A stretch of 64,000 nucleotides of DNA. It comes from Amoebophrya sp. A120. Its lineage: Eukaryota; Protista; Dinoflagellata. Within the stretch, counting starts at the first letter, position 1. Each line of letters starts with the position of its first letter. A program made the translations under genes and the position numbers. The stretch lies in assembly GCA_905178155.1 (NCBI GenBank), contig CAJINV010000001.1, positions 9,445,865-9,509,864 of the forward strand. Reading direction: 5' to 3'. The notes below the pieces were generated by a model that ran no database searches, was not told the origin of the DNA, and saw nothing but the letters and a program-made list of their open reading frames with translations. Positions 1 through 64,000 of this stretch are shown piece by piece.

Positions 1-3000
1 GCGGCGATCGTGATCACGGGCTTGAGTCTGATGATCACGTTTAATGTTCTAGTCGGCGGGCTACTCTATAAAGCGCGGGCGAGAAGGCAAGTTTTTCTCG
101 ACGAGCGGATGCGGCTGTGCAACGAGTTGTTGCTGGGCATTCGTGTCGTCAAGTATTTCGCGTGGGAAAAGCCCTACATCGACAAGATCGAGGCCGTCCG
201 CAAGTTGGAACTGTTCTACGCGCGTCGCGAGTTGTTGCTGAATTCCGCAAACATGATTCTGTACACGTTTTGGCCGCAGTTCACCATCGCGATGGCCCTG
301 ATCCACTACTCCATTCACGGCGGACTACTGACCCCGGGCAGGGCCTTCGGGATTTTATCCTTCATTGGGGTTCTGCGCTTCCCGCTGATCCAGCTCGGAC
401 ACACGCTGTCTGGCGTCGCACAGATTGTGGTCGTCATCCGAAGGACGCAGCAATTTTTGAGGAAACGAGACTCGACGGAAGAGGCGATTTTTGATGATAG
501 TACCGCAGGTCGAGCAGGAGGTGACCACCTACCGCTACTTCGCACGGAAGGAGATACAATGATGTTGGAGGACATTCAAGTGCTACAACCGGAGGAGCAG
601 GTCGCTAAAACAAGAAGTGCTGACATCGATCTAGAGACCGGCGCGCTGCCTGCAAATACGCCTGCGCGTCTGGCCGATAAAACGACTTCCCCCGTAGCTG
701 CACAAGAACACACGACCCTGATTGCGCGCCTCGCCCACGCGGACATTCGGTGGTCTGCGGCAGCGCAGGCCTTGCAGGCAAAGAAGGCGAAAGAACTGGA
801 GGAGCAGAGGAAAAAGAAAGAACAGCAGAGCTCTTTTGCCGCGACGTTGCAGGCACGCGCAACCGTGATGGCGGGACGCGCGAAATCTCGAACCTCAGCG
901 ATTGTGATGGGCAGTGTTCTCGGAATGTCCAGTCCCAAGGCAGAGGAGGCGGGAGATCATGTCAACAGGGGGAGCTTGATGAAGGAAGAGGTGCTGGAAA
1001 AACGAGAAACGGAAGAAATAAATCGCGATAGTAGAAGCAGCTCTAAGCAAGCGCAAGCGGAAGGTGAGTCGGCCCCTATTTCCGGGGAACTTCTCCCGAT
1101 CCGCGGGAGTGACGCAAACAAAACTGAACTAGCTCTCGAAAGAACATCAAAGTCTGACCTTGCCCTTCTCCGAAACGTCACACTCGATTTCCATCGTGGG
1201 GAAATTGTCGTCCTGTTTGGCCGCGTAGGAGCGGGAAAAACCACCCTGCTGCACACTTTTCTGCGCGAGACCCAGGTTGAGCGAGCAAATCATGGTCCGA
1301 CTTTACCAGCTACAAGCGCATCAAAAAATGCCGCAAGTAACCAAACCGCGGCGCCCTTCGTTTTCCCGGCGCTGGATTACCGCATGGCTTATGTTGCGCA
1401 AACCGCCTGGATCCGGAACTGTTCTATCCGCGAAAACATTCTTTTTTTCCGCAAGTACGACAAATTGAAGTACCACCGCGCCATGCGAATCGCTCAGTTG
1501 CGCGACGACGTGGCTCAGTTTCCGCACAAAGACCGCACCCAGATCGGGGAGCGGGGCGTCACCTTGAGTGGCGGGCAGAAGATGCGCGTGGCGCTTGCAC
1601 GTGCGATCTACGACCTTGACGAGCTGGACGTGTTGTTACTGGACGATCCCTTCGCCGCGCTCGACGTGCACACGAGTCGCGCTGTCCAAAAGAGGTTGCT
1701 GCAGAGTCTGGATCCGCAGAAGCAACTGACAGTGCTGGCGACCAGCCAGCACCCCCGCAGCTGGGAGGGGCAGGGGGACTGCGTGAAGCGCATCGCGATC
1801 AGCCGACGGAACGGGAAAGTGAGTGCGCTGGAACTGGCGGGGGAGATGATACTACCTGCGGGAAAAAACAGTCCGAAAAATGGATCTGCATCGCCAGTAG
1901 CGGTGGACACCGATGCCATCAGTGTCAGCTCCATAGAAGACGAAGAAGGTGCTGCAGGAGATGTTGATGCTGATGACGGCGCCGACAGTCCTGATCTTAT
2001 CCAGGAAGATGATCTGGACGACGAAGTGCTCTTCATCGGCGATCAGACACGAGAACTACATGCAGAACAGCAGCACCAGCAGCAGGCAACTCCAGCAGAA
2101 ATCGCCTCAGCGGTGACTTCGAGCACCAGCGCTGGCGACTTGAAGCAGCTCATTGTCGAGAACAGGAACGAGACCGCGACGGATTCCACCTCAGGTAACA
2201 AGAATGATCCCAGAGCATCAGAAGCGAACTTCAAGCCAGTTCCTCCTCCATTCTCGAGCAAAGTGCTCCGTCAGCGAACGACAACTCGGGACTCCGGGGA
2301 CTCGAAGGACATGGCGGTTTTTTTGGACCAGGTGGAGATCATGTCCGATCACAGCGACAGCAGCAAAAACAACAAGGACGGCCACATCATGCAGGTCGAG
2401 GAGCGGGCGACGGGGTCCGGGTTGAAACCGGAGTCGATTGCCACCTACATCGGCGCCATGGGCTGGATGGCGCCGCTCTGCGGGGTGTGGTTCCTCTGCG
2501 TGAACCTGGAGCGGGTCAGCGTCGTGGGCAGCGACGCCTGGGTCGCGACCTGGTCCCGGTGCAATGTCGAGCTCGCGGAACGCCCGGCCACGACCAATTG
2601 CGAGCCGGATGAGGACGGCTACTACCTGCACCGGTATTTGCTGTTGCTGGGTTGCGTGTGGTTTTTCATCTCCGGGACGCGAATCCTGTTCCCGATTCTC
2701 TGCGTTCGTGCGGCCGGCACGCTGTTCAGCCGCATGCTGATTTCGGTCTGCCGCGCGCCCATGCACTGGTACGACACCACACCGATGGGCCGAATCTTGA
2801 ACCGCTTTTCCTTCGATACGGAGAACCTCGACGCGATTTTGGTGTTGAAAATGTTTCCGGCGCTGGTTTCGCTCTCCTGGTCCTCCGGCGCGCTGGGATT
2901 ACTGACCGTGGTGTACTTTCCCTACTTCTTCGCGGTGCTTCCCTTCTTCCTCTTCATCTACGGCACGCTGCTTAACATTTGTCGCAACTCGATCCGAGAT

Positions 3001-4747
3001 CTCCAGCGGCTGGACGCGTTGACGCGGTCCCCCGTGGTTTCCCTGGTCAGCGAGGTCATTGGCGGCTTGAGCACCGTGCGATGCTTTCAGGCAGAAACTG
3101 TGTACCGCGACGAGATGGCGCGGCTGGTGAACTTGAACTCCCGGGCAATTTACGCGTTCAACTCCGCTAGTCGCTGGCTCGGCGTCCGCGCGGAATTACT
3201 TTCCTCCCACATCATTCTGCTGACCTGTCTCGGCGCAATCGGCTTCGACGTCGGGGCCGGGGAGCTGGGAGTTTCCCTGTTGTGGTGCATGAATTTGACG
3301 ATGTCCATGAACTACACGTGCCAGTTCTTCGCCATCTTTGAAGCGGCTTTCACCTCAGTCGAGCGGGTTTCGGAACTGTGCAATTTGGAAAAGGACGGCG
3401 AATACCACAAGGGAATCGACGACGGAGTCAATGCAAGAAAACGAGGAAGAAGCAAGAAACAGCAAGAGCAGGTGGCGCAAGTAGCAAAGTCCGGCGCGGC
3501 GACAACTACTGGAGAAGTTGAATTGCTAGACATGAAAGTCAACGCCAACAAGCAGGCAGCTTTTAGTACAACTAGCGAAAGTGTCCTCATCTGCGAACAA
3601 CAAGCTGACACTACTACTGTCGTCTCAACCGGCTTACGCCTCGACCACGTAACAGTCCACTACCGAAAGAACCTCCCTTATGGAAGCGTCAGGATTGAAA
3701 TCGTCAAAGTTGAAATAGTTTGTAATGCATAATAAAATGCTAATGCATGACGCGAGGCACGTGTGTTGCAGAGGAGGCAAGTGAGGCCGATTGCAAGCCT
3801 GTTCGGGGTTAGAGCTCGAGCTGCTAAAGTAGCATGAGAAAATCAGTTTTCTTTGCCTAAACAGCATGACAAACTGGATTTAGGGACCGCCAAAATTTGT
3901 CATGCGCCGCTCAGAAATTGGGCTTCCAACTGCCATCCATTTTATGCATCACAAACTATTTCAACTTTGACGATTTCAATCCTGACAGTTCCATATCCCT
4001 CCAGCGCTGAAAAACCTAGCTTTCTCCGTCTTACCGGGCGAGCGGTGCGCCGTGGTCGGCCGGACCGGTGCGGGGAAGAGTTCGTTGGCGGTGGCGATTT
4101 TTCAGCTCGCGGAGGTTGTCGACGGTCAAATCTTGCTGAACGGGACAAACCTGAAAACCCTGCCGATCGACGAAGCGCGAAAAAAGTGCGGAATTATCAC
4201 ACAAGATCCCGTCGTCTTTGGGGGTTCAGACCTCACCATCCGGTACAACCTCGATCCCTTTGGCGAATACAGCGATGAGCAGTGCCAAGCGGTCCTCCGC
4301 GCGTCGCAGCTCGCGGATCGGTTTCAGCTGACGGACAAAATCGAGGAAAGCGCGACCAATCTTTCCGTCGGGGAGCGGCAGCTGCTGTGCCTGGCTCGGG
4401 TGTTGCTGCGCAAGCCCGAGCTTCTGATTTGCGACGAAGCCACGGCCAGCTGCGACGCGGCGACCGACAAGCAGGTGCAGAAAGCGATCACGGATTGGCT
4501 GCGGTTGGAAAACCAGGGCTGCTGCGTTTTGTCGGTAGCGCACAGACTGGATACCATTGTGGACTACGACAAAGCGGTGGTGCTGGACAAGGGAGAAGTT
4601 GCGGAAATCGGTTCAATTCCAGAATTACTGGCGAATAGCAGCGGGTACTTCTACCGCCTCGTTTCGCACGCGGATGACGAAACGCGAACACTCTTCGCGG
4701 CGCGCGGGTACCAGGAGGTGGATGAGGAGGTCACCAGGGGAGATTAG
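1..4747 (+). CDS. ABC transporter, subfamily C (MRP-like), 5'-truncated by the window; exons <1..3678 and 4001..4747
   Basis: TMD1 end, NBD1 (GRVGAGKT Walker A, LSGGQKMR signature, LLLDD Walker B), TMD2 (WYDTTPMGRILNRFSFD, QRLDALTRSP) and NBD2 (GRTGAGKSS, LSVGERQ, LICDEAT). Removing 3679..4000 joins HYRKNLP to PALKNLAFSVLPGERCAVVGRTGAGKSS in frame. Confidence 0.95.
3679..3995. mobile_element. Introner/MITE-like non-canonical intron, TATGG...CCATA class
   Basis: 54-bp terminal inverted repeats (3679-3732 and 3942-3995, 3 mismatches) flanked by the 5-bp direct repeat TCCCT (3674-3678 and 3996-4000). Excising the element plus one repeat copy restores the ABC frame. No GT-AG at any equivalent boundary. 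Confidence 0.92.
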
Positions 4748-5325
4748 AAATCGAAAGGAAAGTAGTTGTACGACAACATGATAGCCAGGAGACACTATCA
4801 ACATGAATAGGAAATAAAAGATAAGGATATTATAGGAGCGTTCACATTTACAGAAAAAACAGTGATGTGAACTCTGGCAATCAATCGCATTCCAAACTGA
4901 ATGAACTTTTCTCATCCTGATGATTCCACTGCGCAAAAAAATTAAGTTGTATTAAGGACTGTTTTTGTACTAGATCGGAATATCAAAATACTTTTTGTGT
5001 TCGGCGCATGCCAATCCAAAGTGAGCTTGTATCAGCGCACCATCGACAAGAGCTCCTCGCTCCGTTCCCGTTGTGGAATCGGGGTCGCACGGCGTCGCCG
5101 TTGTGGAACCAATGTAGAATCGGCGTCGGCCAAAAAAGAGTGACTTCAGAACAAATCTGAATCTGAATCGCTAGTAGAGTGGGACGAAGATGATAACAAG
5201 CTCACGAAATAAGGGTGGAGCGGATGAGGCAGAGCACTTCTGTGAGCGCAAGCTCCGCGCGTCTTTGGCCTTCACTTCAGACCCCTGGTTGCATTCAGCG
5301 CAGAAATAGAACAAACAACTACAAG

Positions 5326-8014
5326 ATGCATTCCATCTGTTTTGCTTTCATTTTGATCCACGCCCGGGTGGCGCCTGGGTTCAAAATGCGTACCCACGAC
5401 AAAGCAGTCATACGGGACAGCAGAGGCGGTCTTGCAAGAGGAAAACACAAACATAGGCGACATGGACATCACCACACGCACTCGATGAAAAAACCGAGCA
5501 CGACGCAAAACGTGCTTGTAGAACCAGGATCGACCAATGTCGTAGAGAGCCACGAAAGAACAGCCGTCGAGCAATTACCGATGCACGTCGAAGTTCACCA
5601 GGCCCAGCATGCTGCTGACCCTCGGGACGTAGAAGTGATCGATGCGAAGAAGCAGGAGAAGAGTGACGGGATGAAGGCGTTGACTTCTGCTTCCGCGCTG
5701 CGTTCCGAGCCGCAAACTGTATTTCTTGAAGAGCCTGCTCAAGAAGGTAAAGATGCAACAAGACAGCGTCACTCCTGTAACACCGGCTTGATGTTCGCCA
5801 TCCCTGAGTCTCTCTACCCTCTGCAGTTGTATGCCGAACACGCAATGAGCTGGCTGGGCAAGCGGCTGCATTTTTACATCGATAATCCCGAACCGGCAAA
5901 CCTTTCCGGGCCGAACGCGATCGAACAAGCTAGTACTACGAGCTCCTCCAAGGCCTGGCTGAAGTTGCTGCAACAGAATCGTGAACTTAAGAACTCAACC
6001 CTGGGCAGCGTGGCGGATACCTGTCAAGCGGGCACAAATAGCGATACGTGTTCGGCATTGTGCGTCGACGCATATCAGTCGTGTCTGGCCCGGACCTCAA
6101 GCGACAAACTGGAGGACCTCGAGTTGGTGCGCAACAAAATTGTCAGCACGGCGAACAATTCAAATTCTTCTACATCCGCAAACTCCTCTACCACGGGATC
6201 GTCCTCGAACGCCGTGACACTTTGGTCTTCGCGGAATGTCGACGAAGAGGCTGGTGGACCCTCAGATTTGTCCAGCTCGTTCTCATACCTGCAACGTTCT
6301 CAACAGGAACAACCGGGCGTGGCCGCGGCTGGAAATGCAACATCAGCAGGAGCTAAAGACCCTAAGTTTTATTCAGGCAGCCCCGATGAACTGGCTGAAG
6401 GCCAGGTGTGTAGGCTGCATTCGCACGAGTGTTATCTACTGCAAAAGAAGTAGAGTACATCACGAACACGTGTCAGATTCGATACAAGAAACCACCTAAG
6501 TCGTGCTACTTCAATCAAAGCGAACAACAATAAGGAAAGGCAAACCTGTCATGCTCTTCTGGTGTCGGTGTAGTTGATAGTATCTGGGCACGACACGAAC
6601 AGGAACATAGACACGATGGTGATACAGCTCCCCCTTGTTTTTGTTTCTGTCCGTTCATGCATTTGGATTTGGATTTGATACGGAAATAAAAGTATGCGCT
6701 ACTACTTTTGCACGGTACACCTGCATGTCTAAACTGGACACCTGGAAAGCAGGATGGAATTGCTCCGCCGCGCTGGGGCTCTACAACGACATTCTTCTGA
6801 CAAGAGATGTCACCCTGCAGTACGGGATCGAGTGCACGGCAGCAGCCTCGCTGATGGCGATCATGCTCGCGGTGCTCTGTTGTGGCATGCCCTGGACCTG
6901 CCTTTGCGTCGGTTGCTGTGTGGAGCAGCACCGCCAGCGGTTCCGGCCGGAACTGGGCACCACCCGGAAGCTCACCCAACAACAGCGCCGCCTCGAAGCC
7001 GAGGGCGAAGCGGCACAGCCCCAGGACGGCACTGTAGTGGAGGGCGAAATTGTGGAGGGGGTCGAGGAGGGGGAAATCGAAGTTACCACGACAACGACGG
7101 ACCCAATTACCGGCGCGACGCTGCCGAAAAAGATAAAAATGCCCGCGAACGGCGACGTGCTCGGGCAGGAGCTCTTCATCCGGCAGAAGGTCACAGCCTA
7201 TGATTTTGTCGAGCTCTTGTGCGGGCTCGAGATGGGCAACAAGTACGAGCTGTATCCGGTGAAAGACGACAAGAATCTCCCCATGATGCACATTGACGAG
7301 CGAGGTACAAACTGGTGCCAGCGGATCTGTTGCGGCACGATACGAGGTTTAACGTTCGACGTTTTCTACGGGCGACCGCAGCTCGTCATGGCCCCGGTCA
7401 TTGCACAAGCAGGTCCGGTCATCCCCGGTCTGAACGACGAAAAAAACAGAGACGACGCAAAGAACGCCCCGGGTGTGCCGCTACTGGAGATCAAGAAGGG
7501 GATTAGCTGCCAAGGACTTGCCTGTCTCTGCTGTTACTGCGGGCCGCAGTGCTGCACCGCCTGCTGCCGGCCCAAGATCCACGTACACGCCACTGAGCAC
7601 GCAGTCGGGGGCAGGAGAAAAATTGGCTACGTCCAGGACCACAACCGATTCTGCGGGTCACGGCAGGAGGTGTACCTCGGCGCAAACGACGATGCTGCGA
7701 CGCACACCTTCACCGTGGAGGGTTCCTCCTGCCAGCTCGGCGCGCTCTGTTGTGCGGGATTCGAGGCCAAGTACGCAATCAAGGAGGCGGGGAGCAACAA
7801 GGAGGTCGGCTTATTGAAGAAGGAGGCGGTGACGGGAACCCAGTTACTGCTGGAATTCGTAGCGGACGCCCAGATTTTTCGCGTTACCCCTCCCGACCCG
7901 GTGACCCTGGACGAAAAAGCAATGCTGCTAGCTGCTGCGATGATGGTGGAACTCCAATACTACGAGGGACAGAATGGTGCGGCGAATGTAGCAACCCCGG
8001 GATTCATGGATTGA
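5326..8014 (+). CDS. Signal-peptide / Cys-containing ectodomain / TM / phospholipid-scramblase-like protein; exons 5326..6438 and 6713..8014
   Basis: The C-terminal part has scramblase-like motifs (LFIRQKV..VELLCGLEMGNKYEL, CQRICCGTIRGL, IGYVQD, EKAMLLAAAMMVELQYYE). Hydrophobic N-terminus MHSICFAFILIHA. In-frame join HECYL|RYTCMSK after removing 6439..6712. Confidence 0.7.
6440..6712. mobile_element. Non-canonical inverted-repeat intron, TGCAAAAG...CTTTTGCA class
   Basis: TGCAAAAGAAGTAG (6440-6453) vs CTACTACTTTTGCA (6699-6712), 13/14 complementary. Same termini as 25630..25768. Removing the element plus 1 nt fuses ORFs 5215 and 6635 in frame. Confidence 0.7.
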
Positions 8015-8513
8015 AGGAGAAAGAGATTTGTTGTGTGGACTTGATGTTTGATTTTGAAATGAAATGAACCATATTAATGACACAGAGGCGGGCGTCTCCA
8101 AGAGACGCACCTGGACTTGTACGATATGAGGAAGGGCACTGGTCTTATCAAGAAGATGAAGATGCTGGCCAGGTTGAAAATTATGATTGACCCAGCTATC
8201 ACGAAGAACAATGAATCAAGTGTCTTTGAACTCCGCGGCTCCACCACCTGTACAATTTTGAATCGGAATAGTAAGTCATGGGTGTCTAATGTGCACCTGT
8301 TCCTGCAGCAGGAGCAGGAGCTACTCTCACTTTGCGTGGCCTGATGATTGCCTGACCTACTTACTCGTGTTTCGAAGTGTTCCGAAGAGGTCCATGGAGT
8401 CAATGACCGATACCATGGATCAGATTTTTCGGCTGGGCCCGGCGGTCCGCAAGTGGTGCGTCACCTTACGGCAGAACATACACATTTGTATCCCAGAACC
8501 CCATAGTCGCAGG

Positions 8514-11354
8514 ATGTTTTATTTTTTGTTGTTTCTGGTGCAAACTCTATCTTGCCTGTTTGTCGTGGCTCTTGCGACCACTTCTGTAAACGAGAATGGC
8601 GAGCTCGAGGCCACGGCGCGTTCCAATCATGACACAGAGCGCGGACGTGGACGCAACCCACTCGTACGCCTTGAATTCCGTGCACTTCCAGAGTCCTCTA
8701 TTCAACACCGAACGGCTTGCAGTGCAGCTCCTCAACACCAAGACCCTAACAAAGTCCTGCTGGGTGTTGACCACACGGAAACCGCGGGGGGCGAAGGTTT
8801 CAGCACACACAACAGAACCACCACAGCAACTACAACGTCGGCGAAAATCCCTCGTTTCGTTCTCTACTCCTTTCCACCGAACAACAGGGAGGCCAGGCTC
8901 TTTCTGCAGGCCAACGAAAAGTACATCGGCCCCGAGTGGACCCCGGTTTTTCTCGACGACGAAACTTGCGTGAAGAATTTTGTCGCTTTTCGAACCATAG
9001 TTCTCCAAACACCGGATGGCAACACACAACGCTACACGCCGACCCAAATCCAAGCGGTCTTCGACAATTTCTCCTTCGGCGCACACAAGGCGGATCTGTG
9101 CAGGTATCACTTCGCGTTTGTCAAAGGGGGTGTCATGATCGATTCCGACGCGCTGCTCGCCGAGAATCTCAGCGACATCATTGACCGGGGCGACGCCGAC
9201 TACGTGGGGATCCGGGCGCAACTGCGCAGTTTCAGCATTGGGCTGAGGCACTCCTGCCACCTGATTCTCGGTTCGACCGCGGGAAATCCGATTATGCGAG
9301 ACGCTTTGTGGGACATTCTGCAGTGGAAGAAAAACGCATGGATGTGGGGACCAGTCGACTGGCGGGACAACATGCGACAGTTTCTCGTGCCCGGGGTCGC
9401 GCAACTGCACTACATGCGTCACCAAGCACTGCGAAAGCAGGCGAAGCGGATTTCTGATAGGAGTGAGGAGTATGCAGTAGGAGCGCAAGAACCTAGTCAT
9501 CAAGAATCTGAATCCATTTCGGATCAACATTCGCTCCCGATTGTGCACGCTGCGCAGTATGGCTACGACGAAAAAACGAAATCACTCGCCGGCAAAAACA
9601 GAATGACCGTAACGCCTGTACCGCCCGTGGTGTCAAACTATCGGCGCCAGATCCTTGCCAAGCAGATTAATGTCGAAACCGGTGCAATTAACGAATCGCA
9701 ATGCGGCTTTGACCAGTTTCGCTTACAATTACGCGCCATCCTTCGTGTCGCGGAGTTTCTTTGGCGACAGTGTCTGGTGGCCACAAATTTTGCAGGACGA
9801 CTTTCTGACCCAAGCCGAAGCGGCTATCACAGTGAGATGGAACAGCTACGCGACTGCGCAAGGACCCACTTTCCCTTTATCGCTGACGCGCTCGTCTTTC
9901 GGCGCCGCAGCAGACTGCTAAACCGGAATACGAGGCGATTTGTCATCGCTGCCACTGAATACCGAGAGCACTCCGAAGTTGCTGCATTTCTGAAAGAACT
10001 CGAGCTGTCCGGATACGGCACTTCGCTTTGGAAGCCTCTTTTTCTCGCCGCGCAAACGCTTGTCTTCTACACCCTCGATCCTAGAAGGGAAGCTGAGCAG
10101 GAGCAGCAGCAGAACACCGGAACAACCACTTCAGTTCGCGACGAGCACCCCAACAGAGGGACCATAGGCTCTCTACTGCTACGAAAAAACACTACTGAGC
10201 GAGCCGACCAGCAGCTAAGACCGAACGGTGGAGCCAGTTCAACTATATCGCACGGCAGGTGGGTCGGACCTCTACACTATCAAAATTTCAATGCGAAACT
10301 GTGGCAATTGATGCACAAATACAACACGACGCAGAAAATCCGCTATTTGGACGAACACAGTCTCAGTGCGCTTGCCGATCCTGCTACCATTCTGGTTGCG
10401 CCGGAGGAAGATCAAAGCGTTTGTCTCGAACTAGTTGCGGCGGAAACAGCATTGGAGGAAGGGGGAGACGCAATAGACACTGAAAGCAGTAGTTTAGCCG
10501 CACCGGCGGCGACGGAAAATATCGATGTCGAAATCAAATTTGAGCTAGGGCCTGAGAAGTTGTCTTCCCATAGTGTGAACGTGACTTTTACCGACCTTTC
10601 ACTTTTATCCACGGGAAGCAACGCTGCAGATGGCAGCCATCCTGACGACCTTCTGCACGAGCCTTCAAGCGTAGCTGGAGTTCATGTACATGATGTAATA
10701 GCAGTGCAGCAGTATGTTCTCGAGAACGAGAAAAACAAGGACACCCTGACCCAAGCAGTTACAAACGCCGCATCGCGCGCGTTGTCAAGCAGGAGCAACA
10801 TCAAAGCCGCTGGACGAGAGACAACTCGTGGAGAAAGAGATGTTGATAACGACCAGTCACAGAAAACGATCCCTTTAGTGGCTTCACAGCTTTATCACCA
10901 CAATCCTCCGTCCCGCCTTGCACTTCCGAGAATCGTTGCTACCCACCACAGCAAGGACAAATGTCCTGCTTTCTGGATTGACGATCTGGAGCTGCCGCGA
11001 GAGAAAATTGCATACGACACTTTTTGGAATCACCCAGAACATTTTACCATGGATTGCACCGCACCTGGTGTCGATTGCGGGTACCCTATTCAGGATTGGG
11101 CATTGCTACTGAGCTTAGTTCACGACACTTCGCAGGAGCAACAAATACAAAAATTCTACGTCGAGATAAACGTGGCCGATCTGGTGCTTCTTCACATTGT
11201 CGTCGGTTATGTGCTGTTTTGGTGTTCAACTCATGGCGGAAGAAGATCTGAAAAAGAGCCACAACTTACGCATACATGCTTGTTCTTTAGTAGAGATACC
11301 AAAACGAATTTATTGCATCGTCCACATGATAAGTACATCGATCGCTTGAAGTAG
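8514..11354 (+). CDS. Glycosyltransferase with DXD sugar-binding motif (GT32/Gly_transf_sug-like)
   Basis: GAHKADLCRYHFAFVKGGVMIDSD motif. ATG 8514 starts a signal/anchor-like MFYFLLFLVQTLSCLFVVALA. Long open frame (8289..11354); the true start and any 3' introns are uncertain. Confidence 0.72.
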   Translation: MFYFLLFLVQTLSCLFVVALATTSVNENGELEATARSNHDTERGRGRNPLVRLEFRALPESSIQHRTACSAAPQHQDPNKVLLGVDHTETAGGEGFSTHNRTTTATTTSAKIPRFVLYSFPPNNREARLFLQANEKYIGPEWTPVFLDDETCVKNFVAFRTIVLQTPDGNTQRYTPTQIQAVFDNFSFGAHKADLCRYHFAFVKGGVMIDSDALLAENLSDIIDRGDADYVGIRAQLRSFSIGLRHSCHLILGSTAGNPIMRDALWDILQWKKNAWMWGPVDWRDNMRQFLVPGVAQLHYMRHQALRKQAKRISDRSEEYAVGAQEPSHQESESISDQHSLPIVHAAQYGYDEKTKSLAGKNRMTVTPVPPVVSNYRRQILAKQINVETGAINESQCGFDQFRLQLRAILRVAEFLWRQCLVATNFAGRLSDPSRSGYHSEMEQLRDCARTHFPFIADALVFRRRSRLLNRNTRRFVIAATEYREHSEVAAFLKELELSGYGTSLWKPLFLAAQTLVFYTLDPRREAEQEQQQNTGTTTSVRDEHPNRGTIGSLLLRKNTTERADQQLRPNGGASSTISHGRWVGPLHYQNFNAKLWQLMHKYNTTQKIRYLDEHSLSALADPATILVAPEEDQSVCLELVAAETALEEGGDAIDTESSSLAAPAATENIDVEIKFELGPEKLSSHSVNVTFTDLSLLSTGSNAADGSHPDDLLHEPSSVAGVHVHDVIAVQQYVLENEKNKDTLTQAVTNAASRALSSRSNIKAAGRETTRGERDVDNDQSQKTIPLVASQLYHHNPPSRLALPRIVATHHSKDKCPAFWIDDLELPREKIAYDTFWNHPEHFTMDCTAPGVDCGYPIQDWALLLSLVHDTSQEQQIQKFYVEINVADLVLLHIVVGYVLFWCSTHGGRRSEKEPQLTHTCLFFSRDTKTNLLHRPHDKYIDRLK

Positions 11355-11680
11355 CCAAAAGGCGACGTAGCAGGTTTAGGAGCACCGGGAAGTGGTCAGC
11401 TACAGGCTTGACAAACGTTCCCGCCTGTTGTCATCTTTGAGAATTCTTACTCTTCACAATGCCTGCTCTGTCCTCAGTTTCGATTCTTTCAGGAGGTGTT
11501 GAATAGTAGTTTTCTCTAAACAATAACAACACGTACGTACACCTTTAACAGCGTAAGTATATAGTGCCTGAACGTGCGCCGGGCTTCATGGTGGCGACAA
11601 TGAAGCCATAACAAAGGAAGCTCTGCCACAGGCCGCCCTCAGGTTCAGATACTTAATCGTCCTCTTGCCACGGAAACACG

Positions 11681-12640
11681 ATGGCCGCAAAGATGCAGCG
11701 CGGTTTGTTTTTCGTCTTCGAAGGTCTCGACCGCAGCGGGAAGAGCACGCAATCGGAGCGACTTTTTGAGTACCTGCGGGAGAGTGGACGGGCAGTGAAG
11801 AAGCTACAATTCCCAAACCGAACGACGACGATTGGAGGGCTGATAAATTCGTATATGAATTTTTTTCTTGCTTCACTAAACATGAGCTCAGTCAAGCTTT
11901 TTTGCACAGGAGCTTACTTACTTCATGTCAAACAAACGCATCTTGTTGAGAAATTATTAGCCCCGCCATCAACCTCAACAACTGCAGGTACCTTCAGTCA
12001 AAGTCCGAGCTTTCAGACGAGGCAATACACCTGCTGTTTTCCGCAAATCGCTGGGAGACCTCCGTGGAAATCGAGAAAGACCTAGCAGCTGGCACGACGA
12101 TCGTTTGCGATCGATACGCCTTTTCAGGGGTCGCGTATACTGCCGCGAAAGGTATGGTGCTTGACTTGCCGCCGCCGTTTACGTAACCTTTATTTCGAGG
12201 AGAAGTACAAAAACCACTCTCTCACCTTTTTCTCATTAGTACCAGCCTAAATTGGACATGCAATGCAGAGACGCAACTGGCAGGAAAAAGATGTATGTTG
12301 AAGATCTGCTTCTGCTTCATCAGGTAAAAAGTCGCTGAGCTGGTGCAAGGCGCCGGATGTCGGCCTTCCCGAGCCCGACTGCGTTTTTTTTCTTCAAGTA
12401 GACCCGGAAACCGCGAAGCAGAGGTCCGACTTCGGCGAGGAGCGCTACGAAAAAGCCGAATTTCAGCAAAAGGTCGGGGCGCAGTTTGCATCCTTCAGCT
12501 CCGAAAAATTTTGGCACATACTGGACGCAGCTCGGCCCAAGGACGACCTGAGTACCGAAATACAGCAGCGGGTCGGAGACTTGCTGCAGTCCGCAGACAG
12601 AAAACCAATCGGGAGACTGTGGGAAACGTCACAGTCATGA
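11681..12640 (+). CDS. DTYMK: Thymidylate kinase (dTMP kinase); exons 11681..11850, 11988..12151, 12324..12640
   Basis: [12 protein letters not shown]-loop, [46 protein letters not shown]. Two GT-AG introns (11851..11987, 12152..12323) give a continuous ~216-aa frame ending at TGA 12638-12640. Confidence 0.95.
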
Positions 12641-13458
12641 CACGTCGCGTCGACATGAATGCCTGTGTGACGAGAGTGACGCTAGCGATCCGGACTCTCG
12701 TACCCGCAGAAACGCCAAACAAAGAACATATCTTTTCCATGCACCTGCACATACTGCGCTGAGCCCGAAGTCGATCCGTCCTGAACATGTCGTGTTGTCT
12801 TTGTCCAGTGAAGATGCAATTTGTTGTGATTCGTCGAAACGTGGTGGTGGTGCTGCCTAGACCTAGTATGGGTATGACATTGTTCTGCAAGTATCTACCC
12901 AACGCCGATGGACGGATCTTGCTTTGTGCACGACGTGCAGAGGGCGATGCGTCTGCTTTGCATCTTCCCCATGTTCGAGACGTCGACAAAGTGTTATCTA
13001 GTGTTGAAGATCTATTCATTGTATTTCTAAGTACTTGTTTACGATTTTGAAACTGATCGTGATCATCTCCATCTGCTTTACAACCTGCTTGCGTTTATGA
13101 AGTTTGACTGTGGTGTTGTCATCTCTGCCTCGGACGTGGTTTGATGTGATGTGTGTCGTTCATCTGATTTCCATTTCAATCACAATGAAGATGAACTAGA
13201 TGGTCATTCTATCCCCGCCCCGCTCAAATATCTTTCTCTCGCTCTTTCACGGGAAGCGCAGAAGATACGTGAAGATGTACTGATCGACAACAGGAGAATA
13301 ATGGATCAGTTAGGTGGATGGAATCAATAGGATGATCATCATGAAGGGCGCGCTAGCGTCGACGTTGCGCATTTGAGGGTGCAACAAGAAATCGAAACAA
13401 ATGGCCTCGCTGCGCAAGTGCGAGAAGAAATAGATATAATTCGGAAAACCCGACCAAA

Positions 13459-16400
13459 ATGCCGTCGCAAGTAGAGCGCGGACATCACGGAGGCACTGTA
13501 TGCGTAGCGCGAATCCATGCACTTTTTCCGATCACCAGCGAGTTCCTGGTCAAACTTCAGTGCAACTTGGGGCTAGTTCTGACAGCCAAATGCGAACAGG
13601 CCAGTTCGTGCAACTCGGTCTTCCCGTTCACGGCGCTTCTCCGTTGTGATCTCAGAAACTGGAGAATTTCAAAGCACGAGTCCACCCCGAGCTCTGCCGA
13701 GAACAATGGCGGTTTCGCCTTTTTCCAACACCTTGCTGATGCCGCCAACACGTTGTTTCTTCGAGAAACAGAATCGCTGCTTCGCAGGCGTGAAGCTCTC
13801 CAGGACAGCAGAGTGGAAAAGTTTGATACGTCGGGAGAAAATTCCTTTGCTGGAGGTGGTGCAGGAGCTACTGGTACAGTTGCTTCAGCGACCACAAAGG
13901 CAAACATATCCGGACCGTATGTGCCAGGGAGGCGGCAGTACGTCTGGGTGTCTGATGAATCGGGGCAGGTGCAGCTTTCTTCCGTCGATGGCCCAGCTGT
14001 TCCAGGTGGGTTTGTATCTAGCTACGAAGGTGCACCACATACGTGCACAGGAGGCGGTCGAAAGAAAAAAGGACAGAATTGGTTTGAGCTTACCAGCCCG
14101 CTAAGTGTTGGATACCTGACGTCGACATGTGACTACATCGAGTCTCGCCCCCCTCCGGGCGACGCGAAAAGAGGCGAACATCAGAAAAGCGCGCTCTGTT
14201 TCAACAACAGTTGCGTTGCATGGCTTTCGCCCACTTCTCCGCAAATCAGGATTTCCTTTCGGCTTGCGACGCATTGCTACAACGACTCGGAGCCCTTTTT
14301 GAGACCGCGAAAAGCTGCTCTGTCGGGCCGCTTCCTTGACGCCGCGGATGGCGGTAAGTCACCGCAGGAGAAGGGCTGGCTCAAAAAGATTACTGGATTA
14401 TTTTCGTCTTTCTCTCCTGAAACAGACGAGGAGGAGGGCCGACGTCTGCAAGAAGACGGTACGGGAGCCGGCATAGGTGGTGGAGAGGACGACGAACAGG
14501 ATCTTCCGTTTTGGAGCATTATCGAAATGCGTGATGTAGTCGCGGCGTTTACTGGATCGTCAGAACAAGTGATCGGCGAACGTCGTGGTGCCACGAAAAC
14601 GAATAAGAAAACCACCACCAGGGCGGGAGGATACGAACTCGTGCTGGTCCTGCGGCGACCGCCGGACTTTCTGTACGAGGTGCAAGTCAAGGAGAAGACG
14701 AAAAAGATGCCCGCTTGCTTAGGGGAGGAGTTTTCTTTTTTTTTCGGACAGAATTTCTGTTATCGGCTGGAATTATCGTCGCATGCTGAACTTCTAGCCG
14801 TTATCCAAGTCCTGCGGCAGAACCTAGTCCTGATTTTGTGCGGTGCGTCATCATTGGCGAAATCTCCAAAACTCCCGTCATCGTCCACTGTCGGAAACAC
14901 GACGGACAGCTGTGCAACGCTTGCCCCTTGTTCCAGAGAAAATGATTTCGACCTGCTCGAGGGTGATGTGGAAACGCAGTGGGTGTACGCGGAGCTTCGC
15001 TCGGAATACCCTTGGCTTGCACCGCAAATCCAAGCCGCCCTTCTACACATCAACCTCAATAATTCGAACCTGTCGTCCCACGACGAACAGATGAAGCACC
15101 TCCTGTCGATATCCACAAGTAGCACTCCTCCTGGTGTTGGGTTATTTCCGTCGTGCGTTGCCGTCGACTGGGAGAAGTACTTTACTCTGGCGCGAGCAGT
15201 CGAGCAATACTTGATAGCTTTTTTTGGAGGTTCTTGCACCTCCTCCGGACGCATCGTCGATCTGTCGCAGCGCATTTTTTCCGTGTACCCACCAGGCGCG
15301 GCGTGTACCCAGGAGCACGAACAAGATCACACTTCGACTCCAGATCTAGGCATGGGTGATGGACCGCGACCATCTCATGATATGTGTCACGAGCACGACA
15401 CGTCACCGTCAGGCTCTGCAAGAGGTATTGCGCAGCTAAATTCGAGAAGCTTTCGTTCGGCTGAAGCGGACGAGCGACTCTCGGCGTTGCCGGATGCCGA
15501 CAGCGCATGGACACTCGGAGTCGTGATCACACCGACAAGAGTTCTGTTCGGACCGCCACAGGCCATGCTGGCGAACCGTTTGCTGCGAGAATATGGAGAC
15601 CGCGTTTCTTTCCTTCGTGTGAGTTTCTGCTCGGAAAATCTGGACGAACTAAACGACGCGGAACAGCTAAACGAATGCATCAGCCGTGTATTCGAGGGCG
15701 GAATCAGAATCGGCTCCCGGCGGTACCGGCTTCTAGGGTGGAGCAACTCGCAAATGCGGGGCCGCTCGTGCTGGTTTTACCACAGTGCTTCCGTGACCGT
15801 GGACCAGATTCGACGCTGGGTGGGGAACCTAGACGCCGTGTACGCAAAGGGCGGGATTGCGAAGTACGCCAGTCGTCTGGCCTTGGCGTTCTCCAGCAGT
15901 CGGCCGACGGTGCGAGTTTCGCGGAGTGCTCTTGCCACGCTCCCGGACGTAGAACGGAACGGGTTCTGCTTCACCGACGGTAGCGGCCAAATTACGCTCT
16001 CGTTCGCACGGCTACTCGCAGAAAAGTTGCAACTTCCGTCCTTTTTGCAACAGCATCCTCCCAGCGCGTATCAGATCCGGTTTGGCGGCGCCAAGGGTGT
16101 GCTAGTGGTGAATCCGTCTCTGCCGGATGGCGGATGCCACCCGCAAATCTACTTGCGGCCCAGTCAGGTGAAGTTCGAATCCGAGTACTCCATGATGGAG
16201 GTGCTCAGCTATGCGAAGCCGACCGACTGCTACCTGAATCAGCAAATTGTGCTCCTACTTTGCTCCTGTCGGGTGCCCGAGCAGGCGTTTCTGCGGGTTG
16301 TGGAGCGTGGGCTGGAGGAAAAGGCGCGGACGCTACTCGAACCGCTTGCGTCCGCGGCCTACCTTCGCCGGGTAGGCTTTAACATTCCTGCCAGCGCTGT

Positions 16401-18861
16401 CTCCGACGCACAGGGCGGCTTTGATCCGCTCGTAGAACCATTTTTCTCAAGGCTGCTGCAAAACCACTACCGGGCCGAAGCACGCAAGATTCGCAAACGG
16501 ACAGCGGTGCGCGTGGCTAAGGGCAGAACTCTTTTGGGCATTCCTGATGACTTCGGTGTTCTGCGGGAAAACGAGGTGTTTGTGCGGATCACCAAACCTG
16601 ACCATCTGCGGCCACATGAAGCGAGCGCGGTCGAGCACATTGACGGGCCGCTCTCAGCTTGCGAGGTAATTCGCGGACCTGTAACGGTGACGAAGAATCC
16701 ATGCCTTCACCCCGGCGACATACGCCTCCCAACTGCCGTGGATGGAGAAGAAGTGAGGCAAAAGCTCGGCCATTTGCGGGACGTCGTCGTGTTCTCGACC
16801 GAGGGGGACCGGGACATGCCCAACAAAATCGCGGGATCGGATCTGGATGGTGACATGTATCACGTTTGCTGGGAGCCCTCGTTGCGCCCACAAGTCATCC
16901 ACGACCCAATGGACTATTCGGAAAGTACCAACGAGCCGCTGCGGCCCGACGAGGATGAGACATTAGAGGACCAGCTGCGGGAGTACTTCAAACGCTCCTG
17001 CTCTAGCGCCTCCCTCGGCCAGATTGCAAACGCCCACAAGGTCTTCGCCGACATGGAAGGTGCGGAATGTAAAAAGTCGCTCGCACTTGCGCGGTGCCAC
17101 TCCGATGCAGTGGACTTTCCAAAAACCGGCGTTCCGGCCCAGGTGCCCGATGATTGTCGTCCGAAAGAATGGCCTGACTTCATGGAGAAAACGGACAAAG
17201 TCACGGTACACCGCGACACAACGCTCCAAAAATGCACCGATATCTGCCCACGATGCCCTGAGGAGATCGAGCTTCCAGAAGAGGAAATGGAAGAGCCTGC
17301 GAGTTCCACCGACCCAACCGAGGAAAAAGTAGATGTAGAAGACGTTGATGAACGACACAATCACGAACACGAGCGCCAATCCAACTCTCCGGACGGCAAG
17401 AAGAATACTCCCCTTGGAACGACCACGCCGTCACCCTTGCAAGTGATCGAGAGCAAGAGTAGCCGCGATAACACGAAATCGCCGGCAGATGAAGCAGCAT
17501 CCGCTGAACAAGCGAGGATCCAGAAGCAGCGCGCAAAGTACTACTTCGGCCGACGCGGCATCCAGGTTGACCGGCAGTTTCTGTACCCGGGGTATTCGGA
17601 ACACCTGAATACAGCGGAAGCCTACTACCAGATGTACGAGCAAGAGGTAATGCAGATTCTTCGCGTGTTTCGCCTGCGCCACGAAGCCGAGCTTTTTGAC
17701 CATGCCAATCCAAGGGACGGGATTTCTCGGCGGGAAAGACACAAGTTAAAGGACGTGCTCCGGGCACGTGTGCGTCAGCTGAGGAATAAGTTTCTCGATG
17801 CGTTTCACGACATCTCTGAACACCTGGCCGGCATCGATGCCGCGGTGAGCCTGCACCTGTCTGAAACAGCTACCGCATCGGAGAGTCCGACGCAGACCGC
17901 GAAACGGCGCCAGGACGTACAGCAGTCGCTTGTCGTGGACGTGCGACGCAAACGGGCTGCAGCCTGGTACTTCGTAGCGTATAAGAATAGGCTTTGGGCC
18001 GCCGGGAAGAAGCGGAACCTTCTGAGTTTTGGTTGGATCGGCGCTGAGTTCTTGTTGCAGAATTGGTGCGCGAACAAAACGGCTGTCGCGACGTTACGCA
18101 CACGGCAACTGACCTACATCCATGCGGGCATCGCGGGTAGCCTGCTCGACGTCTGGGCACGAGGGAATCTTTGTCAGGGCTGGAAGAATGTTTTGTCAGG
18201 TTTTATCTCGGAGCTGCACCAGAAAACTTCGCTCCGAGTGCAGACCGTGTACAGCAGTCTCTTCGGTTCTTTCTTTAGCCACAATCGCGACCGCGTGGCA
18301 CCAGCAGAGCTGTCGAGACCAGCTATCCTACTTGCCGTTTCTCCCTCTACTGGACTGCAGGGCGAGGATATCCGCAAACAAGCTCTGGCACAGCTTCAGC
18401 GTCTTGACCCAACGGCACATCAGGAACCGTTAGACAATGCCGCTTTTCGTCTTCCGAAAATCAATTGCGGGGTGACTCTCGCGAAGTCCGCCGTCGGTCT
18501 AAACAACGTGGGTCACGTGCTTGCGCGCCTTCTTCTAAACCACCCTGCGGGCTCCCACGTTCCAGTACTAGCTCAGACTATCGCTGTGTGGGCTACGACC
18601 CTACGTTTGCTCTCTGCAGACGAGGTGTGGTTTCTGTTTCTGGTGCTGCTCTTCACCGCCGCGGACCACGCTGGGACAGAAGACGCCATCGGCCCCGCCC
18701 TTCTCACTGAGAACGATCTGACGGAGCACTCCAACGAAATACAGGCATTCGCGGCGAAGTTGGAGCACCATGAGAAAACCATCGCAGCATATGAACGGCG
18801 GTCATCCCCAAGTAGTACAAATGAAAATGGCGATGTTAATGAACAAGCTGCTAGTGCTGAT
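13459..18861 (+). CDS. Eukaryotic cellular RNA-dependent RNA polymerase (RNAi RdRP); probably the N-terminal exon of a larger fusion gene
   Basis: LGWSNSQMR, FTDGSG, PSAYQIRFGGAKGVL, KNPCLHPGDIR, catalytic GSDLDGD, AVDFPKTG, PDFMEK. The ORF's final residues (VTKCVRARAQ...) are read-through into the TIR element starting at 18863. Start codon uncertain. Confidence 0.93.
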
Positions 18862-18862
18862 C

Positions 18863-19944
18863 TGGTAACCAAATGCGTGCGCGCGCGCGCGCAGAGCGCG
18901 CGCCGGCCCACGAAGCCGGCGCGCGCGCTCTGCGCGCTTGCGATATTGCTTAGCAAACGCAGCGCGAAGGCAGTTGCCGTTACCATATAGGGCAACCGCC
19001 GGGAGGCGTGAAGGTCAGGGAAATGGCCAGAAATGAAGCGGGAGAAGGGAAAAAAAGTGGACCAGATGGGAAAATGGCCAGGAGGTCAAAAATGTCGCAA
19101 AAACGGCAGAAACCAAGCGGGAGAAGGTGCAAAAAGAGCATTTTTGCGGTTTGGCCCACTTGATATCTGAAAAAGAGACGGACTGTTTTTTGCTCCGCCC
19201 GCTGGCCAGCTGCGTTGGAGAAGCAGGCCCGCGACCTGTCCGGAAGCCTTGGGCCGCTTGATACGTGAAAAAAGTTGGAAAAAAATGACAAAAAATTGCT
19301 TCATAACGTGGGTGGAAGCAATCGTCGGATTTTGTGCAGATCACCCGGGCCACTTGAGAAGTGAAAAAAGATGAGAAATTGCGCAAAAGCCCAATCCCTC
19401 CGCAGGCTTCGAAATTGCCAGTCAGCTGCGGTCGGTGAAAATGTGCAGGTCCCCCGGGCCACTTAGAAACCAGAAAAAAACGCGAAAATTAAAAGAAATC
19501 GAGAACCCCCGGCAGGCTTAGAAACTGGCCACCAAGGGCGGTCCGGCGGGCGCGCGCTTGCGCCGTACCATCGCGATTGGGAAAAAAAAACCGCACTAGA
19601 AGCGGGCGGAGGGATGTCACAAAATCCCTGTTTGCCCGGGGTTGGGGGCACAAATTCGGCACCTCCGCCGCGTCTGAAATGCCCGATTTTGGTGGCCCGG
19701 AAGGGTCCGCGGATATTCGGCTTTCCACATACCTTCTTGGCCAGGGGGCCAGTTTGTCATGCAGGGGGCTAGAAAGGATGCCCCGCTGCGAAATAGCAGA
19801 CCGGATTTCGCCTTCAATGCTTATCGCAGGAGCCTGCGGGCCGCCGCGGGCGACAGTAGTTGTCCGCGGCCCTTTAGGGCCGCGGGGAAGTGGTGGAGCC
19901 CGCTTTCGCGCTGGTTAGATTTTCGCGCACGCATTTGGTTACCA
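18863..19944. mobile_element. 1,082-bp TIR element, probable non-canonical intron (TGGTAACC...GGTTACCA)
   Basis: Perfect 21-bp inverted repeats TGGTAACCAAATGCGTGCGCG (18863-18883) and CGCGCACGCATTTGGTTACCA (19924-19944). Internal GC hairpins and ~100-bp-period repeats. No credible coding ORF. Removing the element plus 1 nt joins the RdRP and helicase frames. Confidence 0.85.
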
Positions 19945-22900
19945 ATATCGCCCTCCGGGCGCGATCTTCATACGAGCAGTCGGTCAGTCAACCCCGTAAG
20001 CCTGGCCGAAATGTGGCTCTCCTTTCTGACCACCCTTGCGCGACTTTCGGACAGTGATGAATTGGTGCAGCGCGAAGCAGATGCAAACGCGACACGAAAC
20101 GATGAAACGCCTGTGGGTGCCAGGACACACGACACTGTGTCGACAAAGGAGCTTGACAAAATCGGCAATTATGTTCAGGCGCAGGGATTGCAGGATTTGT
20201 TCGACAAGAGTTGGCCGTGGTGGAAGCAGAACTGCAACAAGTGTTGTAGCCCCGCCTCTTCTGGAAGACTTAGAGTTCGGCTTCGGTTTCGCGAGGAAGC
20301 GAAGGTACATCGAGCAGCAGTTCGCGCGAAACAGCAAGCCCTCGCTGACCAGTCGATCCTGATGGAGCCAGGAGATCACCACTACAAGCGTTTCGTGTTC
20401 CGAAAGCCACGACCCGAGGAGTACGATCTACTTATTCAGCAAGTAAAAAGCGCAGCCGCGCCCGGTCGAGTGCTTGAAGCGATGCCGTCTCGGCACGGTG
20501 ACAGTCTTGTCATCTCCGTGCGAGCCCCGCGCGCACAGCTCCTCAATGTCACGGAAATGCACTTTCGCGTGGAGCGCAAGCCGTCTGCGCGCAGCGCCAT
20601 CGCTCTACGGGAGAGCGACCCTTTCGTAAGCTCGGCCGATTTGTATCGGGAACGCCAAGTCCTGCGCGAAACCGTGCGGGCTAACCCGGTAACCATCATT
20701 GACTCGGAGACGGGATCGGGGAAAACGTCTTTGGTGCCGCTTCTGCTAGCCGCTGAGGAAGGTCAAGGGGAGCTACGTCGCGTTCTTTGCACCCAGGTTT
20801 ACAAATTGTGTAACAAGCTATGGCTCTTGTCCCAAGTGGCAATGGTCTCTTGCTTTTTTTGAAGGCTAAACTCGCCGGAGCTGTTGCATTTATGTTTTTC
20901 TTTTTTGTGTACGTCTACGTGTACAAGAAATGCAAGACCAAGTAGATAACTCTATAAGTACACCACGAATGCCAGGTTCGCCGAATTGCTACGGAGTCGG
21001 CAGCGCTCCGCGCAGTAGATCTTACGCACTCCGCCGAACTAGGTCGGGACATTGGATATCAGATCGGCGGGAAGAGTCTCGTCGGTAGAGGAACATCGAT
21101 CGTCTATTGTATTGACGCCATTGCCATGATGACGGCCCTGCAGGACGGGTGCACACTGGGCTACACGCACGTGATTGTGGACGAAGTTCACACTAGAACA
21201 CACTACACCGATCTGTTGCTCGCCGCACTGAAGCACTTTCACCTTTGCAAGAGCCCGCACCTCCGCATCGTCATTATGTCGGCCAGTGCAGACACGGGGC
21301 GGATGGCAGCGTACTTTCAAACAACCACGGGAAAGCCCGCGGCAATTTTTCGCTCATCTTCAGGCCAACGATTCCCGATCGAAGAGAGATACTTGGACGA
21401 TATCCGCAACGGGACAAAGGCAGACGGCGATCCTGGAAGGCAACTGTATTCGGCGTCGGTGCACAATGTGGGTGCAAAACTCCCACCGTTTTGGTATTTT
21501 CTGGAATGGGTAGACAGACTTCTTGCAAAGAAGGTGATCAAGAAAAACTCTCGGGTCCTAGTTTTCCTTCCCGGGCGACGCGAGATCGACGAGTGCGCGC
21601 ACTTCCTGCGATTTTTGAACGGCACGCACGTCGCAACACTGTTTGGCGGGGTCCCAGTGGAGCAGCAACACGAGATCATCCGAGACTTGCCGACAAACGC
21701 GCCCGCTTTCATACTCGCGACCGACGTGGTCGAGACGAGCGTGACCATCGCAGACTGCGATCATGTGATCGATTTTTGCCGACACAAGCGGCTCCGCGAA
21801 CAACCGGGGTCGGTGCAGCCGCAGCTCACCCTGGAACTGATCGCGCAGGCCGAGGCCAAGCAGCGGAAGGGCCGCACCGGTCGGACCACGCCCGGTACCG
21901 TGCACCGTCTGGTGACGAAGGCGCAGTGGGAACGGCTACTGGAGTTCCCGGAGCCAGAGATTCAGTCTATGCGCGTCGCGGACGTCCTGCTGATGCTGCA
22001 AGACCTTCTTCCCAACTCGCTGGATCCGCGCACTTTCCTCACCGATTCGCAGTATCTTTTGAGTCCGATCAACAAGAAGGGCGTCGACCAAGGCTATCAG
22101 GCTTTGGAAGAGGCGGGCGCGTTTTTGCTGTCCAAGACCGGAAGCCGGCGTGGCGTCTCATCGCTTGGGCGGCTGATGACGGAACTCTACACGGACATCG
22201 AGTATGTGCAGCTCGTCGTGAATGGCCTGCACTTCGGTCTCGTCGCCGACGCGGTCCTCCTCGCCGCGGTGTTGCGTCACGGGAGTCCTTTTCTCGAGGA
22301 CAGCATCATCGAAGCACCGGCCGAGCGGGTCCGCCTCATCCACCTAAAGCGCGCCTGCTGCGCATTCTCGAGTGACGTTCTGCACCGCTGGGGCGCGGTG
22401 AAAGCCTGGCGGCAGTACAATCTCGAGCGGTGGCGGTGGCGAAACGAGCGATCTCGTTTCGAGCAAACAAACTCACGGTCACTCCCCAGCAAAACTCAAG
22501 TAGAAGCACCATCGGCAACGACAGGACCGCCGAATCTGCCGTCTCGGAAACATACTACGCAAGAGCAGCACAACTCAGCGAGTCTTTTCGCAGCGGCAAG
22601 GAACAACCCAGGCTCCCGAACAGCAACTGGAGTGGGAGACCAGATGCCGTCGAAGCCTGCGCTGGAGTTTCAAATACCCAAGACGCACACCACTTCCTAC
22701 CGTGAGTGTCCCCTTCCCAGCTTCACAGACGCAGACTTAGCCGAGGAACTTGCCTGGTGTCGACTGCATTCAATCGACAACTCCAAGATGCGCGAAATCG
22801 AGGACACGGCGCGTCAGTTCTACGATGCTCTTATTAAGGTTGGATTTATCTCCGAGGCCGATTTTGAGGAGATGTTCGGGAAGCCGAATGTGCGAGCGGC

Positions 22901-24152
22901 TCTGCAGAAACGCAGTGCGAAGGGTCAGCGTGTACTCCAACGCACCGGCCAGCAACTCACCCAGCAGCACCAAGACATGCTACGATTTGTCAGAAGACAA
23001 GGAAGGACTGCAGCCGAAACGATACCCATCGACGACCCATACACGGCGATATTCATCGGGCACCCGCTGGCAAAAATTGCGCGAACGGGATGTAGCGAAA
23101 ACAGCATCTTCCAGTCTAGTTTCTCGCTCCTGCGCAAACGTGCTTGCATAGAAGAGCGCACTCGTCTAGGCAGCACCTCCGGCAGAGAAGACGCAACATG
23201 GAAACGCGTTCAATCACTACAAAACCACGAAAAACTTTTGCTGTGGCTCCTGGCTTCCAGTTATTTGCCAAATCTGCTCGGCTCGCAGGGAAGCCGCAAC
23301 AATCGCGAGGTGACATTCGAGCTGCGCAAGCAGGCGCGCCGTGGAGAGTACCAGCAAAGGCACGCAGAAGAGCAGTTGGTGCATGTTTTGCGCGCCGCAA
23401 ATCTCAGTGTCGCGGAAAATCTGGGGGAGGGCACCGTCCGGTTCGTGGACTCGGAGACGACGCACACGGCGCGACAGTTCCGAGATACGAAGGTTTTCAC
23501 GCGCGTGGAAGTCGACACCAGTGTGAAAAGCAAGAGACAATGCTACCCGGGCGAGGTGATCCTCGGTCACGACACCTGTTGCGAACTCTCCGGAGAGCAG
23601 CTCCTGATTGCCGCAGTGATGATTCCTGTTGCTGGTGGGCGATTTTTGGCTCGGGAGCTCTCGGCCCTGCCACACGCCGACATGGCAAACGCACTGGTAG
23701 CCGCCATGCACCCAGCATTTGGTGATGCCTCTTCTGCATTTGTGTCGTTCAAGGGCGTTTCCGAAACAATCATGTGCGATGTCACACTGTTTACCCCCGC
23801 AGCGAAGCTTCGGAAGAGCCTTCAGGGGCACGCAAATCTGGCCGAGCGAAACCTGTCCGCTGCAACCGTGACCGAAAGAAGGGCTCTGGTGCTGGAAATC
23901 TGGCAGGAGTGTGAGGCACGGCAGAAGCGCGCACAGCTGAAACCGCAGACAGTGACTCGCTGCATTACCGTGCCAGCTGGCAAGAAAGGGTTTGTCATCG
24001 GAAAGGGAGGGGCAAATCTGCGTTCCATCCAAGACCTCAGCGGCGCCAGAGTCAAAATGCCACCGAAAGGCGATCCCTCGGAAAACGTCATGGTGTCAGG
24101 AACGTCCACACAGGTCGACGAGGCGATAAGGCTGATCGAGAACAAACTGTAA
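19945..24152 (+). CDS. DEAH/RHA-type SF2 RNA helicase with HA2 and C-terminal KH domain; exons 19945..20796 and 20976..24152; likely continuous with the RdRP
   Basis: Motif I SETGSGKT; Ia CTQ|VRRIA across GT-AG intron 20797..20975; GYQIG; II DEVH; III MSAS; IV VFLPG; V ATDVVETSVTI; VI QRKGRTGR; KH domain GFVIGKGGANLRSIQDLSGARV. Confidence 0.92.
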
Positions 24153-24254
24153 AAACAAAAAGATTTACGTTTAAGTCTACCGGCGACGTCAGTCGGGCAG
24201 GAAACTGAATCACCCCCGTTGAATATTTCAGGTTACGGAACACACGAAACGCAT

Positions 24255-24462
24255 ACTTTTTGTCCACAATAGCAATACTGCTCTACCGACGTTTTTGTTT
24301 TTTTCGAGCTCATTCGCCTTGCTCTTGCCCGCTTTTCTTTTCACCCAACGCTGATGATGTAATTATCTATACGCTGAGCTTTTTTATTTTTTCTGTGTAT
24401 GTGTAAGTGTATGATCGTCTCGCTGATGCACCGCCTGTAAAGGCACGTGTGGACAAAAAAGT
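24255..24462. mobile_element. Small MITE-like element downstream of the helicase stop
   Basis: ACTTTTTGTCCACA (24255-24268) and TGTGGACAAAAAAGT (24448-24462) form inverted repeats, flanked by the direct repeat GCAT (24251-24254 and 24463-24466). Confidence 0.6.
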
Positions 24463-25408
24463 GCATGTGCTAAAGGTGTTGCTGCGCAGTCCATATCCAT
24501 AATGATATCAGTTCTTCAATTTTTATTATCGCGTGGAAGTTGTTCCTTCACTCGACAAGAGTGACTCATTCGTTTCAGTTAGGAACTACACTCAAACGCG
24601 CTCATCCGTTCGTTCCCAGAATTATCTGCCGGTACGTGCACGCCTCTGAAGAAGAAGTGGAAGGACGACCACGAAGGATGTATATACGGAAGTGTTGCAC
24701 GGCTTTGGTTTTGTTGTATCAAACACCATCCTTCATCTCCTTAGTGTTCGACCGCACAGAGACGGACGTGCTCTCCTTACCCGCTCGCTCCGCATTTGCA
24801 GTGCGGGTTTTTCTTCAGAAAACCCGCTGAGGCGGATGCACCTGGTGGTGAAGATCATCGTTTCGCAGCGGCATTTCTTCAGCTCTTTTTAATATGAGCA
24901 TGATGATCAAGGTCAAGATCAACTTGATCTACTTTGTGAGGAAACAAATTCACGATTCATTTGTCGGCTGGTGCTGCGCGTAGTTTTTTCGAAGCCAATG
25001 AAGGTCCCGATTTCACGCGCGCTCGTCTTGTGTTTTTATTTTTGAAACCCGAGATCACAACTCGTATATCGTAAATTCCTTGTGATTGTCAATCACAAGG
25101 AAAAATTTACGATTATTTGAGATGTTGCCTTTTTGGCATTAGCACGTTCGCTCGGTTGTAGCTGCTCTAGGGAGATCACGCGGACACGGTGCATGCTCCT
25201 TCTTCATCTTCTTCTTCAAGAATAGCAAGACATTCGGCAACTTAGTTTTATTTAAGTTAGCTAGGACCACCTAGGACGAAAATCACTTCCACATCGAGCT
25301 CAGAAGTATTTACTCACATACACACACGGAAACAAAAACATTCTTTATTGCCATTTTTAGAACTCGAATTGGTAGACAAGCTCGATTTCTACTCTTCATT
25401 TCGCGAAA

Positions 25409-28400
25409 ATGTTGGGACAGCTTTTCCTGGCAATTTTCACCTGCGATTGGCGGGCGTTCAAGCCCTGGGTGTATTCTCCGGAGCACTTTTGGCTGCTCCT
25501 CAACGCGGGTATTGCGTCCATGGTGTGTGGAATGTTGCTGTTTTGGGCGCTGATTGACATCGTTTTCTGGTTGATGACCCGTGACCAGCAGGGCCTACGT
25601 GATTTCAACTACCCGTCCTGGCTACGAAATGCAAAAGCATCGTACTAGTATAAATCGCATGACAAATTTCCTCAGCATGAAAAAGAAAATTTGTAATGCG
25701 GATTTAACCTGAGAAAAAAACTTGTAATGCATGAATGCGATTAATAGTACGAGTGCGATACTTTTGCACAGGATACTGGCTCCACTTCACGCACATGCCG
25801 CTGAAACTGAGTATGGGACTCTCAATTGTTACATTCTCAACTGTTACATGAATTTGTAATGCCAGAATACCAAAATTCAAAGGGGGACAATTGCGGCTCT
25901 AGCATTACAAATGCCGCACAGATTTAAATGCTGTTTAGCCCTCTGGGAATTTGTCATGCGGAGTCGCTTCACCCTGTGGATGTTGATGCTGATTTTGCAT
26001 GAGAAATCATGTAACAGTTGAGAATGTAACGTTTGAGAACGCCATACTGAGCACCGAACGGCCGGAGGAACAGTGGCCGAATTTCCACCTACCGCTGGAG
26101 CAGACCTCGTGGTACTACGTGGCGCGGCTTCCCTGGCTCCCGGTGCTTTCCCTGTTGCGCTACTTCAACGTGCTGGAAACGTTCCGGGCGGTGCAGGAGC
26201 ACAAGAAGCCGGTGGTGCCCGCGGTTTTGGGAAACGACGACACGGTCGCGGAGCACGTCTGGTTTGAGTATGTGCTGTTACTTGGCGTGGCGTTCTGCTT
26301 GGCACACTCGATGAACACGGAGACGAAACTGATACAACGCTGGAAAAACATGAGGTAAGCATAGAACAACAGTATCTGAAGGCTGATCATGTTCATCTAT
26401 ACGTTGTAGACACTGGTGCGTCTCCGTCTTCTTATCTGATTGCATGCAGTGCGGCAAGAACCCCAACCTTCCTGTTCTAGCCCACTTTATTGCGTTCTTG
26501 AAAACAAGGATGCAGTGAAGATGAGTTTTGATCACAAAGTCAAATCCCACTGTTTCATCCTACTTACTATCACAGAGGCGTTGGTCGTCTAGTCGTGATT
26601 CTCATTCTGACCGTGCTGGAGATTTTCGTCTGGTTGTGTGTCCGCAACGACTTCGGGTTTGGCATCCAGATCGGGTACACAAGGGTGCAAGCCACCCCGA
26701 ACAACCAGGGCTACTCGCCGAGCAACTGGATTGAGCACATGCAGTGGCGTATCCCGGACGTCCGCATGTATGCCAAGGACAGCACGAGCTTCTTCTCGCC
26801 CGAGTTGAAGGCGACCATCGGCGCGGGCGCGAATGCGGTGTTTATACCAAGGCAACAGACTGTAGTCGGAGGGCCGGCCGCTGGATTTGGTGGCGGCGGC
26901 GGAATGTTCAATAATTATGTTGGCGGAGGGGGCGGCCATGGCGCAAATAACCGTGGCGGTTTTATGCAAAATGTCCACGGCTTTGGCGGAAACAATCAAC
27001 GGCAGAACAATGCTCCTGGGCGGCAGGGTGCGCCGGTGCCCAATGCCTGGAACAATAACCAGGGCGGTGGGAGTTCGTACTGGGCAAACGCGGGCGGGGG
27101 ACAGCGGTTAGGGGGCGACGGGAACGGTGTGGGAGGCGGACCGGGGAATCGCCCTAATAATCCTCCACCAGGCGCAGCGGGCGCAGGTGCAGGCGGTGGA
27201 AATTCGTGGGGCGGAGGCATGTTTCGTTTAGGTGGGAACGGCAATGGGAACAACGCTGGTGGCAACAATGGAGGACAAAATCAAAATGCTCACAACCTCG
27301 CCCAGCAGCAGAATTCAAATTGGTTTTGGCAAACCGATGCTTCGTTCCGTCGCCCCCCGGACACCGTGGGCTACTTAGGTTTCTGGCGACTTGTCGCTTT
27401 TGTTCTCATCTGCCTCCGTTCCGTCAGCTGCGTTTGCGTGATCAGTGGAATCTTGCGTGTCGCGTGCTGCTCCGACGCCGCGAAAGCCGCCAAGATCGCG
27501 GCCGCTAAGTCATCTGACAAAGGCGCGAAAACAAGTAGCAAACAGCAGTCTGGCGGCCCCACCGGTTCTGGTTCTGCTTCCGGTCAGTTTCGGAATGCCG
27601 GCGAGGACGGCCTAGCAGAAAACAAGGGATCCTCGAGTCGAGCCTCCCTTGCCCTCGGCTACGTGCAACGTTGCGAGAAGCAGAGTCGAGGGGACCCGGG
27701 GGCGGGCGTTTTGGTACCCTGCGCGGGAAACGCGAGGAAGTCCGGAACGCTGCCCTTGGGCCTGCCCAACCTGGGGAACACCTGTCAAGTGAACAGCTTG
27801 CTGCATCTCCTGATGCAGGCGCCGAGTTACTGGAAACTATTTCTGGAAATGCGGCGCATCGATGCGAATGGAGCTACGATGGAGAGTCTCGAGAAAGACG
27901 CCCAAGCGGCCACGATCGGCAAGGCCTGCCGTACTTTCTACGCTGAGTATTTGAAGCAGCAGTTCGACCAGCGCACTGTGTTCAACAAGAGCTGGTACTT
28001 CGACAACACCCGCGTGCTGCAGTCTGTGCCCCCCGTGAACGTGAGCGCGATTCTCGACTACGTCTGCAAGGCCTTCCGCGACCCCATCCAGGCGGCCAGG
28101 GGCACGCAGCAGGACATCCACGAGCTGTTGCTCGGCGCGTTGGCCGTATTGACGAGCGGGAGGCTGCAGACGCGTGCTAGCATGATGAATACGGTCGTGA
28201 CGAAGCGCAGCTGGATCAAAAGCGACCCCTTCGACCGAATCAACCATGTGGCGTCGGCGACTGTAGTGCGGCCGCTGACCGCTGAGGAGGAGGAAATGGA
28301 GCGGAAAAACAGACTTTCTTCCCACCCCACGCTGATTCACCGCCCAGCCACCGTCCACGGTACCGGGTCGCTGCTCGAGTACAAGGCCAACGAAACAACA

Positions 28401-30008
28401 TCGCTCGTGTTCCCCATTACCTGTAGCGCGGACACAACCCTCCGCGAGGTGGAGGGGACGGTGGACACCCAAACTTTTTCAAAACAAGAAGGGGAGGCGC
28501 TTGGACTCCCGGCCAACTTCACGGCTTCGCAAAAGCAGCAGCGCTGCGTCGTGAAAGTGCGCGATTTGCAACTGTTGCAAGAAACGCACTTCGTCCAACG
28601 GGACCTTGCGGCCGACGGAATTTTCGTCAGCTTCGCGCCCTACCAGGGGGGCATGCGAAAGATGCCTCTGGAAGTGCGAAAGCCTTTTGTGGAAGACCAA
28701 TTGCGATTCGATGGTTTCGGCCGACCGGGGAGCGTGCGGTAGCTTTTTCATTTTGCCAGCTTTCTGCATGGACCTGTTTTTTGAAGATCCACTGTGGTTT
28801 TGTGCATAAACATCGTTGTACAAACATTAAAATATTGACGAGGACGAAATGATGCACAAGATGAAGAGAAACAAAAACAATCCAGGTGGCAGCACACCGG
28901 CCGTCCTGTGCAAGCCTCGTTGCAAGCCTTCGTAGCACACACCGGAGCGGAGCCGGGCTTCGATGTGTCCGCCTCCGCTCTCGACGCTGGGCACTACAAA
29001 ACGTACGTTCGCGTGGCTGTTACAACCGGGGGAGACGACACGTGGATGTGTGTTGACGATACCAAAGTTCTCCTCACGCCTCTGGCTCAGGTGACCCAGC
29101 GCCTCGTAGACGGAGTGTTGTTCTACTACGAATTTGACTTCGCAAATGCAGACACTGACCTGCCCGCTCCTGCGACTCTCGCCGGACAGACCAAAAACGC
29201 GCCGACCGCCACAGTGAAGAACATCATGGGCCCGACGCAAAAAAACGAGCCAAAGAACAACGCTGCTCATGATGGCAACGGCCCTGCCGTCGCCAAAGAA
29301 GCAAATCCGAATCCCGAGCCTGCCAGCAGAACGCTGCCACATGACATTGCGCAGTTGCCACCGTGCCGCACGTACAAATCACCAGCTAACGATGAACAGG
29401 AGATCGCATTCCAAGTTGCTGCTGCCGGATTACTACTAGCCAAAGAGCAGGACGACCACGAAGAGACTTTTTTGAAAAATGACGATGAAGCGGCGCCCTT
29501 GTTGCAGTTGATGCCCGTTGCAGAGGAGGAGGAGGAGTCTGAAGTTAAAACGCAGCAGGAGGTTCAAGCCGAGGTCGAAAATGTCGAAACTCCTGAAACG
29601 CTACACCAGCCTGTAATAAAAACTTCCGAAGCTGCCGCTGTGCAACAAGTACAAGAGAAAGAATGCACCCTATCGTCGGCTGCGGCGGGTGGTCCGAAGA
29701 CGGAGGTGCAGTCCTCGACAGGAAGGACGGAACAAAATCTGGTTTGTGCAGATGAAAATGGAGCAAGGGCTTCGGGTTCGGATCGCGGTTTCGTCAAGGA
29801 TGAGCCGCAAAGTTGTGCTGCTTCTCCTTCCGATCCTGCTGTTGGAGTTCTTGGGGCGATCGCACAGAATGAAGAACGATTTGAGTTATTGGCCACGGTG
29901 AACGTGAACGAACCAAAATCACAGGTGGACGAGCAAGTCCTCAAAAATGAAATCCTGGAAGACGATTACCTGGCTGAAGAGCGCACCCCTCTATACCCGC
30001 AAATCTGA
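25409..30008 (+). CDS. Multi-pass membrane ubiquitin-specific protease (peptidase C19); exons ~25409..25629, 25770..25811, 26052..26354, 26576..28738, 28886..30008
   Basis: Cys box GLPNLGNTCQVNSLLHLL, QQDIHELL, His box AFVAHTG...GHYKTYVR...WMCVDDTKV. Several N-terminal hydrophobic segments and a Gly/Asn-rich loop. Two TIR introns and two GT-AG introns (26355..26575, 28739..28885) keep the frame. Confidence 0.82.
25630..25768. mobile_element. Non-canonical inverted-repeat intron, TGCAAAAG...CTTTTGCA class
   Basis: ~30-bp imperfect TIRs (TGCAAAAGCATCGTACTAGTA... and ...TACGAGTGCGATACTTTTGCA). Removing the element plus 1 nt gives WLR(K/T)GYWLHFTHMPLKL in frame with the downstream exons. Confidence 0.82.
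25812..26046. mobile_element. Introner/MITE-like non-canonical intron, TATGG...CCATA class
   Basis: 40-bp TIRs (25812-25851 and 26007-26046, 5 mismatches) with the 5-bp direct repeat CTGAG (25807-25811 and 26047-26051). Excision gives LKLS|TERPEEQW in frame. Confidence 0.9.
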
Positions 30009-31560
30009 ATCAGGCGATTCTCTGCTGCTCTTGCGTCCTCGAGGACGCGATCCTCGCCAGCTATTATGGCATTTTACAAAAATAATGACCACGATGAAGA
30101 CCACGGTGGTATACTCCCGCCTTTTGACCATTATCCAAAAAAAATGAAAATTCATGACTTCGCTCATAATGACCAGTGTAATAACGCCCTGCAATTTTGT
30201 TATAATTTTGGAAAATATATAAAAGACAGACGCATCGTTGGACTTCTTGGCTGCGGCTGCGCGTGAGCGAAAGCGTTTATTTTGATGGAGGGCCGCTAGC
30301 CCTAGGCCTAGCGCTTTGAGATTTTTGATGGCCGTAGCTAGTACGATGAATACGATGAAGAGATTGACGACATCCAATCAAGTTCAAGTCCACCTCCGGC
30401 ACGAGAAGTACGAGCTTGAAAAGAAGGGATGCCGGGTCCCGTTTTTGCTCTGTGAATCGACGTCTACGGCATCCAGTATGATGCGCAGAACCAGTTTTGA
30501 TATGCTCGTAAGTGACAGAGACGAGCACTACTAGCCAAGTACGTAGAGCAATATATGAATCAATGGGGTTTGCCTTTGCTCGGTCGACCAAGTAGACGAG
30601 CAGCACGGCTGTGGCAGAATAGCTGAATGATGTTGCGCGATTATTTTTACCTGTATAGTATTGCACCCAATAATTAATACTCCGCCGTGCGAAACCGAAC
30701 AACAAAAAAATCAACTTGCTAAGTTGTAACTCTTCGCCTCAATTCACTTTTTGTTTTTCCGCATGATGCATAGATAAGCATAAACATGTGACATGGTCCG
30801 ATCTCAAATTGTGTACGTGTACCTGTAGGAGAAACCTTTCAACTCCTTTATTCGTGTCTTTCAAGGATCAGCGTTGTATACTAGTGACTAGTTGTACTTC
30901 TTTACCTAGAACAAGTAGACTTTGAGTTCTCCGCCAATAGTTCTCCACATTCTCGTCCTCCATACTGCCGCTAATCCCATATTTTTCCATTTGCTTCGCA
31001 GGATGAGGATCGCTTCTATCCGTTTGTCGTATAGTGCAACCGAGATCAAGATCCTCAGTCAACGAGAAAGGTCGTGCTACAAGATCCATCTTTTGTTGGA
31101 GGTTTCGATTTTACATATGTAGAATCTTTTTTAAGTTGGATCATGCAACCCCAAACAAAAAAAAAGTTAAAGTTTTGGAAGAAGAGGCATCGCGAGAAAA
31201 AAATAAAGTATACTGAACTACTAACCAAGGATTTACTCAAGACTTTTTGGCTATGCATTACTAGATTGAAGGCACCAAAAAAATCGAAATAGGTGTATGA
31301 AAGAAACCGAAGTTGATTATTGTCTTCGCTCAGAATACCGAAATAAAATCAATTGGTGCAATTTTTGAGGATACGACTGTTAAAAACTTCACACACAAAT
31401 TGGCCGCCTTCAAAACAAAATTTTTGCACCTTCATTTACAACGAGCCTGCAGCAGCTTCAGTGGGAGGTCGTCTCTGTTTGATACGACATTGACTCGAAG
31501 CACAGGCGGCGCAAGAACTACAGGTAGAAGAACGACGAGAGGCTCCCGAAAACGCCCACC

Positions 31561-34500
31561 ATGTTGCGTGTCTGTGGTTTTTTTCTCGCCACGGCAGCTG
31601 AGATAGGAGCGGCTCGCACTCATGGGAACGGCGTTTCGCATGGGGATGTGGTGCACAAGGACAAGACAAAAAAATTCGGTGCACCCGGCGTAGTCCGATC
31701 GCCGGCATCAACAGGCAGCAGCAAACGCTGGTCCGGCGTAGGCAATCATAGCACAACTACGCCTTCCAGCGGATTGCGCAGGCGCCGCTATTCCGGATCT
31801 GAGACTGGTGAGAGGCGTGTAGGTGTAGATAAGGCCCACACTTGGGAACCCGAGTCAAGTAGGCATGCTCTAACGTCGGACGATGTATTTGCTCCGGGCT
31901 CTGCTGGTGCAGCTTCGTCCTCTCCGCACCACAATTGGCAATACCAGCGCGGAGGATCTGCAGCCGCAGCCTCAGCGCCGGGCTCACCAGTTATGCAGCT
32001 GCTCTTAACTCCGGGGGCGGGCGCGTCTGCGATTACGATTAGGCCACTGCCTGCTTCTTCGTATGGGTTTCCGCCCCTACCGCGGGTTCAGAGCCAACCG
32101 GAGCAAACTTTAACACAGTTGAGAGAGCTAAGCAAGGAGGCAGACGAAGTCGCGGAACTACGAAACTTGCAATTAAAAATTGCAGAAACCCTGTCGCAAG
32201 GCGGCGACAAGAACTCCCAGCATTCGTCACCCGCATTCACCGCCGTCGGCTCTCCCGGCAGCTCCAAGCAAAACTTTTGGTCGCCGAATATCGCAGCTGC
32301 CGAGACCGCCGGCGCAGCATCTACTACAGAGGACCAGCTCCTCGCGATGGGCTCGTTCTCGTTGGGCCCGGCTTTCGGTTCCACGCCCGCATCAACCACG
32401 CCCAGAGCTGCACCAAACGGAGGCGCCAAGCGGATCGCCTCTTCCAACTCTCTGGCATCCTCTGCTGCCTCCGCGCACCAGCATCAGCAGCAGACCACTG
32501 GCAGCTCCTTTCGAAATCGGAGAAACGATTCCTTTGCCTCCATTGCTTCGTCCGCATGGGCGCAAAATCTGCGACAGTATTCGGGAGACCAGCAGTTATC
32601 GGCCCGAGGGGGCGGAGGACCTGCTCCCAAGGTCGTGGAAATGCAGTACGCGGTGCCCAAGTTTTGCAGGGTTACAGGTCGACCGCTGACTCTGCAAGAG
32701 CAGCAGCAGGCGTTGCTTCAACAGCAGGTAAAAAGAGGAGCGCAGTCGTCCCTGGCCCAACGCGGACGCGTCGCCTCTATTTCGTCGATAGCCTCAACCA
32801 CCACGGACGCACCAGCGGGCGCGACAACCTCCGAGCAAAACATGAACTACGGTGGTTCGAGCTCATTCAGCACGCTCCTTCAAGAGGACATGCCGAGCGC
32901 CAGCAGTCGGAGTGAGAATGCGACCAGCGCAAGCAACGTGGGCTTTTACCTGTCAGTATCGGACGAACAACCTGCGTCCGCGTCCGCCTACAACGCCGCG
33001 GCCCCTACTTTCGAGACCACAGGCCCAGGGGGCGCTAATCACGAAGTTGTAGCTCCTCCCTCGCCCCCCTGGCCCGCGTGGGGAAACCCCGATGTGCTAC
33101 GCAGCTACTGGACTCAACAAGATCAAGATGTTTCATCTGTTTCCGCTACTACGGGATCAGACGGGCGAGGGCCTTCTGGCACTGCTCCTGGTGATTATGT
33201 TAACTTTCCGACCTTGCAAAGTGCGAGAGCTGCTGGAAAAAGTAAAAGTAAAACCAGAATGCCGGCGGCGCAGCAGCAGCAAGCCGGCGGCGACCGGCTG
33301 GCCAACTTGCGTTATTACCAGGACGGCGTGTACATTACCGCGCCCGATAATGACAAGTCCCAGCAGGTCGTGCAACAGCCGCTGGAAGACGACGCGGACG
33401 ACGACGAGGAAGGTCAAATGGTTTATTTGGATCGTCCGGGAAAGAATGACACGGATGCCGCGGATCTTGTTCCCTACCGAAGCTTCGCTGTCGTGCAAGG
33501 GCTGCGTCGCGCACATGCGGAAGATCAGGAAGCCGAAGGAGGCAACGATGAATTTTTTGATGTTGTTGACACGCGCGGCGAAGACGCCACGGCGCACAAC
33601 GCTACGAGCAACGAGGTCGTGGCACCACATAAAGCAGACAGCTTGCAATGGCCATGGTCGGTGCGGATTGGCCAGAGTGGCGGTGCGCAACATCAGGGCA
33701 CTCGCTCTTTCTTTTTCCGTTTCAACTTCAAGTCGCATCTACTCGGGGGAGTTACCTACACCTGGTGACGACCATCTGCATTATGTTCTAAATATGCAGT
33801 TACTTCTGCAATTCCAATTGCAAGTGCTGCAAGAACAATCGATCCTATTCCAATTGCAAGTGCTGCAGCAAGAACAATCGATCCTAATATCCATCGTTTG
33901 TGATTTATGTCTCAGGTTCAGCCGAAGATCAGCACGCAGATGCATATGACGCGCCAGCAGGAGGACAGCACCAGAGTGCAGAAACAGAAAACTACGTGGA
34001 TCGAGACCAACTCCAGAAAAATTTAGCTGGCCGGAGTTTCGATTCCGTAGTTTCCGACGCGTCGACGTGGCGGCGGATGGTAACGCCAAGCCAGACGGAT
34101 CCGTCCGAGTTCGCGCCCACTCCCAACGGGGATGCTGGACCACAACATAGAAGTTCCTCACTCAATACAGCAACTACAAGTCTTGGAACCAACCCGCCGC
34201 CAGGCCCAGAGGCTGCGCCACTGGCTGTGGACGGGCGGAACAACAGGTACTGAAATCGCCTGGATCTTTTCTATTTTTGTATTCGTGCCGGTCGACGTTG
34301 ACGTAGTTCTTATTTTTCAGAAGGAACAAGAGGAACGCGAGAGCGGCACTGATAGATAAGTACAAGCAGCCCCCATGCAGTATCTTTCTGGTGACGACGC
34401 ACGCGACCCTGGTTGCTTAATCCACTGTGATATGTGAAGAGTCTACGAGGACTTCTACTTTAGCGAAATAAAAACAAACTCAGGTCGTGGCTTGCTGTGC

Positions 34501-34697
34501 CGACGTTCATGATGCGGCCCGCCATGGCGATTCCGTTACTTGTGCAACAAGGACCAGTGGTCGCCCCCGTTGTGCACGCGGCACCACAGCACCAGCACGC
34601 GGTGATAAGTCCGACGGAAGCTCAAGACAGCGGCACCGCGTTGCACACAGACGTTGCCTCCTCAGGTTTCCTACAGCAGCGGGGTCTCTCCCCGTAG
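31561..34697 (+). CDS. Hypothetical low-complexity (Ser/Ala/Gln-rich) protein with a signal-peptide-like N-terminus; probable exons 31561..~33682, 33916..34246, 34484..34697
   Basis: 735-codon ORF. GT-AG intron 34247..34483 (CAGGT at both ends) joins ORFs 33900 and 34497 in frame. The first intron's donor (~33683) is a guess. No domain recognised. Confidence 0.55.
33811..33885. repeat. Two-copy tandem repeat (36 + 39 bp), probably intronic
   Basis: ATTCCAATTGCAAGTGCTGC(AGC)AAGAACAATCGATCCT x2. Confidence 0.9.
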
Positions 34698-36099
34698 GCA
34701 AAAAGGCATCACTTCCAAAATACTAGAGAAAAAAAGCAGTGGAGGATGTAGTTGAATAAAGTTAAAGACAAATTTTTTGATTCATATATATTTATATGAG
34801 ACTTTTGTCCTGCTTGTCCTTGTGCTTCCATGATTGGCTCATTTCGATGCAGCCTATGCATGGCGGTCACCAGTGTCCATCTCTATCTCAGCTGTGGTGA
34901 GTTCACGCAATATCCATCTATACTTTGCTACTCGTTCCTTTGACTTGGAGTTCCAATGGTAATCATGTTACTCCTTTCTTGTTCTACGGATTGCAGTATC
35001 ATACTCTGGTATTCCGGTCCTGCTTTTTGAATTAGAATTGGAATCCAAGAGAACTGTCCAGTGCTGCTTGAGTACACGATTTATTATTATTAGAGGCAAA
35101 ATCATCATGATAGTTGCGGATAGCTGCAAACAACTTTTGATAATTTTCGCTCAACCAGAGCAGAATTCCAATTCTTTAGGCTCGCTTGACATGATAGTTT
35201 TGGATTCTACGTGCGAACTTCTTTCCAAGAAATATAGCGAGCAAGAGCTTTAATTTTTTGTGCCCACAGTTACTTACCAATTTGCTACGTCGAAGCTGCA
35301 ACTACTAACAAAAATATTACATGCGTTCAATACAGATATGGGCACTATTAGAGTGTTGATCTGGATCTCTGTCATTCATCAGAGATGCTGTGTGCAGTTG
35401 GTTCCCCATGTTCATGTCGATGATGGTAACATTGACAAAGATGCTTGCGGGAAAACACCACCAGGACAATACCAAAATTTATTACCTACGGCCTCGCAGA
35501 TTTCTGGGCGCGGCCTGGGGCACCAACGCGTTGGACCGCGACACCGAGCAATACACCCGAGCGCGCCTAGAGATGATTGATGGTCATCAATTATTTTTTT
35601 ATAAAGTTTGGTATGTTGTTGAGCAAGAGTCCGGCTCCGGCTCGACTCGAAGGGATAAACTTCAACTTCTCTGAGGAGTTTATTCGGGAAATTGCTTGGC
35701 CAGAACCACAAGAATCGCATAAAAGGCTGTCGTGGTGCATGCTAGTGCGACAACCTTGAACAAGAAACGCGAACCAAAGAAGTAGTGTCCGTCGTTCACT
35801 TTATCCTTGCTTGCTTTTTCACCGAAAAATTCGAAATTTATTTATTTATCAGAACTTTGCTCGTAAACGTAAACCGAAACACGACAGAGGTACAACAGCT
35901 GCTATTTGTCTTTACTGCAAAACTGTCACATCATCATCGACGGGGTGGGCCTATCGCTATCTGTACGTCATTAGTGGACACAGGTACTGCTACTAGCGTA
36001 GCAGGAGGGACCACTCCGGCGAAGTGATCTTATTTATTATTTTCGTGACGTTCAGGTTCACAAAGACGGAACCAACGTGTCTGTGACTTCTGGGTCTAA

Positions 36100-36930
36100 C
36101 TAGCTTTTCTATATGACGCTTGATAATTCTTGCCATGCATCCAGAAATCGATTTTGATTTGAGTCTGCACCTATATGAATGCAGAAATTGGTCTGGATAA
36201 TTCTCATTGATATGGAAATTACAATTGGAATGCAAATTCTATGTAGAGAATACATGGTCATAAATTCTGAAAATTTTTTGAAAATTTTCAAATTATATCG
36301 ATATCTATATTCAATCTTCATGCAATTATATATATGAATGGATTCAGATTTCAATAATTGGATGGATTCTATTGTAGGTCTTCAATAATTGCCAAAATTC
36401 AAAAAAAAATATGATGAGATTCAGATTCTCTTCGAATCTTCAAAAAAAATAATTGAAAAATATTGTTAACCAGATTCTCGGATCGAATGGAATTATGATA
36501 AGAAAATTCTGGCAATAATCCAGATTCTCAGATCGATCAAAATGATGATGAGAGATTTCGGGGATTCATTAAGAATTATCTTTTTATTCAATTCTGATTG
36601 TAATTTTGACGGTTGGAATCTTCGAATCTTGTTTATTTCTTTGTTGATTTTGGATACATGGAATCCGATCGACTATCAACCGATGAATGAAGAAAAAATG
36701 ATATTCAAGATGAATATTGATGGCATTTGGCATGGATTTCGATTTTCAGATAAGATTCAACGATTTTATTTCCATCGATATGAATTTCGTGAATCGAATG
36801 GTGATGGGTATATATTTTCTGGGTCAAATAAATTGATGCAACTCCGTTGTTGTAATTTTTTTGATCTCGGTGTAGTCTGTGTTCTGTCGGTAGTATTAGT
36901 CCATGATTTGTATCTTTGGAACCACTCGCA
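36100..36930. other. AT-rich island at the convergent strand-switch between the + and - gene blocks
   Basis: Sharp GC drop and near absence of AC, GT and GC dinucleotides. All genes to the left are +, all to the right are -. Confidence 0.8.
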
Positions 36931-37120
36931 TTAATTTCAACAAAACCCCTCAATGCAAAGCTGGAATTGACGACGCGGATGCCGGGCCTGAGGACAATGG
37001 TAATGGATGATTTGTCCTTTTTCTTTATTCATCCGTCGGACACACAGTTCATCTTCATCCTATCGCCCGGAGGCGCATAATTACCTAGCGCTAACAGCGA
37101 AGAATCCCTCAGCCTCCAGT

Positions 37121-40100
37121 TCAATGGATAATAAAGACGCGTAGAAGATATTCAGCCACTTCAATTTTGCATGTCAAGTCGAAGTCGGCGATATTCTCAT
37201 ACCCTTGGTGCCGCAAGCGATCGTCGCATCTGTCAGCATCTCGCTGCGGGATCTTGCTGTAGATCTTTTGTAGATCTTTCAGGTTGAGCTTCTTCAGCTT
37301 GTGTTTTGCTGTTTTATCATTATTACTCCACTCGGTAGACTCGCGCATCGCTGCCGTCATGAATTTTGCTAACTGCTGCTTGTCGCATAGATCACTTCGG
37401 TGCTGCGGATATTCACGACGGGGGTCGGCATTCTTACCCTTACTTCCGCTCACTTCCGACTGGTTTGACATTGGTACTTTGCTATGCTTGTCTCCAATAT
37501 CGACGACCAGTCCGGTGCCGTTTGCTTTTTGATCAGTCTTTTTTGTTTTGCCCGCTGCAGGAGGCAGGAAAACAGATTTCGATAGCGATAGCTCGTCGAC
37601 GCCTGCTTCCGCAGCTAAGGCCGCGCTTCGCTTGTTTGACGGCCCCCCGGTTGGTGCCGTCTTTGCGATTTGAGCGACCCGAAAGGGCGCGAACGCTTTT
37701 TGCATGTGATCCCCGATCAAGAAGGCATTCGTGAGTAGGTTCGCGATATCCCAGACGTTGCGCAGCAGCTTGGCGAGCGCTGGCGACATGTACCCTGCAG
37801 GTGGCACGTGGGCACCGTCGTAGTTTTTTGCTGCTTCAGCCATGCATTTCTTGACGCCTGACGCGTTGGCGCCGAGCACCCGCTCGGCGAAGAGGCCGCG
37901 CAGCCGGTTCTTTGCGTAGACTGGCGCTTCTCCGGTGACGACCTGATCGTAAATGGTGCAAATGTCGCTATCCCGCTTGGGCTTCAATTGCCGCAATGCT
38001 TTCTGGCCGTAGTCAAGGACCGCCGCGGGACCGGTTTGCAAATTGAGCAAGGTGAGCTTTTCCAACAGAGTCGCGACACTTGTCCGTGCGGACAGCGAAC
38101 ACGACGTCTCGTTCAACTCTGGGAGGTCTACGCGGCCATCGAGCAAGTAGAGGACCATCTTCAGAGGTGAACAGGTCTGCATTCCGATTCCGTACTCGTT
38201 GTTCGCCTGGAAATTTGGTTTGGAAAAATGGTTGCAAAGTAAAAAAATAAAAGAAAATCGCGTCGCGACTCATTTCCTTTTCGTTGCTGTGCATGTGCTT
38301 AAGTTTATGCGCCAAATGATACGATAACGATCAGGCTCACACGGTAGACACACGCAGTATTCGTACTCTGTGCCAAAAGGAACATCAGACGTACGTTGCA
38401 GAATACATCGCCACTTGATAATCACATTGAAAGTCAATGAGCAAGTACCTGCAGCAGCGCCCCGAAGATGGCGGATATGGCGTCTTCCCGCGAGTACCTG
38501 ACGCTGACGTAGTCGAACACGAGCTGAAGAGCGATTTTCCCATTACGTTGTGGTGAGCCTGCGCCGCAGTTCCCTTTAGCCTTTTTGTCGATGTTCCACA
38601 CACGATCGAGCTGTTTCCGAATCCCGCTGGTAATTTGCGCAGCGGTCAGTTTCTGAAACTGGGTGTCAGACTGTCGCAACCCGGGAATGCGTGCCGTCAT
38701 TTGCGCCGTTGAGGACAGCTCCTCCAGCAAAACAGCGTGGGCATCTTGCTCTCTGGCTCTTTCGTCTAGTACACCAAGCAGGCCCGAAGGAGCAGATGAC
38801 GATTTTGAGGAAATAATACCTTTGCTACCTGGCTTGGCATTTGCAGCTGTTCGACTACTAGTAGATGAGGATGTAGGTTGTACGGCAGTGGTGCTTTTGC
38901 TTTTATTACCAACCTCGACTTTGCGATTTTTGGTTGGTGGACCCTCGTAACTGACATCATGAAGCTGCGCTGGAGCAAGCTCCTTTCCGGTATTCGTCTT
39001 CATTTTGATGTTTTTCATCGCAGTCGTAATACCAACTGCACTACTCTTGCTCGTTGCCTTCGCTCCGCCTGGCGGCAGTAGCAGAGGGACAACTTCAATA
39101 TCTTCCTTATCCTTGTCGCTTCGGAGTAGGAAGGCCTGCGCTTCCTGCACCAGCAGGCCGACGCGGTCCTTAACTTGCGTGGTGGCCACGCTCTCGTCGT
39201 TGGTTGCCAGAGTTTTCAGGGAGTCGTCTCCAAACCGACGGGCCACGTTCACGCCCATTTTCAGGCAGCGGATCAAATGTGCCGGCGAGTGCTGCAGCAG
39301 CTCGCCCAGCGAAAAATCGTCCTGGACACCTTCCTCGTTGATGTCCAACCGGTAAAGGTCCACGATCTTCTCCAGGTTGTCCAGCACACTGCACGTCACC
39401 GCCGGCGGAGCAAGGTCGCAAATTTCGCAGAAGAAGTCGGAGACCGGGTCGGCGAAGAGCCAGCTGATCTGGGTCTGTTTAGGAGGCGTCAAATCGAGCA
39501 AGCCGCCGTCCAGGGTGACTTTGTACTTTGGCATGTCTATGCCGTGCTCGCTCTTGAGGAATTCCAGGGCTCGGAGCAGACCCTTCTGAAATCTCTCGCG
39601 CTCCCTTTCCTTGACGTGCGGCACCGGGATGGAGAAGAGGAGAGGGCAGAGAAATACCTGCCGCACAGCGGCGCAAGGCAACCGACGCGATTTCGCTTGC
39701 TGCGCGAGGTGGGGTAGGGGGGCCAAGAGGCAGTTGTTTGGTGTATCCTCTGCCCGGAGGTCAGCGCCAAGTTCGAGGAAGCGTGGCAACGCTGCGTCGT
39801 TTCCGGCCGCAAGGCACTGCGCCCATGCGGGGATGCCATCGTCAATACCAGGAAAATTTTCCTTGAGTGCGACTTGCAGTTCCGTCAGCTGATTTTCGAC
39901 GACAAATCGCCACAGGCTGCAAACTTTTCCCGCATCGTTGCACATCACGGCCATGTATGCCCGGACATTCACGCAGGTCCTCCACTTCACAGAGTCAAAA
40001 CCTATTTGCCAAGAAGGAATCCCCTTGTCTTTCACCACCTTTTGCAAAGCTGCGACGACTTCTTTCGTGTGCTGGGTTCTTTGGGTTTTGGTCGGTTTGG

Positions 40101-40593
40101 TTTTACTAGAGTATGCGGAGCGTGCGCGGTCGAGGCTGTCGTAGAGGGTCTGAAGTTCGTCCGCGGCACCGTGCCACAGATCAAACAGATATTCACCTTC
40201 ATCATCGTCCTGGTTGAGTACGACGGTGTGGACATCTTGGGGCGTTCGGTGCAGCGTCTCCATCAACCTCGCCTGTTCGCTCGGCAGATCTTCCTCCGAT
40301 TCAGAAGCGACATCGGAGGACAAGTCGTAGATTCCCTCGTCGGCGGCTAGTTGCTCGAGCTGGGAATTAATCTCTTCGAGCTCCTTGGTGCCGTTGTTTA
40401 TCTTGTCCGACATCTTCGCGAGTTCCTCCCGTGGTAGAATCGCCGTTCCTTTCGCGTGCGCGTTCAGTGCCTCCCGCACGGAGGCGAATTCCGTTTGCAA
40501 TTCCTGCGAGCGCTGCTGCAATGCAATAAGCGCCTGTGTCCTCTCTCGCATCTGGGCCAGCCTGTCCCTCTCGCGGTCCACATGAGTTTCCAT
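37121..40593 (-). CDS. Hypothetical protein, paralog A (N-terminal coiled coil); exons 40593..38449 and 38206..37121
   Basis: GT-AG intron 38207..38448 joins FGALLQ|ANNEYGIGMQTCSPL. Many blocks shared with the 44300..47889 gene (PAWAQCLAAG, AKNRLRGLFAE, QHRSDxCDK, NDKTAKHKLKKL). Confidence 0.85.
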
Positions 40594-41623
40594 GTTTTAT
40601 TCGTGGATTTTTTCAATTTCTATATTCTGCGATATCGAAAAGAAAATACGGACTTTCATCTTCTATTCATCTCCGACGATGCACATGATTCGCATCTCGA
40701 ACACAAGATTCGAACGCGAATCATCTATTTGTATTCTCGAATCACTTCACTCACCACGCGTCCTGTCCCCATGTGCGCACTGAGTACCATTAGACGACTG
40801 TTAGCAGGAGAAAGACGAAATATGAGTAGCAATCGACACAAAAAAATCATCAGCGACTGTGCGCGAAAAAGGCGCAAATTGTAATGGCTGCTAGGATGTC
40901 GATCACACTCACTCGGCTGCTCCACGGGTCAGGCACTCTGTTACGACAGACTGCGTCAGATTCAAGAAGTTGCGTGCTAGAACAACCAACATATTAAAGC
41001 TGCAGCCTAGTTGCTTCATAAAGGAAGAAACAAATGGTCTCATTTTTATGGATCGATGTGCCTAAATTTTTATTTTCATGGGAATTCAGATGATTGGTCG
41101 CATTTGATACAAAAAAGCATTTATGTCTAGTATGCTTCAACATGTTCGTGAGTTATGTGGGGCTGCTGCTTGACTTCAAGCGCGCAATGCGATTTGAGAT
41201 TTGAGAGGTTCTTTCACATGGAAGAAAAGCTACATGCTGCATGGAATCATACAAGAAACGAAACTGCTCGAAACGGGGTGAATACAAACATTTTTATATC
41301 GGATTTATTGTGGAGGTTGTGCTGCACCTGCAACAGTGTAACGCGGTGTTCTTTCTGGATGTGGCAAAAAAAAGTAAAGGGGCAACGCGTCCGCGTCCGG
41401 AACGGGGACGCGATGGTATAATTGAAAACCAAAAAAAGACAGCAGGAAGCGAAAAATGGTAAAAAAAAAGCGCGGAATATTATTCCGTATACACTTACTT
41501 GCTCTTGCTTTCGTCCGTCGATTACTCAGCCAAATCTATCCATTTGCGATACTCGGTCAGAGTACTAGAAGTTGTAACTCTAACTGCCTGTCACGCTGCA
41601 CCACAGGACAAGCACAAAAATCC

Positions 41624-43381
41624 TCATGGACGACGAGCAGCTGTTGGAAACATACTGCGCTTCGTTTTCCTCGTCAGTTCCAGGTTCATAACCAGGAATT
41701 TCTCTGCCGACGGCAAAAACGACAACTGCATCCGCTGCCACTTGGTTTTCATTTTAGCAGGAGTTGGTGTGCCACTTCTTGCCAATTCGTCTTGCCGAGT
41801 TCTCAGTCTCAGCAGCAGCTCTTCGAACAGGACTTCCTGCATTTTCAGGGCTCGTTTCGTCGACCCGTACACGGCGTGGAAGTTGAAGACCGCGAAACCA
41901 ACGAGCGAAGCAAGTCCGAACAGCGCGAAGGGCAGGGAGTAGTGCGCGTTTTGGGCGCCTTGTACCAGGTGCGTGGCGAGGGAAAAGGCGTACTTCGGGA
42001 ACTCGTAGACGCGCGTGTAGGTGAACGCCGTCGTGTTCACGATGGAAAAGAACCACAGTGGCTTCAGGTCGCGCCGAAAATCCAGCGTGTACAGGTAGCC
42101 GAGCAGAAACAACGCGATGGCCGCCGCAAACTCGAGTGCGATGCACATCTTCTGCAGGTCCTCTCGGTACAACAGGTCTGACTCCACGCAGGCCAGCCCG
42201 AACAGCCCCGCTCCGAAGTGGTGTCCCGCGAGCGCCAGGCGGCCCCGGGTCAGCGGTGGGAAAAAGTTCTTGGGCGAGCTTCCATTCTTCATTTGCGCAG
42301 GTTCAGTTTTGTTTTTGACTTTGTGCTGGGTGACTAAGGAAGTCCTGCTCGCAGCGGAGGAGGGGTCTTGTTCTCGGTGATAACTACTCCTCGAGGGCGT
42401 CCTCGTGCCGCCGGTGGAGCTTGCTGTGCGGTCCATACCGTTTGGGTTAGAAATTTGAATTTCCGCTAAATTCGCTTCGCTCATTTCATCCCCTGGCTGC
42501 ATTTGCTGTGCCTGATCAGGTACTTGTTCCGCCACAGCGACATGATCCGCCATGACCTTGCGGCGTGAATTGTGCGGAAACAACTGCGCGAAACAGGCAA
42601 CGTAGTCTTGCAAGTTGAAGGCGGCTTCCCAGAGGATGCCATGCTTGATCCACTGCGCACAGTGGAAATTTTGACCCGCAGAAAGAACTCCTGCGTCAGC
42701 ACGGTGAAGATCCGGACAGAGGTAGTGTCCGTAAATGTGCAACAGTCCCGCGATCAGGTGGTGCGGCGCGAGGGTAAAACACATCACGATTTCCGCCTGG
42801 TGCGACTCGCACACGAAACCGGGCCGAGACCGCAGAATGTTCCACAAATTTGGGCGGCGTGTCTTGAAGAAACACAGCCAGAAACTGTTGGCCAAAATTG
42901 CGTAGATGGTGTAGACTGCCGTCAACACGAGAAGCTCCTCAAACGTCGTCAGTGTGTTCAAGAAGGAAAAGATGCTCGTTGCCACAAAAGTCACCGGATT
43001 GGAAGATGAAAAAGAAAACGCATTTTCATTCCCGTTCGCGTCCCTCTCCCAGAAGGACAGTATTCCTCCACCGTCGCTCATTTTGTCACCATTCGCTGCC
43101 TGTTTCTTCCACGCGACGAATCCCACTAGCAGCGTTGTTGCGCAAAACAGAACGCTCCGATAGGTGTCGGACATGATGAAGTAGCGAGAGGTTCTTTTTG
43201 CGGGGAAAGATTGCCGCGCGCCATGAACAAGGCCTTCACATGTTGGCGCATTTTGCTGACGTTGCTGATGACCGGGACAAGCATCAGCCTCTGTGGCAGA
43301 GAAAGTCTTTTTCTCGGTATTCGTCATCGCGCAGGCGCCGGGAATGCCTTCCTTCGGAATGTGCTTGACGACGGCCGTCAT
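41624..43381 (-). CDS. TLC-domain (TRAM/LAG1/CLN8) multi-pass membrane protein
   Basis: Multiple hydrophobic helices with TLC-type LAGHH...IALE...FTYTRV...FNF pattern. Start codon uncertain. Confidence 0.65.
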   Translation of the reverse strand: MTAVVKHIPKEGIPGACAMTNTEKKTFSATEADACPGHQQRQQNAPTCEGLVHGARQSFPAKRTSRYFIMSDTYRSVLFCATTLLVGFVAWKKQAANGDKMSDGGGILSFWERDANGNENAFSFSSSNPVTFVATSIFSFLNTLTTFEELLVLTAVYTIYAILANSFWLCFFKTRRPNLWNILRSRPGFVCESHQAEIVMCFTLAPHHLIAGLLHIYGHYLCPDLHRADAGVLSAGQNFHCAQWIKHGILWEAAFNLQDYVACFAQLFPHNSRRKVMADHVAVAEQVPDQAQQMQPGDEMSEANLAEIQISNPNGMDRTASSTGGTRTPSRSSYHREQDPSSAASRTSLVTQHKVKNKTEPAQMKNGSSPKNFFPPLTRGRLALAGHHFGAGLFGLACVESDLLYREDLQKMCIALEFAAAIALFLLGYLYTLDFRRDLKPLWFFSIVNTTAFTYTRVYEFPKYAFSLATHLVQGAQNAHYSLPFALFGLASLVGFAVFNFHAVYGSTKRALKMQEVLFEELLLRLRTRQDELARSGTPTPAKMKTKWQRMQLSFLPSAEKFLVMNLELTRKTKRSMFPTAARRP

Positions 43382-44299
43382 GATCGATGTGACATGGGCG
43401 GGTATGTGAAGTGCTCTACTTGTGTGGGTAGCTGCTCGGGGAAACTAGCCTTCGCCTTCACTAAATTCCTACTTTTTCGCTAGACTAGAGGTTAAGTTAT
43501 GGGGAAGATGATCATCGTTCATCTTTATGGTCTTGAAGATCATCATCTTGAGCGCCAGTTGTGAAACTTGTGCAAAAAAAGGAACCGCCTGCACCTCTAC
43601 GAGAGCGGCAACGGTTTGCGACGCAAGTTTTTCTACTAAAAAAAACTGTTTACTGAGTCTAATTCTGATTTTTTGCGGATTAAGTGAAAAAGAGGTATTT
43701 GGCATTTCCCCAACATGCAGCCAAAAAGTTGTCGGAATACAGCAGCTACATTCCCAAAACAAACGCTTGCCCATCCATTTTCATGGCTGATCTTTGACGT
43801 AGACTCGCAGCCGTCTTGTTTTCGTTGATATTTCAATTTTTTTGCTTGTCAACATGGGTACCGGCATTCATTGCGCGACCGGTAAAAGTATTCATCTTTG
43901 GCGATTCAGAGAATTCTCGTCCTCGGCTCCATTTATTTTGCTCTTCTCTGACGTGCCGGGTCTTCCTAGCTGTGTTAATTTCGGTGACAATTACGTATGA
44001 AAACTAATAGTCTGGCCTACCTGCGCCCGTCGTGTTTACTACCTGGACCCAGAGCAGAGAACGGAGTTTCTGTGGGTAGAAAACACTGGAATGGTAAGTC
44101 TAGGAAAATCTCGGTCCTAAGTCTAAGACTAGATAAAGATAGAATACAATCGCAAATAAACATGAACCGAATGTACAGAGTTTCAACCGTACTGAGATTG
44201 ACTCAGCGATACTTAATGAAGATAACGAGGGGTACATATTCAGGCAAATAGCTTAGAAGGTCAAGTATTATTTTCCGATTCAATTTCTTTTTCTAAATT

Positions 44300-47200
44300 C
44301 TACGGTTGAAGGACATAAATGCGCAGCAGGTATTCAATGAGGTCTGTTTTCGCATGTAAAGAAAAATCCACGACGTTTTCGTAACCCTGGTCCCGCAATC
44401 GGGTGTCGCAGCTGTCCGCGTCTCGTTGGGGAATGGCGCTGTAGATCTTTTGGAGGTCCTTGAGCGAGAGCTTTTTCAGTTTGTGTTTCGCAGTCTTGTC
44501 GTTGCCGCTCCAACCCACCGCTTCGAGCATCGTAGTCGTCATGAACGTAGCTAAACGCGGCTTGTCGCACCGGTCGCTGCGATGTTGACGATAAACAACC
44601 GGCTCAGGAGGATTCGCTGGCTGTTGTTCCGAAATGTGTGACGCGCTGCCAGAGTCTTTTCTCGGGGGCGCAGCAGGTGCAGGGCATTGTGGGTCGCTGT
44701 TGCTCAACATCTTGGCGCCCTTTATTCGCTTGGCGTGTGAGGTGGTGCTACTGCTATCTTTGTCAAGAGCTCTTTTTCGATCGCGAGCTGCGACCTTCGT
44801 CAGCGACTGACCCGCGTTCCGCTTGTGCGAGGGAGAGGACACGAGGGGCGCGTCATTCACTTCTTCGAGCAGAAAGGGCGAGAACGCGTTCTGCATATGA
44901 TCCCCGGAGAGGAATGCGTTCGTGAGTAGCTCTGCAATTTCCCAAACGTTGCGCAACAGGTTGCGCATGGCTTGGGACATGTGACCTACAAGAGGCAGAA
45001 CGAGCAGATTGTTGTTAGCTGCAGCGTGGGCGAGGCAGTCTTTCACCTCTTTTCCGTTGCCGCTCAGCACCTTCTCCGCGAACAGGCCACGGAGCCGATT
45101 CTTCGCGTACATCGGCGCCTCGCCACTCACCACCAGATCGAAAACCGTGCGCAGGTCTTCGTCACGCTTCGGCTTCAGCTGCCGCAAACACTTCTGCCCG
45201 TATTCGATCAGCGTGGCAGGCTTTTGGGCGTGCAACTGGCTCAGCTTTTTGAACAGTGCGCGCACGCTCGTGCGCCCGGGAAGCGCTTTGTCACCTAGAT
45301 CCACCCGGCCGTCGAGAACGTAAAGCACCATCCGCAGCGGAGAGCAAGTCTGGAGTCCCGCTCCATACTCGTTATTGGCCTGCGAAGAAGACATTATTTG
45401 CAGAATGTCACTCATGTCCATGTGCAGGGCGACTCTCTCGGTTTTCTGTAATTTCATGCTATCACAGCGGAGGTGACATACACATAGTTAGGTGGAAACG
45501 TTCCACCACGAAGAGAACAAAACCAGGCATCCATCACGTAACTGAAGTTGAATAAATCGATGTTGCCCACATCAAAAAGTCCATCATGTACCTGTAAAAG
45601 AGCACCGAAAACGGTGGATACGGCGTCGTCGCGGGAAAATTTGGCCGATACGTAGTCGAACACCAGCTGGAGACCGAGTTTTCCGTTTTGCAGCGGCGAA
45701 TCGCCCTGCTTCTCGGTGAACTTCCAAACGCGATCGAGTTGCCTGCGGATACCGTCGGTGATCTGCTTCACGGTTAACTTCTCAAATCGTTTGTCCGTTT
45801 TTCTGAGGCTTGCAATACGCTGCTTCATACTCTTTCCCGTGACCGACAGCTCGCGGAGCAGGAGTGTGCGCGAGTCTGTTTCTTGTTCTGCTATTGTTCC
45901 GTGAGTAAGCCGCCCTGCCGTTTCATCTTCGGCGGCAGGCAGGAGCAGGCGATTCGAACTTGAGGAGGAGGACGACGATGCAGTATGAGCGGGTCTTTTG
46001 TTGCTACCGCCACCACGCCCAGGCTGGAGTGACGCGTTATTTGTTGTGGCCGAAGCAGAAGAAGTAGGTCGAGGTCTCGCAGAGGATGATGAAGAGGAAC
46101 CGCTCCCAACTCGAATTGACTCGGCCGTGCCACCGTTGGAGGAGGAGGCCACGACCTTTAGCTTGGCGTTATTGCGTTCTACCGCCCGAAATTTTGTCGC
46201 GGGTCCAGTCGCGTCTTTTGAAACGACAGTGGTTTTGCTGCTGCCCGCTGGTCCTGCTTGTTTTGCGGCGTCGTTTAACATTTCCCCAAGGAATTTCATG
46301 CTGTGGCTCTTCATCGGGACGCTTTTCGCTGCAAGTTTTCGAGCAGGAGGAGCGTCGGTGGCTGCTAGCTTGTTAGCAGCTCGAGTTCGCTCCTGAAGAA
46401 AATTCTGCGCTTCCTTGATCAAGAGGCTGAGGCGTTCGCTCACCTGTCCGTGATGGATATTTTGGCTATCGTCGACGATGGCTTGCGTGGACTCGTTGCC
46501 GAAAGAGGCGGACGGTACGTTGACGCCTAGTTTGAAGAATTCGATGAGATGCACCGGAGAATCATGCAACAGTTCCCCTATCGTTTTGCCGTCCTTCGTC
46601 ACTCCTGCTTCGTTGATGTTCAGACGATACGCGTCGACGATTTTTCGCAGGTTGCGAATCAATTGAGATGGGTAGGGTTCTGGCAGAAACTCCAGGATGG
46701 TAGAAAACGCCCAGCCTGTCATGCCATCGAAAAGCCAGCTGAGCTGCGTCGGCTGCTTCGTTGACGTCGTGTCGGTGCCGGGTAGCTTGTACTTGGGGAT
46801 CTCGATGCGGTGTTGGTCCTGCAGAAACATCATGGCTTCCATGAAGCGCCTCTGCTTCTCCGCAACGGTTTTGGCGTCCTCTGCGGGCGATGGAAAGGAG
46901 AAGAGAAACTGGCTGGCGAACGCCTGTCGCAAGGCCATGCACGGTGGCTGAAGCTCAAACCTAGCCTCTTCCTTAGGTTTTTGCCAATCGAGCAGCGTGC
47001 GGCTTCCGCAGCGCAGGTTGGCACCAAGCTTCATCAAGCGCGCCACCATGTCCTTTTCACCGGCGGCCAGACACTGCGCCCACGCTGGGACGCCGGTGTC
47101 GATGTCCGGCATTTCGTCCTGCAGCGCTGCCATGACAGTGGTCAAATTTTTGTCGACGACAAAGCGCCAGACGCTGCAGATCCTGCCCACATCGCACTGT

Positions 47201-47889
47201 AGGAAAGAGTAGTGCTCGCGCAAGCTAATGCAGGTCTTCTCGTGAACGAAGTCAACACTGATCGACTCGGGAGAGATGTCGTGCGTGCTCGAAAGCTTCT
47301 TCAAAATGCTGAGGACGTCAGACGCTTGTTGCTGATTTGCCGGGGTACGATGCAGGCACTGGTAGAGGTCGCGAAGAAGGGGCGCAGCATCTGTCCACTT
47401 TTTCTTCTCTCGGCTGCCGTTGGGGACGTCCTGAAACACATCAAGCCAGCTGTCGTAGGTTCTTTCGAGTGCGTCCTTGAGAATGTCCTGCACCCTCTTG
47501 ATTTTCGCTCGAATTTCGGCGGCTCGCGCTTCATCGTAGGCTCGGGCTGCTTGCTGGAGTTCAGTTTGAAGAGCCGGAACGTCCACTTCCAGCAGCTTTT
47601 CGATAGCACGAGACTCCGTTTGAATGGACTTCGTTTCCTGCTTAAGACGCTTCGATTCTAACTTTGCTTCCTCCACCTCGGTTTCGGTCACCACTTCTCG
47701 GTTCTTTTGCTTGCGCAATAAATCATCTGCTCTCTTGGTTGCTGCCTCTACGTCGTCTTCAAGTTTCCGGAGGCGCAGATTTACAGCGTTTTGGCGACTA
47801 CGCATGCTGGCAAGCAAATCGCTGATGCGCTGTTCAATGTCCCGGTACCGCTGCCGGAGAACCTCGACCTGGTTCGACGACTCCGGCAT
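44300..47889 (-). CDS. Hypothetical protein, paralog B; exons 47889..45592 and 45379..44300
   Basis: GT-AG intron 45380..45591 at the same position as in paralog A (FGALLQ|ANNEYGAGLQTCSPL). An alternative in-frame acceptor exists at 45446. Confidence 0.85.
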
Positions 47890-48655
47890 ACTTTTTGAAC
47901 TACCTGGCTCGAGTCATCTTCATTTATTTCAAAAAACAGAACGAATGGGACTAAGTAGGCTGGGAGAGGAACAAGAACAATCAATTTATATATACTGTTG
48001 TTCACTCAAGATGAGACGCAAAAGGATATCGTTAGAGCTTTGCCATACAGTTACAGTCTTCCTTCACTCGTCTATACCCAGCTGACAAGAAAACCCGATG
48101 TTCTCGAGAAGATGGCTCCACTAGTAACAGAAAAAGTTTCGTGACCTATCAGGTGCGAGCGATGAAGCGGCGTAAAACTCGATTCGAGCGCGAGCGACTG
48201 CTTCTCTGGTCTCAGAACTAGCGGCATTTGTTGATCGTGAGGCGAAATACTCGCAAGACAAAAGATCGCTACCAAGCGAAGCCGAACTCTTTTTCGACGT
48301 AACTGTTACGATAGTATAAAGAAAGCTGCAAGTAGAGCAAGTGGCCCATGCACGCAGGCACAGGATGGCCATTGCCGAAGCAATTGGATTTCCCTCAGGG
48401 AGATCTCTGCGTTACATAGAATTTTCGTTTGCCAGTAGCAAATGTGGTAGCGTAGTAGGAGAGCCCAAACCAAGTCAGAATTTTCATCCTGCCGCATGAA
48501 GCAAGCCGCGACCAAGACCATCATTCAAGATAGAACGAGTCGACTTTGGTTGCGAGAGAGCGCGCCGCAAACCGCGATGATTCGATGAAAGTAGAGGTGA
48601 GTTCGCAACACGAGGGCAAGGCTTCATCTCTATGGCGATGACGGAATAGCCGACC

Positions 48656-49990
48656 TCAGTAAAGATCAAAAAGACCACGAGGGTTGGACGTGGGTTCTGG
48701 AATCTTGAAGGATGCGACCCACTTTTGCTGTTGGAGGTTGAATGCCAAGTCGTTTATCATCACCGTCCGACTAGCGCTTTTCTTTCCCGGCGCATGCAGC
48801 TCGATCAGCACTTTTTCGTCCCTCGCTGCCTTTGCAACCCCGTCGTGCTCTGTTTCCCGTCTCGCGTTGCCCATTTCGCTAGCGCTTTGCATGACGGAAC
48901 CAAACCTGTTAAGGTCTTTCATGTCAGCCAGCACGACGGAAAAGAGCGGCGCGACATTGTTGCCGAACAAGCCCCCGCGTTGTCGAAGTCCGGACTGAAA
49001 TTGTTCGGGCGTCAGTTGAAAGTAAGGGCGCGAATACCAGCCGATGTCTGCCAAATGCGACGGATCGACGAAAGATATTTGGCGCTCTACACCGTACTGG
49101 TGTAATCCCACAGCCATTGTCTTGCCCCTCTCCCCTCGGATGTCGCTCGTGTCGTATGGCCAGTTCTCTTCCAGGTTTGGCTTCTGCGGGCCGGGAAAGA
49201 AAAGCGTCCACGCTTCTCCATACTCTTTTGTTGCCCAACCCGTTATCAATACTGCGACGGGCACTGATGAGGAGTCATTCCAACGATGTGTCCGCATGGC
49301 ACCAGGAAAAGATTGGCGAATCTGTGTGAGGAGGCTGCCTGACGGGCGGAAGCTCTTACTCACGACCGGGCCGCTTTTCATAATCTGCAGCTTGATCTCC
49401 TCAGCGCTCGGGTCGGTGAGCGTTTTGATTTTTGTGGTATCGATTGGCCGTTCTTGGGAGTAGAGGCTAGCGGGGGAAAGCGAATCCTTCACACTCAGAC
49501 CGCGTCCGTGCTCGACTTGGGCCTGCAGGTTTGCGCAGTTTATGTTGCAGACTGTAGCCACGTTGAAATCATCGGCACTGAGTGAGTCCTTGTTCAAAAA
49601 CGGCCACTTCTGAAAAACATCGAAATTCCCCGGCAGCTGTAGGTGTGGCGGGGGGGCGCGTCCTTCACCTTTTCGACCTTTTTTTCTCGATGGCTGTTCC
49701 CCCGCACGAACGGCATCACGGTACCACTCTTGTAGTCGCTGAAAAAGCTCTGTCGCTTTTTGGTCGTTGTTATGTTTGTCCGGATGGACACGCAGCTTCA
49801 AAGATTTAAAAGCCCGTTCGCGAAGGTTGTCATCACTGCACTGCTGCCGTTTGAAGCTTGGGTTCGCTAGCTTCAGCAGCATGGCAAGAGTTTCAAAACT
49901 GGGGCTATCGGCGAGATTCTCCTCGACGGATTGCAGGAACAATTGGCGGAAGGGGTCCTCGCTCGGACCAGAAGCTGCACTCGACGGCAT
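48656..49990 (-). CDS. J-domain (HPD) protein fused to a catalytically degenerate cathepsin-B/papain-like region
   Basis: AFKSLKLRVHPDKHNNDQKATELFQRLQEWY (J-domain helices II-III); LPGNFDVFQKWP, EEIKLQIMKSGPV, VAVLITGWA...AW, GLHQYGVE echo C1A motifs. Confidence 0.65.
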   Translation of the reverse strand: MPSSAASGPSEDPFRQLFLQSVEENLADSPSFETLAMLLKLANPSFKRQQCSDDNLRERAFKSLKLRVHPDKHNNDQKATELFQRLQEWYRDAVRAGEQPSRKKGRKGEGRAPPPHLQLPGNFDVFQKWPFLNKDSLSADDFNVATVCNINCANLQAQVEHGRGLSVKDSLSPASLYSQERPIDTTKIKTLTDPSAEEIKLQIMKSGPVVSKSFRPSGSLLTQIRQSFPGAMRTHRWNDSSSVPVAVLITGWATKEYGEAWTLFFPGPQKPNLEENWPYDTSDIRGERGKTMAVGLHQYGVERQISFVDPSHLADIGWYSRPYFQLTPEQFQSGLRQRGGLFGNNVAPLFSVVLADMKDLNRFGSVMQSASEMGNARRETEHDGVAKAARDEKVLIELHAPGKKSASRTVMINDLAFNLQQQKWVASFKIPEPTSNPRGLFDLY

Positions 49991-50666
49991 TGCAAGTTTT
50001 CTGGTGGATCGAATTCGAAATTGGCTGCAACTACAAGAAATTCGGTCTAAAAAAAAAACGCCAAGTAGCCGACGTAGTCTATCGCAATCGTAATCGAGCG
50101 GCGAAGGTCGTCTTTTTTGGCTTCCCGATGGAGACCGCAGCAGATTCAGAGACGACTAAACACTAAATCACACACAAAGCTGCTTCAAACAGCGACAAAC
50201 TCGAAATCTGACTTTTGTTTTGCGAGGGTACGAAATGGAAAGAAAAAACCGCCACGAGCATCAGAAATCGAAGTCGCAGAAACTGTAGATACACAATAGA
50301 AAAATAAATTTCAGTTCTCATTCGCAGGAGAGGCCGAGGGCGAGGAGCTCGCACCAAAGTGGTATACTCGTCTTTGATCGCTCAACAAGTCCACACATCG
50401 ATAGCCGTCCGTAAACTCTGCAACATATCATGACCATACGACAAAATAAAACATGTGGTCGTCACATATCCGTTTCAGAGTCTATCATTCGCTTCAACTT
50501 TTTTCTTTATTTGTTTCGTTCCTTTTCCTTTGGCTGAGTTTGAGATTCTTTGCGTACAAGAAAAATATTCATTCACATTGTTGACAGATATCTTGAAAAG
50601 ATTTCAATAACTGTTCTCGATGTGTCCGTCACACGATTTGTAGATACTAGTACGATCATCATCCAA

Positions 50667-52052
50667 TTATGAGTGCGCAGTTGCAAAAAGTTCTTGGACA
50701 TCCGCGAATCCTAGCCGTGTTGCGCAGGCTGATGCTGATTCTTGGTCGCCACCGCACGGAAGGTCTGGATTAGCACCAGCCTTCAGTAGCATTCTCACCA
50801 GCTCGACATGCTGTAACGACGCCGCGTAATACAACGCACTTATCCCGTGCTCGTCCCGGGCATCAACCTCGTTTGGCTGTGAGAGTCTGTTCAGTTGCTC
50901 TCTCAGCCCCTCCTCGTCATTTTCGATTGCGCGAATGGTCAAAAGCTTCGCAGTACTCGGCTTTGACGAGGAGGATGAAGGTCCCGCATTACCGCTTGCG
51001 GTCCCTCCACTCGACACTTGCTCTACTTCTGTGTCTAGTACACTAGAGCCATGCTTGAACTTGTGTTGCAGCAAGACCTGGCATTCAAGTGACCCACCCT
51101 CCTTTGCGAGTTCCAGAGACGTTTCGTTCGTCAGTGTCTTCATCGCTGCGGCGTGCGCTGAGCAGTGGTTTTTCAGTAGCTGCGCGACGACCGAAACCCG
51201 CGCATTCAGTAACGCCGCGTGCAGGGCCGTCCGGCCCCAACCGTCGCGCGCAATCACATCGGCTTTTTGCGCGAGCATGCTCTCGCATCCGTCCCAATCC
51301 CCCCCGGCGGCGGCGCGGATGAGACGCTGCGAGCGCGCTAGCGAAACGAAAAACCCGCGCACCATCGCCGCGTCGGCTTTCAGTGCGAATTTCTTGCTTT
51401 TTAGCTCCGTGTCGAATTTCTGCAGCAACTCGTCCAGCTCCCCCGTTTCGCGGAATTTCGCGCTCAACTTCCGAAAGCGCGCAATCTCGGACTTCGTCTT
51501 TTCCGACACCCACAGCAGGTCCCGGGCCAGGGCGTTCATGCTGGCCACGACGCATTCGAAAAAGCACCAGCCGCGGTTCAAAAATTCCGTGTTCGACACA
51601 GCTTCCTTCGGCACCTCGTCGATCACCAGCACGCGCGAAGTGAGGAAAATTCGGCCCATCAGGTCCCCGCTGAGGGCCGTCTTGAAGCGGCGCAGCTGTT
51701 CCTCCGTCCGGTCGTCCTTGCCGCTCTCGTGGTGCACCTGGGGAAGGGACAGGTAGTCGAAAAATAGCACGTCCTTCCGGTCCAGCAGCATCTGCTCGGC
51801 CATGGAACTCAATTTTGACCGGAGCGTCTCCACTTGAATTCCGTCGGGGTCCGGGCTGTAGCGCCCGAGCCACGGATGGGTCACCGCAAACACGCGCGTG
51901 GCGTCGCGTAAGTGGCCAAAGGCGTTGGCGGGGAGGTCCTGGCACCGCGGCATGCGTTCGCCGTCTTTCAGGTTGTACAGGAGCCAGTAGGCTTTCACCC
52001 AATAAACGCCCGGGTACTCCTCATCTTCGAGCGAGGGCGGCGGGGAGGCCAT
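50667..52052 (-). CDS. HET-like domain plus ankyrin-repeat protein
   Basis: FAVTHPW...PDPDG, LFFDYLSLPQ, RGWCFFE (HET-like); ankyrin repeats GRTALHAA, GISALYYAA..HVELVRMLLKAGANPD. Confidence 0.78.
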   Translation of the reverse strand: MASPPPSLEDEEYPGVYWVKAYWLLYNLKDGERMPRCQDLPANAFGHLRDATRVFAVTHPWLGRYSPDPDGIQVETLRSKLSSMAEQMLLDRKDVLFFDYLSLPQVHHESGKDDRTEEQLRRFKTALSGDLMGRIFLTSRVLVIDEVPKEAVSNTEFLNRGWCFFECVVASMNALARDLLWVSEKTKSEIARFRKLSAKFRETGELDELLQKFDTELKSKKFALKADAAMVRGFFVSLARSQRLIRAAAGGDWDGCESMLAQKADVIARDGWGRTALHAALLNARVSVVAQLLKNHCSAHAAAMKTLTNETSLELAKEGGSLECQVLLQHKFKHGSSVLDTEVEQVSSGGTASGNAGPSSSSSKPSTAKLLTIRAIENDEEGLREQLNRLSQPNEVDARDEHGISALYYAASLQHVELVRMLLKAGANPDLPCGGDQESASACATRLGFADVQELFATAHS

Positions 52053-52916
52053 GCTGCGCTGTAAAAGAGGTGCTGGATTATCTGTACACAGGACGCAAGA
52101 ACGAAGAGCAACTCACTGAATTTCAAACCAAGAAGCCGTGGGGAATGTGAAGAAAAAAGCGCGATCAAATCCAAACTACATTAGCGCCAAATGCTAGGAG
52201 ATCTTCACTAAACGAGCTGCGCTGAATCTGAAAGTAGATCTACGATCCTTTCTTCTTTGCCTTAGCCTTGCTGAGACGTGCTGGTGCTAGGTTTGTTTTC
52301 GGGGGCGAAAAGTCAAGGTCAACAAGGGAACCGAATCACTTCCCCTTACTCCCGGCGAACGACTGAAGCACACCGCACACGACCGGTAAGAAAGACCATA
52401 TCAGCAATGGAACGGAAGACAACTTTGTGATGGACCAGGGCACTCCAAGGTCTTGTCGTTGAGCTTTGATGCAAATGTTTGTAATTTTTCAGTGTGTTCG
52501 CGTTCCAACTCTTGTTGTTCTCCAGAAGCTGGGCGCCCGACTTTCCGTTTTCGTTTCGTATGACGAAAATTTGAAAAGCCGTGATCCCATCTTCAAACGT
52601 TTATCGAAGAAAGCTTTGCCCAAGGGATATCTATTTGACCGGTCTCATCATAATAGAAACATGTTCGAACGAAAAATGAAAATTACGGTGGAGCTATTGT
52701 ACAAAGGGGAAATATCAAAGGTGAGTGGGTAGCTGCGCTCTGTCAACAGCGTAAGCGCTTTAGTTACACGCGGGTCGTCGAAGGTGCAGCAATGATAAAT
52801 TGCACCAGCGCATCAAGGACGTCGAGTTAGAATCTAAATTGATAATGATAAGACTACCCAAGCCCCTCCAAGGGGTAGTAGCGTGGTCGAAACCCAGCCG
52901 GAGCTAAGTAAAACTA

Positions 52917-54610
52917 TCACTCTGCGGCAACAAACTTGGTGTCGTCTGGTACGGGAAAGTCGACGGCGGGATCGGCATTGTTTTCATTCTCGAAGGTCAT
53001 TTCGTTTTCATCCACGACGTCCTCGGACCCGTTCGCGGCGTCCACTTCGGGTGGCAGCCTCGGCGCCAGACTGGCGTCCATGTCCGCCTCGTCGGGCTCG
53101 TTCGGGAGATTCGGGATCGGCAGGTGCACCCTTCCACCACCAAGCAACGACGGCAGCTGAGTCTGCAGGTCCAGGTCAAACAACAACTCTCTCGCGGTGG
53201 GCAGCTTCGCCTTTTCGTTCCTCACCGTTTCGAAAACATACTGGGCCTGCTTCATGGTCTGGCAATCAATGCCGAACACCCGGTACTTGGCTCCGCTGCC
53301 TGGGTTACACTGCTGCTGCACTTGCTGGGCCAGACTGGCGCGAAAATCGTCTGCGGCTTGGGAGGCGGCGGTGGCGGCTTTAGCGTCGACTTTCAGGAAG
53401 CAAACCTTTGGCCTGGTTTTCGCGTCTACCCACGGGGAGATTATCTGAGAGATAGATAGAGGGTTTTCATCTTTTTCATTGACTTACGTATCAAAGAAGA
53501 TTCATTCTCCGCTGCTCGTAGTCGTGGCATGATACGGCTGCTACTGTAGAAGCAACTGAAAAATAAGCCAGAGGAAGCGGGCTCAAGACTAGACAGAGAT
53601 ACGTCCAGGGCGTACTGACACTTAGGTAGAAAAACATAATACCCGCCAAGCCGCTTGAAATATTCGTGGTGCGTTGCACAGGTAGGCCTTGGCAAGCATT
53701 TGCGGGGAGTGGTCTTGCACCGATTGGACTAGTTGTCGGATGTAGCCAAAGTACTTCGTCATCCACACGCCCCATCCTTTCATATCAAAGAGCACGACCA
53801 TCCTGTTTTGTTTTCATCGATCTAACTTCAAGTTGAAGATGAAGCCCACAGACATGTGATGTTCATGTTCTTCAGGCAGCACGACCGCTTGCTTGACCCG
53901 TACACTGGGCAACAGCCCGACGTCAGCTAGCTTCAAGTTCAACATTCGAGCAAGAGCTTCAAAGTAAGTAAGTGAGAATTGCGAAGATTGAAAAAGAAAA
54001 AGCGAAGATTAGTCTGACTCAAACTCTCCACTTACCCGCGACAGAAGGGATAGTGCACATTTATGTCCCCGTAGTCCATGTGCTGGGGGAACAGGAGGTC
54101 TTGCTGGTAGTTTGCCACGGTCCGGACTTGACACGACCTCTCCACCCACTCGTTCGCGTTGCGAAGGAAGAAGTGCAGGTATTTCACGTACTCTTCCATG
54201 TTGTAATCCTGCGGGTTCCAGCAGCCGGTGCGAATCAGAATAATCGGCTCGCCGTTGGTGTTCCGGCCTAAGAAGGTCCAACAGGCCGAGCGCATGGCGA
54301 CCAGTTTTACGTCGGCCCTCGCCGAGGGTAAGCCGTATTTGCCATACCAGCTTAGCGTATTTTGCAGCATCGCCTCCGCTTTTTTCAAGTCCCAATTTCT
54401 CGCCTGCAAGTACCGGATCAGGGCGTGGTCGTTGTTTTCAAAAGATGGTATCCCGGCCAGTAGCGGCTGGGTCGCGGCGCGGAAAGCCTGCAAGAGGTTT
54501 TCCTTTTGTTCTTTCGTTACAAGCTCGCCGGCGACAACATTGGGCGTGGTCAGAGGGCCGCCCTCTTGGCCCTCGTTGCTGGCCACCGACTCAAATTCAG
54601 CTTCGTCCAT
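52917..54610 (-). CDS. CRAL-TRIO/Sec14-like lipid-binding protein; exons 54610..54036, 53802..53643, 53444..52917
   Basis: DHALIRYLQARNWDLKKAEAMLQNTLSW (CRAL-TRIO-N); VLFDMKGW...QDHSPQMLAKAYLCNAPRIFQAAWR|IISPWVDAKTRPKVCF...QLPSLLGG. Two GT-AG introns keep the frame. Confidence 0.9.
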
Positions 54611-55201
54611 ACTTGTGCTGACGAGCGCAAAAGTTTTCTACATTCAAAGCTTTAGAAGGAGCAATGGGTCGTGTCGCAAATTTCTAAATGGGAAAAGCGG
54701 CCAAGTGGTAGTTGTATTTCGGGTAGAATGAGACTTTCCCCTTCGTTGTCACAGAAGGGCAGCCACGGGGGAAAAATGGTGGATCAAAGCTCGAGAGAGA
54801 AACCTCATGTACCAATTTGTGTAAATGGCTGGCTCCATGGACTGCAACACTTGGGGGTGAGAACTTGCGATCAGCTCGCCCTCGACGCGAAAAAAAAACA
54901 TGATGTAGTTGAAATACCGAGGGCATCCAAAAGCAAAACCGAAATGGATTATGTGACGACCGATACTGGATGCTGATGAGTAAGTATTGAGAGTACGTTC
55001 GTGTGCGTGCTCCTCTTTGACGAGCGTGTCACAAGAGCTGACCGTGAAACACATCAGTTCTTCCAGTAGACATCGAACCGGAAGTGCGGCACCGTTGAGC
55101 AAGGTTGTCAACTTTACTTTTTTTCTACTGAAAGAGGTTGTTTGTGCACAATAGACGGTGTGGCGCGGAGGCATCAAGTTGCGGTGTAGTTGTCGGCTGT
55201 T

Positions 55202-56920
55202 TCACTTTTCTACCAGTTGGGGCTTTCGGAAAACGAGCACTGCGCGACCGCAGAGATGTTTCGATGTCAAAAGCGCTCTGCAGGACTGCACTAGCTTTTC
55301 GCCTTTCGTTTTGATCAGGGTTCGCGATAAACCATGCGCAATGTACGCGTCATCAGTTCCTCCTTCCTCGTATCCGATTACACAGCCCCAGTGCGCGTGC
55401 TCCTGTAGTTCTTCGAGAGCACGAGGATTCTGATTTGCCGAGGAAGCTGCAATTATTGGTTCGTGCGAACTTCCGTCCTTATTGTAGGGAATCAAAAGAA
55501 CGCCAGTACTTGTTCCCACATCGTTTTCTCCTCTCCGTCCTGGAGTCAGCATATCAGAAATTCTTGAAAATGCCCCTACTTCATCACCTATCCTAACCAC
55601 TCTCGCACCTACGCGGTCGAGCCCTGACCATTTCGTTTCGAGCAGGAATGTGCCAGCATTTGATGAGGAGATCGCCTCGACGAGAGATGCCATGTCGTCG
55701 CAGGAAAACATTTCGCCATCTGAAGAATACTTGTTTGCCAGTGCAAGTTCAAAGAGCGCGCGGAAGAGACTGGCTCTTGATGATGCTGGCGATTCTTCGG
55801 TCGTCTGCGAAAGCAGTTGAGGAGCTCCATCTGCATGGTTTTGATCTTTGTCCTTTAGATGCTGACCACTATTTTCAACCAGATACGCAATCGCCATGTG
55901 CAACGCAACCAAACCGCAACTTGGCCCGATCTGCCGCTGGTGCGGAAATCCTTCAAGAAAGAAGGTGAAAGCTTTTCGCGACTCATCAAGACGGCTGGAG
56001 AAAAACACCTGGTGCTCCAACGGGCGCTCGTAAAGAAGCCGCGTCCGAAAGTGCAGCATTCCATTACTTCCAGAAGGCGGGTCCACTGCGGCACAGGATT
56101 TTTTCATCGGGAAGGTGGAAGACCACGTCGTACCACCATACTCGCACACCTCAACTTCGCGACTTTCCCGTGCTGCAGTTTGCATTCTGCGTAGTTTTCC
56201 GGCCAGCATGTTTTCAAGCTGCAACACCGATTGTTGCTCCACTTTGTTCGCAACCTTTCGCAGATTGGCGCCTGCTGGCTCGCACGGGAGGAAGTTTAGT
56301 GCTCTCTGGTAGAAGTCGGCGAGGGCGGGCTTGCACTCCAAGTACAAATACGGCGGAAGGGTCTTGAAGTCGAAACCTGCGTCGCTACTGAGTTCTTCTG
56401 TTTGCCGTGGCTGCTCAACAACTTCCGCGGACCCACATCGCCGAGCAAGTTGCTCGTCACAAGCCTGGTCTAAAGCAAGCTTGCCTCCCGCCAACCATCG
56501 CAATACTGCGTGGACGATCTTCTGGCCAAGCCGCTGGCCCCGTAGGTCCGGATGAACCACCAGTGAATACAGCATCGCACAGTTCTGGCGCTCGCTGGTG
56601 ACGAACACCGGACTGATTTTTGCGTGAGCAACAACTCGGGCGCCGGTGCCAGCAGTTGTTTCGGGAGTTTTTTTTTGTGCCCCGTGACCATCTTGTTCAG
56701 CCTCATCTTCGATAGCTTCAACATCTTGAACCACGACGGCGAGATGGCCCCCGCGACCCGCGATGGCGGTTCCGGGTATCTGTTTCATCGAGGACCGCCG
56801 CTCGCCGCGCATGTGCGCCTCTTTCGGCCATTCCAGGTCCAGCAAATCCAGAGCCTGATCGACGAGGCTATCAGGCTGCTCGTACAGGCGGACGAGTCGG
56901 GCGCGAGTCTGAACCAACAT
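55202..56920 (-). CDS. NAA80-like GNAT acetyltransferase fused to an ACTMAP (C19orf54)-like actin maturation protease
   Basis: N-half: LVDQALDLLDLEWP, VVAHAKIS, SLVVHPDLRGQRLGQKI (AcCoA motif), LYLE...ADFY...CEP. C-half: QIGPSCGLVALHMA, YSSDGEMFSCDDM, LLIPYNKDGSSHEP, HAHWGCVIG. Single uninterrupted ORF. Confidence 0.8.
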   Translation of the reverse strand: MLVQTRARLVRLYEQPDSLVDQALDLLDLEWPKEAHMRGERRSSMKQIPGTAIAGRGGHLAVVVQDVEAIEDEAEQDGHGAQKKTPETTAGTGARVVAHAKISPVFVTSERQNCAMLYSLVVHPDLRGQRLGQKIVHAVLRWLAGGKLALDQACDEQLARRCGSAEVVEQPRQTEELSSDAGFDFKTLPPYLYLECKPALADFYQRALNFLPCEPAGANLRKVANKVEQQSVLQLENMLAGKLRRMQTAARESREVEVCEYGGTTWSSTFPMKKSCAAVDPPSGSNGMLHFRTRLLYERPLEHQVFFSSRLDESRKAFTFFLEGFPHQRQIGPSCGLVALHMAIAYLVENSGQHLKDKDQNHADGAPQLLSQTTEESPASSRASLFRALFELALANKYSSDGEMFSCDDMASLVEAISSSNAGTFLLETKWSGLDRVGARVVRIGDEVGAFSRISDMLTPGRRGENDVGTSTGVLLIPYNKDGSSHEPIIAASSANQNPRALEELQEHAHWGCVIGYEEGGTDDAYIAHGLSRTLIKTKGEKLVQSCRALLTSKHLCGRAVLVFRKPQLVEK

Positions 56921-57280
56921 GATCGTGTCCGCAGCTAGTGTAGGCTACACAACAACAAGAAGTATGAACATCACCCAATGAGTTCTGTGGTGAATTGCGA
57001 GTGGCGCGGCTCTTGCAGCTGTAGTTTTTGGGTTGGTCTGTAGCTCCGTTACGAGCTGCAGAGTGGAGAGACTGCTCGCCCCTCCTCCTTGCTTGGCGCA
57101 GGTAAGTGGATGGATCTACTGTGTTGGAAAGAAACACAGTCACGGACCTGATAGCCCTACTCAGAGATGACGGATATGTCTTCAGCCGTCTTGATGACCA
57201 TGGCGGGAGTTCTTGTTGCGGATAAAACGAGAAAAAGACTCCAGGATCAACATGAGCTGGTGACGAACAGTGCAGCTTTT

Positions 57281-58438
57281 TCACACTTCGTAGTCCCACT
57301 CTTCCTTACAGGACAGGCAGATTGCTCGATCCAACCCTTGCTTGTCTTCATTCCTGGAGCCCCAGATCTCAGCTTTCGCAAAATCAACGCTCTTGACTGT
57401 GATCACGTGGCGGTAGCGCACCTCGTCGCTTTCGCATCGTGGACACCTCAGCGCGGGGTCACGTAGTGGAAAGGCTTCCTCAAGCCTATCGGTTGAGTTA
57501 CGGTTTCTTGCGGCGGGGCTTCCAGGTGAGCCCGGTCTGCCGGAAGAATTTCTCTTCGTGAGTCGGTCGTGCGGCCCTGGAAGCAGCTCTGTGGTCGGCA
57601 AATCAACGATATAATCGGTAATGTTTTTTATCCCGGCAGTTTCTAGCTTCGATTGAAGGTACTCGCGACACGCAGGGTTTTTTAAGTTTGTCGCCAAAGA
57701 GCGTGCCTTGGCTTTGTACTCGCGCACTGCCCGGTCAAGCGCCTCGCGCTGCTTCTCCAGCTCCTCCTCGTCCGGTGCGCGATTAGTGGTTCTGGTTGCC
57801 CCGCCGCTGTGATTCGAAGTTACCATGGCAGCTGACGCACCGAAGTCCCTCGCAGGATTACTGCTCGCGTCTCCGGCGATATTACTCGACATTGAGAGCC
57901 GTGCCCGCAGGTTGTCGAGGAGACGTTTCGCCTCCTCGGATAGGACATTTCGGGCCTGTCCGGCGTCAACCACTTCAGCGGAGGGTGCACTACCGAGCAG
58001 TTCCGGCTCACTAACGTCTCCCTTTCGGTTTTCTGCTTTAGATTCGTCCACGCGACGTCGCTTCGTGCCACTCGCACTGGCAGACACAGAGTCGTCCTCC
58101 CGCTCTTTGGCGCTCGTTTCCCCTGCTTCCAAAGCCGGACGTTTTCTGTTCGCAGACCCAGTGCTGGGCCCACTTAGTGTAGGTAGAACCGAAGAGAAAA
58201 ACTTGACGAAGCACTTCTCCTCCACTTTATTTGCATCGTACCAGGACGCGTCTTGCTGCACAGGCACAGCGGATGTGAGGACTTTCAATGCCGCAGCACG
58301 CATGGACTCGATTGCGGTGAAATCGAATGCCGGCTTCGTCTTTTGAGCGGAAGCAATGGATGAAGAAGAGGCTCCACCAACCACGGTATTTCCACGTCCT
58401 GGCTGGCGCTGCCAACGGGGCTTGAAAGAGGATTTCAT
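57281..58438 (-). CDS. TFIIS-like protein (central-domain-like helices plus C-terminal zinc ribbon)
   Basis: YKAKARSLATNLKNP (TFIIS domain II-like); CPRC...CLSCKEEW zinc ribbon. Confidence 0.65.
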   Translation of the reverse strand: MKSSFKPRWQRQPGRGNTVVGGASSSSIASAQKTKPAFDFTAIESMRAAALKVLTSAVPVQQDASWYDANKVEEKCFVKFFSSVLPTLSGPSTGSANRKRPALEAGETSAKEREDDSVSASASGTKRRRVDESKAENRKGDVSEPELLGSAPSAEVVDAGQARNVLSEEAKRLLDNLRARLSMSSNIAGDASSNPARDFGASAAMVTSNHSGGATRTTNRAPDEEELEKQREALDRAVREYKAKARSLATNLKNPACREYLQSKLETAGIKNITDYIVDLPTTELLPGPHDRLTKRNSSGRPGSPGSPAARNRNSTDRLEEAFPLRDPALRCPRCESDEVRYRHVITVKSVDFAKAEIWGSRNEDKQGLDRAICLSCKEEWDYEV

Positions 58439-59830
58439 TGTGGAATCTTCTACGCTTTATGCGACTGACACTGACTTTCGTTTTCAAACTGAATCGCTTT
58501 CGCTCCGTAGGGGCTGTGGGTCGTCCACGATTCACTCCATTACCTCCTCTGCCTGTCTTGAACACCAAAGCGGCAAAGACGAGCGCATGTTTTCTCTCTC
58601 AGATTCCTATGCCCTTCGAGTTTTCTACTACTACTTTCCATATTAAAAACCCGAATGTTGGCAAATCAATTGAGTGTACCAGTTGGATTTGGAATATTGC
58701 TTACACGAGGGAGGAAGATCGAGAACAATGCGAGACGATCGTCGCGGCATATTGACGACCCGGAACGAATCCGACCACGGGGGCTCAACCGTAGCAGCGT
58801 TGCTACTCGCGACCAGAATGATCACGAACTATATTTTTAAAACACTTGCTTCACACACGAGCAGCGACACCAGACCGCCGCCATCATTCAAGTCAAGCTT
58901 GTGGGTACTTATAGATACATAGATACTTTCACCGTTAGGAGGTTGGTCTTTCATGTTTAATGAGGATGGTCACACGGAGCCGCTTCTTGAAAGGTGTTCT
59001 TTTATCTCATACGTCTAGCGCTACTTCAATAAAAAAGGACAACTTTTTGTTGGAGCTGCTTTAATAAAATTGCTGCTTTCATAAAATTGCTTAACAATAA
59101 GTGAGCATGGTGTCATGTTGCCCTGAGCGCATTCGGCGCGAACATTTTGTAGAGAAGAGCATCGAGAACGAGAAGGGTTTTCTTTGTGTATATTATTGGA
59201 CATGTACGTCTAAACATGGGCTTTCTTCTTCATACGATAGAAATACAAATAGACTACGAAGTTCTCCAGTTGTACCAGTTAAGTCTCGCGCAGCATAATT
59301 ACATTTGCAAAAGTCAAAGCAGTTTGCTTTTTTATTTTAGTTAGTTACTTTCTGACAGTGCCAACTTAAACTACGAGTAGCGGACGTGATGAATAACAAT
59401 AACCACAAATGCTGAGTCAATTCGATCGAAAAACCATCAGCAAGACCGTATGTTGTGCGCAACGGCGTGCCTGTGCATCTTCTAGATCGTGAACGCCCCT
59501 TGGTCTTCCTTGCGCTTTTTCGCCCGCGCTCCGCCATCATTCGGTGACGGCGTCCGGGGAGGTCGCATCGTGGGGCTTGGGGGTGGAGACATCTCGCGCC
59601 TGGGCGTTTGCGGCGGGCCGTGAGGATGAGCACGAGGCCGAGGGCTCCGGCTTTTGGTTTGCATCTGCGACCCCCGCGACGGTGTGACGGGAGGCGTTCT
59701 GCCCGATGTTCGCGGAGTAGGTGCCGGGCTCGCTACGCGCGAGCTTGCTGCTGAAAGAGGTCCACCTGCTCCGAGTCGACCGTCTGAGTAGCTTGACGGC
59801 GCGGGAGATTCCAGTAACCGTTCCCAGTAA

Positions 59831-62800
59831 CTAATCTTGGCGCTCGATGGCGTGCCGCTGCTGCCTCGCTTGTTCCTGGGTCGTGGAATAGCGTTCCGGG
59901 GGCAGAAGCTGCGGCACGTAGTAGCTGCCCGTGGACTGGTCGAGAAACTTGCTCTTGAACTCCTTGCTGTCGGTGCGGAAGATGCGAAAGCCCGGCCGAT
60001 TCCAACTGTTTTTCAGGACCCAGGCGGGGTGCGCGTTGGGTTCGGTCCGCACGTGCCCGATGATGGTCATAGCGTGGAGGGACTCCACACGAGGCGCGGC
60101 CTGGGCGGCTTTTTTCGCTCTCTCTTTGGCAGTCACTTCGTCGGTTTCTTGTGGTTCCTGTCCGCCACTGGCCCGCTCTTCGTCCGGTTGCATCCGGTCG
60201 GAATCCTCCACCTTCTTCGTGGCGTACGCGACGCCCACCGGACCCTTTGTCTCGAGCCACGTTACGACGTCCTCCGCATCGAGCAGCCGCTTCACGCCAA
60301 CAAATGCGCGCAGCATCTGCGTTTCGAGCATGCCGCCGCGTGGCAAAGACTCGCGCACATCGTGCTCCTGCCGCGGAGGAGGCAGCAGCTGGACCTGTTG
60401 TCTCGTGCGGTCTTGTGCTTGTTGCTGGCACAGCCCCTGCTGGTGTTGGTGTTGCTGCGCGAGCGGGACCATGTTGGTTGTTCCTGGAATCAATGCGGGC
60501 ATCAATGCAGGGAACGGAAGCTGCTGCTGTGCGGCCGGCAGACCCTGGCTTTGCACTTGTGCGAGCATTTGGTGAACTCCCCAAAGCCCGTCCTGCTGCT
60601 GCTGGTGCTGCTCGGAGTACCAAGGCGACTGCTGCGGAAGCGCAAGCGGCACTCCGACCATCGCAGGATGCTGTTGAAACACAGCCAGCGGGTGCTCATC
60701 AGCAATGGGTTCGAGCACGGTTTGACCGGCATACGCTTGGAGGTGCCGGGACGTGCCGCCCGGCATTGGCGAAAACAGGGTGGATCTCCGCACCGGAAGC
60801 ACCCTCCGCTTCCCCCCCTCCAGCTCGCGGCCGAGAATCGCGGTGCTTTCGCCGGTCTGCAGCACGGGGTTGAGATCGCGCGTCAGCTGCCGCGCAAAGT
60901 CCATCCCCCAAGTGACCGCCGGGTCGACGGGGTCGCGAACGACGATGCCGGTGCCCTCGTCCTTAGCCGAGCGGTTCTGTTGGTACAGCAAGCGGCATAT
61001 GCGCATCAGCGCTACGGTGGCGTAGGCGTAGCAGGTCCCGGTCTGCCTCTGGTCGTGGACCGTCAAAGCCTCCTTTTCCAGCGCGTGAGCGGTGTGGAAG
61101 GTGTGTCGGTCGTCCAGCTGGCGGAGCCGCTCCGCCGTGAGGCCCTGGTCCGCTTGCCACGGGTGTTGCGCGTAGAAATGGTCACTCACAAGATAGACGT
61201 GGCGTCTGTCCCGCATCTGACCCGCACGAAACTCGTGCGGTTTATAATTCGCGCCGGACGAAGATGAAGATGTATGTGGAAAGTTGCTCGCCCACAAGTC
61301 TCGGCGTGCCTGGGCTAACGCTTGGCCATAATCGTCGACGTCTGCCGGCTCCGTGCTACCCACCGGCCACGGTTGGCGGCCTGGATTTACTGGATCGGGC
61401 AAGTAGCGGAAGTGTAGCGTCGGGAGGAGGAGCGGAGTAGGAGGAAACAAAGCCTTTCCTCGTTCTTGTTGTAGAAAAAAGAAAGCCTTTCCGTTGAGAT
61501 TGTTGCCTTGAGCCAGCCAGGACGAGGAGGTCGAGTTGTGCTGCTGCATTGTAGGAGGTCGCTCTATAATGGACCGCCCGATTCTCGCGCTGCCTTCTAC
61601 TTTGCGCTCCACCTCGACAATTTCTCCCAGGTTGAGACTGTAGAGCACGATCGTTCCTTTTTCGAAGCTGTAAGAGTGGCCAGCTTTCTGCCACTCACCT
61701 TGAAGCTGGTAAGACGAAGTGCTGTACTTGCCCACTCGCGTGACCCCTTCCATGTATTTGCCGTCGCTCTTTTCGTTGAATGGCACCGCAAATGACGCGA
61801 CTGCAATTCCGTACTTGCTCTGCAAAACAGTTTTTGCGTTGTTCTGCGTGGGAAAAAACGTGAGCCAAGGGATCGGCTTCTAGGTCGCGGCGATGCTGTT
61901 GCGCAGTGATGTACTGCTGCCAGCTCCCTGCTCGGTTCTGTGCCCGAGAAGGCCGCTCGAGCAGAAACTTCCTCACCATCTTGCCACTGAGCTGAAGGAA
62001 GCAGCACGCCACTAGCTGTAGTTCCAGTGGTGTCAACCACCCCTACATCGAATAAATGGCTCCCGCCAACGTCGTCCGCCTTGACGGGTCCGCTGTACAG
62101 ATGGTGCTCGTTCAGCGCTTTGTCCTCCGGCCAGATGTAGCGAAGACGCGCGTGGCCATCCGGCCTGCCGTTTCGCATTTCGCCCTGGTGCGAGGCAGTG
62201 AGCTTGAACACGTGGGGACCACCACCACGCTCGACCACGTCGGCAGCCCGCACGTCCGCGAAGGTGTCGCGCTCCATGGTTCGCCACTGGTCCGCCGTCG
62301 GCGGGTAGAAGTAAGGGAAGGGAAACAGGTTGCGCCACGCATCCGCTACCACCACGTTTCTTGGCGGTATCATCGCGCCTTGCGGATTCTGCAGCCAATG
62401 TCTTTCCTGCTCTTGCCGAAACTGCGGCTGCAAGTGGTGCGGCATGGAGCGCCAGACCTCCACGATACCGAACTCGGACGGGGTCCGAGCCCGCACTTCC
62501 GCGGGAATGACCGAGGGGAGTTCTGCTAGGTATTTGTGCCACATCCGGGTGGTTGTGTCGGGCTGCAGACGAGAGTTCAACGGCCCCCGGTACAATCGCT
62601 GGCGTGTGATCTTGCTCCTCTCGAGCTCCTCTTTGCCCAGCGGAGCCGCTTTCGGGGGCGGCCCACCTCGTCTCCCCTCGCGCGGGTCCTGTTGCCGCTC
62701 CCGTTCGTTCTGCCTGTCCCGTTCCTGGAGTTCTCGAATTTTCTCCGGATCGAGATCGTATCTGGTTTCCGTCCGAAGCAGCGACATACCGGAGCGCTTG

Positions 62801-64000
62801 CCGCCTTGCGGATCGTCGTGCTCCAACCGATCTTGCGTCAAGTGCGCCGAGCTGACTACGGTCTTGGGATCCACAAGCAGTGGCCCGTACCAAATTTCCG
62901 CTTTGAGGGTGGACTTGAGCACTCTGTTCCCGTTTTTCTCCGCCTCCTGGATGGCTTTCCGCGTGCTGTAGTCCGCAACAAGCCCGCCGCGTCTGTAGGA
63001 GGCAGCCGGGCCTCCACTTCCGTGACTGCCGAGGGCTGGTTCGATCGCTGAAAAGAATTCCCCCGCCCCGCGCGCGAAGTAGTTCACGCGGGCTAAGGTG
63101 CGCACTTGTTGAGGAGTTATGAGGGCTGCCACGTCGTCATTGTCATCGTGGTACGGGTTGAGAAGCTCCTCCTGAAGATCTGCATACCCGATGTCTTCCT
63201 CAGCCTCAGGGCCAAGAATTGCATGCGTCAAAGCATCAGTATCCCTATCCGCATCGACACTGCCGGTTTTTATGTGGTCACCATCCAGAATCCGTCGCGG
63301 GTCCGGGTGCCTATGCGCACGGTCTTCGCGAAGATAGTGCTCCGAGAGCTCTCCATCGAACAACTGAACGGCTCTCCAGGGATTTTCTGGTGCTCTGAGT
63401 TCTCGATCGAGCCAATGTGGAAGCAAACTGTCGTCGACTATCTCCACTTGCCCGCGTCCCCATTTTGAGAGGCCTTTCTCGCCGCGGCCTTCGCCGCTCT
63501 CGTAGTGCAAAGCCCGCCGCCCCTCCTTCCACTGCCCGAGAAGGGCTCGGCCCGTCCCCAGGTGGATGGTGCCTCGACCGTGAGATTGGTTATCTTTGAA
63601 AGTGCCCGCGTATTTCCCCAGAACAGTCTCCTTCTTGTCTGTTGTCCCATGTAGTTGACCCTTCTGCGCGGCGTTTCGGTCGATTTGAATAAAAGCGCCT
63701 TGACTCACGACACCAGTTTCAGAACTGTGCCGAGCATAGTGGTTGCGCTGAAGATAATCGTCTTTGCGGAGATCGACGGTTCCTGTGTAGAGGCAGATGG
63801 TTTCTCCAAGCGTCGTCCTATGGCGCGCATGCTTTGCAAAAGCCTGCGCGTCCTCGAATTGTATCAAGCCGACGCTCTCGGGAGCTGCCACGTTTCCAAA
63901 GTCCGCACAGGGCCACAGAACTCGGCTCACTTGTGTAAGCCTTTGATCCGTTTCCGCCCGCTGCTTGTGCCTGTTCTGGCAAATTTTATTTACTCTCAGT
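59831..64000 (-). CDS. MORN-repeat-like protein with a C-terminal papain-family (C1A) cysteine protease domain; 5'-truncated; intron near 61800-61980
   Basis: MORN-like YAGTFKDNQSHGRG and HQGEMRNGRPDGHA in ORF 61597..63930, whose frame is open to the window edge. DQRQTGTCYAYA, GPVGV, HAMTIIGH, WVLKNSW in ORF 59831..61825. A GT-AG intron such as 61820..61914 joins them in frame. Confidence 0.7.

Follow-up and report, generated by a model that had tools for sequence, protein, structure and literature searches.

An introner-like element in the linker of a probable RdRP–DEAH helicase–KH fusion gene of Amoebophrya sp. A120

The locus described here lies in a window of 64,000 nucleotides from Amoebophrya sp. 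A120 (contig CAJINV010000001.1, positions 9,445,865 to 9,509,864 of the forward strand). It is probably the A120 version of a fusion gene that is old in parasitic myzozoans. The gene joins a cellular-type RdRP to a DEAH/RHA helicase through a linker of low conservation and ends in a KH domain, and here an introner sits in that linker. The combination of RdRP, DEAH helicase and KH domain in one polypeptide is a real and conserved architecture in this lineage; whether A120 itself makes one chain or two from the gene is a question on which the two answers are close to evenly balanced. An earlier note on this DNA had proposed a single-chain machine resembling the fission-yeast RDRC, with a dead nucleotidyltransferase (NTase) of the Cid1/TUTase type between the RdRP and the helicase. 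The fusion itself is real in the lineage, but the NTase is not demonstrable and the junction found in RNA-based data separates the two ORFs. The coordinates of all features are collected in Table 1.

Table 1. Features of the RdRP-helicase-KH locus, in positions of the window
Feature	Position	Strand	Remarks
Exon 1: N-terminal region, RdRP domain and linker	13459..18835	+	ORF; the RNA-based junction keeps bases up to 18835
RdRP catalytic domain PF05183	15526..17199	+	Pfam E 7.8e-150, aa 690-1247
Linker, ~554 aa	17200..18861	+	between RdRP and element; includes the proposed "dead NTase"
Proposed NTase strings in linker	SSLFGS 18253-18270; AFRLPKIN 18442-18465; WFLFLVLL 18628-18651
Intron of public A120 annotation, 1,141 nt	18836..19976	+	TT..AG, or GT..GA if shifted by one G
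TIR introner-like element, one copy, 1,110 nt	18863..19972	+	multicopy family
Element TIRs, perfect, 21 nt	18863-18883 / 19924-19944		0 matches expected by chance
Element right tail, 28 nt (ATATCG...TTCATA)	19945-19972		family-wide
Element direct repeat	GATC ahead of left TIR; A+TATC after right TIR
Exon 2: pre-helicase region and helicase motif I	19973..20796	+	GSGKT 20713-20727
TAA ending the RdRP-linker frame after the RNA-supported splice	19997..19999	+	11 nt before ATG 20011
Annotated helicase start	ATG 20011	+	CAD7926204.1 (P0154) begins MWLSFL
Intron 2, canonical GT-AG, 179 nt	20797..20975	+	spliced in RNA run X1
Exon 3: DEAH/RHA helicase core, long C-terminal region, KH, then stop	20976..24152	+
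Exon 3 motifs	DEVH 21180-21191; QRKGRTGR 21861-21884	+
KH domain	~23961-24140	+	GKGG (GXXG loop) 24000-24011; KH_1 57.9 bits, E 8.3e-16

Both halves of the locus were characterized by similarity searches run exon by exon, never on one joined protein. On the RdRP side, the frame of exon 1 is open through 18861 and past it; the ORF spans 13459-18990 and, as had been noticed from the letters, runs into the element with no stop ahead of it. Its N-terminus lines up with the beginning of P0003, a model from Amoebophrya AT5.2. The PF05183 match is full-length, covering profile positions 1-561 of 582 and scoring 500.8 bits where the curated cut-off is 23.8, and contains a DLDGD motif at aa 1128-1132 (nt 16840-16854); the DxDGD loop is the catalytic motif of cellular RdRPs. 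On the helicase side, the motifs GSGKT, DEVH, SAS and QRKGRTGR occur in order, and Pfam reports Helicase_C at E 2e-16. The best solved relatives in the PDB are HrpA, DHX29, Prp22 and Spindle-E (E 3e-33 to 6e-30), and by this similarity the helicase is classed as DEAH/RHA-type. Pfam reports neither HA2 nor OB_NTP_bind in it; the alignments to HrpA and Prp43 extend past RecA2, to about aa 438-490. These matches, together with the KH_1 match, bear out the DEAH motor and KH tail proposed in the earlier note. Its exon sizes (5403, 852 and 3177 nt) are also arithmetically correct, and the second intron is indeed removed from RNA: a contig of 1,235 nt from RNA run X1 spans the joint from 20792 to 20972 (cut +4).

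The closest parallels to this arrangement are found in two other parasites. A Hematodinium TSA protein of 2,564 aa, GEMP01000123.1.p1 (P0005), listed at its source as a complete ORF, carries RdRP, DEAD, Helicase_C and KH_1, and so does the gene model KAH0487568.1 / XP_067813817.1 of Porospora cf. gigantea A. When the two halves of P0005 are compared with A120, the best matches are the two halves of our locus, colinear and on one strand, with bit scores of 352 and 225 as against 151 for the next A120 helicase. Exon 3 is 35% identical to the Hematodinium fusion over 494 aa, colinear and with the KH domain included. RdRP loci number at least eight in the A120 genome, and in two cases the RdRP is linked to a DEAH helicase; a paralog at L019:1076-7033 (the C3 paralog) joins RdRP, DEAD and Helicase_C in an uninterrupted ORF of 1,985 aa. 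The Amoebophrya AT5.2 ortholog g14697.t1 begins within the linker, where it matches exon 1 at E 4e-8, continues through the helicase and has LAEQWLAFL in the place of the A120 LAEMWLSFL; the AT5.2 RdRP model stops some 29 aa short of that point. Because these two AT5.2 models have distant gene numbers, their adjacency follows only from the abutment of their sequences. Two metagenome scans found no relatives, and a literature search found no paper on the RdRP-DEAH-KH proteins of Hematodinium and Porospora.

The element in the linker belongs to a family with at least 198 matches in the A120 genome (several per copy), the copies being 86-94% identical. It had been drawn as ending with its right TIR at 19944. 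The perfect TIRs stand, but the end does not, since a 28-nt tail runs on to 19972, and the same 28 nt follow the right TIR in all nine examined copies that retain the right end. Directly to the left of the left TIR lies xATC, and 1 nt to the right of the right TIR lies TATC; two copies have a perfect TATC/TATC pair. With the tail counted as part of the element, the first nine residues formerly read as exon 2 (ISPSGRDLH) are element sequence. The tail also accounts for the proposed excision of the "element + 1 nt". Removing 18862-19944 (1,083 nt) does put RdRP and helicase in one frame, so that the arithmetic is right, but this removal has no RNA support and the only RNA-based junction is out of frame. 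At eight of nine copies the ORF phase is compatible with removal of E + 1 nt modulo 3, E being the element as first drawn. As proof of such splicing the phase was considered and rejected, because insertion geometry alone yields it, with E + 28 as the unit. The excision rule is hereby corrected: the phase relation is set by the 28-nt tail (28 = 1 mod 3), and not by the position of the RNA cut.

In the RNA-based data the element is removed from the mRNA, but the removal is neither exact nor in frame. They show a single junction, that of the annotated 1,141-nt intron, and by frame arithmetic its use puts the helicase in another frame (...GATG joined to CAGTCGG, with one G). The annotated protein P0002 (CAD7926203.1) ends ...NENGD+AVGQSTP, skipping 18836-19976, and contig record 3 of run X1 matches the genome to 18835, where 7 unmatched letters follow. 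After this splice the RdRP-linker protein would end ...NENGDAVGQSTP at the TAA of Table 1. At a second copy of the element, on contig C15, the RNA junction likewise fails to keep the frame of the ORF that follows. It is quite conceivable, if a little short of an even chance, that A120 today makes two proteins, an RdRP-linker protein and a 1,320-aa helicase-KH protein from ATG 20011, the latter perhaps from its own trans-spliced mRNA, and that the introner has split the old fusion.

Several features of the locus agree with two proteins. The public transcript-based annotation has two adjacent genes, CAD7926203.1 and CAD7926204.1 (pieces of 523 and 1,320 aa). Where AT5.2 reads LAEQWLAFL, A120 reads LAEMWLSFL, and this Met in place of Gln supplies a start codon just after the new stop; an AG also lies at 19999-20000, immediately upstream of the ATG. 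The annotation models, however, are fragments, P0002 starting at an internal Met of a far longer ORF. Read from 19975, the helicase frame has its best alignment with aa 171-202 of AT5.2, and the similarity takes in residues ahead of the Met. Neither a spliced leader nor other evidence of a 5' end was seen, and RNA depth is low. In-frame outcomes, moreover, lie very close by: one extra G where 18835 meets 19976 would give ...GATG joined to GCAGTCGG (two G), and exact excision would join 18862 to 19973. No contig with an in-frame junction is listed in run X1, with a depth there of only about 5-8, and the raw reads of runs X10 and X11, which have the same species label, gave no read on the stretch.

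In the reading that we prefer, a 1,110-nt introner copy sits in the linker of an old fusion gene. If the copy were removed exactly, or if any 3n nt were removed, a single ORF of about 3,120-3,140 codons would be restored, whereas removal of 1,141 nt would end the RdRP-linker protein shortly before the helicase-KH ATG. The RdRP would copy single-stranded RNA; the tethered 3'-to-5' DEAH motor could feed or clear the template, or release the product; and the KH domain may hold single-stranded RNA. A 3'-tailing partner, if there is any, would more likely be a stand-alone Cid1-like enzyme of the genome than the linker. The two-gene annotation, the X1 contigs without an in-frame junction, the out-of-frame junction on C15, the distant gene numbers of the two AT5.2 models and a linker unlike those of Hematodinium and Porospora are points against the preferred reading.

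That the linker is a catalytically dead NTase of Cid1/TUTase fold, which straddles the element and turns the locus into a single-chain RDRC of RdRP, NTase and helicase, appears unlikely to us. The strings on which this was based are present but find backing in no statistical test, and the resemblance is only at the level of pattern (SSLFGS; AFRLPKIN...GLNN...LL; NPVSLAEMWLSFL), with an FGS and no DxD after it. A comparable pattern can be found by eye in the Hematodinium linker (RGSSALMLWRPADVVEL ... ALAQWC ... HPGAMFYNFFVHML), which is conserved with Porospora at E 1e-39 and for that reason is probably a folded domain. Against this, Pfam gave no match at E<=10 to NTP_transf_2, MTPAP-like, TUTase or PAP_assoc in the A120 linker and exon 2, in AT5.2, in Hematodinium or in Porospora; the same profiles do recover four true Cid1-like loci in the A120 genome. 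A genome-wide scan with PAP_assoc (PF03828) matched four loci elsewhere but not the one described here. Searches with the linker gave no match in the PDB and no usable match in the ESM Atlas, and when hhalign compared the linkers with the Cid1-like enzymes of this genome, the probability was 0.1%. Among the linkers, hhalign matched only A120 with AT5.2, the one homolog of this linker, and roughly 100 aa of the proposed domain seem to be missing from AT5.2. The linker of the paralog is a coiled coil, and the first nine residues beyond the element, as it was first drawn, belong to the element itself. The mean AF2 pLDDT of the linker was 43.2 from a single sequence and 34.6 from a 3-row alignment, too low for use; a 7-row global alignment put fragment rows wrongly in the linker and was not used as a profile. 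With the NTase not demonstrable, a single-chain RDRC would be left without its NTase.

It is very improbable that the transposon insertion simply disabled the gene, leaving the helicase half untranslated and the splice forms aberrant: frame-breaking junctions at two copies of the family would fit this, but the helicase-KH ORF of 1,320 codons is intact with all its motifs, its RNA contigs in run X1 have a depth similar to those of the RdRP half, and the element copies diverge by 6-12%, which suggests that the insertion is not very recent.

The role in small-RNA amplification that had been proposed finds no pathway in which to be placed, since six-frame profile searches of the 115.5-Mb A120 assembly gave no match to Piwi, PAZ or RNase III. 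A more speculative idea, which we put forward with considerable doubt, is that single-chain RdRP-DEAH-KH enzymes form a myzozoan family outside canonical RNAi, and that the A120 introner may divide one of them into two cistrons: a non-canonical splice would shift the frame and create the stop, with a lineage-specific Met following 11 nt on. A covalent fusion conserved among parasites of the syndinian and gregarine groups would provide a compact, testable model for coupling template handling to RNA-templated synthesis. The locus further indicates that an Amoebophrya introner can lie within a gene that is large and conserved, and that the choice between one protein and two can depend on its removal.

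The introners described in Amoebophrya have TIRs, short direct repeats at their borders and non-canonical splice boundaries (Farhat et al. 2021, PMC7789003); their splice sites vary relative to the hairpin, and the introns analysed were 40-1000 nt long (PMC7789003). The A120 element is like them in being repeated, in its TIRs and border direct repeats, whose layout agrees with the one described for A120, in its non-canonical boundaries, and in splice sites that vary in position relative to the hairpin. It is unlike them in its asymmetric 28-nt tail and in that both RNA junctions seen for the family are out of frame; the element and the intron (1,110 and 1,141 nt) are also longer than the introns analysed in that work.

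As for the protein, those of Hematodinium and Porospora share the order RdRP, linker, DEAD/DEAH, Helicase_C and KH_1, and are the closest relatives of both halves outside Amoebophrya. They measure 2,400-2,560 aa as against about 3,130 aa for the joined A120 protein, their linker has no detectable similarity to the A120 linker, and no introner is known in them. Cellular RdRPs normally act with separate helicases and tailing enzymes. In the fission-yeast RDRC, Rdp1, Hrr1 and Cid12 are three separate proteins, and the RdRP is paired with a helicase, Hrr1, which is not of the DEAH/RHA type, for RNA-templated synthesis. This pairing is common to both systems, whereas the A120 protein has no demonstrable NTase and its genome no detected Argonaute or Dicer. 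The helicase of RrpA, RrpB and RrpC in Dictyostelium is Dicer-related. In these proteins a single polypeptide does carry both a helicase domain and a cellular RdRP (PMC3661229). Their helicase precedes the RdRP, however, whereas in A120 a DEAH/RHA helicase and a KH domain come after it. The best named matches to the A120 helicase core are helicases of the TDRD9, Spindle-E and HrpA type, with an identity of only about 28-31% across some 40% of the query. They lack an RdRP, and have Tudor or HrpA-specific domains in place of the KH domain.

The RdRP-DEAH-KH architecture is a real, conserved fusion family. Its A120 copy contains an introner, and the removal documented for that introner disrupts the reading frame. 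Genome-wide searches covered the A120 assembly (115.5 Mb, 401 contigs), in which the window lies at G000:C1:9445865-9509864, and searches and folds were done exon by exon, with the exons kept separate. Exons 2 and 3 carry the motifs GSGKT, DEVH, SAS and QRKGRTGR and the Pfam domains Helicase_C and KH_1, and among solved structures they are closest to the DEAH/RHA helicases HrpA, DHX29, Prp22 and Spindle-E. The coordinates, exon sizes and RdRP, DEAH and KH domain calls of the earlier note were all correct by ORF reading, Pfam, motifs and solved relatives. The window encodes two proteins that are exact A120 database entries, CAD7926203.1 / GSA120T00005588001 (the RdRP-linker protein) and CAD7926204.1 / GSA120T00005587001.

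Features of the locus, alternative junctions across the element, and related loci in the A120 assembly (G000)
Feature	Position	Details
RdRP ORF	ATG 13459 to stop 18988-18990	ORF reading
RdRP domain PF05183	aa 690-1247 of ORF	Pfam, E 7.8e-150; full domain, with DLDGD loop
Inverted repeat (TIR)	18863-18883 / 19924-19944	perfect, 21 nt
Exon 2 frame	19945-20796	open throughout
Intron 2	20797-20975	GT-AG; removed in 1,235-nt contig of RNA run X1
Exon 3	20976-24152	
Junction, earlier note	18861|19945	in frame with helicase
Junction, exact excision	18862|19973	in frame with helicase
Junction, one more G	18835|19976	in frame with helicase
Junction, direct-repeat model	18862|19950	out of frame
Stand-alone Cid1-like NTases (L013-L016)	G000 C9:1498705, C59:2667, C20:802217, C11:778439	MTPAP-like central, NTP_transf_2, PAP_assoc
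C3 paralog	L019:1076-7033 = G000:C3:3183075-3189032, +	single uninterrupted ORF, 1,985 aa
C3 paralog domains	RdRP aa 130-605; DEAD 1433-1602; Helicase_C 1757-1819	

The case for one gene comes from descent. When the RdRP and linker were run by HMMER against 1.84 billion representative proteins, the matches included P0005, a 2,564-aa Hematodinium transcript product labeled in its source as a complete ORF (TSA GEMP01; organism assignment from PMC6642578), and a Porospora cf. gigantea cluster with a 2,408-aa member; both proteins contain RdRP, DEAD, Helicase_C and KH_1. Over 494 aa, exon 3 shares 35% identity with the helicase half of the Hematodinium protein, and the two remain colinear through the WC..H..SK..EIE block and the KH domain. 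When P0005 was compared with the A120 genome, the two top matches both fell in the window, colinear and on one strand (RdRP, 352 bits; helicase, 225 bits), and the next-ranked helicase reached only 151 bits.

The gene models of Amoebophrya AT5.2 point the same way. The helicase model g14697.t1 starts within the linker, its aa 1-47 resembling exon 1 aa 1533-1579 (E 4e-8), and then continues into the helicase. Where A120 reads ...SLAEMWLSFL, AT5.2 reads ...PLAEQWLAFL, with Q instead of M, and so has no start codon at that position. Of the three frames downstream of the element, only that of the helicase resembles AT5.2, with the similarity beginning at the first codon past the element. The RdRP model g9543.t1 ends about 29 aa (A120 coordinates) before the start of g14697.t1, and a break in assembly or annotation has probably divided a single gene into the two models. 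The gene numbers of these abutting models are far apart.

The element belongs to a repeated family. Its TIR-to-TIR stretch of 1,082 nt has at least 198 matches in the A120 genome (several per copy counted), and the copies are 86-94% identical, with internal 109-nt repeats that differ in number. The tandem unit of about 109 nt is present three times at 19237-19525 in the window and about 17 or more times at G000:C21:38943-40771. We aligned the ends of eleven copies (in the window and among L001-L012). The same 28 nt, ATATCGCCCTCCGGGCGCGAyyTTCATA, follow the right TIR in all nine copies that retain the right end (19945-19972 in the window), an asymmetric tail found on the right TIR side. Judged from this alignment, the mobile unit in the window is 18863-19972 (1,110 nt), since the tail is common to all nine; the residues directly after the TIR that had been read as exon thus belong to the element. 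An xATC lies directly before the left TIR in 11 of 11 copies (18859-18862 in the window), with an A+TATC counterpart at the right border, and no ordinary target-site duplication is visible at the borders of the aligned copies. The xATC...TATC pair agrees with the direct-repeat layout published for A120, one of two strains with over 60% non-canonical introns (Farhat et al. 2021, PMC7789003). Many of those introns are “introner elements”, which occur repeatedly, carry both inverted and direct repeats, and differ in where the splice sites fall relative to the hairpin (PMC7789003).

The tail also accounts for the earlier proposal that splicing removes the element plus 1 nt. The phase of the flanking ORFs fits this rule at 8 of 9 copies; since 28 leaves a remainder of 1 on division by 3, every insertion of the element into an ORF makes such removal seem required. 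The relation is one of insertion geometry and is uninformative on where the RNA is cut. The proposed junction is indeed in frame, but the cut in the annotation and the RNA-based data takes out 18836-19976 instead.

Run X1 was taken as RNA because intron 2 is spliced out in it; run X6 is DNA-like, its depth being even at about 43 and its repeats collapsed. The X1 depth is about 5.4 upstream of the element and 7.1-7.9 downstream, and its contig record 3 matches 18167-18835, followed by seven letters that depart from the genome. The annotated CAD7926203.1 ends in ...STNENGD + AVGQSTP, where 19979-19999 translates as VGQSTP*. The annotation therefore places 18835 next to 19977 and takes out 1,141 nt, with TT..AG borders that become GT..GA on shifting the shared G. 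This junction, the only one in RNA-based data across the window copy, does not keep the helicase frame and runs into TAA 19997-19999, 11 nt before ATG 20011, in accord with the listing of the helicase-KH part as its own gene, whose 1,320-aa product begins MWLSFL. No in-frame junction across the element was present among the X1 contigs listed, at low depth.

A second copy lies in a minus-strand gene (L012:603-2483, G000:C15 about 910102-911982). In X1 it appears in an unspliced form and with one junction, GT(AACC)...(AA)CT, which begins 2 nt within one TIR, ends 19 nt past the other and does not keep the frame of the ORF downstream, more than 200 codons long. The two RNA junctions observed in the family are therefore both imprecise and frame-breaking. 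Two 2026 RNA-seq runs with the same species label (X10, X11) gave no reads on 17300-22300 at 95% identity; they may come from another strain or hold little parasite RNA.

The one-gene claim stands for the architecture, in view of the Hematodinium, Porospora, AT5.2 and C3 paralog sequences, but is less sure for A120 itself, where the RNA-based junction is out of frame and two genes are annotated. We consider an ancestral RdRP-DEAH-KH fusion highly probable; that present-day A120 makes the single chain is slightly less likely than not.

The linker had been read as a dead Cid1/TUTase-like nucleotidyltransferase (NTase). The strings quoted for it are present, and a comparable pattern can be picked by eye in the Hematodinium linker. 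Pfam gave no NTase or PAP_assoc match at E<=10 in A120, AT5.2, Hematodinium or Porospora; PDB sequences gave no match and the ESM Atlas no usable one; a PAP_assoc scan of the whole A120 genome picked up four true Cid1-like loci, all at other places, and did not match the linker locus; and hhalign of the linkers against these enzymes gave a probability of 0.1%. AlphaFold models of the linker had a pLDDT too low for use (43 and 35). The Hematodinium linker is conserved with that of Porospora (E 1e-39), and the Amoebophrya linker has no detectable relation to either. In the C3 paralog, about 830 aa of E/K/R-rich coiled coil separate the RdRP and helicase domains. With these blank searches, the coiled coil and the post-TIR residues assigned to the element, we did not adopt the NTase assignment, which is conceivable at the fold level only and unlikely even there.

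The A120 genome contains eight or more RdRP loci, and the four stand-alone Cid1-like enzymes are candidate tailing partners of RdRPs. Six-frame profile searches of the genome found no Piwi (PF02171), PAZ (PF02170) or RNase III (PF00636, PF14622), negatives of little weight in a genome that evolves fast and is rich in introns; Argonaute and Dicer may be truly missing, or they may have diverged and been split by introns. Because of these missing matches, a role of the gene in small-RNA amplification would be one inferred from other organisms.

A literature search found no paper on the RdRP-DEAH-KH architecture, whose closest relatives, the Hematodinium and Porospora proteins, are both uncharacterised. 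The fission-yeast RDRC consists of the separate subunits Rdp1, Hrr1 and Cid12. In Dictyostelium RrpA-C, helicase and RdRP are likewise joined, but with the helicase in front of the RdRP (PMC3661229).

What the first reader, a model, noticed from the sequence alone, without database searches (positions are those of the whole stretch)
55202..56920. NAA80-ACTMAP fusion: both actin N-terminal maturation enzymes in one protein
Seen: one 572-aa ORF. Its N-half matches my recollection of NAA80 (L.D..ADL...WP, GHA.LS, VV...LRG.G.G, L.L....FY...EP). Its C-half matches my recollection of ACTMAP/C19orf54 (Q.GP.CGLVAL.MA, Y...GEMFS..DM, LLIPY..D..HEP, AHW), with Cys and His retained. Established: in animals ACTMAP removes the acetylated initial Met of cytoplasmic actin and NAA80 then acetylates the new acidic N-terminus; they are separate genes. 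Inference: a Rosetta-stone fusion that could channel the substrate, implying animal-type actin maturation in an alveolate parasite.
Basis: partly seen in the sequence, partly recalled or inferred. Interest (0 to 1): 0.85.

Follow-up and report, generated by a model that had tools for sequence, protein, structure and literature searches.

The report
Fused actin-maturation enzyme (NAA80 + ACTMAP)
One gene of this parasitic dinoflagellate-like genome (probably Amoebophrya) encodes, in a single protein, relatives of both enzymes that animals use as separate proteins to trim and re-acetylate the tip of actin, and the same fusion occurs in many distant protists, so this pathway is not animal-only as recent reviews state.

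Summary
A single 572-aa ORF (55202-56920, minus strand) carries an N-terminal GNAT acetyltransferase domain and a C-terminal ACTMAP-like cysteine protease domain.

The interpretation held up. A profile of 125 relatives hits Drosophila and human NAA80 at 110 and 106 bits, against 49 bits for the next GNAT in the PDB. The C-half passes Pfam's ACTMAP-like_C cut-off and keeps the invariant Q330/C335 and near-invariant H510. An AlphaFold model (pTM 0.79) has NAA80 as its best structural match.

The gene is single-copy in its genome. The genome's actin starts M-A-D-D-E, a suitable substrate.

The fusion is not unique to this organism. At least 132 proteins share it, including Amoebophrya, stramenopiles (Incisomonas, Hondaea) and diplonemids. 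A conserved connector of about 60 residues is absent from the stand-alone enzymes. Animal ACTMAPs form one stand-alone clade.

Some members sit in NCBI/UniProt under automatic names such as "Actin maturation protease". I found no paper describing the fusion, and a 2025 review calls the pathway animal-exclusive.

Activity on actin is inferred, not shown. I rate it a new variant of a known kind.

The parts
55202..56920 (-). Complete coding sequence, 572 aa plus stop codon (55202-55204). It is the single copy of this family in the genome.
56273..56920 (-). NAA80-like GNAT acetyltransferase domain (aa 1-216). NAA80 substrate-contact equivalents are W31 (56828-56830), K33, R41, K101 (56618-56620) and S119 (56564-56566). 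The acetyl-CoA motif is R127-G-Q-R130-L-G132. F203-Y204 is invariant in the family.
56636..56743 (-). Insertion 1 in the GNAT domain (aa ~60-95). It has low pLDDT. The Amoebophrya A25 orthologue has a longer loop at the same place.
56363..56479 (-). Insertion 2 in the GNAT domain (aa ~148-186). It is specific to this strain, predicted disordered, has no intron-like ends, and is retained in the RNA-like contig.
55991..56272 (-). Connector (aa 217-310). It has a conserved helix (aa 229-252, with family-conserved E236) and a strand (aa 289-294, the family 'VWLRKRL' motif). The corresponding profile nodes ~154-215 are matched by neither stand-alone NAA80 nor stand-alone animal ACTMAP.
55205..55990 (-). 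ACTMAP-like papain-fold cysteine protease domain (aa 311-572). Q330 is at 55931-55933, the nucleophile C335 at 55916-55918, and H510 at 55391-55393. N480 sits where the family has Asp.
55790..55867 (-). Insertion 3 in the protease domain (aa ~352-377). It is specific to this strain and has low pLDDT.

Best explanation
The gene encodes a bifunctional actin N-terminal maturation enzyme. The proposed route for this organism's actin, encoded M-A-D-D-E-V-Q, is as follows. The initiator Met is removed and Ala2 is acetylated co-translationally by the general machinery. The C-terminal ACTMAP-like protease (Q330/C335/H510) then removes the acetylated first residue and exposes Asp. The N-terminal NAA80-like GNAT domain, held beside it by a conserved connector, acetylates the new acidic end to give Ac-D-D-E-actin. 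Shown here: the domain identities, retention of catalytic and substrate-contact residues, single-copy status, a suitable actin N-terminus, and conservation of the fused architecture across Alveolata, Stramenopiles and Euglenozoa. Inferred: that both halves are active, that actin is the substrate, and that fusion couples the two steps. In animals that coupling may instead come from both enzymes docking on profilin.
For: The ORF is intact. Pfam PF21646 and PF00583 are both above their cut-offs. The family profile of 125 sequences hits Drosophila NAA80 at 110 bits and human NAA80 at 106 bits over the whole domain, with the next GNAT at 49 bits. A leave-out profile scores the window protein at 176 bits across GNAT, connector and protease. 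In the family, Q330 and C335 are 125/125, H510 is 116/118, W31 is 104/108, and position K101 is basic in 85/115. These correspond to DmNAA80 W36/K73/S88 (W36A and R43A mutants are dead) and to human ACTMAP C132. The AF2 model has pLDDT 77.5 and pTM 0.79. Foldseek's best E-values are human NAA80 (6nas, 6nbe), the highest target TM is 0.76 for 5wjd, and the protease half matches the papain-like phytochelatin synthase 6th5. The genome has one copy and no separate ACTMAP. Two conventional actin genes begin MADDEVQALVVDNGSG. 72/72 and 71/72 scanned relatives carry PF21646 and PF00583. Named carriers are Amoebophrya A25 and AT5.2, Incisomonas, Hondaea, Diplonema and Flectonema. An RNA-like contig is colinear over the whole ORF.
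Against: No biochemical or mass-spectrometric data exist for any member. The window copy has Arg (R130) at the first Gly of the acetyl-CoA motif RxxGxG; 108 of 125 members have Gly, and only 7 including this copy have Arg. It has N480 where 116 members have Asp. It carries three disordered insertions, and on its own it matches NAA80 only weakly (E 0.94). The R43 equivalent is alignment-dependent (R41 or H36). M-A-D-D-E could simply remain Ac-Ala-actin, as in plants. The RNA evidence is a Logan contig whose RNA nature is only inferred, and it also spans the upstream gene. Three true RNA-seq runs laid no reads.
Confidence: 0.7

Rival explanations
1. A real two-domain protein in which only the protease half is active in this strain. 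The GNAT half would be a degenerate, non-catalytic actin-binding or scaffolding module.
For: R130 replaces the first Gly of the acetyl-CoA-binding motif. There are two large insertions in the GNAT half, one of them strain-specific. The single-sequence similarity to NAA80 is weak.
Against: W31, K101, S119, R127, G132 and F203-Y204 are retained. Arg at the same Gly position recurs in six other family members, including Diplonema. The insertions fall in predicted disordered loops outside the core, and the core has pLDDT of about 90.
Confidence: 0.12
2. The enzyme is bifunctional, but its substrate is not actin or not only actin. It could act on other proteins with acidic N-termini or on actin-related proteins, so the link to actin maturation would be by homology only.
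For: No functional data exist for any non-animal member. The genome encodes many actin-family proteins (33 matches). Family members diverge strongly, at 20-35% identity.
Against: In animals NAA80 and ACTMAP are described as dedicated to actin. The residues that read the acidic positions 2-3 are conserved. The organism's conventional actin has the required acidic run behind one removable residue.
Confidence: 0.12
3. A eukaryotic offshoot of the bacterial 'GNAT family N-acetyltransferase/peptidase C39 family protein' fusions (GNAT + DUF3335), unrelated in function to NAA80 and ACTMAP.
For: The ESM Atlas feature search lists those bacterial fusions as nearest clusters, with cosine 0.92-0.94 and the same domain order. 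The literature notes that DUF3335 is often fused to GNAT domains, and places C19orf54 and DUF3335 in the same papain-like cluster I.
Against: There was no PF11814, PF13529 or PF03412 hit at E<=1, whereas PF21646 passes its cut-off. The GNAT half is specifically NAA80-like by more than 55 bits. NCBIfam gives only sub-threshold generic GNAT hits. Scans of about 185,000 prokaryotic genomes found no real member. The Atlas shared-feature counts of 134-149 are below the level typical of true family hits.
Confidence: 0.04
4. An annotation or assembly artefact: two adjacent genes, or an unspliced intron, read through as one ORF.
For: This genome is reported to have many non-canonical introns (unchecked notes). 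Two insertions are absent from the A25 orthologue. The only RNA-like contig also spans the upstream gene.
Against: The reading frame is uninterrupted for 572 codons. The same architecture occurs in at least 132 proteins, with a conserved connector. These include complete ORFs from transcriptome assemblies of Flectonema and Incisomonas. The insertions lack TAT...ATA or frame-preserving GT...AG ends.
Confidence: 0.02

Closest known systems
NAA80 / NatH (human NAA80, PDB 6nas/6nbe/6nbw; Drosophila CG8481, PDB 5wjd/5wje)
   Same: It has a GNAT fold and gives the best sequence-profile and structural match. The alpha1-alpha2 W-P-R/K...R motif, the basic residue at K73 and the Ser at S88 that read the acidic actin N-terminus are conserved.
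   Different: It is fused to a protease through a conserved connector of about 60 residues. It has no polyproline (profilin-binding) tract. The window copy has two loop insertions and Arg at the first Gly of RxxGxG. It is found outside animals and Amoebozoa, the only groups for which the literature reports NAA80.
ACTMAP / C19orf54 (animal actin maturation protease; Pfam PF21646)
   Same: PF21646 is above its cut-off. It has the Q-x-G-P-S-C-G-L nucleophile motif (human C132), a conserved His and a papain-like fold. It shares one family profile with the Capitella and Tubulanus ACTMAPs.
   Different: Animal ACTMAPs are stand-alone proteins of about 300-350 aa, and most complete ones have P-rich N-termini. 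They form a single clade with 0.97 support. Here the domain is the C-half of a fusion, with N480 in place of the family Asp and a strain-specific insertion.
Database entries of the same fusion family: Hondaea fermentalgiana GBG31918.1 / UniRef100_A0A2R5GQ67 ('UPF0692 protein C19orf54-like' / 'Actin maturation protease'), Amoebophrya sp. A25 CAD7962204.1, Diplonema papillatum KAJ9463134.1
   Same: They have the same GNAT + connector + ACTMAP-like architecture. The A25 protein is the 572-aa orthologue (27% identity, E 1e-54).
   Different: They are named automatically, by the protease half only or as hypothetical or unnamed. None is characterised. The window protein is highly diverged from all of them.
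Bacterial GNAT-DUF3335 proteins ('GNAT family N-acetyltransferase/peptidase C39 family protein')
   Same: They have the same domain order, a GNAT followed by a papain-like cluster-I domain. They are an analogous acetyltransferase-protease pairing.
   Different: They belong to a different Pfam protease family (PF11814, no hit here) and have a generic rather than NAA80-like GNAT. They are bacterial only and their function is unknown.

Membership tests
NAA80 (NatH) | GNAT fold | tested here: met
   PF00583 scores 27-29 bits against a cut-off of 20.7. The AF2 core has pLDDT of about 90, and Foldseek probability is 1.00 to many NATs.
NAA80 (NatH) | Closer to NAA80 than to any other GNAT or NAT family | tested here: met
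   The family profile gives 5wjd 110 bits and 6nas 106 bits, with the next GNAT at 49 bits and NAA50/60/30 at 25-30 bits. The window belongs to that family at 176 bits when left out of the profile. Foldseek on the window model gives its best E-values to 6nas and 6nbe and its highest TM-score to 5wjd. The window sequence alone is only weakly similar (E 0.94).
NAA80 (NatH) | Residues contacting acidic substrate positions 2-3 (DmNAA80 W36, R38, R43, K73, S88) | tested here: met
   The window has W31, K33, R41 (or H36, depending on the alignment), K101 and S119. Family conservation is W 104/108, basic 85/115 and S 65/118. The R43 equivalent is ambiguous.
NAA80 (NatH) | Acetyl-CoA motif Q/R-x-x-G-x-G/A | tested here: inconclusive
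   The window has R127-G-Q-R130-L-G132. The first Gly is Arg here and in 6 other members including Diplonema, while 108/125 have Gly.
NAA80 (NatH) | Acetylates the processed acidic actin N-terminus | not testable with these tools
   This needs an enzyme assay or N-terminal mass spectrometry. A suitable substrate exists: actin starts MADDEVQ.
ACTMAP (PF21646) | Match to the curated family model above its cut-off | tested here: met
   PF21646 scores 44.2 bits for the whole protein and 49.6 bits for the C-half, against a cut-off of 27. No C39, C39_2 or DUF3335 hit was found.
ACTMAP (PF21646) | Catalytic Cys (human C132) with an upstream Gln, and a catalytic His | tested here: met
   Q330 and C335 are invariant in 125/125 and H510 is present in 116/118. 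The motif aligns with the animal ACTMAPs P0107 and P0126 in one profile. Human C132 as the nucleophile is from PMC13367750. The human sequence itself was not aligned here.
ACTMAP (PF21646) | Papain-like cysteine protease fold | tested here: met
   Foldseek gives phytochelatin synthase 6th5_B at E 3e-4 and TMt 0.61. The Atlas structure rows match ACTMAP clusters at TM 0.54-0.55. No ACTMAP structure was found in the PDB copy by sequence profile or Foldseek.
ACTMAP (PF21646) | Removes the acetylated first residue of actin | not testable with these tools
   This needs biochemistry or mass spectrometry.
Bacterial GNAT-DUF3335 / peptidase C39 fusions | Protease half matches PF11814, PF13529 or PF03412 | tested here: not met
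   There is no such hit at E<=1 for the window protein. Only 1 of 72 relatives has a weak PF13529 hit.
Bacterial GNAT-DUF3335 / peptidase C39 fusions | Occurs in bacterial genomes | tested here: not met
   Pattern plus tblastn scans of about 185,000 prokaryotic genomes found only one 32-residue edge match on a chimera-like 1.7-kb MAG contig. The scans are limited to a few peptide patterns.

The most novel reading that the evidence does not exclude
The NAA80-connector-ACTMAP fusion is the ancestral eukaryotic form of the actin N-terminal maturation machinery, present before the split of SAR, Discoba and Amorphea. On this reading the separate NAA80 and ACTMAP genes of animals arose by a single gene fission, after which polyproline-mediated docking on profilin-actin replaced the covalent link. 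Acetyl-residue removal followed by re-acetylation of actin would then be an ancient, widespread eukaryotic trait, lost in fungi and plants, rather than an animal innovation.
Probability: 0.3. Interest if true: 0.8.

Novelty: new variant of a known kind. Interest (0 to 1): 0.62.

Why it matters
Current reviews state that NatH/NAA80 and the ACTMAP-dependent cleavage-and-reacetylation of actin are exclusive to animals (PMC11735805). The 2018 discovery paper extended NAA80 only to some Amoebozoa (PMC5924898). A conserved fusion of both enzymes in alveolates, stramenopiles and diplonemids would move the origin of this pathway far back in eukaryote evolution. It gives independent 'Rosetta-stone' support for the functional pairing of the two enzymes. 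It predicts that the actins of these protists carry Ac-Asp/Glu rather than Ac-Ala or Ac-Met ends. It also offers a compact single-polypeptide tool for making natively processed recombinant actin. For parasites such as Amoebophrya it points to one gene controlling actin's N-terminal state. The claim can be tested directly by actin N-terminal mass spectrometry in culturable carriers.

Tried and rejected
- The search for homologous proteins with the whole protein found one relative, and with the GNAT half alone found none. The word index is too insensitive for this diverged sequence. The exhaustive profile search was what opened up the family.
- The genome search with PF21646 on the window's own genome found nothing, not even this gene, so it was uninformative. 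The family alignment did find the gene.
- A first Pfam tally on the 125-sequence alignment exceeded the size limit and was repeated on 72 sequences.
- My first in-sandbox census of GNAT regions included the connector and was probably inflated. It was replaced by the Pfam tally and a node-based census.
A single protein and then a 12-sequence alignment gave no true prokaryotic member.
- NCBIfam gave only sub-threshold generic GNAT hits.
- RNA-seq raw runs X7-X9, labelled with the same species, laid no reads and so gave no test.
- The Science paper on ACTMAP (PubMed 36173861) and the supplement of Drazic et al. are not held. I could not check whether either mentions a fusion or which protists were surveyed.
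- The in-frame-intron idea for insertions 2 and 3 was rejected for lack of intron-like ends.
- Inter-domain geometry, meaning the distance between the two active sites, could not be measured because model coordinates are not exposed.
Full report
**Observation**

The ORF listing shows a single ORF at 55202..56920 on the minus strand. It is 572 aa long and starts with ATG. An in-frame stop lies nine codons upstream. Pfam finds PF21646 (ACTMAP-like_C) at 44.2 bits for the whole protein and 49.6 bits for the C-half, against a cut-off of 27. It finds PF00583 (GNAT) at 27-29 bits, against a cut-off of 20.7. No C39, C39_2 or DUF3335 match was found at E<=1.

**Which organism**

The window lies on contig 1 of a 115.5-Mb, 401-contig assembly. 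The closest named relatives of the protein come from Amoebophrya sp. A25 (CAD7962204.1, also 572 aa) and Amoebophrya sp. AT5.2. The genome is therefore most likely another Amoebophrya strain (Syndiniales, Alveolata). I could not confirm the name directly.

**Is the N-half NAA80 or just a GNAT?**

On its own the sequence is too diverged to tell. phmmer against the PDB gave only E 0.19 for an archaeal GNAT and E 0.94 for 5wjd, which is Drosophila NAA80.

An exhaustive profile search of 1.84 billion representative proteins, seeded with the window protein and one relative, returned 282 hits. I aligned the window protein with 124 of them (A2). The profile of that alignment hits 5wjd at E 1e-30 (110 bits) and human NAA80 6nas at E 2.9e-29 (106 bits), over the whole GNAT domain. 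The next-best GNAT in the PDB scores 48.7 bits, and other NATs (NAA50, NAA60, NAA30) score 25-30 bits.

The window protein is a genuine member of this family. A profile built without it, its two Amoebophrya relatives and P0001 scores it at 175.9 bits. The matches run in order through the GNAT (aa 6-139 and from aa 191), the connector and the protease (to aa 521).

Goris et al. (PMC5924903) identify DmNAA80 W36, R38, R43, K73 and S88 as the residues that bind the acidic substrate, and the W36A and R43A mutants are inactive. Using the alignment (PDB chain index + 9 = native numbering), these correspond to window W31, K33, R41 (or H36 in an alternative alignment), K101 and S119. In the family, W is present in 104 of 108 sequences, the K73 position is basic in 85 of 115, and S is present in 65 of 118.

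An AlphaFold2 model of the full protein made with A2 has mean pLDDT 77.5 and pTM 0.79. Foldseek against the PDB gives its best E-values to human NAA80 (6nas, 6nbe; 7e-6 to 1e-5). The highest target-normalised TM-score, 0.76, goes to Drosophila NAA80 (5wjd). NAA40 and other NATs rank behind.

**Is the C-half ACTMAP?**

PF21646 passes its curated cut-off. In the family alignment Q330, G332 and C335 are invariant in all 125 sequences, and H510 is present in 116 of 118. Human ACTMAP's nucleophile is C132 (PMC13367750). I did not have the human sequence to align. However, named animal ACTMAPs (Capitella teleta UniRef100_X2B042 and Tubulanus polymorphus XP_074661064.1) match the same family profile over nodes ~217-447, which include the Q-I-G-P-S-C-G-L block.

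The nearest solved fold for this half is the papain-like primitive phytochelatin synthase (6th5, TMt 0.61). Neither the sequence profile nor Foldseek found an ACTMAP structure in the PDB copy. The second refutation criterion, a generic C39-like domain, is also not met.

**One gene, one transcript?**

The ORF is uninterrupted. The family has a conserved connector: profile nodes ~154-215, made of a helix with a near-invariant Glu and a 'VWLRKRL' strand. Neither solved NAA80 (nodes 12-153) nor stand-alone animal ACTMAP (from node ~216) matches it. In the window protein it is modelled with fair confidence as helix 229-252 and strand 289-294.

Complete fusion ORFs come from transcriptome assemblies of Flectonema neradi (a Trinity transcript marked 'ORF type:complete') and Incisomonas marina.

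For this genome, three RNA-seq runs with the same species label laid no reads, so they give no test. A Logan assembly (X1) behaves as RNA. It has zero depth in the intergenic bin 54924-55077. One of its contigs leaves the genome at 54035, next to the stop codon (54032-54034) that ends the first CRAL/TRIO ORF. Its 3,248-nt contig is colinear with 55130-58377, without gaps or joints. That contig also spans the upstream ORF, so it does not by itself prove a monocistronic mRNA.

Relative to the family, the window protein has three low-confidence insertions (aa ~60-95, ~148-186, ~352-377). The first is shared, and longer, in the A25 orthologue. The other two are strain-specific. They lack the TAT...ATA/5-bp-repeat ends that other first-stage notes ascribe to this genome's non-canonical introns (unchecked). 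They also lack frame-preserving GT...AG ends. I read them as disordered loops.

**Context in the genome**

The family alignment finds only this gene in the 115.5-Mb assembly (249.7 bits). The next match is a 23-bit generic GNAT. The organism therefore has no separate ACTMAP or second NAA80-like gene.

Two conventional actin genes (contigs 13 and 7) both start M-A-D-D-E-V-Q-A-L-V-V-D-N-G-S-G. This has an acidic run behind one small residue, formally like animal class II actins. In those, the residue after Met is acetylated and then removed by ACTMAP before NAA80 acts (pathway as described in PMC13557074 and PMC11735805).

**How widespread is the fusion?**

An independent Pfam scan of 72 members found PF21646 in 72 and PF00583 in 71.

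Named carriers:
- Amoebophrya A25 and AT5.2 (Alveolata)
- Incisomonas marina and Hondaea fermentalgiana (Stramenopiles)
- Diplonema papillatum and Flectonema neradi (diplonemids, Euglenozoa)

These come, with lineages checked. Flectonema is not in the taxonomy copy, but its protein clusters with Diplonema at 0.98 support.

Scans of about 185,000 bacterial and archaeal genomes, using a central member and a 12-sequence alignment, found no true member. The single hit is 32 residues at the edge of a 1.7-kb MAG contig that otherwise encodes a bacterial ORF on the opposite strand.

In a FastTree tree of the protease domain (152 sequences, midpoint-rooted), the nine long stand-alone ACTMAPs form one clade with 0.97 support. 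This clade includes both named animal proteins. Fusions occupy the rest of the tree. The clade's sister position to Amoebophrya (0.79) may be long-branch attraction. Without an outgroup the tree cannot say whether fusion or fission came first.

Five of the nine stand-alone proteins have P-rich N-termini, namely all that start with M and are at least 260 aa long. Only 6 of 132 fusions have such tracts, and the window protein has none. The 2025 review reports that NAA80 and ACTMAP both bind profilin. I infer that animals bring the two enzymes together on profilin-actin, whereas these protists do it covalently.

**Mechanism proposed**

Shown: domain identities, retained active-site and substrate-contact residues, single-copy status, a suitable actin N-terminus, and a deeply conserved fused architecture.

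Inferred: after Met removal and acetylation of Ala2 by the general co-translational machinery, the C-terminal protease removes Ac-Ala. The adjacent NAA80-like domain then acetylates the exposed Asp, giving Ac-DDE-actin. The conserved connector and the high pTM suggest a fixed relative orientation that could hand the substrate over. I could not measure the geometry.

Caveats:
- The window copy has Arg at the first Gly of the acetyl-CoA motif (R-G-Q-R130-L-G). Six other members also have Arg there, including Diplonema.
- It has Asn where the family has Asp in the P-Y-D motif, as does A25.

**Comparison with what is known, and novelty**

The literature held here contains 22 papers mentioning ACTMAP and 55 mentioning C19orf54 or UPF0692. 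None describes a fusion. No paper combines NAA80 with 'protists'.

[quoted passage not shown] Drazic et al. 2018 had noted an NAA80 orthologue in some Amoebozoa and its absence from fungi and plants. A 2023 classification of papain-like proteases lists C19orf54 as being of unknown function. It notes that a different family, DUF3335, is often fused to GNAT domains in bacteria. The ESM Atlas lists those bacterial fusions as feature-space neighbours, but Pfam, NCBIfam and the PDB profile separate them from this family.

Members of the fusion family are already in public databases under automatic names. Hondaea GBG31918.1 / A0A2R5GQ67 is named 'Actin maturation protease', with GNAT domains precomputed. 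The Atlas holds this very sequence. So the architecture is catalogued but, as far as I could search, not remarked upon. The Science paper that named ACTMAP and the supplement of Drazic et al. are not held, so a passing mention there cannot be excluded.

**Verdict**

This is a real, intact, single-copy gene for a NAA80-ACTMAP fusion. It belongs to a large, uncharacterised, apparently eukaryote-wide family. I class it as a new variant of a known kind: two known enzymes in a conserved fused form, in lineages where the pathway is said not to exist. Confidence in the architecture is about 0.95. Confidence that it matures actin as proposed is about 0.7.

Noticed in passing
window 54035-54610 (minus strand): Directly downstream on the same strand lies the first exon of a CRAL/TRIO (Sec14-like) gene (PF03765 at 30.6 bits, plus a partial PF00650). 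The RNA-like contig leaves the genome at 54035, as at a splice donor. The Amoebophrya AT5.2 gene model P0006 merges CRAL_TRIO domains with the fusion. This suggests conserved synteny and an over-merged annotation there.
   Followed up: partly
window 57281-58438 (minus strand): The upstream 385-aa ORF has no Pfam match and a C-terminal pair of CxxC motifs (CPRC...CLSC). It is assembled in the same 3,248-nt RNA-like contig as the fusion gene, which is separated from it by only 360 nt. This could reflect polycistronic transcription or overlapping UTRs.
   Followed up: no
L002 (G000:C13:3121083-3124505) and L003 (G000:C7:4520385-4523789): Two conventional actin genes have identical first ~145 residues (MADDEVQ...). 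Both are interrupted at the same point after '...SPAMYVAIQ', presumably by an intron. A divergent actin-like gene on contig 1 (L001) starts MAGVIANQPVVLDNGSG, without an acidic N-terminus.
   Followed up: partly
L011 (JANOEW010000629.1, Amaricoccus sp. MAG, 1-1746): About 30 residues at the contig edge (…RGRGYGCLLMQLLERQAVRLGYHYMYLWT) match the eukaryotic fusion family's GNAT motif at 63% identity. The frame then dissolves into GC-rich sequence overlapping a 514-aa bacterial ORF on the other strand. It looks like an assembly chimera in a bacterial MAG.
   Followed up: partly
runs X7-X9 over window 54000-58600: Three 2026 RNA-seq runs carrying the same species label as the DNA holders laid not a single read on 4.6 kb that includes three expressed-looking genes. 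The label probably covers a different, highly diverged strain, or the libraries are host-dominated.
   Followed up: no
proteins P0105, P0107, P0126, P0135, P0147 (stand-alone ACTMAP clade): Stand-alone ACTMAPs of the animal clade (two of the five are named animal proteins) begin with polyproline stretches such as MSSSLPPRPPPLPPVPPPLP. Fusions almost never have them (6 of 132). This fits profilin docking replacing covalent linkage.
   Followed up: partly
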